Source of the DNA: a virus
Taxonomy: Duplodnaviria; Caudoviricetes
IMG/VR virus record: IMGVR_UViG_3300031954_000019
Coordinates: 1-41,982 of that record
Reading direction: 5' to 3' (one strand)
DNA: 41,982 nucleotides
Each line of letters starts with the position of its first letter. Position 1 is the stretch's first letter. This document shows, piece after piece, positions 1 through 41,982 of this stretch. A program made the position numbers and the translations under genes. The notes beneath the pieces are model-generated. The model made no database searches. It saw only the letters and a program-made list of their open reading frames with translations, and had not been told where the DNA came from.

Positions 1-18
1 CACTCTTTTTTTAGCCAT
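1..18 (-). CDS. 5' end of a gene running off the left edge (MAKKRV...), product unknown
   Basis: Minus strand reads AAGGAG-tgcgaa-ATG GCT AAA AAA AGA GTG: strong Shine-Dalgarno with normal spacing; open to the window edge. Confidence 0.6.
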
Positions 19-180
19 TTCGCACTCCTTTGGTAGATAGCGATACTGTAGCTCGAAAACAGCTAAAAAACACTGGGGGGCGTGATCGAGAAGGGTCCAA
101 TAGCCCTATGCGTGCGCGACACATGTGCCGGCCGAGCGCGCAACCGATGCCACCGAGGGGAAAATGCTGCACTGCCGCGT

Positions 181-208
181 ACTTCGCATAATACGTATTG
201 TGTTAAAT
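181..208 (+). other. dif-like XerC/XerD recombination site
   Basis: ACTTCGCATAA-TACGTA-TTGTGTTAAAT has the 11-6-11 layout of E. coli dif (GGTGCGCATAA-TGTATA-TTATGTTAAAT); XerD arm matches 10/11. Confidence 0.85.
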
Positions 209-215
209 CGACACG

Positions 216-228
216 CAACTGATTGATT
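216..228 (-). promoter_or_regulatory. IHF consensus site next to the dif-like site
   Basis: Minus strand AATCAA-TCAG-TTG matches WATCAANNNNTTR exactly. Confidence 0.55.
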
Positions 229-469
229 TTATTGAGAATCGGATAGCGCGCGCACCCTGCGGCCCCATGTGGCCCCGCTCGCCCGCGCGCCAGAATGTTG
301 CGGTGCGATTTGCCGTCACAATGCTTTACCACACTGAATTCCTTAGGAAAATTCGGCACCTTTCCCAAAATACATGCGTTTATGATGCACATTCACAGTT
401 GCAGTGCTCTATACGGCTGGGGAGAAGGGAGCCCGCCCTTTTTCGAATGGCCCCGTTCCCGCTTAAGGT

Positions 470-506
470 TACGCACACGTACACGTACACACACACACAC
501 ACATAT
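470..506. repeat. Alternating pyrimidine-purine tract containing a (CA)n microsatellite
   Basis: TACGCACACGTACACGTACACACACACACACACATAT, 37 nt of strict Y/R alternation. Confidence 0.9.
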
Positions 507-599
507 TCATCTACTCTGTGTATTGTGGAGCGGATCAAGGGGTTACACAGACATGCGGACATGCTAGACTTGACACAAGCACACGGTCGGTACTGTATA

Positions 600-702
600 T
601 ATATACAACCGGGTACTATCAAGGACTTACGAGCGTTTTCAGCATTTCTCGGCGCAAAACGGATACTGCGTTTATATACAGCTGGGTACTATCAATAACT
701 TA
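600..702 (+). repeat. 30-bp direct repeat (600-629 and 673-702), each copy ending in an IHF consensus
   Basis: TATATACAACCGGGTACTATCAAGGACTTA vs TATATACAGCTGGGTACTATCAATAACTTA, 26/30 identical. Confidence 0.85.
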
Positions 703-711
703 GGAGCATTT

Positions 712-1104
712 ATGTCAATACGTGTACGGACGTTGAAGGCTTTCGAGACGTCGAGGCGGCAGGTGTACCGGGTGAGGTGGCGCGTGTGTGTGCCGCAAGA
801 GAAGGGCCAGCCGTGGCGAGCGGATACAGATGGGGAGCCTGACCAGCCGCAGACATGGGCGCGGTGCGAGGAGGAGCTGTTCTCGCTGCTGGGGTACGCG
901 ACAGCGGCAGCGGGAGCGGGTTGGCTGTGCGAGCAGGGGGTGCGACCGGCGGGGTGCATAGACCATCTGCCCGCGCGTGTCGTGCTCGCTCGACTGGAGA
1001 GAGAAGGACAGCCGCTGACGGAGTGGGATTTGGGTCGACTGAGGCGGGTAGGTTGCCGTCAGGTGAACGGTCAGTATTGGGAAGGTCGCGGTGGGCTGTA
1101 TTGA
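712..1104 (+). CDS. hypothetical protein
   Basis: 130-aa ORF with AGGAG 5 nt before ATG. Confidence 0.6.
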   Translation: MSIRVRTLKAFETSRRQVYRVRWRVCVPQEKGQPWRADTDGEPDQPQTWARCEEELFSLLGYATAAAGAGWLCEQGVRPAGCIDHLPARVVLARLEREGQPLTEWDLGRLRRVGCRQVNGQYWEGRGGLY

Positions 1105-1223
1105 CACGCTGTCGACAGCTGGCATGGCGTCAAACATCGCATTAGACGCAATAGGAAGCCCGTGGCGCGGCGATAAATCGGGGGGTAGCTAGGGCAGGGG
1201 GCCGTTTTGCGCTGCAGTGCAAC

Positions 1224-1236
1224 AATCAACAGGTTA
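1224..1236 (+). promoter_or_regulatory. IHF consensus site upstream of the early promoter
   Basis: AATCAA-CAGG-TTA matches WATCAANNNNTTR. Confidence 0.5.
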
Positions 1237-1266
1237 GGTCAGTCATTACAATGACGTGTAAATTCC

Positions 1267-1324
1267 GTCGACATTCAGTAAATGTTGACTCGGCGTTGAC
1301 ACGGACTGCGGAGGAGCGTATATA
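1267..1324 (+). promoter_or_regulatory. Probable early promoter with upstream inverted repeat
   Basis: TTGACA at 1296-1301, 17-bp spacer, TATATA at 1319-1324; imperfect inverted repeat GTCGACATT-CAGTA-AATGTTGAC at 1267-1289. Confidence 0.5.
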
Positions 1325-1365
1325 GATAGTGCTGATTGAAACACCACACACGGAGACACGACACC

Positions 1366-1623
1366 ATGAACACTCCCGACTCTCTCAAGTGCAGCCGCTG
1401 CAACGGGCAGCTGGCCGCCGCATTCGCGAATGGCGAAATGACGCGCGGCGAGCTAGCGCACCAGCTGCAGCACACACTGTCGGATCGCGACGTACTGCTG
1501 GCCGCGCTGCTGCGCGTTGTCGGCGATACGGACGGCGAACCCGGTAATGACCTCGCGCTCCACGTATCGCAGACCACAGCTAACGCGGTCCGCGCCGCCA
1601 TCGCCAAGGTCACCGGAGACTAA
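1366..1623 (+). CDS. hypothetical early protein (CxxC near N-terminus)
   Basis: In ORF 1336..1623; ATG 1366 follows the GGAGACAC motif. Confidence 0.7.
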   Translation: MNTPDSLKCSRCNGQLAAAFANGEMTRGELAHQLQHTLSDRDVLLAALLRVVGDTDGEPGNDLALHVSQTTANAVRAAIAKVTGD

Positions 1624-1686
1624 GTGCACAGCACAGGGCCCGTTCGCGGGCCCTGACACGTGCATTTCGCACGATAGGAGACACTC
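1621..1686 (+). promoter_or_regulatory. Intergenic two-state hairpin cassette, copy 1
   Basis: AAGTGCAC/GTGCATTT outer stem, CAGGGCCCG-TTCG-CGGGCCCTG inner stem, alternative CGTGC-ATTTC-GCACG hairpin, then ATAGGAGACAC. Confidence 0.7.
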
Positions 1687-2697
1687 ATGACTGCTAACGT
1701 AACTAACTGCGTACACTCACAGCGCGATGGACTCGGCTGGCATGGTATCGGCGTAGCGATCCCGGCCGAGATTCGCAAAGAGCCTGCGAAGATCGCGGCA
1801 CTCTGCGGCGCGACGTGGACTGTCGTACAGCATCCGATCTACATCCGCCACAACGGCTGCTACCTGAAAATCGGCGACTATGCCGCGCAGGTTCGCTCGG
1901 ACAACATGCGCACGCTGTGCGTATCGTCGAGCAATCGTTACCACACTGACAATCGGCAGCCGGTCGACGTATTCGAAGCTTTCCGTGACGCGCTGGCAGC
2001 TGACCAGCTTGAGATCAGTCACGCGGCGATTCATCGCGGCGGTGATTTGATTTCAGTCTGCGCCACGCTGCCGGAAACGGCCGAGGTGGCCGGGGATGAG
2101 ATCCGCCGGTTCGTAACGCTGGCGACCGGGTACGACAAGGCTAACGGGACCAAAGCGCTGGATACGACCATTCGCGTTGTGTGTGATAACACGTACGCGG
2201 CGGCCATGGCTGAAGCTGGCGCGACCGGTCACTACAAGTCGGTGCGGGCCAGCACGAAGATCGTCGACAAGTCCACACTGGTCCACATGATCGAGTCGGC
2301 GCGTCAGGGCGGGCTGCGGACGATTGAGAAGTTCAACCAGCTCGCGAATCTGAAGCTGACGAACGAACAGGTCACGCGGATCTTCGCGGACGTGCTGGAA
2401 ATTGACGTCTCCAAGCTAGGCCAGAAGGATCGCCAAGGAAACAAACTGATCAGCACGCGCGCCGAGAACGCGCTGAAGGCTTTAGCGGACTCCTACCGCA
2501 GTGCACCGGGTGCAGTGCAGGGGAATGCTTGGGGCGCGTTCAACGCGGTGACTCACTACGCCACGCACGTCAAGACGTGCCGCGATACCTCCGGCGACGG
2601 TGCGGACGTCGCACGTCTCACCAGCAACCTCTTTGGCGACGCGCAGGCGATGAAGGCGCGCGCTATGGCGCTGCTGATGGAGAAGGTCGCAGCCTAA
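1687..2697 (+). CDS. DUF932 family phage/plasmid protein (TIGR03299-like)
   Basis: N-terminal WHGIG, TTIRVVCDNT and C-terminal GNAWGAFNAVTHY motifs typical of DUF932. Confidence 0.85.
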   Translation: MTANVTNCVHSQRDGLGWHGIGVAIPAEIRKEPAKIAALCGATWTVVQHPIYIRHNGCYLKIGDYAAQVRSDNMRTLCVSSSNRYHTDNRQPVDVFEAFRDALAADQLEISHAAIHRGGDLISVCATLPETAEVAGDEIRRFVTLATGYDKANGTKALDTTIRVVCDNTYAAAMAEAGATGHYKSVRASTKIVDKSTLVHMIESARQGGLRTIEKFNQLANLKLTNEQVTRIFADVLEIDVSKLGQKDRQGNKLISTRAENALKALADSYRSAPGAVQGNAWGAFNAVTHYATHVKTCRDTSGDGADVARLTSNLFGDAQAMKARAMALLMEKVAA

Positions 2698-2766
2698 GGT
2701 GCGAGCGGTTGGGGGTGCACGGACGCGCCCCTAGCTCGCGCGCATCTCGCGCGATAGGAGACACAC
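2695..2766 (+). promoter_or_regulatory. Intergenic two-state hairpin cassette, copy 2
   Basis: AGGTGCG/CGCATCT outer stem, GTTGGGGGTGC/GCGCCCCTAGC inner stem with three G-U pairs, alternative TCGCGCG-CATCT-CGCGCGA hairpin, then TAGGAGACAC. Confidence 0.7.
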
Positions 2767-2982
2767 ATGAGTATTCAATTCGGTATTGACGTGAATATCA
2801 GCACGCTGAAGTTTGACCCAGTAAATGGCCGGCGTACGTGCTACGCCACGCTCACACTCGGCCGCCGCAAGTTCTGGGTCATGCGTTGGGATTCTGAGCG
2901 CACGCGCGACTACAAACACCGCTTTGCGTTCTCTCGCGACGGTCTGATGTCATGGAGTTGGGGGGTGCACAATCATGCGTAA
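2767..2982 (+). CDS. hypothetical early protein
   Basis: 71-aa ORF behind GGAGACAC motif. Confidence 0.7.
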   Translation: MSIQFGIDVNISTLKFDPVNGRRTCYATLTLGRRKFWVMRWDSERTRDYKHRFAFSRDGLMSWSWGVHNHA

Positions 2983-3433
2983 ACCTAATCACGCACCGAT
3001 TGTGCCGCTGGCGAGCGCTGGCCGGTTCTTCGTTCTCATGCCTGATAGCGTTCAGGTCCATCTCATCGACAACTGTGCGCTATCGCATTACTGGGAAGGA
3101 CTGCGCATCGCGGAGGAGCGTGCACGGGATCCCGCACAGGCCGCCGCACAGGTCCGTGCGTCCGTGTTCAGGGTGCAGGGCTCGCTCGCCGCACTGCCGG
3201 CGCCCGACATGCGCGCGTTGGTCTGGTACATGGATAGCTACACGGGCCCGCAGCAGCTTGCGATACGCGCCACGGCGGCGGCGCTGCTGCTAGGACGGCC
3301 GATCGGTGGCGACGCGGGGGACAGTGGCGGGGGTACGAAGATCCCGGCGCCTAAGCCGTCTCCGCGCGCCCCGCGAGGTGACGGCGCGACCTTCGACGAG
3401 CTAGTGGCGCGCGTTGGGGGTGCGCAGGTCTGA
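2975..3433 (+). CDS. hypothetical early protein, Pro/Gly-rich C-terminus
   Basis: 152-aa ORF overlapping the previous stop; GGGGGTG upstream; stop sits at base of hairpin copy 3. Confidence 0.7.
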   Translation: MRKPNHAPIVPLASAGRFFVLMPDSVQVHLIDNCALSHYWEGLRIAEERARDPAQAAAQVRASVFRVQGSLAALPAPDMRALVWYMDSYTGPQQLAIRATAAALLLGRPIGGDAGDSGGGTKIPAPKPSPRAPRGDGATFDELVARVGGAQV

Positions 3434-3499
3434 GTGCACAGCGGACGGGGCCGCATGGCCCCGTACCAGTGTGCAATCGGCACACGATAGGAGACACAC
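3431..3499 (+). promoter_or_regulatory. Intergenic two-state hairpin cassette, copy 3
   Basis: TGCACA/TGTGCA outer stem, ACGGGGCC-GCAT-GGCCCCGT inner stem, alternative GTGTGC-AATCG-GCACAC hairpin, then GATAGGAGACAC. Confidence 0.7.
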
Positions 3500-3685
3500 A
3501 TGAGTAAATCATTTTGGAAACGTGTCGATACGGAACGGCTTGCGGAACGGGATAGCCTACGCGACGCACTGCGCGCGCTGGTAGAGCGCTGTGATGGACC
3601 TGAAGGTGTACGCGCCGACGGATCTAACATCGATACGCTGGCCGCGCACGTCGCGTTGGGAGACTTCGCGTCATGCGAAAACTAA
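3500..3685 (+). CDS. hypothetical early protein
   Basis: 61-aa ORF behind GGAGACAC motif. Confidence 0.7.
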   Translation: MSKSFWKRVDTERLAERDSLRDALRALVERCDGPEGVRADGSNIDTLAAHVALGDFASCEN

Positions 3686-3763
3686 TTGCGCGACTGTTAA
3701 AACGCTGGCGCCCGTTACGCGGGAGTCATGAGTCTCAATTTCTCAACTGGCGTAGGAGACACC

Positions 3764-3961
3764 ATGGCACACACTGACAGTCTGCTGTGCTGCGAAGCTT
3801 GCGAATTGAGTGCAGAGGAGTACGTACGCGCTGGTCACGACCGGCCGACTGCACGCAGGTACGCCGAGCTAGAGCACTACTCCATCCCCCACGGTGGGGA
3901 ATGGCCGAGTTACGAAGCGATGCAATCGTATGACCCATTTTATGGAGACACACATGAGTGA
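3764..3961 (+). CDS. hypothetical early protein (CCEAC motif)
   Basis: In ORF 3728..3961; ATG 3764 follows TAGGAGACAC. Confidence 0.65.
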   Translation: MAHTDSLLCCEACELSAEEYVRAGHDRPTARRYAELEHYSIPHGGEWPSYEAMQSYDPFYGDTHE

Positions 3962-4184
3962 CATCAATCCAAACTGTGACGGTGGACACTGCCGCGACCC
4001 AAAGGGAGAGGTCCGCGTGTACCCGTTAGGCAGCGGTGGGAATTTAATCCTGTGCCGCGCATGTTGGGAGCATGAGAACGAGTTCAACCGGTATCAGCAA
4101 AACAAGCATTTTGCTGCGCGTGAGCTATGGCCAACGCGCGACTGGGAGACTGCCAAGCATTACCCAGAGGAGACACAATCGTGA
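3954..4184 (+). CDS. hypothetical Cys-containing early protein
   Basis: In ORF 3894..4184; ATG 3954 follows GGAGACAC; CDGGHC and CRAC suggest Zn binding. Confidence 0.7.
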   Translation: MSDINPNCDGGHCRDPKGEVRVYPLGSGGNLILCRACWEHENEFNRYQQNKHFAARELWPTRDWETAKHYPEETQS

Positions 4185-4399
4185 ACTACTTAGGACTGAA
4201 ACCCCCAACGTATGCGAACCAGTTGAAATCCGCGCGGGAACTGCTCGCGCGAGATGGACCCAACGCACTGTGGAGTCCGCATGCGGCCACGGGCAGGATC
4301 TGCGGCTGCGGTGCATGCTTCTGCTGTGCGGCGCTGGAGGTCTGGAAGGAACACCGTGACCAGTTCCTTAGCCACGAGGAGCACACGCGTCGTGTTTAA
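4181..4399 (+). CDS. hypothetical Cys-rich early protein
   Basis: GTG 4181 (GTGA overlap) after AGGAGACAC; CGCGACFCC cluster. Confidence 0.65.
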   Translation: MNYLGLKPPTYANQLKSARELLARDGPNALWSPHAATGRICGCGACFCCAALEVWKEHRDQFLSHEEHTRRV

Positions 4400-4499
4400 C
4401 TGGTGGGCATCGTTGACATGGTCGCAAGCCAGCGCGCTAGCCATGGCGTTATTTGGTATTGCGTTGTTATTTCTCTCTGCTTGGGAGACGCGGAAGTGA
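4392..4499 (+). CDS. possible 35-aa single-pass membrane peptide
   Basis: GTG 4392 after GAGGAG; MFNWWASLTWSQASALAMALFGIALLFLSAWETRK; its TGA overlaps GTG 4496. Confidence 0.45.
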   Translation: MFNWWASLTWSQASALAMALFGIALLFLSAWETRK

Positions 4500-4981
4500 A
4501 CACATTTCAATACACTCTGACACTTGATGCATTCACAGCTGGCGGGGAGCAATTCCCCGCCGACTCCCTTACGTTTACCACCAATGGTCTAGGACAGACA
4601 CCGGACCTAGCGGGCCTGAGTCTCTACAGCCAGCCGCTAGGGTTTGCACAGAACGTCGGCAACGGGATGTATATGGAAATTTATTCGGCCGAGGCTAGCG
4701 TGCTCTACCCGCCGCCGCTCACTGCGCCGGAGTTTCTATCCGTAGAGAGCATTCTCTTGCCGACAGACTTCCCGGTTGGTGAGTCGGTAGAGACAACGCA
4801 CGGTAATAACTATTTTCTGCTTTTCCGGACTGGGCGCCTTGAATACTTCACGGCATACGATACTGGCACCGCTACGGTACACGCGACCGTGCCGGAGCCT
4901 GCGGTATTCGGCCTGCTAGTAGTAGCGCTAGCGCTGGGAGCGCTGGTCGCCCGGTTCAGGCGACATGCGATGCAGGAATAA
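4403..4981 (+). CDS. PEP-CTERM sorting-domain protein (start uncertain: 4403, 4418 or 4496)
   Basis: C-terminus VPEPAVFGLLVVALALGALVARFRR = VPEP, transmembrane helix, basic cluster. Confidence 0.8.
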   Translation: MGIVDMVASQRASHGVIWYCVVISLCLGDAEVNTFQYTLTLDAFTAGGEQFPADSLTFTTNGLGQTPDLAGLSLYSQPLGFAQNVGNGMYMEIYSAEASVLYPPPLTAPEFLSVESILLPTDFPVGESVETTHGNNYFLLFRTGRLEYFTAYDTGTATVHATVPEPAVFGLLVVALALGALVARFRRHAMQE

Positions 4982-5007
4982 GCGAAGCTTCCAATTGAGT
5001 GCCACGT

Positions 5008-5035
5008 GGCCCGCCTTTAGCGCGGGCCTTTTTTT
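5008..5035 (+). terminator. Rho-independent terminator closing the early operon
   Basis: GGCCCGC-CTTTAGC-GCGGGCC followed by T7. Confidence 0.85.
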
Positions 5036-6944
5036 ATTCTGTCTTGTTTGGATTCCGCCAGCCCTTGCTGCGTATGTCGTAGAGCCAGCCAAGTTTGCGC
5101 ATGGAGTTATGAATCCGTTCCTGAGTGTGCCGGTCCCACGCGCGCGTGTCTTCCAACTGCACGCCATCGCGGAGTAGCTCTTTCATCGTGACCTCTTTGG
5201 CGGCGGTCCTGATGAGATACGAACTAATCAAGTCCTCATAGACGTCGTGATCCTGAGACTGGCTCTGACGCGCGCGAGCTTCATCCATGGGGACGTTCCA
5301 CCATTCCTCTCGCGCGCGATACCGGTGCAGGGCCTCGGCAAACAGCTGTGCGCGGTTCTCGCGTATCCATTGCAAATCAATCTTGCCGCAGACGATCGGC
5401 CACCAGCGCGTGCCGCCGGCATCGTCGGTATTCCACCTCGGCCGATCTATCGTGCCGGCGAACACACACTGCCGCTTGTGACTGGCAGCGCTGCGTTCAT
5501 AAGACGCGCGATAGAGATCCTCGCGGCGCGTGACGATCGACTTCACGATTTCAATTGCGCGTCCCTTGATATTCGCCATTTCACCGAGTTCTAGACACCA
5601 TTTCCCGCGCATGTTCTGCAGGAAGTCCTTTTCGCCAAACATCGCGGACGGGTTATCGAACCAGTGCAGGCCAAATAGCTCGCGCAGCGCGCTGGTCTTA
5701 CCGGAGCGTCCGACGCCTTCGAATACCGGCACATAATCAACTTGGCAACCGGGATCCATGACGCGCGCCACGGCGGCCACGAGAAAGCAGCGCCCGACGG
5801 CAGACGTATAGGGCGAAGCTTCCGTTCCCCAGCCACGGTGAAGCATGACCACGAGTCGGGGCGTACCGTCCCACTCAAGGGTGTTCAGCCAATCACGCAC
5901 CTCATGGCGCGTATCGCTGGAAGCCGCTACCTGTACGGCTTCGTATACCGTGGCAGAGCGGACGCTCGAAAACCCCAGCGACCCCTGCAGAAGTGAACAC
6001 AGCTTGGAGCTATCCAAATCACGCCATTCCCGCCCGACGTCGCTGGAAGCTCCTTCCATGGTCATAACCTTGTCGTGGAAAGCGTCGTACCAGACTTTGC
6101 CGTGATCGCCCTTCCATGCCTCGATGGTCTTTTGAATGTTGTACAGATTGGAATAGGGGGTGCCATTCGGTGCATAGGTGAGATTCGGGATCCGCTGCCA
6201 TGCCGCACGGAAGGACAGGATTTGCGGGGTGGGCTGCGCTTGCGTCGGCGGCTGTACTGGCGGCTGGGCTACTGCTGCAGCTGACCCGCTCTTTCCGCGC
6301 GCCGGCCGGATCGGTACGACTTGGGCGGCGATATCCCGCCGGTTCTCGCGTACGAATGCCTCGATTTGCTCCCACGTCCAGCCGGCTTCGACGATATGCA
6401 GGAATGACCAGTTCGCCGGCTTATCTTGGGGTAATTGAATTAGCGACACCTTGGCCCCACCGTCGCGTAGCTCCCGGCCGAGCGTATGGTGGGCCTGTAC
6501 CGAGTCGGCGTGATTGGACGGCCAGAGGACCACGGTGCGCTCGTACAGGGCGCCCCATGACCCCATGTCGAATTTGCTGGGCCCGCCGGGGGTCGTCGTC
6601 GCTATAACTTCAGCGTCACCGGATGCCTTATGGAACGCATCGACCATGTCCTCTCTATCGAAGACAAATACAGTCCATGTCGGGTGAGCGTCGAAGTTGT
6701 GGGGGAGGTAGAGCGGCCGGGGATGGTCAGGCAGCGAAGCTTGAATATACCTGCCAGTGGCGGCATCCCAGACCCACGTCAGGTAGTGCCGGTGCTCGTC
6801 CGAGCCGATCGTCGCGTCGGCTTTGACCAAATATGCGCATACAACGGGCCCGTCTGCATAAATCGCGGTATGTATGGGGTGGCCCCATTCGGGCAGTGCC
6901 CCATGGAAACGGGCGCCGGGAGGCGGCAGTGCGACCCCGAGCAT
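5034..6944 (-). CDS. VapE (virulence-associated E)-like P-loop helicase with N-terminal degenerate TOPRIM domain
   Basis: HEVRDWLNTLEWDGTPRL, AVARVMDPGCQVD, Walker A GVGRSGKT, LELGEM, YRASYER, RQCVFAGT, GTRWWP, RAQLFAEA. Confidence 0.85.
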   Translation of the reverse strand: MLGVALPPPGARFHGALPEWGHPIHTAIYADGPVVCAYLVKADATIGSDEHRHYLTWVWDAATGRYIQASLPDHPRPLYLPHNFDAHPTWTVFVFDREDMVDAFHKASGDAEVIATTTPGGPSKFDMGSWGALYERTVVLWPSNHADSVQAHHTLGRELRDGGAKVSLIQLPQDKPANWSFLHIVEAGWTWEQIEAFVRENRRDIAAQVVPIRPARGKSGSAAAVAQPPVQPPTQAQPTPQILSFRAAWQRIPNLTYAPNGTPYSNLYNIQKTIEAWKGDHGKVWYDAFHDKVMTMEGASSDVGREWRDLDSSKLCSLLQGSLGFSSVRSATVYEAVQVAASSDTRHEVRDWLNTLEWDGTPRLVVMLHRGWGTEASPYTSAVGRCFLVAAVARVMDPGCQVDYVPVFEGVGRSGKTSALRELFGLHWFDNPSAMFGEKDFLQNMRGKWCLELGEMANIKGRAIEIVKSIVTRREDLYRASYERSAASHKRQCVFAGTIDRPRWNTDDAGGTRWWPIVCGKIDLQWIRENRAQLFAEALHRYRAREEWWNVPMDEARARQSQSQDHDVYEDLISSYLIRTAAKEVTMKELLRDGVQLEDTRAWDRHTQERIHNSMRKLGWLYDIRSKGWRNPNKTE

Positions 6945-6954
6945 CGGCAGGGGC

Positions 6955-7233
6955 CTAGGGCTTATCTAGGCTGAAATGCGAAACGCCACCGCGCTGCCGC
7001 CGCTTTTTGATGGTTTCCTTGATCCAATGACCGGTCTGAGACTTCTCCCAGCCCGCTGAATACATTTCATCGATTGAAAGGCAGCGCCGGTTAGCGCCGC
7101 CGTTCTCCCAGTTGCCCACACGGTGTAAAGAAAACCCGTACCCTGACCTAAAATATTCGCCGCAATCCGTGCATCGGCACTTGGCCGAGCCGCGCGGCAC
7201 CATCGGATCGAAAGGTATTGGTTTAATGCCCAT
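6955..7233 (-). CDS. small Zn-finger protein (phage FDXHR-like)
   Basis: CTDCGEYFRSGYGFSLHRVG...RRCLS..EM...GW. Confidence 0.65.
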   Translation of the reverse strand: MGIKPIPFDPMVPRGSAKCRCTDCGEYFRSGYGFSLHRVGNWENGGANRRCLSIDEMYSAGWEKSQTGHWIKETIKKRRQRGGVSHFSLDKP

Positions 7234-7411
7234 TGCCCACCGCTTTTTGGACTAGTTCTAATTGGCGTTGGCGGAACCGACGGGCTCCGCACATGTATGC
7301 GTAGATCGTTTGCGGTCGCTTTTTCAGGATCTTAGCGACCTGATAGCCGGTTAGCTCATAGCGTGCCATGAGTTCGCGCAGACGTTCCTTGGGAATCGAT
7401 TTCGAGAGCAT
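7223..7411 (-). CDS. small Cro/XRE-like helix-turn-helix protein
   Basis: LRELMARYELTGYQVAKILKKRPQTIYAYMCGARR fits the HTH pattern. Confidence 0.75.
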   Translation of the reverse strand: MLSKSIPKERLRELMARYELTGYQVAKILKKRPQTIYAYMCGARRFRQRQLELVQKAVGNGH

Positions 7412-7415
7412 GGTG

Positions 7416-7449
7416 CGTATTACTCTTGTGTCAGTTTTGTGTCAATACG
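7416..7449 (-). promoter_or_regulatory. Promoter/operator in front of the HTH gene
   Basis: TTGACA-17 bp-TAATAC on minus strand; TGACACAA repeated 11 bp apart; flanked by CGTATT/AATACG inverted repeat. Confidence 0.5.
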
Positions 7450-7782
7450 GGGAAGGTGCAAAATTTCGCGTGCGTCGTCGACCGTGTGCGCGATACCAGC
7501 GAAGCCGCCAGCTGCACTGACGGTATGAATGAAATTGATCTGCTCTCGACTGGCTTTCCCGCGAGCGCTCTTCAGCTCGATCGCGCAGAACACGGCCAGC
7601 TCCGTGCCGACGTCGATCGGCTTAATCAGGAGTCGACGCCAGCCGATCAAATCGGACATGCCGGGGATGCCGTACGCGATGCGCTTCTCAGCGTCATAGC
7701 CGACGTTCATTCTGAACAGGCGCACGGTATTGCCGACACTGAGGTGCGCACGCACGTCATGCAGCAGGTCACGTTCTTTCAT
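7420..7782 (-). CDS. VRR-NUC domain nuclease
   Basis: LFRMNVG, GIPGMSDLIG, FCAIELKSARGKASREQINF, AGGFAGIA: PD-(D/E)xK VRR-NUC signature. Confidence 0.85.
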   Translation of the reverse strand: MKERDLLHDVRAHLSVGNTVRLFRMNVGYDAEKRIAYGIPGMSDLIGWRRLLIKPIDVGTELAVFCAIELKSARGKASREQINFIHTVSAAGGFAGIAHTVDDAREILHLPRIDTKLTQE

Positions 7783-7794
7783 CGTAGACCGGCC

Positions 7795-7986
7795 TCATTT
7801 GATGACTTTTAATTCTCGCTGTCGGTAATACCAATGATTAGGTTTACCGGCGACACGAGTAGCGAATTTACTCAATGCCTCGTCTCGAAACTTCACGGGG
7901 ATCACACTGGGCCCGCCATCGGCTTTATGATTCTCATAGAAGTCAATCAAGGCATTCAGCCGGTCCAAGTCAGTTTTGGTTTTCAT
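7795..7986 (-). CDS. hypothetical protein
   Basis: 63-aa ORF with GGAGG upstream, co-oriented in operon. Confidence 0.65.
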   Translation of the reverse strand: MKTKTDLDRLNALIDFYENHKADGGPSVIPVKFRDEALSKFATRVAGKPNHWYYRQRELKVIK

Positions 7987-8401
7987 CCGATCCTCCGCAG
8001 GTCAAAACGACTGCGGTGCATTTTCCTGGGTAATACCAACTCCACGACAAAAATTCTGTTTTTAAGCCGTGTCTTGCAGCGTAAGCCAGAATATCTTTCC
8101 GTGGAGCATAGCTATGAGTGACCACAGCCACTGTGCGTCCGTTTTTGTTGTATACCTCGGCATGGTCTATCACGGGGTAAGCGGACATTCGTTTACGCTC
8201 GCTCAAGCGCCAGCCACGTGCCGCTGCGAACGCTTGCCTTGCGGCACGTTGCAACGAATCGAGTGCAGCGCTCGTTTCCCGTGATCGCCGGAGGATCTCG
8301 CGTCTTTCAGCCACCGGCACATCGCGTTTAAAATTGGTTGCGCGGTACGCTAAGGTTCGTTCAGCCATCGCTTGCCTGATCGCTGCAGCTGTCGGCATCA
8401 T
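7970..8401 (-). CDS. hypothetical protein
   Basis: In ORF 7970..8449; ATG 8401 overlaps the helicase TGA. Confidence 0.6.
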   Translation of the reverse strand: MMPTAAAIRQAMAERTLAYRATNFKRDVPVAERREILRRSRETSAALDSLQRAARQAFAAARGWRLSERKRMSAYPVIDHAEVYNKNGRTVAVVTHSYAPRKDILAYAARHGLKTEFLSWSWYYPGKCTAVVLTCGGSDENQN

Positions 8402-9789
8402 CCAATTCTCCGTTTCGCTGCTCTCCCGCGCATGACGTGATGCGCCCACATGTAGGGATTTTTCATCCCACGTCGCTTACCTAAATCTATGAGGGCCGAG
8501 AGGGTTTGCGCGGACCCTTGTTCTTTGCGTTTACGTTTGAGGATGAGTGCGTCTGCCGAAAGTTCTTCAAGACTTCCTCGTACTTCTGCAACTTTCCTCG
8601 GCTGGACTGGGAAGATCGCTCCGCAAGAGCGACAGACCAAGGCAGCTGCGGGTGAGACTGCAAAGCACGTTGGGCACGTTCGCAGGCTTCTTCGATCGAG
8701 GTCGCCGTGAGCCACCTTAGCAGCGCCAGCCAAAGACCACGATCTTGATTCAGTAGGCAAGCCGTGTCGGAAGACATTGCCAGCATGGTCAAATAGGACG
8801 GCGCACGTTTTCCCTTGAAGTGGCCTAAGTATTCGGCCCGCTTGTTGGAGCCAGAGCGTAAGGCTTTTGGTAGGGCGGAGACAGATGCCCACTTCGATCG
8901 CATCGAGGTCGAAACCCTCGGAGATGAGGTCGACACTGACAAGTATCTGGATCCGTCCGGCGCGAAACGCGGCGACCGCCAAGGTTCGAATGTCTCGCGG
9001 GGTTTCTCCATCGATACACTCGGCTGCGAAGCCGGCGGCTCTGAAGGCTTCGGCTCTCTTGTGGGCCGCCTCCCGAGATACGTCGAAAACAACGCACCGG
9101 GCTCCTTCCGTGTATCGACGGTAATGCTCGATACAGTCTCCGGTAACAGTGGGCCGGTCGCACCGGTCAATGATTTCAGCGGCAATATAATCGCCGTATC
9201 GGGTATGCATGCCTTCAGTGTCGACCGTGGGCGGAGCATAGACACGAACGGGGGTAAGGTACCCTTGCCGGATGAGTTCGTCATGTGTTGGTCCCTGTAT
9301 TAAGTCATCGAAGAATTGATCTAGTCCTTCGCCCGATAGGCGCGTAGGAGTCGCCGTAACACCGAGAATCTTCGCCTGCGGATATGCCTGCACAACGCGG
9401 CCCCAAGTAGTGCGGGATACGCAATGATGAGCCTCATCGACAACGGTAAGATCCGGTGTGAACGCATCTAATCTCTTGGCGACTGTGAACACCGAGCCGA
9501 CATAGACGTCGTGACCGGGAACGAATTCGTAGCCTGCAGCGATGAAACCATGTGGACAGTCCTCACGTGTCAACGCGGCACTGATTTGCTCCACCAGTTC
9601 GATGCGATGAGCAAGTAGCAGCACCTTCGTACCGCGCGCACGGGCGCCCGCCACGACATGAGCGAATATGACGGTTTTTCCTGCGCCACAGGGAGCGCAC
9701 AGTAAGGGCGCTCGATGCCCCAGACGATATGAGTTGCGAATCTCACCGATCGCTTTGGCCTGATAGTTGCGAAGTTCAATCACATACAC
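8398..9789 (-). CDS. SF2 DEAH-box helicase with C-terminal Zn ribbon
   Basis: LRNYQ, PCGAGKT, DEAHH, TATP, SEGFD, QQAGRILRP, CPTC...CRSC. Confidence 0.92.
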   Translation of the reverse strand: MYVIELRNYQAKAIGEIRNSYRLGHRAPLLCAPCGAGKTVIFAHVVAGARARGTKVLLLAHRIELVEQISAALTREDCPHGFIAAGYEFVPGHDVYVGSVFTVAKRLDAFTPDLTVVDEAHHCVSRTTWGRVVQAYPQAKILGVTATPTRLSGEGLDQFFDDLIQGPTHDELIRQGYLTPVRVYAPPTVDTEGMHTRYGDYIAAEIIDRCDRPTVTGDCIEHYRRYTEGARCVVFDVSREAAHKRAEAFRAAGFAAECIDGETPRDIRTLAVAAFRAGRIQILVSVDLISEGFDLDAIEVGICLRPTKSLTLWLQQAGRILRPLQGKTCAVLFDHAGNVFRHGLPTESRSWSLAGAAKVAHGDLDRRSLRTCPTCFAVSPAAALVCRSCGAIFPVQPRKVAEVRGSLEELSADALILKRKRKEQGSAQTLSALIDLGKRRGMKNPYMWAHHVMRGRAAKRRIG

Positions 9790-9848
9790 TCCCTATTGAC
9801 AGAGTTGATTCTAGCGCGCATGCTCGCCCGCGTGCAAATAGGAGACAC
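9790..9848. promoter_or_regulatory. Overlapping divergent sigma70-like promoters
   Basis: Plus: TTGACA(9796-9801)-17-CATGCT; minus: TTGCAC-18-TAGAAT; lies between divergent operons. Confidence 0.55.
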
Positions 9849-9852
9849 GCAC

Positions 9853-10464
9853 ATGGCTAACAATGCCGTCTTAACTGTCGAACAGGCTAAAGCAATCACT
9901 GGCGGTCGTGAGCCGCTGACCCCGGTCGAGTTCACCGAAGCCTGCAAACTGCTGGCTGAGTGCCGGGGAATAGACGAAGCCAAATACTGGGCTGATAAGG
10001 CTTCTGCGCTCGCCGCATGGGCCAAAATTTACCACTCCACTCGGATAGCGCGCGAGGCGCGCTTGCTCAAGCTGCATGCTTACCGGCGCATGGCGGAACT
10101 GGCTAAGGAAATCAAAAAGTCCAATGGCACCGCGCCGGCCAAAGTGCTGACTGATCAGGGACTGAAGAAATGGGAAGCGAACGAAGTCATGGCTGTCGGC
10201 CGCGTATCCAAAGAAAAATTTGAGGCTGCCGTCGCTGCAGCCGTACCGCCGGCCCCCTCCTACTTCAAGCGTTCCGCCGTCGCGTTCAACGGCAGCGTCG
10301 GCAACGCCATGCGCGCGTTGCATTACTTCACGATACGGATCGATGCGACCGAAATGGCGCAGCAGGTTCCGCCTAAAGAGGTGAAGTATTACCAGCGCAT
10401 GGTCGAATCGCTCAGCGACTGGCTCGATGAATTTGACCAGCACCTGAAGGGCGCCAAAGAATGA
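9853..10464 (+). CDS. hypothetical protein
   Basis: In ORF 9796..10464; ATG 9853 after TAGGAGACAC; helical IDEAKYWADKASALAAWAK segment. Confidence 0.75.
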   Translation: MANNAVLTVEQAKAITGGREPLTPVEFTEACKLLAECRGIDEAKYWADKASALAAWAKIYHSTRIAREARLLKLHAYRRMAELAKEIKKSNGTAPAKVLTDQGLKKWEANEVMAVGRVSKEKFEAAVAAAVPPAPSYFKRSAVAFNGSVGNAMRALHYFTIRIDATEMAQQVPPKEVKYYQRMVESLSDWLDEFDQHLKGAKE

Positions 10465-11429
10465 CTGTACACACCTTCGATACCGAAGCTGCATGGCTCG
10501 ACGCCCGCGCCAAGTGCGTCAGCAGCACCGAGTCGGCCGCGCTATTCGGCATGTCGCCGTATCTAACTGCTTACGAATTGGGGGTCGAGAAGCAGGGCAT
10601 GCTCGCGCCGGCCGAGCTGTCGAAAAACGAGCGCGTGACTTGGGGACGTCGTCTACAGGATGCCATCGCACAGGGCATAGCAGACGACTTCAAAGTGGCT
10701 ATCGCAGGACAGGAGTACGTCTACATCACGCACGAAGACGAGCCGCGCATGGGAGCATCGTTTGACTACTGGGTCACTGCTGCCGGCGACGAGCGCAATG
10801 CGCTCACCGATCTCTTTCACGAACACGGCCCCGGCCTGCTGGAAATAAAAAATGTTGATTGGCTCATCTTCAAAGACTGGCCCCTGCCGGATGCGCCTGA
10901 CCACATCGAAATCCAAGTGCAGCACCAGCTGGAAGTTGCCGGATTGGAATGGGCCATTATTGGCGTACTCATCGGTGGGAACCGACAAGAGATTTTCGTA
11001 CGGCGGCGGGATCGTCAGGTTGGCGCGGCGATTAAGAAACGCATTCACGACTTTTGGCACGATCTTGAGGCTGGTGTTCTTCCTTCACCCACCATGCCGC
11101 AGGATGCGGATATCGTCATTAAATTACACCAATACGCAGAGCCGGGGCTCGTGCTCGACGCGCAGAACGATCTGGTTCTAGCGAATTTGTGCGAGGAGTA
11201 CGACTCCGCGCGGCACGTCGCCAAAGAGGCTGAGACTGCACAACGCACGCTCATGGCGAAGATCCTGACGCACATAGGGGATGCGGAGCGTGCGCTACTC
11301 AGCGAGTTCAGCGTCTCAGCCGGCATGGTTGCGGAGACTGAGGTACGGGCGTACAAGCGTCCCGCCTATCGTAACTGTCGCATCACTAGGAAACGCAGTG
11401 GAAAAGACAAGACACAATCTGCCAAATAA
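10461..11429 (+). CDS. YqaJ-like viral recombinase exonuclease
   Basis: WLDAR..VSSTE.AALFG.SPY, WGRRLQ, ASFD, LEIKN, QVQHQL, LIGGN; upstream of RecT. Confidence 0.88.
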   Translation: MTVHTFDTEAAWLDARAKCVSSTESAALFGMSPYLTAYELGVEKQGMLAPAELSKNERVTWGRRLQDAIAQGIADDFKVAIAGQEYVYITHEDEPRMGASFDYWVTAAGDERNALTDLFHEHGPGLLEIKNVDWLIFKDWPLPDAPDHIEIQVQHQLEVAGLEWAIIGVLIGGNRQEIFVRRRDRQVGAAIKKRIHDFWHDLEAGVLPSPTMPQDADIVIKLHQYAEPGLVLDAQNDLVLANLCEEYDSARHVAKEAETAQRTLMAKILTHIGDAERALLSEFSVSAGMVAETEVRAYKRPAYRNCRITRKRSGKDKTQSAK

Positions 11430-11643
11430 TCTGTCGTGTTTGCAGTGTCGGTTTTGTGACCAAGTCACCAATCTGGTACAGCAGCGCACGGTTAATATCT
11501 GTCGGCTGAAACCGCCCAGCGTGCACGCGATGCCGGGGCTCGATCAGCAGACACGACAAGTCGGCTGGATGCAGACAACGCTGTGGCCGGAAATCGCTGC
11601 GGCGGATTGGTGTGGAGAATTCGAAGCTAGATTAGCTTCATAG
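11398..11643 (+). CDS. hypothetical Cys-containing protein
   Basis: In ORF 11281..11643; CLQCRFC...CRLKPP...WPEI...DWCGEF pattern of small phage proteins. Confidence 0.65.
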   Translation: MEKTRHNLPNNLSCLQCRFCDQVTNLVQQRTVNICRLKPPSVHAMPGLDQQTRQVGWMQTTLWPEIAAADWCGEFEARLAS

Positions 11644-11655
11644 CGAGGGCATCCC

Positions 11656-11829
11656 ATGGAGACACTACTGTTGATGTTTGCTTATACCACCGGAGACGCG
11701 CCGTTCTGCCTTGTCGATAACTTCGGCAACATGACGTGTTTCTATTACACATTGGATGCATGCGAGCGCGCGGCCGATCATCACATCGGCAGTTCGGAAT
11801 GCGTCGTGAATCCAAACCGGGAGGATTGA
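11656..11829 (+). CDS. 57-aa four-Cys protein, DUF3551-like pattern
   Basis: Translated by hand: METLLLMFAYTTGDAPFCLVDNFGNMTCFYYTLDACERAADHHIGSSECVVNPNRED; fills the gap before recT. Confidence 0.55.
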   Translation: METLLLMFAYTTGDAPFCLVDNFGNMTCFYYTLDACERAADHHIGSSECVVNPNRED

Positions 11830-11830
11830 C

Positions 11831-12718
11831 ATGGCTGAACCAAAAAAAGACATCTCTGTACTGGTGAACACGATCCAGCATCGTGACCTGCAAGAGGTGC
11901 TGCGTAAGACGCTCCCTGCAAGCGTGTCACAGGAGCGGTTTACTCAGGCTGTAGTCGCTGCGATCAAGCATCGGCCTGAGATTTTCTTAGAGTGTGACCG
12001 AGGATCGGTCTACAGTTCTATCGTGGAGGCGGCCAAGGACGGCCTTCTCCCCGACGGACGACACGGGGCTCTGGTGCCGTTCCGCCCCAAGGGTGGGGGA
12101 CCGTCGCGCTGCCAGTTCCTGATAATGCCCGAAGGTATTATTGACAAATTGGCGAAAATAGGCATCACCTGCTATGCAACGTCGGTCTACGCCGGGGATC
12201 GTATACGGATCTGGAACGATGACACCGGCCAGCATGTCGAGCACGAACCGGTCACGTTCGGCTCCAGAGGCGACAGGATCGGCGCCTATGCCTGCGCGAG
12301 GATCCAGAAGACAGGCGTGACCTACGTCGAAGCCATGAACATGCAAGACTTGGAGGCGCCAAAGCGGGTCACCAAGTCAAAGGACAAGGGCGGAAACCTC
12401 GTCGGCGCGTGGGCCGAATGGCCCGATCGCATGGAGCAGAAGACGTGCCTGCACCGGATCTGCCGGCGCCTGCCCAACGTCGAGCTGCCTGATGATGAAG
12501 AATTCCGCGAGCCGGAGCGGCCGGCCATTACGATAGACTCCGCGCCCATTGCCAGCGCACCGGCCCCTTCTGGAAACGGACGGTCTGCCGCGCTGCAGCG
12601 GGTAGTTGATGCCGACAGTGTTGTGTCTCCCACTTCGCCCACGGCACCAGCTCCCGTTGCAGCGCAGGCTACTGAAGAAGAAGCACCCCCCTATACCGAC
12701 ACAGAGGTTCCGTTCTGA
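11831..12718 (+). CDS. recT: RecT-family single-strand annealing protein
   Basis: LPASVSQERF, CDRGSVYSSIVEAAKDGLLPDG, LVPF, GAYACA, WAEWPDRMEQKTCLHRICRRLP. Confidence 0.9.
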   Translation: MAEPKKDISVLVNTIQHRDLQEVLRKTLPASVSQERFTQAVVAAIKHRPEIFLECDRGSVYSSIVEAAKDGLLPDGRHGALVPFRPKGGGPSRCQFLIMPEGIIDKLAKIGITCYATSVYAGDRIRIWNDDTGQHVEHEPVTFGSRGDRIGAYACARIQKTGVTYVEAMNMQDLEAPKRVTKSKDKGGNLVGAWAEWPDRMEQKTCLHRICRRLPNVELPDDEEFREPERPAITIDSAPIASAPAPSGNGRSAALQRVVDADSVVSPTSPTAPAPVAAQATEEEAPPYTDTEVPF

Positions 12719-12891
12719 TGGACCCGCTAATTGAGCAAGCGATTAAACTCGCTGCTGACGCAGCCAATGACGCTTGGCGCGCAGGGTTTGCCCAAGGTTA
12801 CAGAGAGGGGGCTAAGTGGGCGCTCGATGAAGCGATGAAGATCCTGACGGGGAAGAAGAATCCTGAGTCATCGACTCAGACTCCACCATGA
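12718..12891 (+). CDS. hypothetical 57-aa protein
   Basis: Translated by hand (MDPLIEQAIKLAADAANDAWRAGFAQGYREG...); overlaps both neighbours (TGATG, ATGA). Confidence 0.6.
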   Translation: MDPLIEQAIKLAADAANDAWRAGFAQGYREGAKWALDEAMKILTGKKNPESSTQTPP

Positions 12892-13289
12892 CTGACCTTA
12901 TCCAGCGGCTGCGTACATGGGCGGGATGGTGCCATGTGCAGAACATCAAAGCGGAAGTTCAAGCTGTTATGTATGAAGCCGCCGACGAGCTGGAGCGCAT
13001 ATCCTCGGTACTTGTCGATAAAGACAGAGAGATCGAGCGCCTGACGCGGGAGATAGCGTCTGCTGGCAGCATTGCGGCTGTCAATGCGCGGCAGTGCGAG
13101 ATCATCACTCGCCTGACGCGGGAGCGGGATGGATTGCAGAACGCTTTCGATCACCGCGTAGAGGATCACGAAGAATTGATCCAAGACTATCACCGCCTCC
13201 GCGCGGCGCTGGAGCTGATCATGCGTAAGGAAGGCACCGACGAGAGGTCTTACGACATCGCCCGCGAAGCGTTCAAGGGGGAGAAATGA
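12888..13289 (+). CDS. coiled-coil hypothetical protein (Ead/Ea22-like mosaic)
   Basis: MTDLIQRLR...EAADELE...EIERL...RLRAAL. Confidence 0.7.
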   Translation: MTDLIQRLRTWAGWCHVQNIKAEVQAVMYEAADELERISSVLVDKDREIERLTREIASAGSIAAVNARQCEIITRLTRERDGLQNAFDHRVEDHEELIQDYHRLRAALELIMRKEGTDERSYDIAREAFKGEK

Positions 13290-13549
13290 GTGATCTCATC
13301 CAGCGGCTGCGCACGATGAATATCGCGCTGACGCATGAAGCCGCCGACGAGCTGGAGCTGTTCATCGAATGGAAGAAAGTAGCAATGGAGGAGGCGCGCT
13401 GCGCTGAGAAGGAGATCGAGCGCCTCCGCGCCGCGCTGAAGGAAATTGCGGAGATGCTGATACCCGGCGGCGGATTAGCCGTCGATGCGTGCATGAAAGC
13501 CATCGCCCGCAAAGCGCTGTGGAACCAAATACCTAGGCCACTCCCCTGA
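13286..13549 (+). CDS. paralogue of the preceding gene
   Basis: MSDLIQRLR...EAADELE...EIERLRAAL; shares a 24-nt identical block with it. Confidence 0.7.
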   Translation: MSDLIQRLRTMNIALTHEAADELELFIEWKKVAMEEARCAEKEIERLRAALKEIAEMLIPGGGLAVDACMKAIARKALWNQIPRPLP

Positions 13550-13952
13550 CCTTCTCGACCGTCCGGTAGGCGCCGAGTCCCAGCATTCCAAATAGCAGGG
13601 TCATCAGCGTATTCCCGTCGAGCGTCGGGAACACGATCGTCTTGCCAAATAGCGCCGACACCCACGTAGCGGTAGGCGCGAACACGAACTGAAAGAATAG
13701 GCCCGACGCGCATATCCAGCCGACGAACGGGCGCCAGTAGCTCTTGAATTTCTCCGTACTCTGCGCTTCTGCGAGATTGACCTGACTCTGCGCGGTCGCG
13801 ATCTGCAGCTGGGCATCTAACTCCTTCAGCTGTTGATTCTGTTGCAGCTGCAAGAGTTCTACCTGTAGCTTTGCCCGATCTTCCGCTGAAGGAATGTATT
13901 TCTCTACCAGCTGCAGCACCGGCCCAAGCAGCAGGTCAATGATCGGGCTCAT
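13533..13952 (-). CDS. holin of the 3TM / gene-transfer-release type
   Basis: QVNLAEAQS, WRPFVGWIC, LLFGMLGLGAYRTVEKVRGV. Confidence 0.85.
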   Translation of the reverse strand: MSPIIDLLLGPVLQLVEKYIPSAEDRAKLQVELLQLQQNQQLKELDAQLQIATAQSQVNLAEAQSTEKFKSYWRPFVGWICASGLFFQFVFAPTATWVSALFGKTIVFPTLDGNTLMTLLFGMLGLGAYRTVEKVRGVA

Positions 13953-14254
13953 CGTCGTCCCCTTTCGAGTCGCTCTAATCGCTCGTCGATCGATCGCATG
14001 TGCTCATCCTGCTCTTTGTTCTTCTGCAGCACTGCCCCCTGCCGCTCCTCTAGGATATCCAGCCGGCGCAAGACTTCGGTATGCGCGAGGTTATTCGAAT
14101 CGTTCCAGCGCTCGATTTTGTCCAGCTGTTTGTTGACGGTGCCATCGAATAACCATACTGCCACCGGCAGCATGATCGACCATGCGGTAAATCCGAATCC
14201 TAGAACCTTGAGCCATCCTGCTGCATTACCGTTAGCGTCGACGACCTTCGTCAT
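13949..14254 (-). CDS. single-TM coiled-coil protein in the lysis cassette
   Basis: N-terminal hydrophobic helix then heptad region; between endolysin and holin. Confidence 0.65.
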   Translation of the reverse strand: MTKVVDANGNAAGWLKVLGFGFTAWSIMLPVAVWLFDGTVNKQLDKIERWNDSNNLAHTEVLRRLDILEERQGAVLQKNKEQDEHMRSIDERLERLERGRR

Positions 14255-14685
14255 GCACTCTCCGGCAAGGGCACATCCGCAGTGACTTGAGCCACGTACG
14301 TCTGTGTCTCTTTGAACGGTGGGATGCCCTTATACCGTCGAACGTTGCCGAGCCCTGCGTTGTACGCTGCTATGGCGAGGCGCCAGTCCTTTGTATCTGT
14401 GTGCATATTCACTAGGAACTGCGCCGCCTCTTCGATCTGATCCCCCACGTCTTCGTCAGTGAACGGTATCGGCCGGCGGACTGAGGTGAAGAACGGGGAA
14501 CGTAACTGCATCATGCCGAGTGCGCCGATCGGCGAAACGTACGTGCCCCGAATGATGTCCTCCCGAAAGTGACTTTCCTGATACGCGATGCGCGCCAGAA
14601 GATCCGGCGGGATCCCCCAGAGATTTTCTGCTGTATGCAGTACCGGCACCCAGATTGGACCCTGTCCTTCGTCTTCCCAACTCAT
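14251..14685 (-). CDS. SLT-domain lytic transglycosylase (probable endolysin)
   Basis: AYQESHF (catalytic ES), GALGMMQL, AIAAYNAG, IPPFKETQTYV. Confidence 0.92.
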   Translation of the reverse strand: MSWEDEGQGPIWVPVLHTAENLWGIPPDLLARIAYQESHFREDIIRGTYVSPIGALGMMQLRSPFFTSVRRPIPFTDEDVGDQIEEAAQFLVNMHTDTKDWRLAIAAYNAGLGNVRRYKGIPPFKETQTYVAQVTADVPLPESA

Positions 14686-15260
14686 TTGCGCAGCTGCTTG
14701 GTGAGATGGAAAATAATGTCATTCATCGAGTTCACATATCGCTGCATGGCGAACGTCTTGACTTCATCATGCTTCGTTGACAGCCAACCGTCCCACGCGA
14801 ACGCTGTCGTCGGACAGTCGAAATCGCAGCTGTATCCAAACGCACCATTCGTTTTCGCCAAATCAGCGTGAGGAGCATTCGCCTCCCTCCATGCCTTGTT
14901 CAGATACAACGTAAACCAGCCGCTGATCGGGGGCCATTTGTGGGTAGGGTCTCCCAGTGCGCGGTCGTGAGCCCAGTAGGGGCATATCATGTGGAACTGC
15001 GCGCCCCAGTCGAGCACGCGATAGAGTTCATTGAAAAACACGATGCGCTCGCCGGCATCGAGATGCTCGATGAAGTGACTGGAATGCGCCTCTTCGACCG
15101 AGCAATCGGCCCAAGGCCACGGGGTAGTACGCACGTCCATGACGTGCTTCACCTTGCCATCGAACGGGTAAATATCGACCCCTTCGTACCCCTGCGCGGT
15201 ATTGGGACCACAGCCGAAGTCCAGCCGATGCTTCAATACGATTTCCGGTGCTGCACTCAT
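14682..15260 (-). CDS. class I SAM-dependent methyltransferase
   Basis: LDFGCG, GVD, PWPWADCSVEE, SHFIEHL, FNELYRVL, DPTH. Confidence 0.88.
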   Translation of the reverse strand: MSAAPEIVLKHRLDFGCGPNTAQGYEGVDIYPFDGKVKHVMDVRTTPWPWADCSVEEAHSSHFIEHLDAGERIVFFNELYRVLDWGAQFHMICPYWAHDRALGDPTHKWPPISGWFTLYLNKAWREANAPHADLAKTNGAFGYSCDFDCPTTAFAWDGWLSTKHDEVKTFAMQRYVNSMNDIIFHLTKQLRK

Positions 15261-15445
15261 GTCAACCACCTTGCCAATAGGTCGCGCAATTCAGGCCAAC
15301 TGATCTGTTTCATTTGCTGCTGATCGCCGCGACGTGCCCATATAACTGACTTCACGACGTGAATCACTAGGATTTCGTGTGGTTCGAACGGGCCGACTAA
15401 CTCACCAGACGGTATCGGCCGCTCCGAATTTTCCGTCGTAGTCAT
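15257..15445 (-). CDS. hypothetical protein
   Basis: 62-aa ORF linking GT and MTase genes; AGGGCAC upstream. Confidence 0.5.
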   Translation of the reverse strand: MTTTENSERPIPSGELVGPFEPHEILVIHVVKSVIWARRGDQQQMKQISWPELRDLLARWLT

Positions 15446-16136
15446 AGTGCCCTACCAGTACCCGCGTATCGACGGCGCAGCGATATCCGTATTTCCTCGC
15501 GTCCGTCCAGAACTGCAAGTCCTGAGTGCCGACGCCCTCCTTGCCGGCGATCGTCCTGAACCACGGCTTTTTCAATCGGTCGTCTTTGAAAGTCTTTAGC
15601 CGCCAGAGCGTGAATCCCATCGAGAGCCCGCAGCACTCCTGAATCGTGTCAGGTATCGGCACCTGTGGGCGGTAGTTAATCTGTACGTCGCGCGGATCGC
15701 CCCAGATATGCGCGCATCCGCCTTCGCCCTTACACCAGTACAGGCCACCGATCGCCGCGTATTCGGGATGCGCCTCCATATCTTCGATCAACTTAATGAC
15801 CCCATCGGCCGGCGGCATGTTGTCGTGCTCGATCGTGAGCAACCATTCCCAGTCCTTCAAATCGCCGTGAATCATGAAGTCAGAGATTGCCTGACTGTAG
15901 GCGTCGCCTACCTCTTGCCCCAGCGCGAGGTGCCGGTACACGGCCTGATTAGGCGGGAATACCAGTGACCAGTGGGAAAGAGCGACCTTCGCCGGGATGA
16001 GGTCTGCCGATGGCAGCACTACGATCGTGCGCTGTTTCTTCCAGCTGCCGCCCTGTTTGACGCGCGCGATCGATTTACCGAGGTCTGAATTGTGCCGTCC
16101 CCTGAAATCCGTACTCACTACTTGTGCTTTAGCCAT
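15402..16136 (-). CDS. GT-A fold (family 2-like) glycosyltransferase
   Basis: EWLLTIEHDN (DxD-equivalent), IGGLY, GLSMGFTL, PWF, TQDLQFW, GY..AVDTRVLVGH. Confidence 0.75.
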   Translation of the reverse strand: MAKAQVVSTDFRGRHNSDLGKSIARVKQGGSWKKQRTIVVLPSADLIPAKVALSHWSLVFPPNQAVYRHLALGQEVGDAYSQAISDFMIHGDLKDWEWLLTIEHDNMPPADGVIKLIEDMEAHPEYAAIGGLYWCKGEGGCAHIWGDPRDVQINYRPQVPIPDTIQECCGLSMGFTLWRLKTFKDDRLKKPWFRTIAGKEGVGTQDLQFWTDARKYGYRCAVDTRVLVGHYDYDGKFGAADTVW

Positions 16137-16834
16137 TAGGTCGTCCAGCCTACACCGGCGCTCCACGTGGGGAAATAAATAGCAGTCGCTCCGCCGTATT
16201 GTAAAGCGTTAGTCCAGTTAAAAGTCGCCGTCACAGCGGCATTCGATGTCGTTATCCACCAGCCTGCGGCTATACCGATCGTGGCGTTACGTTGCGGACT
16301 GCTTGTCGACGCCGTGAATGGGCTCGCCACAGACATCGTCGTAGTGGTGCCGGGATCCCCGGCTGTCGCTAAGCAAGAGAGCGCGAGCATGCCTGCGAAT
16401 GGGATAGTGGTAGTCGTCCCTCCGGTCCCTGTAGTGACGCTACTGGCACCGCTATTCGTGGCTGCTGCCGTTGCGGTACCGGGAGGCACCTGAGCCGCGT
16501 AGCCAAGACCAGTCCACTCTTCAGCGATGAACGCTGCAGCCGTGTTTGCACCAGATTGCGTGATCGACATGGTGACGGCCTGAGAGCCGCCCTGCCCAAG
16601 GAAAATGAATGGACACGCGGCAATACCAATCGCTTCACGTGGCCCCTGATATATATCCTGTTCGTAATTATTGGTGCCGTCTGAGATGGTGAACGTGCGA
16701 TTCGCTGCCCCACCGAAATAAACTACGATCAAATTACCGGGAGTCACATTGGACGGGAAAGCAGCCGTAAGCGGCAAGCTTGCTCCCGAGTTACCCGAGG
16801 CCCCGCAGGCTTGTACGACCGCTGGTGCTGGCAT
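16136..16834 (-). CDS. Ala/Thr/Gly-rich beta-sandwich virion accessory protein
   Basis: PSNVTPGNLIVV...TISDGTNNY; position after spike gene. Confidence 0.65.
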   Translation of the reverse strand: MPAPAVVQACGASGNSGASLPLTAAFPSNVTPGNLIVVYFGGAANRTFTISDGTNNYEQDIYQGPREAIGIAACPFIFLGQGGSQAVTMSITQSGANTAAAFIAEEWTGLGYAAQVPPGTATAAATNSGASSVTTGTGGTTTTIPFAGMLALSCLATAGDPGTTTTMSVASPFTASTSSPQRNATIGIAAGWWITTSNAAVTATFNWTNALQYGGATAIYFPTWSAGVGWTT

Positions 16835-16836
16835 AG

Positions 16837-19800
16837 TTACACCACGTAAAGAAACAGGGTTTTCGTGATCGTGCGCGGAGGCGTCGCACTGTCGGTGACA
16901 GAGAACGTCGCAATCTCTATTTCTCCAGCGATGCCCGCTCCCGGTGTCCCGCCAATAGCACCGGTGGCTGAATTAGTCACTGACAGCCAGTTACCGGTAT
17001 TCGGCGTGCACGATGTCATTGTCCACGTCTGCGCGCCGGTCGCGCCGGTCGTCGCCAGAGTCGTCGAGTATGCCACGCTATGCGTTGCGTTCGGTAGCGG
17101 GGAAGTCGTTGAGACGAAGTAATAGCCACGGAATCCGATCGGCCCGCCATCGCTTGCCGCAGTGGCATATGTGCCGCTCGTGATGACCCAGTCATGCGGA
17201 TTCGCGGGAAATGTGGTGTTGTTGACGAAATTCGCAAAGCCACAGCTGGCGTACACGACGTTAGGTTTATCGTTCGTAGAATAGCTAGTTGCGTCTGGGC
17301 TGCTGCCGGTGTACAGGTTGTAATCTACTAAACCCGATGTTGGGGTATTCGGGAATAGCGTGCTGAACGTAGACGCGCCGTGGCCTAAGCCGCCACCCGT
17401 GAAAGCGTTGCCAGCGTCGAAGACATTGTTAGTGATCGTTATGCGATCCGAGTAAATCTGTCGGCCGTTGGGAGTAAACCCATCAGACGCATAGTTGAAT
17501 ACGCTGATCCCGTTGTTGAAGTAACCGTATACGCCGTAATTCTGCGCTTGTGACCAGAACGCATTGGAACTGTTAACGATGTAGGTGTTGTGATCCCAGA
17601 TTTGATCTGGGACATTGAATGCGAGGTGAGTGCAGAACGGCTGCGTGCTGGTATTACCGATCGCTGACAGGTCTGGCACGTCGAGATAGCACAGGTTGTT
17701 CACGAACCGCATTCGGGCACACTGGGTCCAGTAGACACCCCCATTCTGTGCCGTGACACCTCCGGTGGGACCAGAGGGATACGCCATGCCCCCGGTGTGG
17801 AGAATCAGGTTGTCATGGACGTTCACGTCCGTTCCCTGAACCCAACCATTATTACCCATCTGGTCATTGGCCCAGAACACGAAGCATCGACCGCGCTGCG
17901 ACTGCACGAACGCCATGGCGCAGTAGGAGAACACTGAACCGTATACCTCAATACGGTTGATCGCTTTGTGCTCCATGATGTTCTTGAAATCTGCGCCGCT
18001 GGAATTCGTGAACCATGTCGAATCCTTGCCAAGCCAGTTGTAACGGCACGTCCAGTCGCGCGGTGGATTCAGAGGATCTATCTCGACGCCGCCCGTGAAC
18101 CAGCATTCAGTCACCGCTGACAGGTAACTGTTCTGCACGCAAACGTTCTGACCGCCATGCCCAAAGATCGCGTGTGATTCGTTGACCGGATATCCAGTCA
18201 GCTGCGGAAGAATAAAATTGGCGGCTGTGGTTGCTGCGATCGTAAGGTTTGGACTCCACGTGACGCTGGCATTGCCGGAGGTGCATACCGTATCGCGCAC
18301 CTCACCACTGCTGAACACGAAACGGAAAGTTCCTGACCCCTGATTCTGCCCGTTGGGATTCGTTCCCCAGTTAGTCGTCAGCGTGGCGCCGCCAGCCCCG
18401 ATTCCCGGTCCCGCCGTGAACGTGGCCGCTTGGGAGCTGAGCCCGTCCCATGTATCGCTATGACCCTGACAGTAGCACTGATGAATGAGCAGGTTATTGC
18501 AATTGACGTGAAACCCGTAGCGACTGAAGCTGTAACCGCTCGACGCGAAAATCTGCGTTGGATCACAGCCGGTCATGCAGCGATCGAAGGCAATGTTATT
18601 AGCCGGCGTCGGACTCGGCGAGCCGATCGTGGGGAACGGCATCTGCACACAATACTGGTTAGCCCAGCCAGTGAACATGAATTGCAGATTCGCGGATGAC
18701 TGCGTGTAGCCGAGCCCCGGGCTCCAGTTAACTGCCGTGCTGCCGTTCGTCATGTTGACCGAGCGCGTCTCCCCACTGGGGAAAAAGATGAGCCAGAAAC
18801 CCGATGTGTTGGTAACGCCGGGGAATCCCGCCGTCAGTGTCGCGCTAGTGGCGCCGGTGCTTGGGATAGCAGTCACAGCCAGTGTCATGGTTCCATTCGT
18901 CAGAGGTGGACGGAACCAGATACCTATGAATCTAAGATAATTCGCGCCTTGGTTGAGAGTCAGTGATACGCCATTTACTACAGAGCATTGAATCTGTGCC
19001 ATCGATCCCGTGTCGGTGTTGTGTACCCAATTCCCTCCCGCACCACTGCTGAGATTGGAAATCCCTGCGCCGAGGTTGGTGTTGTAGCTATACGCTGGCA
19101 GAGTTCCGCCCGCGCCGATGTACTCCTTTGCCTGACTGGAAACAATGTATGTCCACTTATTGCTGGGGTTGGAGACTTGAGGCCAAAAATACCCAGCGCT
19201 AGCACCAGTGTCATACGTTGCGCCGGCCGTCAGAACTATAACGTCGCCGGGGGCATAACCATTGATAGCATGTTGCAGCGAGCAATTGACCGATCCTCCC
19301 GGTCCCGTGCCGGCAGTATCTCCCGGTGTGAGTACCGTGCACGTCCACGTCGTGCCACCTGTCGGCAGAGATGGCGGTACTATCCAGCTGTCAGGATTCG
19401 TCGGCGCCGTAGGCAGGGCAGCAGCGCCGGTCGCCAGCGTAGTAATCGGTCCTATCGTGATACCGGGGCTCTCAGCGCTGGTCGCCGGATTGAAAGACTT
19501 GACTACATAGGTGTACGTCGTGTTTGGAGTCAGCGCTGTGCTAGGTGGGCAACCATCCATGTAGCCGCCCATGGTATTCCCGAAAGGATCCTGTACCTGA
19601 TTGGAGCGAAGTAAGCTGCCATTGCGATAAATGTTGATGTGATTCCAGATGACCTTGATCGAGCTGATCGCAACGAATCCAAGCCCGCCACTCCAACTGA
19701 TCGCTGTGCTGCCGTTGGTGAGATTTCCTCCGGTGTGTCGTTCTAAAATATTTCCGTTGGTAAATTCCAAAACGTAATTTGTATCGGTAAGTCCACTGAA

Positions 19801-20016
19801 CGGAGCAGTTAGTGTCGCGCTCGTGCTCCCACCTGACATCGTTCCGGTCGCGGTAGCCGAAGACGTAGTTCCATCCCAACCAAACGAGTAAGTCGTGAGC
19901 CCTATTTGCCCCGGCCACACGGCTGCAGGATCCGCCATCGTCGCGCCGCCGCCGGGAACAAACGCTGTCCCTCCAGTCTCGATGACGCGGCCGAGACTAT
20001 CAACCAATACGGTCAT
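16837..20016 (-). CDS. tail spike/depolymerase-like protein: Fn3-like, right-handed beta-helix and C-terminal Ig-like domains
   Basis: IYRNG...LTPNTTYTYVV (Fn3); LQHAINGYAPGDVIVLTAGATY and Asn-ladder repeats (beta-helix); LPNATHSVAYSTTL...TGAIGGTP...FSVTDS (putative Ig). Confidence 0.75.
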   Translation of the reverse strand: MTVLVDSLGRVIETGGTAFVPGGGATMADPAAVWPGQIGLTTYSFGWDGTTSSATATGTMSGGSTSATLTAPFSGLTDTNYVLEFTNGNILERHTGGNLTNGSTAISWSGGLGFVAISSIKVIWNHINIYRNGSLLRSNQVQDPFGNTMGGYMDGCPPSTALTPNTTYTYVVKSFNPATSAESPGITIGPITTLATGAAALPTAPTNPDSWIVPPSLPTGGTTWTCTVLTPGDTAGTGPGGSVNCSLQHAINGYAPGDVIVLTAGATYDTGASAGYFWPQVSNPSNKWTYIVSSQAKEYIGAGGTLPAYSYNTNLGAGISNLSSGAGGNWVHNTDTGSMAQIQCSVVNGVSLTLNQGANYLRFIGIWFRPPLTNGTMTLAVTAIPSTGATSATLTAGFPGVTNTSGFWLIFFPSGETRSVNMTNGSTAVNWSPGLGYTQSSANLQFMFTGWANQYCVQMPFPTIGSPSPTPANNIAFDRCMTGCDPTQIFASSGYSFSRYGFHVNCNNLLIHQCYCQGHSDTWDGLSSQAATFTAGPGIGAGGATLTTNWGTNPNGQNQGSGTFRFVFSSGEVRDTVCTSGNASVTWSPNLTIAATTAANFILPQLTGYPVNESHAIFGHGGQNVCVQNSYLSAVTECWFTGGVEIDPLNPPRDWTCRYNWLGKDSTWFTNSSGADFKNIMEHKAINRIEVYGSVFSYCAMAFVQSQRGRCFVFWANDQMGNNGWVQGTDVNVHDNLILHTGGMAYPSGPTGGVTAQNGGVYWTQCARMRFVNNLCYLDVPDLSAIGNTSTQPFCTHLAFNVPDQIWDHNTYIVNSSNAFWSQAQNYGVYGYFNNGISVFNYASDGFTPNGRQIYSDRITITNNVFDAGNAFTGGGLGHGASTFSTLFPNTPTSGLVDYNLYTGSSPDATSYSTNDKPNVVYASCGFANFVNNTTFPANPHDWVITSGTYATAASDGGPIGFRGYYFVSTTSPLPNATHSVAYSTTLATTGATGAQTWTMTSCTPNTGNWLSVTNSATGAIGGTPGAGIAGEIEIATFSVTDSATPPRTITKTLFLYVV

Positions 20017-20019
20017 GGC

Positions 20020-22497
20020 TTAAGCCGTGAAGTTATGGAAATTCAGCAGGCTGACGGTAAAGCTGGGACTGAGGCCAGTCAAATGCGAAAACGCCATGGA
20101 TCCCGGCAACGCAGCCGAAGTCGTCGACCACGATCCCATTCCCGGCAGCATTTGGACAGTGGTAGTCGTCGCGGCTCCGAGCAAGCCGTAATTGCTACCA
20201 AACTGCGCGCCCATTCCGCACAACGTTATCCAGTTCGCATTAGTAAACGTCGTGTTCGACATGACCGCGTACCAGACATCTCCGCCAGTGTAGTTGACAT
20301 TGATCGGCACAGAGATACGACGGGCGCCGGTGAGCGAACCGAAAGAGTTATTGGAAGTATTCTGCATCGCATAAGACTGCGAGCCGGACGTCGCAAGCGA
20401 GAGCGTCGAGGCGTTGCGCGTGTACAGGCCGACGTAGAACGAGAAGTTCGCTGAACAAGAAGAATTGCTGCTGCTGGAAACAGACACTGTCACGAACATG
20501 TCGGCGCGCGTCGCCGTGAATGGATATGGATTCGAAATCGGTGCGACGCCGATGACGCCGTTGGAACTCTGGTTGCTGGTTGTTAACGTGAATACGTTAT
20601 CCATAGCCAGCGCTTGGAACATGGACAACTGCGGCGGCAAAGCCGATATCACGATCGAACCGTTGGACAGCCCAACCGACACTTGGCCGGCTCCGCTGAT
20701 TGAGAACGACGACAGATTTACGGAATTGCTCGACGTCTGAGTAGTGTTCCCCACCGCGAACACGCTAGCCGGCGCGAGGCCCACCGATATCGTCGAGGCA
20801 TTCGTTTGGACCGTGATGCCAGAAGCCCCGGAAATGGACGACGTTGCGGGGGCAGATATCAGAAGTGAGCCATTCGATATGCCAGCGCTCACTCCACCAA
20901 GAGCATTCACTATCATCGAAGACTGGGCGATTGTGCCGCTGGACGATGAGACCGTATTGCCGGTAGCGAAGTAGGTGTTAGTCCCAGCGCCGCCGCCGGC
21001 ACCCGCGCTGATCGTGATCGTCTGATATGTTTGCGTGCCGAATATGCCGTTGGCAGCTGTCTGGGTAGACACCGACAACGTGATGTTATTGCCTCCAGCA
21101 AAAACCGCTTGACCCGATTGCAGGCCGGTGTTTCCGGAAGTGTTTCCTATGTTAGAAACCCCAATGAAGAGGGGCGGCACTCCGAGCTGTAATGACCCGT
21201 TGCTGATACCTCCATAGAGAGCGTTATTGTTGTTGGTCGCGCTGGAGCCCTGAACGACAACGCTGGACAGGGCGAGCGTGCCGCTGGAGGTGAACGGGGT
21301 AAGGGAATTACCCAACCAGTAACCAGTCATCGAATTGGCAGCGCCACCGGCGCCGGCCGAAATGGTGACAGTCATGGACCCGGCATTGGTCGAGCCGGAG
21401 AGCGTTACGTTGTTACCGCCGGCCAGAACCAGCTGGCCCGTGACTACGCCTGTGTTTCCAGAAGTGTTACCGCCGGTCGAAACGCCCCCTGAAAAGGATG
21501 TGAACGCGGCCGATTGTGGCGCGGAGATGACCAGTGTGTTACCGGTCATGCCGGCTGAAACGATGCCATCTCCGCTCACCACAAGGGATGAGAGCGGCAT
21601 AGTTCCAGAGGTCGATTGAGTGGTGTTTCCAGTCCCGTAGACCGTCAGAGTGTTGGCGCCTCCACCGGCGCCGCCGCTGATGGTGATCGTCTGTACGGTG
21701 CAGGTACCGTATAGACCATTATTCGCGGTTTGAGTCGAGACAGAGAGAGTGATGTTGGCTCCGCCAGCTAACACCATCTGAAGAGACTGGATTCCGGTGT
21801 TACCGGACGTGTTACCGATATTCGATACGCCCGCGAAGTAATTCGGCACGCCTACCTGCAAGGTGCCAGCGGAGAGTCCCACGTATGCCGCATTTAGCCC
21901 GCGTACCGAGTAGCTCACCTCATTGATCGACGAACTGGTGCTGTTACCGGTAAGAGTGTTACCCAGCAAGAACGCAGAGAGCGTGCCGCCGCCACCACCT
22001 CCAGCTGCAGCACTCAGAGCCAGATTCAGGCCAGCGGTATTGATCGTGATCGATCCGCTGACGTTGGTGCCAGCGAACGTCGTATTCGTACCGATATTAG
22101 CGGTGTCACTGAATGAAGCTGTGACTATCGAACTGTTCGACAGCCCAAACGACATGTTATTTGAATTGCTGAATACCACCTGTCCGCTAGTGGCATTCTG
22201 CGTGCCGGCCGATAGCGCCGATACTCCCGGCTGGAAGCTGGCGGTGAGGTTCGATGAATTCGAAAGACCGAAACTGATGTTGTTGCTGTTAACGAAGCTG
22301 ACGCTCTGAGAGGTGAGCGTCTGTGTGCCGGCGATAACGCCGCCGATCCCAGCAGCTGGGCCGGGATTGACAGTAGCGGTAAGAGTTCCGCCCGATACGC
22401 CGAAAGTCACGCCATTGGAGTTCGCAAACGAGACGACGCCTTGCGCAGTCCCGGTGCCGGCAATGACGCCACCACCTCCGCCACCTCTTACACTCAC
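20020..22497 (-). CDS. Ser/Thr/Gly/Asn-rich repetitive fibre protein
   Basis: 825 aa with repeated modules (SF.NSN..SFG; GNTSGNTG...AGG.N.TLS); almost no charged residues. Confidence 0.75.
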   Translation of the reverse strand: MSVRGGGGGGVIAGTGTAQGVVSFANSNGVTFGVSGGTLTATVNPGPAAGIGGVIAGTQTLTSQSVSFVNSNNISFGLSNSSNLTASFQPGVSALSAGTQNATSGQVVFSNSNNMSFGLSNSSIVTASFSDTANIGTNTTFAGTNVSGSITINTAGLNLALSAAAGGGGGGTLSAFLLGNTLTGNSTSSSINEVSYSVRGLNAAYVGLSAGTLQVGVPNYFAGVSNIGNTSGNTGIQSLQMVLAGGANITLSVSTQTANNGLYGTCTVQTITISGGAGGGANTLTVYGTGNTTQSTSGTMPLSSLVVSGDGIVSAGMTGNTLVISAPQSAAFTSFSGGVSTGGNTSGNTGVVTGQLVLAGGNNVTLSGSTNAGSMTVTISAGAGGAANSMTGYWLGNSLTPFTSSGTLALSSVVVQGSSATNNNNALYGGISNGSLQLGVPPLFIGVSNIGNTSGNTGLQSGQAVFAGGNNITLSVSTQTAANGIFGTQTYQTITISAGAGGGAGTNTYFATGNTVSSSSGTIAQSSMIVNALGGVSAGISNGSLLISAPATSSISGASGITVQTNASTISVGLAPASVFAVGNTTQTSSNSVNLSSFSISGAGQVSVGLSNGSIVISALPPQLSMFQALAMDNVFTLTTSNQSSNGVIGVAPISNPYPFTATRADMFVTVSVSSSSNSSCSANFSFYVGLYTRNASTLSLATSGSQSYAMQNTSNNSFGSLTGARRISVPINVNYTGGDVWYAVMSNTTFTNANWITLCGMGAQFGSNYGLLGAATTTTVQMLPGMGSWSTTSAALPGSMAFSHLTGLSPSFTVSLLNFHNFTA

Positions 22498-22853
22498 ATG
22501 CCTTCTCCCAGCATGAAGTAGTACGGAATTGACGTGCCCGTCGAGATGTCATTGACCCAGAGTGTCTGGCCCGTAGGCAGCGTGAACGTCTGCACGACAT
22601 TGGGGACCAGCAACCAGCCCAGTTTACCGTTTCCAGCCCCCGCCGATGGCAGTGCGATCGTCGTCGTGGCAGTCGTGAACGACACGAAAATGTTCGTGCC
22701 GCCGGCATTCACGATCCAGATTTGAGGTGGAAATGTGACCGTGAGGCCCAGATTGGCGAGGCTGATCTGCGTCGAGTTTGCTGTACTGGCGACGCCGTTG
22801 GTTTGCAGCTGAATCGTGTTCGACTGCGGGGCAAATGACATTACGCCAGCCAT
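22494..22853 (-). CDS. small beta-rich virion protein
   Basis: 119-aa ORF coupled to the fibre gene; AAGGGG upstream. Confidence 0.65.
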   Translation of the reverse strand: MAGVMSFAPQSNTIQLQTNGVASTANSTQISLANLGLTVTFPPQIWIVNAGGTNIFVSFTTATTTIALPSAGAGNGKLGWLLVPNVVQTFTLPTGQTLWVNDISTGTSIPYYFMLGEGM

Positions 22854-22856
22854 GGT

Positions 22857-23141
22857 TCACCCCTTATTGACTTCTATGCTGCCGGGGTCATCGAAGTCCG
22901 TACCGTTGAAGTTGTCCCCGGTGCTCGCGTTGCGCGATACATCCGGCTTCCCACTGGCATTCGTGGGCCCCCAGTTAACCCCGCTATCGCTACCCCGGCC
23001 GAGTACATCCGGCCGGATATTGCGCTGCGTCCGATGGTTGAACCGGAAGTTCATGAAATTGTCCATGATCCCCGGTGACGTGGGGGTCGCTGGACGCTCG
23101 TTTGTGATCGAGCTACGACGTTTCGTGATCCTTGGGGCCAT
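22857..23141 (-). CDS. hypothetical protein
   Basis: ATG 23141 after AGGAG. Confidence 0.6.
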   Translation of the reverse strand: MAPRITKRRSSITNERPATPTSPGIMDNFMNFRFNHRTQRNIRPDVLGRGSDSGVNWGPTNASGKPDVSRNASTGDNFNGTDFDDPGSIEVNKG

Positions 23142-23337
23142 GGCGTTCACTCCTGTACAGCACTGGCAGGAATACCAGCACTGAAAATGAAGCGGCAACC
23201 GCTAGAGATATCCAACTGTGATACCACATCGACCAAAAGAACAATCCTGCATTGATCCCAAGCGTCACCAGTACCAGAATCTTCGTCGACAGTACCTGTA
23301 GAGCGATGCTCAGAATGCTCGCTGCGTCAGTTGCCAT
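23113..23337 (-). CDS. small two-TM membrane protein
   Basis: ILVLVTLGINAGLFFW and WISLAVAASFSVLVFLPVLY; TAAGGGCAC upstream. Confidence 0.65.
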   Translation of the reverse strand: MATDAASILSIALQVLSTKILVLVTLGINAGLFFWSMWYHSWISLAVAASFSVLVFLPVLYRSERHGPKDHETS

Positions 23338-23356
23338 TACCGTGCCCTTACTGAAT

Positions 23357-23545
23357 TCAAATTTTAGCTGGGTCGAGGCTTGCGAATTTCCCGCCTTTTC
23401 CTTCGTCACTGTGCTTGTACAAAAGACTGTAAGCTCTCAGTAATCTGTCTGCAATCTGTAACTTTTCTTTCACGGTCGCCGCTGTCTCCAGCATCCCGTT
23501 GAGCAACGCGATCGTCTGGTCAAGCCCCTCAGTCTTCTCCGTCAT
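23357..23545 (-). CDS. hypothetical protein
   Basis: ATG 23545 after GGAG. Confidence 0.6.
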   Translation of the reverse strand: MTEKTEGLDQTIALLNGMLETAATVKEKLQIADRLLRAYSLLYKHSDEGKGGKFASLDPAKI

Positions 23546-25124
23546 CCGGTGCTCCAAAGTCTTCGTACCCCATAATCGCGGCACCACTGCCTATTCCACG
23601 GGCCAGCTCGCGCGCAGTGCTTCGTTTCCCCCCGCGCATGTTCTTCAACATCTTACGTTGCACCGTTTCAGTGCCCAATGCCCAGCGGCTGACTGGGCGC
23701 GCCAGAATCAGGCCAGTGATCTTGGGATGCCCAGAAACCATGCCCGAGCCGCCCAGTAGGTAATCGATAGCGCTGAATTCGCCGGTTTCGCCTGTGGTGC
23801 TGACGCTCTGGACGTCCTTTTTGAAGTTGCGCGCGGTCATGCCGATCGTCTTCAGGCCCCCCGAGAGGGGCATTTTCCTCTCAATTCCCAGAGCATAATC
23901 GGACGCACGCACATGCCCGCCCGGTCCCATGGAATCCTCGACAAACGAGATTTTCGATAGTGCCACGCGAGCCGCGCGTAACCGGTCGATCGCGTGCGGA
24001 TCCTTCAGTGTCAAGTGCGCGACGCGCTGCAATTCCTCATCGATAGCGTCGGAAATCTCTCGCTGAGTCTGTCCCAGCGCATTCGCTTCTGGATTGTAGT
24101 TCCGTAGATTCATTCTCGACAGGCGCCGTAGTTCGCGCACTTCATCTTTCGCCTCGCCGGCATTGAACCACATGGTTTTATAGTTGGCCTTTTCCTTTTC
24201 GATCGATTCGAAGCGTGAGCCTCCGAAACTCTTCCCCCGGTTGGCGAAACGTCCGCCAGCCGCATCGATCTTGTCGCGGTAATTCCGGCTAGTAGTCACG
24301 TCCCCGATCGTGTCGAAGACCGCATATGGCTCATAGGCTTCCTGTTTCAGTCGCTTGAAGGTGATTTCATCCAAATCCGTCTCCGGCGTAAGGCCCAATT
24401 CCGCCTTGGCGAGCCGGTCACTGACCTCCTCGTTGAACGACGAATTGGTCATGTGCACCTTGGGGCCGCCGGCCATGGTCTGAATGTCCTTTGCCAGCTT
24501 CCCGCCGATGTAGGCAGGAGACAGCTTGTAGCCGGCCGTGTGCGCGTCCTGAGCGGCCTGAGAGGTGATCTTGCTATAGACCCGGCCCCCTTCCTTTTCA
24601 GCGATCCCCAGCAGCTTGCGATCGAGTCCTGCGACACCCCCGCTAGCCAGTATTTCGTTGAATCCCTCCGCAAACTTCCCCATCCCTGCACTGGGGGCGG
24701 AAGTGTATTTGTCGACGATACTATTCCAGTGATCCGACGGGCGCTCAACCAGCGGGCCTAACCCCGGTATGGCGTTGCCGATGTCCGTAGCGATGTCTGG
24801 TATGAAGGAAATGGCCCCGAAAATACCCTTTGCCAGCGGACGCACCACTGAGCTAGTCCCCGGATCCATTTTTCCGGTCGCCGCCGCCTGCGCTCCGCCT
24901 TCCGTGAACACGTCTCCCTCGTTCCCCGTGATCGTCGGGTTACGGGAATCAGGCTGCTGTGCCGATGGTTGGACTGGTGGGCGTTGCATTCCCTGCAGAC
25001 CCTGAGTCTCTTCCTCTTTGCGCTTCGCCTGATACGCCTTAGCAACAGTTTCGAATTGGGAACTACCGCGCTTGTCGGCGTTCTTCGTGATCCACTGGGC
25101 ATATTCTGCTGCGGTAGCCATCAC
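23529..25124 (-). CDS. probable internal virion/DNA ejection protein
   Basis: 531-aa helical protein, third of three large genes after the tail genes (podovirus order). Confidence 0.6.
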   Translation of the reverse strand: MMATAAEYAQWITKNADKRGSSQFETVAKAYQAKRKEEETQGLQGMQRPPVQPSAQQPDSRNPTITGNEGDVFTEGGAQAAATGKMDPGTSSVVRPLAKGIFGAISFIPDIATDIGNAIPGLGPLVERPSDHWNSIVDKYTSAPSAGMGKFAEGFNEILASGGVAGLDRKLLGIAEKEGGRVYSKITSQAAQDAHTAGYKLSPAYIGGKLAKDIQTMAGGPKVHMTNSSFNEEVSDRLAKAELGLTPETDLDEITFKRLKQEAYEPYAVFDTIGDVTTSRNYRDKIDAAGGRFANRGKSFGGSRFESIEKEKANYKTMWFNAGEAKDEVRELRRLSRMNLRNYNPEANALGQTQREISDAIDEELQRVAHLTLKDPHAIDRLRAARVALSKISFVEDSMGPGGHVRASDYALGIERKMPLSGGLKTIGMTARNFKKDVQSVSTTGETGEFSAIDYLLGGSGMVSGHPKITGLILARPVSRWALGTETVQRKMLKNMRGGKRSTARELARGIGSGAAIMGYEDFGAPDDGED

Positions 25125-26674
25125 TGCTGTCCTGACGTTATTGCATCAGCCTGTTGAAACAGCAGCGCGTTGCCAGCTGGCGGGGTTTCGGCCGCACCGG
25201 CCAACCCAGACTGCTGCATCACATCTCTTATGGTCGTTTTGGGATTGTTACCGAATTCTAATTTCGTCACGTCATCCTGAGTGTATGGCACTGCCTTACG
25301 CATCTGAGACACAATCTGCCGGATATAGTCTTTTTGTGGTTCTGAAACTTTGGGACTAGAGAGATAGAGTTCAGTCCCTTTCTCGACGATCTGCCTGATT
25401 TGCGCCATCTTGCGCAGCTTTGTCAGATTCGACTGTCCCGGCTGAATGACCACTGCATCCATCATGTGAGTCAGTGAACCACTGGGCGCCAGTCCCGCCG
25501 CTTCGATCGCCGCGAGATTGCGCTGAATACCAGTGACCATCGTCTGGTAGTCCTGTACCTCTTGCGACGTCATCGCATTGACCAGACCAGACTTACTCGC
25601 GTCCAAAATACTGCCCTTTTCCGGCCTGCCCAGCCAACCTGATTGCACAGTAATCGGCAAGTTCATTATGTTCTGCACTTCCTGTGTAGCCTGCGCGGCG
25701 CCCTGCACGATACGGTCGAACTGCTGTTCGGCGCGCGAGCCCATGCCGCTGCCACTGGCGCTCTTAGGATCTTTCGGGCCGCCGGGGATCGGTTCGGCGA
25801 CCGGCCGCCCTGTCTCATCAGTCGCTAACTCACCATCCGGTGTCATCTTCCAGCGGTAGTTACTCGGCGGCTTGCCGAATTGGTCGAGCTGCTTGATCTT
25901 TGCGCGTACCAAATCCCGCTGTGCAATGGCTTCCGTCGTGCGCGCGTGCGCCTCCTCGATCTTCGTCTTCATCGTCCAATACGTCGCCGGATCATCCAGC
26001 TTGAGGAGGTTTTGCGAGGTGTCGTTTGTGACCTGCAAAGCACTCGTCAACGCACGCAGATTCGCATCAGATTGACCCGCATAGGCAGTCGAGAGCACCT
26101 GATAAACTTTGTATTGCTGATCGCTGTTAGCTTTCCACCGCTCATAATTCGCGTTGTATTTCTCATATGCGCGATTGAGTGCCGCTTCATCGCCAGCGAT
26201 CAGACCCGATGACATCCCGTTGAGCCCCTCCATCATAGCGAGGCCCCCGGCGCCGGATACCTTGCCGCCGATCGCCATCAGCGCGAACATCCATGGAGCG
26301 CCGGACATGATTTCGTTGATTTGAGAATGCGGCGGCGGCTCCGTGAACGGTTGCTGTGAGGCTTGAAATTCCCGCGCTAGAGAAACCTGCTGCTCACCCG
26401 ATCGGCGCGTCTCGGAGACTATATCCTGCGCAGCGGCGCGTTCACGTTCTCCCTCCGTTGCGACTTCCTTCCTGTACTCAGCCATTTGCTTGTCATAGCG
26501 CGCTTCATCGCTGGGAGTGGATGGCGCGGAAGGCTTTGCAGGAGTGGCCTTAGCTTGAGGGACGGAAGGAGTGGACGGTCCCGTGACGGCGCCGGGAATG
26601 CCCTGCAGTACGTCCCCGCCCAGACTCCACAAAGGGTCCGTTGGATCCGGCTGGAAGGTGTCAGCCATATTCAC
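25121..26674 (-). CDS. probable internal virion/DNA ejection protein
   Basis: Coiled-coil, Gly-rich hydrophobic segment and PPSNYRW...AEPIPGGPKDP motif. Confidence 0.65.
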   Translation of the reverse strand: MNMADTFQPDPTDPLWSLGGDVLQGIPGAVTGPSTPSVPQAKATPAKPSAPSTPSDEARYDKQMAEYRKEVATEGERERAAAQDIVSETRRSGEQQVSLAREFQASQQPFTEPPPHSQINEIMSGAPWMFALMAIGGKVSGAGGLAMMEGLNGMSSGLIAGDEAALNRAYEKYNANYERWKANSDQQYKVYQVLSTAYAGQSDANLRALTSALQVTNDTSQNLLKLDDPATYWTMKTKIEEAHARTTEAIAQRDLVRAKIKQLDQFGKPPSNYRWKMTPDGELATDETGRPVAEPIPGGPKDPKSASGSGMGSRAEQQFDRIVQGAAQATQEVQNIMNLPITVQSGWLGRPEKGSILDASKSGLVNAMTSQEVQDYQTMVTGIQRNLAAIEAAGLAPSGSLTHMMDAVVIQPGQSNLTKLRKMAQIRQIVEKGTELYLSSPKVSEPQKDYIRQIVSQMRKAVPYTQDDVTKLEFGNNPKTTIRDVMQQSGLAGAAETPPAGNALLFQQADAITSGQQ

Positions 26675-28890
26675 ATCCCGTAACCGGTGTACGAGGCGTA
26701 CCCGGTCGTCTGGTCCCCGTAGGGAGCATTAGCGAAACTGGTGTTGATCTGGCTCATGACATCAGAGCTAGTTTGCGACGTCGCGGCAGTTCCAGCCGCA
26801 TTGATGTCTGTCGCCATGCTCGTTTGATCGGCCGCGCTACCGCCGACATAGCTCGATGCTGGTAGCGATGCGCCAGCCCCGGCCGCTCCCGCTGCCCCGG
26901 CCGCCGCACCTGCCTTCTGCAAGGCATAAGCCTTGGCAAGGTTCGCCGAGTAATTGCTTAGGGCGCCCGCAACTTGAGAATTTGACTGTAGCGTGTCGGC
27001 CACTGCCTGCATGATTGGCGCGCCGCCGACAGCAAAGGCCGAGAACGCATTCTGGAAATTCTGGTCGACCTGCTGAATAGCGTACTGCTGACCCTGAATG
27101 ATCGTCTGCTGGCCCGCCTGCGTGCCCGTCAGCCATGAGTCGTATGCCTGATTCCCGGTAGCGAAATAACTATTCAGCATTTGCTGTTTGGTCATTAGTG
27201 CTTGCTGGTCAATCTGCGCGAAATAGGTCGCTGCGGTCGTCGAATCCGCATTTGGTCCGAGCGTTTGCACCACTTGCGCCTTAGCAGCTGCGACCTGTGC
27301 ATCGAGCTGCGCCTGATCCCCCGGCTTTAGGGTGCCGCTCTGGTACTGCGTGAAGTCCTGACCGGCGATTTGACCCACCTGCGTCGAGCCCTGAATCAGC
27401 GATTGTCCAGCTTGCTGAGTCGTCGTGAGATTCTGTTGTTGTAGCGGAGTCAACTGCCCCGTGAGTCCCCGATTCAAAAGGGTATTGCCCGCAGAAACGG
27501 CTGGTTGACCCAGAGAATAGAGCGGGGAAACCGCTGCCTGATTAGATTTCGTCGCCTGATTGGCGCCAAACAGACCGAGTCCGGTCAAAACCCCATACGT
27601 CCCCAGACCGGACAAGGGATCATTAGCGTTCGGCGCTCCGAAGAGATTGGACCCCAGACTGCCGGGAGAGGCGGCGGTTCCGTCTGGGGAGTCCTGCGTA
27701 CTAGTCCCAGCTTGTGGCGGCTGCGGGACGGACGGGTTTTGCATCATTCCCGGTATCGCAGAAGCGCCCAAGGCTCCGGCACCCATGAGTGCAGCCGATG
27801 TCGGGTCATTCGTCTGATAGTTGGGACCGATTTTTAAAGGCTGGCCTGCTGCCATGGCGGAGTTACTCCCGACGGTAGACTGTACTCTAGCTGTGCGGCC
27901 CTGCGCACTGCCTGCGGTATTTCCCAATGACCCAAAGCCTTGCACTTGCGGAGCCTGACCGGACACCCCGGTCCATTGCCCCTGCTGACCCGACTGATAT
28001 TCACCGATCATTTGAGTCAGCAGGTTCCCAATCGCTTGTTTCTCCGGCGCACCTTGAATAGTGCTGGTGTCTTTCCAACCGCCGGGGCTCATGGCATTGA
28101 TCCACGGTTCTACGGCTTTTGAATAGATCGCTTGAGGTGAATCCGTGGGAGATATTTGCCCGCGCGCGAGCGCTTGATTGATCGTCTGCGTCATGCCCTG
28201 CATGAACTGGTTTTCGCCCATGCGGCCGTACTTGCCATAGAACGGGATATTCGACCCGCGCGCATCGAAGATGCCGGCGAGCATCTGGTAATTCGTCGAC
28301 GGAGAGGCGCCCGTTACGCCCGCCGCGCCGTGCTGCTTGTAGGCTGCGGCGTACTGATCCCAGCCGATCGTTTCAGGATCCTGCTTGCCGGGACCAAATA
28401 GCGAGCTAGCCGCACCGACGGCGGCACCAACGCCCATGCCGATGAGCGTCCCCACGCCGGGGATAATCGAGCCTATCGCCCCGCCAGCCTGCGCTCCGAG
28501 GAGTACATCACTCCCGGTCGCACCAGACTTCCATCCCTTGGCGAAATTGTAGAGCGCCAGCGGGGCGGCTATATCCCCTGCGATCCCCCCCACTTCAGAA
28601 GGCAGCAGTCCCGTGTCTGCCCCCAGCTTGGCGGCATTCACGCCGGCTGTGAGGTCGCCCATGGCCCCACCCTGCTTTACTCCAGAGTAGATGCCGAGGA
28701 CGTCCGTCGCTATTCCTGCCCCGTACCCGACTTCTTTCGGGAGTGCACCCAGTCGCGAACCGAGAGAAGCCGCCGACGCACCAGCGCGTACGTCTCCTGC
28801 AACCCCGCCTTGACGCGAGCCACCATAGATGCCCAGAACATCTGTAGCACTCCCCAGTAATGGATTCTGATTTCCGGTGTTGATGTTCAT
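26671..28890 (-). CDS. probable DNA ejection/pilot protein, Gly/Ala/Gln-rich
   Basis: ATG 28890 overlaps upstream TGA; glycine zipper GAQAGGAIGSIIPGVGTLIGMGVGAAVG. Confidence 0.65.
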   Translation of the reverse strand: MNINTGNQNPLLGSATDVLGIYGGSRQGGVAGDVRAGASAASLGSRLGALPKEVGYGAGIATDVLGIYSGVKQGGAMGDLTAGVNAAKLGADTGLLPSEVGGIAGDIAAPLALYNFAKGWKSGATGSDVLLGAQAGGAIGSIIPGVGTLIGMGVGAAVGAASSLFGPGKQDPETIGWDQYAAAYKQHGAAGVTGASPSTNYQMLAGIFDARGSNIPFYGKYGRMGENQFMQGMTQTINQALARGQISPTDSPQAIYSKAVEPWINAMSPGGWKDTSTIQGAPEKQAIGNLLTQMIGEYQSGQQGQWTGVSGQAPQVQGFGSLGNTAGSAQGRTARVQSTVGSNSAMAAGQPLKIGPNYQTNDPTSAALMGAGALGASAIPGMMQNPSVPQPPQAGTSTQDSPDGTAASPGSLGSNLFGAPNANDPLSGLGTYGVLTGLGLFGANQATKSNQAAVSPLYSLGQPAVSAGNTLLNRGLTGQLTPLQQQNLTTTQQAGQSLIQGSTQVGQIAGQDFTQYQSGTLKPGDQAQLDAQVAAAKAQVVQTLGPNADSTTAATYFAQIDQQALMTKQQMLNSYFATGNQAYDSWLTGTQAGQQTIIQGQQYAIQQVDQNFQNAFSAFAVGGAPIMQAVADTLQSNSQVAGALSNYSANLAKAYALQKAGAAAGAAGAAGAGASLPASSYVGGSAADQTSMATDINAAGTAATSQTSSDVMSQINTSFANAPYGDQTTGYASYTGYGM

Positions 28891-29249
28891 GTCAGCCCGA
28901 AATACGCATCGATGTTCTGATGATCGATCGCGTGAATTCTCAACCAATCGATGCGCTGAGATTGGTTTTCCCAGCTGACCGTCTTGAGTCCTACCGTTCC
29001 GTTGAGCACTACCGTACCGGCGATTTTTCGGAGCGTCGTATGGCGATTGGCATGGCGTAGCAGCCAATCAGAATCAATCGCCCCCGTAAGATCCAGCGGC
29101 GGGAGCGTCGTCCCGGCTTTCGATAAGATGAGGTCATATGTCCTGTGCCTCATGTGATGCCACATGATGAAATTCTCTTCCCCACGCGGATCATCGAAGT
29201 CGTAGAACAACTCCGAGTGCGCCGCCTGCGGATAGATTTGAATCGTCAT
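28887..29249 (-). CDS. hypothetical protein with three HxxxH repeats
   Basis: FIMWHHMRH, WLLRHANRH, WLRIHAIDH. Confidence 0.7.
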   Translation of the reverse strand: MTIQIYPQAAHSELFYDFDDPRGEENFIMWHHMRHRTYDLILSKAGTTLPPLDLTGAIDSDWLLRHANRHTTLRKIAGTVVLNGTVGLKTVSWENQSQRIDWLRIHAIDHQNIDAYFGLT

Positions 29250-30103
29250 GCCAACCGCTTAACCACCATATAACTACCAGCCTGCACGATCGTCGCGTTG
29301 GCACTGGTTAGATTCTGCGCCCACTGCAGGGAAAAAAGTCCTGCCGTTGATGTTTTAATGCCCCCCTTGAATATAAGAGTATTTGAGACAACACTGCCAC
29401 CAACTAGAGGTTCAGAGGCTGCCGAGCCAAACGCGACTATGGATGGCGCCACAGAATTCTGTGTTACGCCTGAGAATAGAGTGTAATTCGCCGCCGCCGG
29501 ATCGAGAGTGCCGCTGTACGCTAACGTAAACAGTATCCCCGGTGTTCCCCCAGTGGCCCCCGGAGTGTTGCAGGAAAGGTATACCTCATAGGTATAAATC
29601 CCTGTGGCTGTCAGGTTCACCTGCAAATCCGGATCGTTAGCCAACACCACAGTATTTGCGCGTGACGTGCTTGCCAATTTCGTTCGCACTTGATTGAAGC
29701 TACCGAGCGAATAGCCGACGAGCACCCACGCATTTGCACTGGCACTGTAAATGAGGCGGTATATCCCCCCGACAACCAACTGATTAGGTTGTAATCCTGT
29801 CCCGTCACCGTTGGTAATAGTCTTTGCGCCTAACGCATTCACCTGCAGCGTCGGAGTACCGGAGGTGATGGTGTTCGCTACCTTGATATCTAGCGTTAAC
29901 CCATCCACCAAAGAGACAGTCAGCGGCGCACTGATCGTCACCTGCAGAGCGTTGACGACACCGGTATCGATGACATACAGGCTATAGGTGCCGATATCAT
30001 CGATCGCATTCCATACGTTCGTGAAATTGCTATCGAGGTTCGCCAACGACCACGGTGGCGCCAGCCCAGCAAAAGCGTTCTGTGAAGGTAGCGGTTTGCT
30101 CAT
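29246..30103 (-). CDS. tail fibre/appendage protein
   Basis: LANLDSNF anchor-like segment, DTGVVNA...PTLQVNALGAKTI fibre segment. Confidence 0.65.
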   Translation of the reverse strand: MSKPLPSQNAFAGLAPPWSLANLDSNFTNVWNAIDDIGTYSLYVIDTGVVNALQVTISAPLTVSLVDGLTLDIKVANTITSGTPTLQVNALGAKTITNGDGTGLQPNQLVVGGIYRLIYSASANAWVLVGYSLGSFNQVRTKLASTSRANTVVLANDPDLQVNLTATGIYTYEVYLSCNTPGATGGTPGILFTLAYSGTLDPAAANYTLFSGVTQNSVAPSIVAFGSAASEPLVGGSVVSNTLIFKGGIKTSTAGLFSLQWAQNLTSANATIVQAGSYMVVKRLA

Positions 30104-31698
30104 AGCCAACGGTCCCGTATCTTGTAATCGAGTGCCAAAAGATGCGTCTCAGCGTGAAAACCGGTGAACGTAAGTGTCAGGCCGACATGTCTCCCAAAAC
30201 CACCCTGAGCGTCTGTCACCAGCAGGAACAGGCCGGGAGCTACCCAGCCGCCCGTCTGCAGTGCGTTGTTGATCCAGAGGCCCTGCACACCGAATTGGTT
30301 GATCCAGTTTCCAGTTGCCAGATTCTGATTTAACGTCAGCGGTATACTGGTAAATTCAGTATCTAAAGACAGTGCAACATTAGTACCGGTGTTGAATGCG
30401 TAGAATTCCACGCCGGCCGTGATCGCTTCTTTGCGCGCCAGTTCATCTTCCATCGGCCACAGCTTCGTAGTAGCCGAGGACGCCGGGAGATTGTTCTCGT
30501 CGACAAAGAACTGGTACAGCTTATTTCCTATGAAGCCAAATAGCGCCGGCTCATTGGCTACCATTCCAGTCACGATGAACGTCACCGCTCCGAAATTGCA
30601 GAACCACCAAATGTCGGTGTTCTCAGTGACACCGGTCTGAGGCGCAGTGTCTGACTGCTGGAACCACAGGGCGATTATGTTGCGGTTCCCAAATGTCGGA
30701 TCGCCGGTCTGCTTAAGCAGAAACGCGCCACACAGAATGCTTTCAACGACTACCTGCCCGCCGGATATCTGCTGCGTGAAGTCAACGTACTGCCACGTCC
30801 CATCGATGTCGCCCGACACCTTGGGCGCCGACACGCCGAATAGCGTATGGCCGCCGTATTTGCTGGCGAACATCAGATAGCGGTCGTAAGCGAAAATCGA
30901 CGCCGGCTGGTCCGTGCCTATCAGTGCTTGGATGTTCTGATTGGAGAACAGTGGTGTCGGAGGAGATGCGCCACTCGGCACGTACACGTCCGATATCGCA
31001 TTGATCGACGACTGCGCAATCAGGTAGAGATAGCCGTTCTGGGCCTTCAGCCGCGAAACCGTTGACCGGATTTGTGGGTCCACAAGCGTGACGACTTGCG
31101 CCCCGTTGGCAGCCGTAAAGTTGGCCGCGACGTAGCCGATCCCGCCGCCGTTCCCTGTGACGTAGAGCTGCCGGTTGTTGACGATCCAGACATATTGCGC
31201 ATAGACCGCAATAGACTGTCCGGCAGTAGGGACTCCGGCACCGGTGATTTTGGTAAATGTCGCTCCGTCATAAGAGTAATACCCCGTTGAATCAATGAAG
31301 AGAATCGCTGTGTTCTGCCACTGGTCGCACTGCGAGCCGGCACCAGAAAGCAAATTGCCGACATTTACCTGTGCCGATGTGTGCGCGTTGATGTTGTAGA
31401 AGAAAACCTTGCCGTTGCTGGCGAAGTTCACCAGATATTCGACCCCGTTGAGGTTGACTCCCTGCGACCAATAAATTGTGTCCGTAGTGTAGTCAACTAG
31501 CGCCGAGGACAGGTTGTGCACGACATGCAGGTTCTGATTCCCGATCGGAATCATGTTCACTAAGTCGTAGAAATAATCATCGGGAATCGCGGTGCGCGAC
31601 GCGCGCGTGTACACGCCCTTAAATGCGCTGAATGTCTTGTTGAGAAGAGGGGCCGGATCCCCTTGGGCGCCAGCATTCGGTTGCGGTATCTGGCCCAT
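30100..31698 (-). CDS. tail nozzle/packaged-DNA stabilisation protein (beta-propeller-like)
   Basis: Beta-rich 532-aa protein directly after adaptor; TAATG coupling at 31698. Confidence 0.65.
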   Translation of the reverse strand: MGQIPQPNAGAQGDPAPLLNKTFSAFKGVYTRASRTAIPDDYFYDLVNMIPIGNQNLHVVHNLSSALVDYTTDTIYWSQGVNLNGVEYLVNFASNGKVFFYNINAHTSAQVNVGNLLSGAGSQCDQWQNTAILFIDSTGYYSYDGATFTKITGAGVPTAGQSIAVYAQYVWIVNNRQLYVTGNGGGIGYVAANFTAANGAQVVTLVDPQIRSTVSRLKAQNGYLYLIAQSSINAISDVYVPSGASPPTPLFSNQNIQALIGTDQPASIFAYDRYLMFASKYGGHTLFGVSAPKVSGDIDGTWQYVDFTQQISGGQVVVESILCGAFLLKQTGDPTFGNRNIIALWFQQSDTAPQTGVTENTDIWWFCNFGAVTFIVTGMVANEPALFGFIGNKLYQFFVDENNLPASSATTKLWPMEDELARKEAITAGVEFYAFNTGTNVALSLDTEFTSIPLTLNQNLATGNWINQFGVQGLWINNALQTGGWVAPGLFLLVTDAQGGFGRHVGLTLTFTGFHAETHLLALDYKIRDRWL

Positions 31699-32363
31699 TA
31701 CGGCAACTTCGAATAGGGATTCTTGATGATGCGGCTGGCCCACGCGAGCGCACAGCGCTTCAGTATCTCCTGATAGAGGTCAAGGAAATACTTGGCCTCA
31801 CCCTGCGCCTGCGGTTTTAACTTAGCTTTGTAAGCCGCGTAATACTGCACCGGCTCCGTAAAGGGCACCGGGATAGGTTCAGGATCGGCGTCGGTCACAA
31901 GCGCGACCGGGATAACCGCGACGTCCCAGTCGCAGGGGTAATTCTGGTTCGGCACGGGGCCAACACAGATTTGCGTGGCGCCGATGCGCGTGAAAGCTAT
32001 CGGCCAATCCTGAAAGTTCACCCAGCCACGGATGAACGCATCGAATTGCGTGTACGGCAGATACTGCAGCTTCAGTCGCTCGTTGTTCACGATGACCGAA
32101 ATCCCCATGACGTCGACGAGGTTCGCGCCAAATGGCGCAGGCAGGAACGTCTGTGGGGTGTAGAATTCCACGCCCTGCGAGAACAGCATCGCAGGATACG
32201 TGCTCGACAGCAGCACCTGACGCAACGCTTTCGAGTCCTGACAGACCCGATTGCGCGCTTCGTTGATGTAGCCGGTTACTTCAGCGGCAGACCAGAGGAG
32301 CCCGTTGGGATCGTGCAGCAGGTTGTTCTGCACTTGGGACAGGTAGGTGCTGAGCGCTCCCAC
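31698..32363 (-). CDS. head-tail adaptor protein
   Basis: LHDPNG..WS..E...YINEAR, GPVPNQNY, YYAAYKAK. Confidence 0.7.
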   Translation of the reverse strand: MGALSTYLSQVQNNLLHDPNGLLWSAAEVTGYINEARNRVCQDSKALRQVLLSSTYPAMLFSQGVEFYTPQTFLPAPFGANLVDVMGISVIVNNERLKLQYLPYTQFDAFIRGWVNFQDWPIAFTRIGATQICVGPVPNQNYPCDWDVAVIPVALVTDADPEPIPVPFTEPVQYYAAYKAKLKPQAQGEAKYFLDLYQEILKRCALAWASRIIKNPYSKLP

Positions 32364-32374
32364 ATTTCACTGCC

Positions 32375-32860
32375 CTAGTGGTTCCCGTCTTTGATCTTGC
32401 GCGAGGGTTGATCGGGAGCCGCAGCCGTCACGGCTCCCGTCTTCCCACCACCTATAGGCGAGGGCACCCGCGCATCTGGTGATTCTGTCGACTCCGGCAG
32501 TTCCATCTGTGGAAGGCCGGAATTCTCTTCCGGTTTCCGCAAGCGTAACAAATGCGGGAACGGCGGCACTTCTTCGAAACGTACCTGCGTCCGCAGCGTA
32601 TCGAGTCCCGCCTTGGTGTCGCCGCTAGATGCTACCCAGCCGAGACGCAGCAGCGCCGGCATCTTGTCCTGAATTTTCGGGTCGTCCGATCGCTCCGGCA
32701 AGCCGAAGCCAAAGACGTGACGAGCGACGTCCATGTGGACATCATTGGGGACGTTGTGACGGAAAATGTAATTCTCCCCGTCATAGCGGCCTTCGATGTC
32801 CACTCCGGTCGTCTGCGTGACCCGAATGAAGTTCTCGACGTGTAATTCCAGCTTCGCCAT
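32375..32860 (-). CDS. hypothetical protein
   Basis: 161-aa ORF, GAGGTAAGGGCAC upstream. Confidence 0.7.
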   Translation of the reverse strand: MAKLELHVENFIRVTQTTGVDIEGRYDGENYIFRHNVPNDVHMDVARHVFGFGLPERSDDPKIQDKMPALLRLGWVASSGDTKAGLDTLRTQVRFEEVPPFPHLLRLRKPEENSGLPQMELPESTESPDARVPSPIGGGKTGAVTAAAPDQPSRKIKDGNH

Positions 32861-32877
32861 GTGCCCTTACCTCGTCA

Positions 32878-33555
32878 TCAATTGATGACGTTGAACGTCG
32901 ATGTCGCTGTCGTGCCGTTCGCCCAGACGGCGCCACCGGGAGGAGCTATCCACAGCTGACCGTTCGTAGACGCCGACACCTGATCACGCCACGTCGGCGC
33001 GGTTCCCGGTGTCCCCGATGCCGGCGTTGACTGTGGGTCAAGGATAAAAGCGTTGTTGTCGGTGTTTACGCGCACGGCACAGTTCGCTCCGCAGCGCGCG
33101 TTGACCATGGCTCCCGTCAGCTGCGGCGGCGGGAACGGCGTCACCACGGTGGAAATAGTCTGCGTGGGGCCACCCGCGAAGGATGAGCCGAAACTGGCAA
33201 GGAAGTTGGGGTAGAAGATCGGGATGACCGTCGCCGACGTCACGGTCGCTGCCGTGATCGTGCAGTAGAACGTGAAGGTCGTCGTCGAAGGAATCGATAG
33301 GATGCGGAAAACATTTCCCACCAGCACCCCGGTTCCGGTAATGGCAGACGTCGAGCCACCGAAAGTGATGAAGTAATTCGGCATGACCCCTGCCGCCGGA
33401 GTGAGCGTCAATCCATGCGCAGCGTTCGATGTGAACGTAGCGATATTGTTCGACGCCGCATAAGTCGCGCCTACGCCGGCCGGAATTACGAACTGCGTGA
33501 CAGTCAGTTCCGGTTCTAGGTCTGACCCCTGATAGGGCAGTTTAAGGTCTGACAT
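32878..33555 (-). CDS. capsid-associated/decoration-like protein
   Basis: Thr/Ala-rich beta protein right after the capsid gene; ATFTSNAAHGL...SIPSTTTFTF. Confidence 0.6.
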   Translation of the reverse strand: MSDLKLPYQGSDLEPELTVTQFVIPAGVGATYAASNNIATFTSNAAHGLTLTPAAGVMPNYFITFGGSTSAITGTGVLVGNVFRILSIPSTTTFTFYCTITAATVTSATVIPIFYPNFLASFGSSFAGGPTQTISTVVTPFPPPQLTGAMVNARCGANCAVRVNTDNNAFILDPQSTPASGTPGTAPTWRDQVSASTNGQLWIAPPGGAVWANGTTATSTFNVIN

Positions 33556-33567
33556 TCGTGCACTCCA

Positions 33568-34596
33568 TCAAATGGTCGCAAAGGTGAACTGCGTTCCCAC
33601 GCTGCCCACAGTTCCGACGCGGCCGGTTGTTCGCGGCTTGGCGCACACCAGTTCAAGCAGTGTGACGACGCCTCCGATGTAGCCGATCTGATACACCGGC
33701 AACAGAGATTCAAAGCCGGTGAATGAGAAATTCGCCATGCTGTGGAAATACAGTGCCGTGTAGCTGGAATGCCAGATGTACATGATCCCTTCTGGGCAGT
33801 ACGGATCGGCATAGATCGGCACTCCGCCGATGTCCAGCGCGCGGAACAGCGAGCGTGGCCGATCAGCATCCGTGTCGAATCCAGTTCCCGGCAGGATCTG
33901 GTAGGACTCCAATCCCTGATAGTCCTGCTGAACCAGCTTGAGCCACGTTCCGAGCCCCAGCACCGCCATGGTGGGCATTTCGGACCCGTATTTGTTCACG
34001 CCGACAAGGTATTGCAGGATCAGCGAGCGCGTCGGCGCCACGCCGCCTGCGTTGTACACCTTGGCTTGCCAGAACGTGCTCGTCGACCGGCTGATATTCC
34101 CGTAGGTCGCAGCATTCGTCCCGTCATCGAATGCCGCATTCAGGCCAATCAGCTGCTGGGCATTGCTGACGTTAACGAACAGTGCATTCGATAGCACGTC
34201 GACCGTGCTGTTCGTCGCGTCATTGAATACTGCTTCGATGCGCGGAATGATGGCGTGATCCGCCTGCACAGCACCCTCAAATCCATAGAACGGGATCGGA
34301 GTGACCATGCCCTTGAGGTTGAATTCGGCCGGCTGGATGCCCTGAATGTTCGCCGGCTGGGAGAATGACCCGTCGAATCCCACCCACTGCGGGACTGTCA
34401 GGGCCTGACCCTGCACGGGCACAGTGACGGATGAAATGCCGCCCGAGGCGACTTTCGCGTGTTGCATCAGGGCCGCGAATGTCGGGCTCGCGTTGTAGAT
34501 TTGCACGTACATCGTCGGCACGAATGCACGGCGGGTAATGGCGGAGTATTCGGTGAAACTCGCACCAGTTGGCATTATCCCCGATGAGAATGGCAT
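33568..34596 (-). CDS. major capsid protein
   Basis: 342 aa; ITRRAFVP..VQIYNASP, YGNISRS...WQ, GVPIYADPYCPEG; follows portal and scaffold; GAGGAG RBS. Confidence 0.85.
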   Translation of the reverse strand: MPFSSGIMPTGASFTEYSAITRRAFVPTMYVQIYNASPTFAALMQHAKVASGGISSVTVPVQGQALTVPQWVGFDGSFSQPANIQGIQPAEFNLKGMVTPIPFYGFEGAVQADHAIIPRIEAVFNDATNSTVDVLSNALFVNVSNAQQLIGLNAAFDDGTNAATYGNISRSTSTFWQAKVYNAGGVAPTRSLILQYLVGVNKYGSEMPTMAVLGLGTWLKLVQQDYQGLESYQILPGTGFDTDADRPRSLFRALDIGGVPIYADPYCPEGIMYIWHSSYTALYFHSMANFSFTGFESLLPVYQIGYIGGVVTLLELVCAKPRTTGRVGTVGSVGTQFTFATI

Positions 34597-34666
34597 AGAC
34601 GGGCACTCCTCACGTCAGACCGTGTAGCCGGCCTCGTGCTGGTGCCCTTTGTAGTTGTCGGCCTGA

Positions 34667-35200
34667 CTACGCCCGCTTGCGCTGCGCAATCAGTTCATTC
34701 AGAACCTTGTAACCTTCCGCTTCCCGCCACTTGACGGGATCGTTCCACATCTCTTTGAGATTGGGAATCTTGAACGGCGCAAACTGTTCTGGTGTCGGCT
34801 CAGCCAGATGCTGCCTCTGCTGTACTAGTTCGATGATGATGCCGTAACCCTCATCCGTCGGCGGGATACCGTGTTTTTCCATCAGTTCATTGACCATCTT
34901 CACATCAAGGCCCGCTTCCTCGATGCGTTTGTGCTGACGAGCGAGGTTCTCGCGCGCATCACGTTCCAATAGACGTTTTTCGAGTTCGGCTACTCTTGAA
35001 TTGGCGTTCTCTTGGGCTTTGCGAGCCTCTTCCTTGGCGGCGATATCGGGAAACGTCAGCGTGCTGTCTTTCTTCTGCAGCAGCTTCGCCGTCGCCTCGC
35101 GCGTATCAGGATCAACAAGCAGTTGCCGGGTCAACCGGCCGATGTTGAGTTCAGCCCGTTGCTCTTGAGAAAGGTTCTCAAGGCTCGCGTCGTTCGCCAC
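34667..35200 (-). CDS. probable scaffolding protein
   Basis: Charged coiled-coil protein immediately upstream of the capsid gene. Confidence 0.6.
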   Translation of the reverse strand: MANDASLENLSQEQRAELNIGRLTRQLLVDPDTREATAKLLQKKDSTLTFPDIAAKEEARKAQENANSRVAELEKRLLERDARENLARQHKRIEEAGLDVKMVNELMEKHGIPPTDEGYGIIIELVQQRQHLAEPTPEQFAPFKIPNLKEMWNDPVKWREAEGYKVLNELIAQRKRA

Positions 35201-35201
35201 G

Positions 35202-35411
35202 TTACTTCACCGGCACCGCGCGTTCAGTCGAGCCCGGTTTACCGAGCGTCGCTGTCGATGAGAAAAACCCCCGCGCATTCCCCGATGTCAGGCCACCGAA
35301 TTCAGCGTAGCGACGCGGATTCATAATGTTTCCGTGCGCTCGCTCGTTGGTAAGCGGATCGCGTATTGAAAGCCCATCTGCTGGCATGAAAAGACGTTTT
35401 TGAGCAGGCAT
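35202..35411 (-). CDS. hypothetical head-module protein
   Basis: AGGAG RBS; IRDP...GNIMNPRRYAEFGGL. Confidence 0.7.
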   Translation of the reverse strand: MPAQKRLFMPADGLSIRDPLTNERAHGNIMNPRRYAEFGGLTSGNARGFFSSTATLGKPGSTERAVPVK

Positions 35412-35420
35412 TGTTATCTC

Positions 35421-35810
35421 CTACTGAGGTCTACCCGGCGGGGCCGGGGCACCACCACCTCCCGGCGAAGGAGTTTGTGGGGCACCGGGACCGGCGGCTC
35501 CCGGTCCCGCGAGCGTCGCCAGCATACGCTTAAGTTCTGCCGGCGAGAACTCTTCCGAAACATCCTCATGGTCCCCGAAATGCTTAATCAGGCTAGCCAT
35601 GGTTTTCAATACGTAGTCGCCATCTTCGCTGGGCCCGAATTTCCCGCACGCGCGCATCAGAAGTTTGGTCGCGTGATAGACATCCAGCTTTGCAGCTTCC
35701 GTTTCGCCCTGCGGGGACTGTGGGGTCATCATTCCGGCGGCGGCGGGGGCGTTGCCGACATCTTGCGGTGTCGGTGTCTGTGCGCCCGCTGGCCTTGGAT
35801 CTTGCGGCAT
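35421..35810 (-). CDS. Pro/Gly-rich hypothetical head-module protein
   Basis: 129-aa ORF between portal and scaffold. Confidence 0.65.
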   Translation of the reverse strand: MPQDPRPAGAQTPTPQDVGNAPAAAGMMTPQSPQGETEAAKLDVYHATKLLMRACGKFGPSEDGDYVLKTMASLIKHFGDHEDVSEEFSPAELKRMLATLAGPGAAGPGAPQTPSPGGGGAPAPPGRPQ

Positions 35811-35852
35811 GGTTGGCGCGAAATCTGAACCTAATCAAGGATCCCTGTCAAG

Positions 35853-35879
35853 AAAAAGGGGGCGCCGGAGAACGCCCCC
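35853..35879 (-). terminator. Rho-independent terminator after portal and micropeptide
   Basis: GGGGGCG-TTCTCCGG-CGCCCCC-TTTTT on minus strand. Confidence 0.8.
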
Positions 35880-35888
35880 TCATTCCAG

Positions 35889-35927
35889 CTAGCGGTGCTT
35901 TCGACCGCGACGACCACGACGTGCCAT
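35889..35927 (-). CDS. 12-aa Arg-rich micropeptide MARRGRRGRKHR
   Basis: AGAGGAGACGCAC-ATG GCA CGT CGT GGT CGT CGC GGT CGA AAG CAC CGC TAG, then terminator. Confidence 0.65.
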   Translation of the reverse strand: MARRGRRGRKHR

Positions 35928-35965
35928 GTGCGTCTCCTCTCTATCAACGTGCCCTTATGCCGTCG

Positions 35966-37729
35966 CTATTGCGGGGGCATCTCCCCGCCGCGTTGTGGCG
36001 CACCTTGAGGAGGAGCGCCTTGACCATTGGCCGGCTGTCGGCCCTTAGTCGCTTTGAGCATCTCAATTTGATGCTCCTGTTGCGCGGCTTTGGCCTTGGC
36101 CGGCTCAATGTCTTCCTTCAACCGTTTCTTTAGCAAGTCCCGCTGCGGGATGTCAAGTAGTTCAAGTGCCGATTCAGGATTGATGACCTGCCGGTCAAGC
36201 AGCGCGAACACGCGCGCCTCGTGATTCTCGATGAAGATCGGCGAATTCGAATGCCCGTCGACCTTCGCCTCAAAGTCTTCCGGAAACTGATGGGGGAAGA
36301 ACCTCACTCCATCAGCCTTGTCCTCCCGGTACTGGCGTTTGTCGTATTTGCGCAGCAGCTTAACGATCAACGTCGCCACCTCATCCAGCGAATCTTCGAC
36401 GACAAGAGCGCGGTCCTTCGCGCGAGTCGAGCCCATCTGAGAGAGTAGCTGTGCGTGACCTTCACTCCTTACGCCGGGAGCGCCGCGCCCCTGATTTACC
36501 GCAGGCAGACCCGACATTTCGTTGAACATGTCGTCGATCGCTGAGACGTCCTTCCAGATGTCCGTCGGAATGGTAGGTTGCTCGACTTTGATCGCGGACG
36601 TCGCACCGTCGAGAGCCAGAATCCCGCTGGGGGTGTCGAGTGCCAGTTGCATCTCGTCAGGAATGCCACCCATAACACCTGTAACCCCGGTCGGTGGATG
36701 AGCCTGTTTGCGTAACAGATGGCGAATATCCTCGATGCGTTCATTGCGCATGTCCTGCAGCGGTATCAGTTTCTCCGTTTCTGAGTGTGCCCAGAAATAG
36801 TCATAGGCCGGATTCAGGCTGAACGGCACATATGGCAGGGTATTGGCGACGTATATCCTCTCGATAGGCCGGTCCCAGACTATTTCTGACGGTTGCATGA
36901 TCGTGACGACGCGATAATCGGATATCGAATCGTCATAGACATACAGCTCCTGCATCTCCACCAAGTCCTCACTCGTGATTGGCTTGTACATGGACTGCAG
37001 CGGCGTCGCCCACAGTGAGGCATTGCCGGTTATCGAGCCGCCAGTGATGTTCGTCACGATGAGTCGGTCGATCGGACCCGCATTGGTGCCGATGTCTTCC
37101 TGATGACCGGCCTGTGCTGCTGCCACGATCGCCGCCGCCCGGGGATGGCAGCCAGCCATCAATTCATTTTCCAGCTGCGACTTAGTGAGGTAGTACGTCT
37201 CGCAGAACGCTTCCTGCGCGTAGAGCCCTACCTTATCTTCGCGCAGTACGCCGACGTTATTCGGCTCGACCAGATGCGACTGCACGCATCCGTCGTCGTC
37301 CATTTCGCCGTTCGCTTGTTTGCGCCTCCATGCCTTCCACCGCAGCTTGAGAAACATCATCCCGTAGCAGCCGGCCCAGCGCAGAGCGTTGCGCACGTGC
37401 TGGTCGATCGTGTTGTCATGCCACTGCTGGTGAAGCTCATCCTGCATGGGCACGATCTTGTTCGTCTCATCGAAATTAACCGACGGGCCGAATCTCAGAG
37501 TAAAGCGCGTCGTTTCCGGCGAGAACATGAACGACGTCAGCTGGTCTATGTGCGGGTAAATCTTGTTGTATCTGGGCCCGTTCGAAAGCCCGTATTCCAT
37601 CGTGCCAAAGAGGTAATAGGCACGCATCGTCTTGTAGAACTGCCGGCGCGATTCACGGCTGGCGTAGCACTTGACGATCAAGTCCTGATAGAACTGGAAG
37701 CGTTCCATAGGACTCGTGGGAATTTTCAT
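35966..37729 (-). CDS. portal protein
   Basis: 587 aa downstream of terminase; YNKIYPHID, YFWAHSE..KLIPLQ, SGLPAVNQGRGAPGVRS. Confidence 0.85.
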   Translation of the reverse strand: MKIPTSPMERFQFYQDLIVKCYASRESRRQFYKTMRAYYLFGTMEYGLSNGPRYNKIYPHIDQLTSFMFSPETTRFTLRFGPSVNFDETNKIVPMQDELHQQWHDNTIDQHVRNALRWAGCYGMMFLKLRWKAWRRKQANGEMDDDGCVQSHLVEPNNVGVLREDKVGLYAQEAFCETYYLTKSQLENELMAGCHPRAAAIVAAAQAGHQEDIGTNAGPIDRLIVTNITGGSITGNASLWATPLQSMYKPITSEDLVEMQELYVYDDSISDYRVVTIMQPSEIVWDRPIERIYVANTLPYVPFSLNPAYDYFWAHSETEKLIPLQDMRNERIEDIRHLLRKQAHPPTGVTGVMGGIPDEMQLALDTPSGILALDGATSAIKVEQPTIPTDIWKDVSAIDDMFNEMSGLPAVNQGRGAPGVRSEGHAQLLSQMGSTRAKDRALVVEDSLDEVATLIVKLLRKYDKRQYREDKADGVRFFPHQFPEDFEAKVDGHSNSPIFIENHEARVFALLDRQVINPESALELLDIPQRDLLKKRLKEDIEPAKAKAAQQEHQIEMLKATKGRQPANGQGAPPQGAPQRGGEMPPQ

Positions 37730-38193
37730 TTCGGCTTCACCATCCGCGTATTGTTTCGGAGAGCAGCCGACGCGCCGTCGCGGATCTGAGAGACGGGCAC
37801 CCCGCCGTCAACCACCTTGGCGGCTGACGGATTGAATACCGGCGCCGACTCCCCGCGCGCGGCCCAGCCCGGTTTAGGCGAAAACAGAGAGGGATTCCAG
37901 TACGCCTTGCTGTCCGGCCGGCCGACGATCTTGGTCCCGCCGGATTCGGTGCGCGTCGCGGACATGACCGACTGCCCGTCACGGTTACTCATGTCCGTCA
38001 TGCCGTAGTCGGCCGCTAGCTGGCGCGCCATGCCATCGAGCACGCGCGTCCCTCCCGAGCGGATGCCGGGAGGGGTGCGGAACTCCTGCACTACGAATTT
38101 CGGACTGCAGCCGGCGGGGCAATGGGGATGGTCGTCGGTCGCTTCGAATGCTAGGTCATGAGCCCAGCAGCGCCATTCCCGTAATACGCCCAT
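37726..38193 (-). CDS. hypothetical protein with Zn-ribbon-like N-terminus
   Basis: EWRCWAH...FE.....CPAGC; coupled to portal start. Confidence 0.65.
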   Translation of the reverse strand: MGVLREWRCWAHDLAFEATDDHPHCPAGCSPKFVVQEFRTPPGIRSGGTRVLDGMARQLAADYGMTDMSNRDGQSVMSATRTESGGTKIVGRPDSKAYWNPSLFSPKPGWAARGESAPVFNPSAAKVVDGGVPVSQIRDGASAALRNNTRMVKPK

Positions 38194-38208
38194 CCCCCTA
38201 AATTACCC

Positions 38209-38532
38209 TCAAGTCATCGCTACCGCCACATTCGTCGGAGGATTGGGCGCGGCGAGGGCCACCGTGACCGTCAGGGATACCACCGCGCTATCGGCGCTCG
38301 TGGCCGGCGGGGTTTGCGTATCGACCGCATTCAGCTTGAAGAGATACGTCCCTGAAGCTGTCAGCGGCTGGTCGAACATCTGTTGACCGGGAGCCGCGTG
38401 ACCGACATCGCTGTAAGTGTTGCCGTTGTCGGTCGACATCTGAACTTCGATAAACGCCAGTTCGCCCGGTTTCAGTGCTGACCCGTCTGTCCGCTGTGTC
38501 GGATCGACCCACGTGAGATGTGCAGTTGCCAT
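38209..38532 (-). CDS. fibronectin type III-like protein (in-frame upstream ATG at 38646)
   Basis: HLTWVDPTQRTDGS...GTYLFKLNAVDT...SADS...APNPPTNV; GGGGAG before ATG 38532. Confidence 0.7.
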   Translation of the reverse strand: MATAHLTWVDPTQRTDGSALKPGELAFIEVQMSTDNGNTYSDVGHAAPGQQMFDQPLTASGTYLFKLNAVDTQTPPATSADSAVVSLTVTVALAAPNPPTNVAVAMT

Positions 38533-38660
38533 GCGTATCACTCCCCTGAAGCGTGTTGGTGGCAGAGGAGGCTTTCTACGCTTCCTCTTGCCGTGAATAG
38601 TGATGGAGATTTCCTCCAATTCCCATTCTGATTCTAAATCACTCATAAGACAAACTCATG

Positions 38661-40484
38661 TTAGCGTTTCAAATTATATGCCTTGACGCCGGTATCCACT
38701 CGCGGCTTCTCTATATACCCTATCGCTTGCAAGTAGTTGCGCACGTTCCGGCCGAGAGGAGTCGCCGGAGGCGCCGTCAGTTTCGGGCGCTGCTCCGGCG
38801 GGACGTACACCACGTTCTGCTGAATCAGGCGCATGCGCAACTGATCGTTCCACGCCTTCACCGCCAGCGCTAATGACACGACGCGATCGTCGTGCGCGCC
38901 TTCCGGCGCTTCGATCGATCCGCCGTCGCGCACTACCGCCTTCATCTCATCCAGTAGGTATTTTGAGTGCGGGACGAAAATCCCACGTTCGAATACATCT
39001 TTCAGCGTACTCATATAGATGTCTTTGGTGCGCTGAGTGGTGAGGGTGTGAATGCCCATCGGCCGGCGATACAGGCTATCGATACGCACATCTAAAAACT
39101 GCTGCATCTTCCCAACCACGTCGCGCATCGTCTTCGCTTGCCCTTGAATAAGCGCTTTGCCAGCCATGCGTCGAAGATTGTCGATCTCTTGAATAACCGC
39201 TCCGCCGGGTCCGTTGACTTCAAGGTTGTAGACACAGGGTTGATAGCATCCGGCGAGGTAGACGACGACCCACGCGAACGTGTAAGGAGCGATGTCGACC
39301 GCGCAGAACTCGGCGACCTGCTCGATCCGGTTAGCGTAACAACGAAGAACGTTGATGCAGAACCGATCCGATGTATCGCTACTTCCATACGCGGGGTCGC
39401 CACCGAGTGCATAAAAACCTGCCTTGTCGGGCTCCTCCCAGACTCTCAGTGTCGCCAGCCGCTCCGGTACATCCTGCAGCGAAGTATCAGTAAACTCAGC
39501 GCCGATGAGAACTCTAAATGCCTGAGGCGTGGGGTCACGAAGCACACGTTTGTAATTCTCAGTGATGGCGGCGCCTGTGAAGAATCTACTTCCAGTAGCC
39601 ACAAAGGCTTCGTCTGGGAAGGTGGGGTATTCCGAAAGCAGAGCCATCTCATCGGTGACTTTTTCGGCTCGCATCCACCGGTACCACGCCATCTGCTCAT
39701 CATCGAGGTCAAAAGCGTACTCACGTTGAAGTCTCCGGACGGTCGCAATCTCTGACGCCGTCGGCTTTCCCTTCTCCCCCCAATACGTGCGCCAGATTTT
39801 CTTTCCCCGTGGCGCACGGTAGAACTCATTCGCCCACCAGCCAATGAATATCGCTCTTATCGTTACAGACGCTAGCGCCTCCTCCCACATGTCGTGATAG
39901 TGGTTGAAACCATTGGCGGTCGACTCCCAGTGGAACAGCCGCAACGGGTTATGCTCTGCCATTGAGGCTTTCAGTGAGTGAATCTGCTGGGGATCGCCCC
40001 AGAACGCCACCTCCGTCATGTGCCCGAATGACACGGCGGCCGAGCGGCCGAGTGTCCTCGTGCTCGTCTGCTTGAGGCCCGCCACCTTGTACTGCAGCAT
40101 CGAGCGGTTTTCCAGCACCAGCTGGTTGCGGTTGTGCTGCACGATGGGCTGCTTCCAGACATCGGGCAAGCCTTCGTAGTACAGCTCAAAGATCGCACGG
40201 AACTGCTCGCGCGCCGGTTCGTCGTGCGTGACCAGCGTCCCCGGCGTCCCGCCGTAGCGGAACAGCCAGTACATATCCAGCGCAAGCGAGAACGTGCTGC
40301 TGCCGATCTGCCGCGACTTCAGCGTCACGAACTCGTGACAGCCTTCCTCCATCCCGCGCACGATCTCATCGCGCAAGCGCTTCTGCGTGCCCAAGAGATT
40401 CGGACCCAGCGCGATCGTGCCACGCTCTTTCGTCTGGATCCGCAGTGCGTCGAGAAATTCCTGAAAGTGTTGGAAGTCGATCAT
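38661..40484 (-). CDS. terL: terminase large subunit
   Basis: LKSRQIGSST (Walker A), HMTEVAFW (Walker B), ESTANG, GGDPAYG and HDDRV nuclease motifs. Confidence 0.93.
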   Translation of the reverse strand: MIDFQHFQEFLDALRIQTKERGTIALGPNLLGTQKRLRDEIVRGMEEGCHEFVTLKSRQIGSSTFSLALDMYWLFRYGGTPGTLVTHDEPAREQFRAIFELYYEGLPDVWKQPIVQHNRNQLVLENRSMLQYKVAGLKQTSTRTLGRSAAVSFGHMTEVAFWGDPQQIHSLKASMAEHNPLRLFHWESTANGFNHYHDMWEEALASVTIRAIFIGWWANEFYRAPRGKKIWRTYWGEKGKPTASEIATVRRLQREYAFDLDDEQMAWYRWMRAEKVTDEMALLSEYPTFPDEAFVATGSRFFTGAAITENYKRVLRDPTPQAFRVLIGAEFTDTSLQDVPERLATLRVWEEPDKAGFYALGGDPAYGSSDTSDRFCINVLRCYANRIEQVAEFCAVDIAPYTFAWVVVYLAGCYQPCVYNLEVNGPGGAVIQEIDNLRRMAGKALIQGQAKTMRDVVGKMQQFLDVRIDSLYRRPMGIHTLTTQRTKDIYMSTLKDVFERGIFVPHSKYLLDEMKAVVRDGGSIEAPEGAHDDRVVSLALAVKAWNDQLRMRLIQQNVVYVPPEQRPKLTAPPATPLGRNVRNYLQAIGYIEKPRVDTGVKAYNLKR

Positions 40485-40525
40485 GTTAGATGTTAGGTGT
40501 TGGAAGTTAGGAGTTGTATGTTAGC
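40484..40525. repeat. Six tandem imperfect heptamers (consensus TGTTAGR)
   Basis: TGTTAGA TGTTAGG TGTTGGA AGTTAGG AGTTGTA TGTTAGC. Confidence 0.8.
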
Positions 40526-40542
40526 AACCACTGTGGTATAAT
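40514..40542 (+). promoter_or_regulatory. Strong sigma70 promoter with extended -10
   Basis: TTGTAT-17 bp-TATAAT with TGn immediately before the -10. Confidence 0.8.
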
Positions 40543-40582
40543 ACACACGTCGAGTAGTTCTTTAACAACCGGAGACACGACC

Positions 40583-40825
40583 GTGAAACGACCCAAACTG
40601 TCGAAAGAAGAACAGGCACGCCTTGAGAAATTGTCTGCCAAACTTCGCGCCAACGAAGCAGCAGTCAAGCGCACCAAGTCAAGACTTACCCGCGCTTTCA
40701 ATTCATGGCAACGCGCGGAATTGCAATTGGCTCGCACCGTTAAGGCTATCGAACGGCCACCACAGCCTCAGGATACCTCAGGAGGCACCCCGTTCGATGA
40801 CCAGTCTAAGCTGGCTCACCTCTGA
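40583..40825 (+). CDS. basic coiled-coil protein in an inverted moron-like unit
   Basis: GTG 40583 after GGAGACAC; own promoter and downstream hairpin. Confidence 0.75.
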   Translation: MKRPKLSKEEQARLEKLSAKLRANEAAVKRTKSRLTRAFNSWQRAELQLARTVKAIERPPQPQDTSGGTPFDDQSKLAHL

Positions 40826-40831
40826 GCTACC

Positions 40832-40858
40832 GGGGCCCATGGACGGGCCCCTCTCTTT
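40832..40858 (+). terminator. Probable terminator of the inverted unit
   Basis: GGGGCCC-ATGGAC-GGGCCCC-TCTCTTT. Confidence 0.6.
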
Positions 40859-41072
40859 ACCGTCTCCGGCGCGTCACCCACACCAGTCCACCGATCCCCA
40901 ACGCCAGCAGACCGAGCGTCCCCGGCTCCGGCACTCCCTTCGTGCACGGATCATCGGCATCGCAGTCGCCCACTCCGTGCTCGTGCGCCGGCCACTTGTC
41001 GTGGCGCTCGTACACGCTCGCTCCTACCGGCAGCGCCAGCAGGCCCATCAGTAACCACGTGCCCTTGCTCAT
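40857..41072 (-). CDS. 71-aa mini PEP-CTERM protein with signal peptide
   Basis: AGGAG RBS; MSKGTWLLMGLLALPVGA signal-like N-terminus; C-terminus VPEPGTLGLLALGIGGLVWVTRRRR. Confidence 0.88.
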   Translation of the reverse strand: MSKGTWLLMGLLALPVGASVYERHDKWPAHEHGVGDCDADDPCTKGVPEPGTLGLLALGIGGLVWVTRRRR

Positions 41073-41080
41073 GTCGACTC

Positions 41081-41982
41081 CTACGGTAGCAGGAACGGTG
41101 CCGCCGAATGTAGCACGGCCGGACTCATGCGCGTATGGGCGTAGACCGCGAGCCCGTTCGTCGTCAGATTGGACAGCCCGCTGAAGGTGCCCTGTGGATT
41201 GGTCATGCCACCAGAGCCACTGGCAAACGGGGTGTCGAACGCCCAATACCCGTAACCGACGCCGTAAGCCTCACACGATTGAATCACGTCCGTATGCGCG
41301 AGACTCGATGGTGTCGTGGCGCCCGTCGGGTTATAGCACCAGAATTCTTCGATGAAGAAACACAGCCCCGTCGCCTGCATGTTCGCGCAGGTAATGACCG
41401 GATTCGACCAGTCGAATACCGTCGCTGAATTAGCGGTGTAATTCCCCGCCGTCAGGCCCGTGCTGTTGAATGGGATCGTGACCGTCCAGTTCCCCGTGCC
41501 GCCGGTGAAATTCGAACTGATGACCGTGTACGTCCCGTTCATCGCCGCCCAGCCGGTGCCGGCAGCTCCCGACACCACTACCGCTACCTCTGGGAAAAAC
41601 CCGGTCGCTACATTCGGATTCCGGAACGGATGCGTCGTGTTGTTACTGCTGATGTGCAGCGTCGTCGTGGCACCCGTACCAACGCTCGATACCGGCGCCT
41701 GAAACGGCGTGCCGTAGTTGTAGGCGTGCCACGTGAATATGCAGTTCGCCTGCGGGTCACTGGCACTCAGCCCCGGAGCGCCGGCTATCACTCCACCGAT
41801 GTCATCCCCGAATGCCGTGGCGTCGATCACGATCGGACACAGCCAGCCGGCCGCTCGCAACGCACCGATCGCTCCACCTCCCAGCTTCCCGCCAGCTCCG
41901 CTCGATGTCCCCACCGACGCCGACGCCGTCACCGTCCACGCACCACTCGACCCGCCGGTACCTGAAATCAGCATCATCTGGT
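41081..41982 (-). CDS. C-terminal part of a glycoside hydrolase family 5-like protein with beta-domain insertion (5' end outside window)
   Basis: PIVIDA, DPQANCIFTWHAY, FFIEEF, GVGYGYWAF follow the order of GH5 strands 5-8; frame open to window edge. Confidence 0.6.
   Translation of the reverse strand, partial: QMMLISGTGGSSGAWTVTASASVGTSSGAGGKLGGGAIGALRAAGWLCPIVIDATAFGDDIGGVIAGAPGLSASDPQANCIFTWHAYNYGTPFQAPVSSVGTGATTTLHISSNNTTHPFRNPNVATGFFPEVAVVVSGAAGTGWAAMNGTYTVISSNFTGGTGNWTVTIPFNSTGLTAGNYTANSATVFDWSNPVITCANMQATGLCFFIEEFWCYNPTGATTPSSLAHTDVIQSCEAYGVGYGYWAFDTPFASGSGGMTNPQGTFSGLSNLTTNGLAVYAHTRMSPAVLHSAAPFLLP

What the first reader, a model, noticed from the sequence alone, without database searches (positions are those of the whole stretch)
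1621..3499. Repeated stop codon - long hairpin - alternative hairpin - RBS cassette (candidate new cis-regulatory RNA)
Seen three times (1621-1686, 2695-2766, 3431-3499) with different sequence but the same design. The upstream stop codon sits at the base of a long interrupted hairpin, whose 3' arm can instead pair across an exactly 5-nt loop with the next segment (CGTGC/GCACG, TCGCGCG/CGCGCGA, GTGTGC/GCACAC), ending at CGATAGGAGACAC-N2-ATG. Several G-U pairs and covariation between copies favour selection on RNA structure. None has a U-tract. Known: T7 early mRNA is cut by RNase III at interrupted intergenic hairpins. Inference: processing sites whose cut product refolds into a protective 5' hairpin, or ribosome-triggered switches coupling adjacent genes.
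Basis: partly seen in the sequence, partly recalled or inferred. Interest (0 to 1): 0.8.

Follow-up and report, generated by a model that had tools for sequence, protein, structure and literature searches.

The report
Cut-and-cap hairpins between phage genes
Three spacers between neighbouring genes of an uncultured soil phage carry a conserved RNA design, predicted to fold two ways, that likely marks where the host enzyme RNase III cuts the long message, after which the freed end would fold into a small protective hairpin; this is a variant of a trick known from phage T7, and no cutting has been shown.

Summary
In detail: three stop-to-start spacers (1621-1686, 2695-2766, 3431-3499) in a 42-kb uncultured soil phage fold into ~20-bp interrupted hairpins whose 3' arm can re-pair into a small hairpin beside the RBS. 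The design recurs in other phages: 40 of 83 long stop-proximal hairpins carry the small hairpin, against 8.7 expected (copies related). Both helices covary. No Rfam family fits.

New evidence points to RNase III. An A-U pair sits 5 nt before the small hairpin in otherwise G+C stems (14 of 22 clusters, 5.4 expected), the enzyme's proximal-box rule. The loop-side rows of an E. coli in-vivo matrix recover the T7 R1.1 cut and place the cut within 1 nt of the small hairpin's first base in 17 of 22. Gap-free two-sided scoring failed on the T7 controls. Neither fold changes predicted RBS access much, so simple translational coupling is unlikely. T7 R1.1 itself is predicted two-state.

Verdict: a variant of T7-type processing signals with a built-in 5' cap hairpin, cutting untested. 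The scan has reported this design before on other DNA (31 findings matched a word search).

The parts
1621..1686 (+). Cassette 1: stop 1621-1623; long hairpin 1622-1667 (lower stem 1622-1629/1660-1667, 4x4 internal loop, 9-bp upper stem 1634-1642/1647-1655, 4-nt loop); small hairpin 1659-1673; SD AGGAG 1676-1680
1635..1658 (+). Predicted RNase III proximal box of cassette 1 (A1635-U1654 with G1636-C1653); predicted 3'-strand cut between 1658 and 1659
   Evidence: loop-side matrix score -2.84, equal to T7 R1; inferred, not shown
2695..2766 (+). Cassette 2: stop 2695-2697; nearly fully paired long hairpin (21 pairs, several G-U); small hairpin 2736-2754; SD 2756-2760. Weakest RNase III match (G-U at the key position)
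3431..3499 (+). Cassette 3: stop 3431-3433; long hairpin with bulge and 2x2 loop; A3445-U3464 pair 5 nt before the small hairpin 3469-3485; SD 3489-3493
1366..1623 (+). 85-aa orphan ORF whose stop opens cassette 1
   Evidence: no PHROG or Pfam hit
1687..2697 (+). DUF932 (TIGR03299-like) gene, between cassettes 1 and 2
   Evidence: (PF06067, E 7e-25)
2767..2982 (+). 71-aa orphan ORF after cassette 2; absent between the same neighbours in relative L002
2975..3433 (+). 152-aa ORF of unknown function, overlapping the previous gene (no cassette at that junction); homologues follow DUF932 in L002, L007-L011 and, more distantly, L018
3500..3685 (+). 61-aa orphan ORF after cassette 3
1296..1324 (+). 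Candidate sigma-70-type promoter of the operon (TTGACA, 17 nt, TATATA)
   Evidence: seen by eye; NOT called by the scanner; inference
5008..5035 (+). Intrinsic-terminator-like hairpin with U tract closing the rightward small-gene operon

Best explanation
The three spacers are repeated RNA elements with two alternative, covarying helices, and they likely act as RNase III processing signals: the host enzyme would cut the 3' arm of the long hairpin at about the first base of the small hairpin, which would then fold at the new 5' end and likely shield it from decay. Step by step: (1) Shown: position between genes from stop to RBS, recurrence in other phages, and covariation of both helices. (2) Predicted: the long hairpin is the default fold. 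(3) Inferred from published E. coli rules: the G-C/A-U proximal box fixes the cut at or within 1 nt of the small hairpin's first base. (4) Predicted: once cut, the small hairpin forms (probability about 0.96). (5) Inferred from known RNase E behaviour: a base-paired 5'-phosphate end resists RNase E, and the upper stem left on the upstream piece blocks 3' exonucleases. The long message is thus split into separately protected pieces. The operon is read as early or host-takeover from its anatomy only.
For: (a) Fixed geometry: the small hairpin starts 11-13 nt after the apical loop in 18 of 22 clusters; 11 bp is the minimal E. coli RNase III helix (PMC1540722). (b) Proximal box: A-U/U-A 5 nt before the small hairpin in 14 of 22 clusters against 5.4 expected from stem composition; G-C plus A-U together in 10 of 22 against 1.7. 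This holds at coarser clustering: 10 of 18 against 4.2, and 8 of 15 against 3.4. That position is the one where G-C/C-G blocks binding (PMC1540722; row D of Table S4 in PMC6212723). The search patterns used to find relatives did not include it, except that the pattern overlapped the adjacent bases and added no new member. (c) The loop-side rows of the in-vivo matrix put the T7 R1.1 cut after nt 5887, as published (PMC8708148), and put the best cut within 1 nt of the small hairpin in 17 of 22 clusters (chance 1/3; column-shuffle Fisher p 0.002). Copy 1 scores the same as T7 R1. (d) Both helices covary on sequence-only alignments: long helix 13 of 17 pairs with two-sided changes; small helix 2 of 5 pairs, 98.6% of cells paired, with one column covarying in both helices. 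(e) 40 of 83 long hairpins have the small hairpin against 8.7 expected. (f) The small hairpin forms after the predicted cut (median 0.97). (g) Orthologous junctions in L008 and L002 keep the long hairpin and box with a weak or no small hairpin, i.e. plain T7-like sites. (h) RNase E cuts base-paired 5'-P ends more slowly (PMC3997798 section 6).
Against: No cut has been observed. The two-sided gap-free matrix test gave no signal (p 0.39) and also misplaced 4 of 5 T7 controls. The loop-side version was chosen after that failure. With fold-guided columns the two-sided score was significant by shuffle but its best register was often 4 nt off. Copy 2 has G-U at the key pair and scores poorly. Copy 1 has C-G/G-C where the in-vitro optimal distal box is U-G/U-A (columns). 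17 of 22 clusters come from one phage group, so shared ancestry inflates the statistics, and three clusters (L188, L201, L370) may be false hits. A-U pairs next to an internal loop could instead serve to make the lower stem easy to melt. One population contig carries a pair-breaking change in copy 2 (2728 C>A, 1 of its 20 differences; fold -38.0 to -31.1). The host and its RNase III rules are unknown; S. meliloti RNase III differs from E. coli's on R1.1 (PMC6121014).
Confidence: 0.6

Rival explanations
1. Translation-gated processing. It is the same RNase III site, but a ribosome terminating at the stop melts the lower stem and the small hairpin traps the freed arm, leaving only an 8-11-bp stem. 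Cutting would then happen only when the upstream gene is not being translated.
For: The first pair lies within 0-5 nt of the stop in all 22 clusters (partly by the search definition), and masking the stop plus 9 nt flips the fold (median 0.02 to 0.93; 0.96, 0.87 and 0.84 in the window). Copy 1's two folds differ by about 1.4 kcal/mol.
Against: Any removal of the 5' arm gives the same flip, so this does not separate it from cut-and-cap. T7 R0.5 and R1 also start at a stop codon, while R1.1, the two-state one, does not. Compact genomes explain the stop position.
Confidence: 0.15
2. Translational-coupling switch without cutting: termination flips the fold and changes initiation at the next gene.
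For: In the window the small hairpin ends 1-3 nt before the SD, inside a ribosome footprint; the fold flips when the stop is masked.
Against: Neither fold pairs the SD. Predicted SD access hardly changes. The gap to the SD is 9-25 nt in 10 of 22 clusters. It does not explain the fixed 11-13-nt ruler or the proximal-box pair.
Confidence: 0.08
3. Uncut barrier hairpins (3'-exonuclease roadblocks or pause and insulator structures); the small hairpin caps ends made by some other nuclease.
For: Simple stop-hairpin-RBS spacers without the long stem are common at the same junction in relatives; 43 of 83 long hairpins lack the small one.
Against: A barrier needs no two-turn length, no positioned A-U pair and no internal loop at a fixed distance.
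Confidence: 0.09
4. DNA-level cassette (PeSL-like recombination joint, or a protein operator at the GTGC-N5-GCAC palindrome).
For: The last 32 nt are shared. The genome encodes RecE/RecT. The 71-aa gene after copy 2 is missing in L002, and flanking genes differ among relatives.
Against: The sense strand folds more stably than the antisense in 17 of 22 clusters, and G-U pairs recur. No promoter or U tract lies in the cassettes. Palindrome spacing varies from 3 to 6 nt. Gene swapping at these joints may be a side effect.
Confidence: 0.05
5. A new self-cleaving ribozyme.
For: Earlier scan notes report hammerhead or twister RNAs in equivalent slots of other phages (unchecked).
Against: No ribozyme family at gathering score in the window or in 40 relative loci. 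Loops and linkers vary freely. The element is two simple, mutually exclusive hairpins.
Confidence: 0.03

Closest known systems
RNase III processing signals of the phage T7 early mRNA (R0.3, R0.5, R1, R1.1, R1.3)
   Same: Intergenic irregular hairpins of about two turns in a phage operon. Copy 1 has the 9-bp upper stem, tetraloop, internal loop and proximal box of R1. Stops lie at the base of R0.5 and R1. R1.1 is predicted to refold into a 7-bp 5' hairpin after its cut, its two folds being -22.0 and -21.9 kcal/mol.
   Different: Far more G+C-rich. No sequence-level match (model R1 has no hit in the T7 early region at E<=2). The small hairpin is a conserved, covarying part here but predicted in only 1 of 5 T7 sites. 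The optimal distal box is absent. Cutting is shown for T7, not here.
5'-terminal stem-loop mRNA stabilisers (ompA, papA type; RNase E 5'-end dependence)
   Same: The predicted product begins with a base-paired 5' end, the feature that slows RNase E (PMC3997798).
   Different: Those known from that review sit at primary transcript ends; here the hairpin is hidden in a larger stem and would be released by a cut.
PeSL cassettes of T4-type phages (PMC2839356, abstract read)
   Same: Repeated intergenic stem-loop modules among small non-essential genes that differ between relatives.
   Different: PeSLs hold a strong promoter and act as terminators; these hold neither by scan, and no deletion joints were seen.
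Rfam Mu-gpT-DE (RF03012)
   Same: Weak hits on copies 1 and 2 (23.7 and 16.5 bits); also a phage intergenic element ending in an RBS.
   Different: Far below the 49-bit cut-off; the match is the SD-to-AUG tail with the structured middle skipped; no capsid gene upstream.

Membership tests
T7-type RNase III processing signal | Lies between genes of one polycistronic phage operon | tested here: met
   Stop-to-start spacers among co-oriented ORFs 1366-4981 ending in a terminator; the transcript itself is inferred
T7-type RNase III processing signal | Irregular hairpin of about 20 bp with about 11 helical positions between cut and loop | tested here: met
   17-21 pairs; 11-12 nt from loop to predicted cut; covariation in relatives
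T7-type RNase III processing signal | Proximal box: A-U/U-A at position 2, G-C at position 1 | tested here: met
   Copy 1 fully; copy 3 A-U with C-G at position 1; copy 2 only G-U; family 14 of 22 against 5.4 expected
T7-type RNase III processing signal | Distal box U-A/U-G | tested here: inconclusive
   Copy 1 has G-C/C-G there; the 9-row loop-side score is still in the T7 range for copies 1 and 3 (-7.8, -7.95 against -7.3 to -8.4) but not for copy 2 (-10.1)
T7-type RNase III processing signal | Site-specific cleavage by RNase III | not testable with these tools
   Needs an enzyme assay or 5'-end mapping
Rfam RF03012 Mu-gpT-DE | Score at or above gathering (49 bits) with the model structure | tested here: not met
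   23.7 bits at best, structure skipped
PeSL cassette | Embedded sigma-70 promoter | tested here: not met
   None in the three cassettes
PeSL cassette | Stem-loop acts as terminator (U tract) | tested here: not met
   Longest T run 3; not called as terminators
PeSL cassette | Recombination between copies (deletions, mini-circles) | tested here: inconclusive
   No joints in 8 runs laid, contigs only
Anti-SD translational coupling switch | SD or start codon sequestered in one of the two folds | tested here: not met
   Predicted SD access nearly equal in both states
Known self-cleaving ribozyme classes in Rfam | Match to a ribozyme covariance model | tested here: not met

The most novel reading that the evidence does not exclude
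A widespread class of translation-sensing RNase III sites: the terminating ribosome flips the element into the uncuttable two-small-hairpin form, so a phage message is cut only where the upstream gene has stopped being translated, and the same small hairpin then caps the downstream piece. One compact RNA would tie processing and stability of each gene to translation of its neighbour, and T7 R1.1 may hide the capping half of the trick.
Probability: 0.15. Interest if true: 0.75.

Novelty: new variant of a known kind. Interest (0 to 1): 0.45.

Why it matters
RNase III cutting leaves a 5'-monophosphate, which normally speeds RNase E decay, yet T7-type cuts protect phage mRNA. A hairpin hidden in the cut stem and released exactly at the new end would explain how the downstream piece is protected. 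Here covariation supports both helices and the enzyme's own recognition register lines up with the small hairpin, which gives a base-precise prediction. The same second fold is predicted in T7 R1.1, so the idea can be tested in E. coli with standard reagents. A 60-nt cut-and-cap part could also be useful for insulating genes in synthetic operons. It extends a 50-year-old mechanism rather than opening a new one, and the scan has met the design repeatedly.

Tried and rejected
Searches for relatives:
- Single-protein DUF932 scan of viral contigs: 9 stretches matched, none related.
- 17-nt tail pattern: 1 hit, inside an unrelated coding region, chance.
- Pattern: 6 of 47 loci real (4 distinct sequences); the other 41 were dropped as chance or lacking the long hairpin.
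- GTDB scan: 22 distant DUF932 loci, none among the 40 hits.
- Five close relatives by terminase (52-78% identity): DUF932 in 0 of 5, model R1 one weak hit at E 0.84. The module is therefore patchy within the phage's own clade; two of those records are incomplete.
- Model R1, built without window sequences but seeded through a window-derived pattern, ranks copies 1 and 2 first of 14 window hits (E 0.004, 0.006) and misses copy 3. This is only modest support for common descent; pairwise identity to outside members is at most 0.58.

Tests of mechanism:
- Two-sided gap-free RNase III matrix: uninformative, failed T7 controls.
- Sequencing runs: no RNA holder listed among 24. Contigs of 8 runs showed no joints and no compensatory variants.
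- Ribozymes in equivalent slots: none in 40 loci.
- An early idea that GAUA after the small hairpin is a conserved motif was dropped; it varies.

Literature (10 searches, open-access library only):
- No paper describing this element.
- Older subscription papers on T7, T3 and SP82 processing are not in the library, so prior mention of the R1.1 5' hairpin is not excluded.

Full report
Context. The window is a single 41,982-nt virus record, a tailed phage by PHROG hits to capsid, portal, terminase, helicases and RecE/RecT. It is held by soil metagenome runs (24 of 24 listed). The finding lies in a rightward run of small ORFs from 1366 to 4981, closed by a terminator-like hairpin at 5008. Only DUF932 (1687-2697) and a sub-threshold PEP-CTERM motif are recognisable. 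Calling the operon early is an inference from this anatomy. The host is unknown.

Observation. All three cassettes exist as described. They occupy three of the operon's junctions. The junctions at 2975, 3685-3764, 3954, 4181 and 4403 have none. No Rfam family reaches its cut-off. The only weak hits on the cassettes, to Mu-gpT-DE, come from the SD-to-AUG tail.

The design is a family. A pattern for the small hairpin plus SD returned 47 viral loci, 6 of which (4 distinct sequences) carry the whole design next to unrelated genes. Their marker gene (phrog_2554) brought 80 more loci. A sequence-agnostic descriptor was run over the window and loci L002-L109 (without L006), L157-L236 and L362-L439. 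It examined 1,900 distinct stop-to-SD segments: 83 hold a long single hairpin, and 40 of these hold the alternative hairpin, against 8.7 when the linker is shuffled. The 40 come from 34 sources and fall into 22 clusters at 80% identity: 3 window, 1 from DUF932 locus L018, 17 from the phrog_2554 group, 1 other. They are not independent, and three may be false hits; all were kept in the counts. L018's copy follows a homologue of the 152-aa gene, the same junction as copy 3. On a MAFFT alignment of 14 of the non-window members, chosen because they aligned in register, the long helix has two-sided changes in 13 of 17 pairs. The small helix pairs in 98.6% of cells, with two-sided changes in 2 of 5 pairs. 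One column swaps C/G together with both of its partners. On 33 sequences including the window, the small helix again beats shuffled and slid controls. These controls ignore phylogeny. Other DUF932 relatives keep only the long hairpin (L008, L009, L024) or a short hairpin. Five close relatives by terminase lack DUF932 and gave no convincing model hit.

Why RNase III. The small hairpin begins 11-13 nt after the apical loop in 18 of 22 clusters. From PMC1540722 (passages, results part 1, figure legends part 1): the minimal substrate is 34 nt, needs an 11-bp helix, and its proximal-box position 2 is pair 9:30. The 3'-strand cut therefore lies 4 nt beyond that base (my derivation). G-C or C-G there blocks binding, and one box set suffices. 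In the family, stems are G+C pairs except at 5 and 4 nt before the small hairpin. A-U/U-A occupies the -5 position in 14 of 22 clusters (5.4 expected), and G-C plus A-U in 10 of 22 (1.7 expected). This persists at 70% and 62% clustering.

Matrix test. I then used the in-vivo pair-count matrix of PMC6212723 (passages, section 27, Table S4). Scored two-sided and gap-free, it failed on both T7 and the family. Restricted afterwards to loop-side rows, it put the T7 cuts before nt 891, 1468, 3139, 5888 and 6449. R1.1 at 5887 is confirmed by PMC8708148 (passages). The others agree with my recalled values (890, 3138, 6448; R0.5 one off), which no call verified. The same rows put the family's best cut within 1 nt of the small hairpin in 17 of 22 clusters. 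Copy 1 shares the proximal box and score of T7 R1. Copy 3 fits within 1 nt. Copy 2 fits poorly and, being almost fully paired, might be cut on both strands or not at all. The conserved G 3 nt into the small hairpin (33 of 40) is where the symmetric lower box expects G-C. This may explain the conserved GC core without invoking a protein operator (inference).

After the cut. Folding predicts the long hairpin by default (median pairing 0.93) and the small hairpin after a cut (0.97) or when the stop region is masked (0.93), with little change in SD access. Copy 3 is the exception in context, with both folds populated (0.59/0.32). RNase E cuts accessible 5'-phosphate ends more than tenfold faster than base-paired ones (PMC3997798, section 6), so a hairpin flush with the new end would be protective. 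The upstream piece keeps an 8-11-bp stem near its 3' end. T7 R1.1 is predicted to do the same: its lower arm can re-pair into a 7-bp hairpin one base from the cut, the two folds being 0.1 kcal/mol apart. The other four T7 sites are not. The stops of T7 genes 0.4 and 0.7 lie at the base of R0.5 and R1, so the stop position needs no special explanation.

Rivals. Translation-gated cutting cannot be separated from cut-and-cap by computation and is the most novel open reading. SD-level coupling, uncut barriers, DNA cassettes and a new ribozyme are less likely, for the reasons in Rival explanations. PeSL was compared from the abstract of PMC2839356 only; PMC11780869 and PMC6121014 were seen as passages.

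Novelty. It works like a T7 processing signal and meets the sequence-testable features except the optimal distal box; cleavage is untested. The element is in no Rfam family, and my searches of the open library found no description; older subscription literature was not searchable. The scan has reported the same design in other genomes (31 findings matched the words, 8 shown), though no look-alike by sequence. Verdict: new variant of a known kind, interest 0.45.

Noticed in passing
L237 (phage T7, record 5846-5912): T7 R1.1 is predicted to have the same two-state design: its downstream product starts with a 7-bp hairpin that overlaps the phi1.1B promoter's upstream bases.
   Followed up: partly
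window 9796-9856: Divergent control region: TTGACA-17-CATGCT overlapped by a 6-bp palindrome with a 6-nt spacer, then the same AGGAGACAC RBS. It looks like the small hairpin alone but overlaps the putative -10, so it may be an operator.
   Followed up: no
window 591-711: Two 48-nt direct repeats (81% identical, 73 nt apart), each ending in a TTAxGAGC-type tail, upstream of ORF 712; possibly tandem promoters or operators.
   Followed up: no
window 4403-4981 and 40860-41080: The phage carries a PEP-CTERM-like protein at the end of the small-gene operon (Pfam just under cut-off; Atlas neighbours mostly Acidobacteriota where the phylum is known, a weak host lead). A second similar motif appears on the minus strand near 40900-40940 (seen by eye).
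   Followed up: partly
L016:1654-1710, L047:237-300: After DUF932, some relatives have a shorter variant in which the released pyrimidine arm can pair with the SD itself, a true anti-SD switch.
   Followed up: no
L160, L163, L167-L169, L172 (after the phrog_2554 gene): Close relatives swap the two-state element for a short stop-hairpin-GATAACC-RBS spacer, together with a different downstream gene.
   Followed up: partly
L216:4203-4300: A tandem, self-complementary repeat array directly follows the phrog_2554 stop codon.
   Followed up: no
window 1687-2697: Population contigs show clustered variants in DUF932, almost all spaced at codon third positions, suggesting mosaic alleles under purifying selection; the cassettes show one variant in all.
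   Followed up: no
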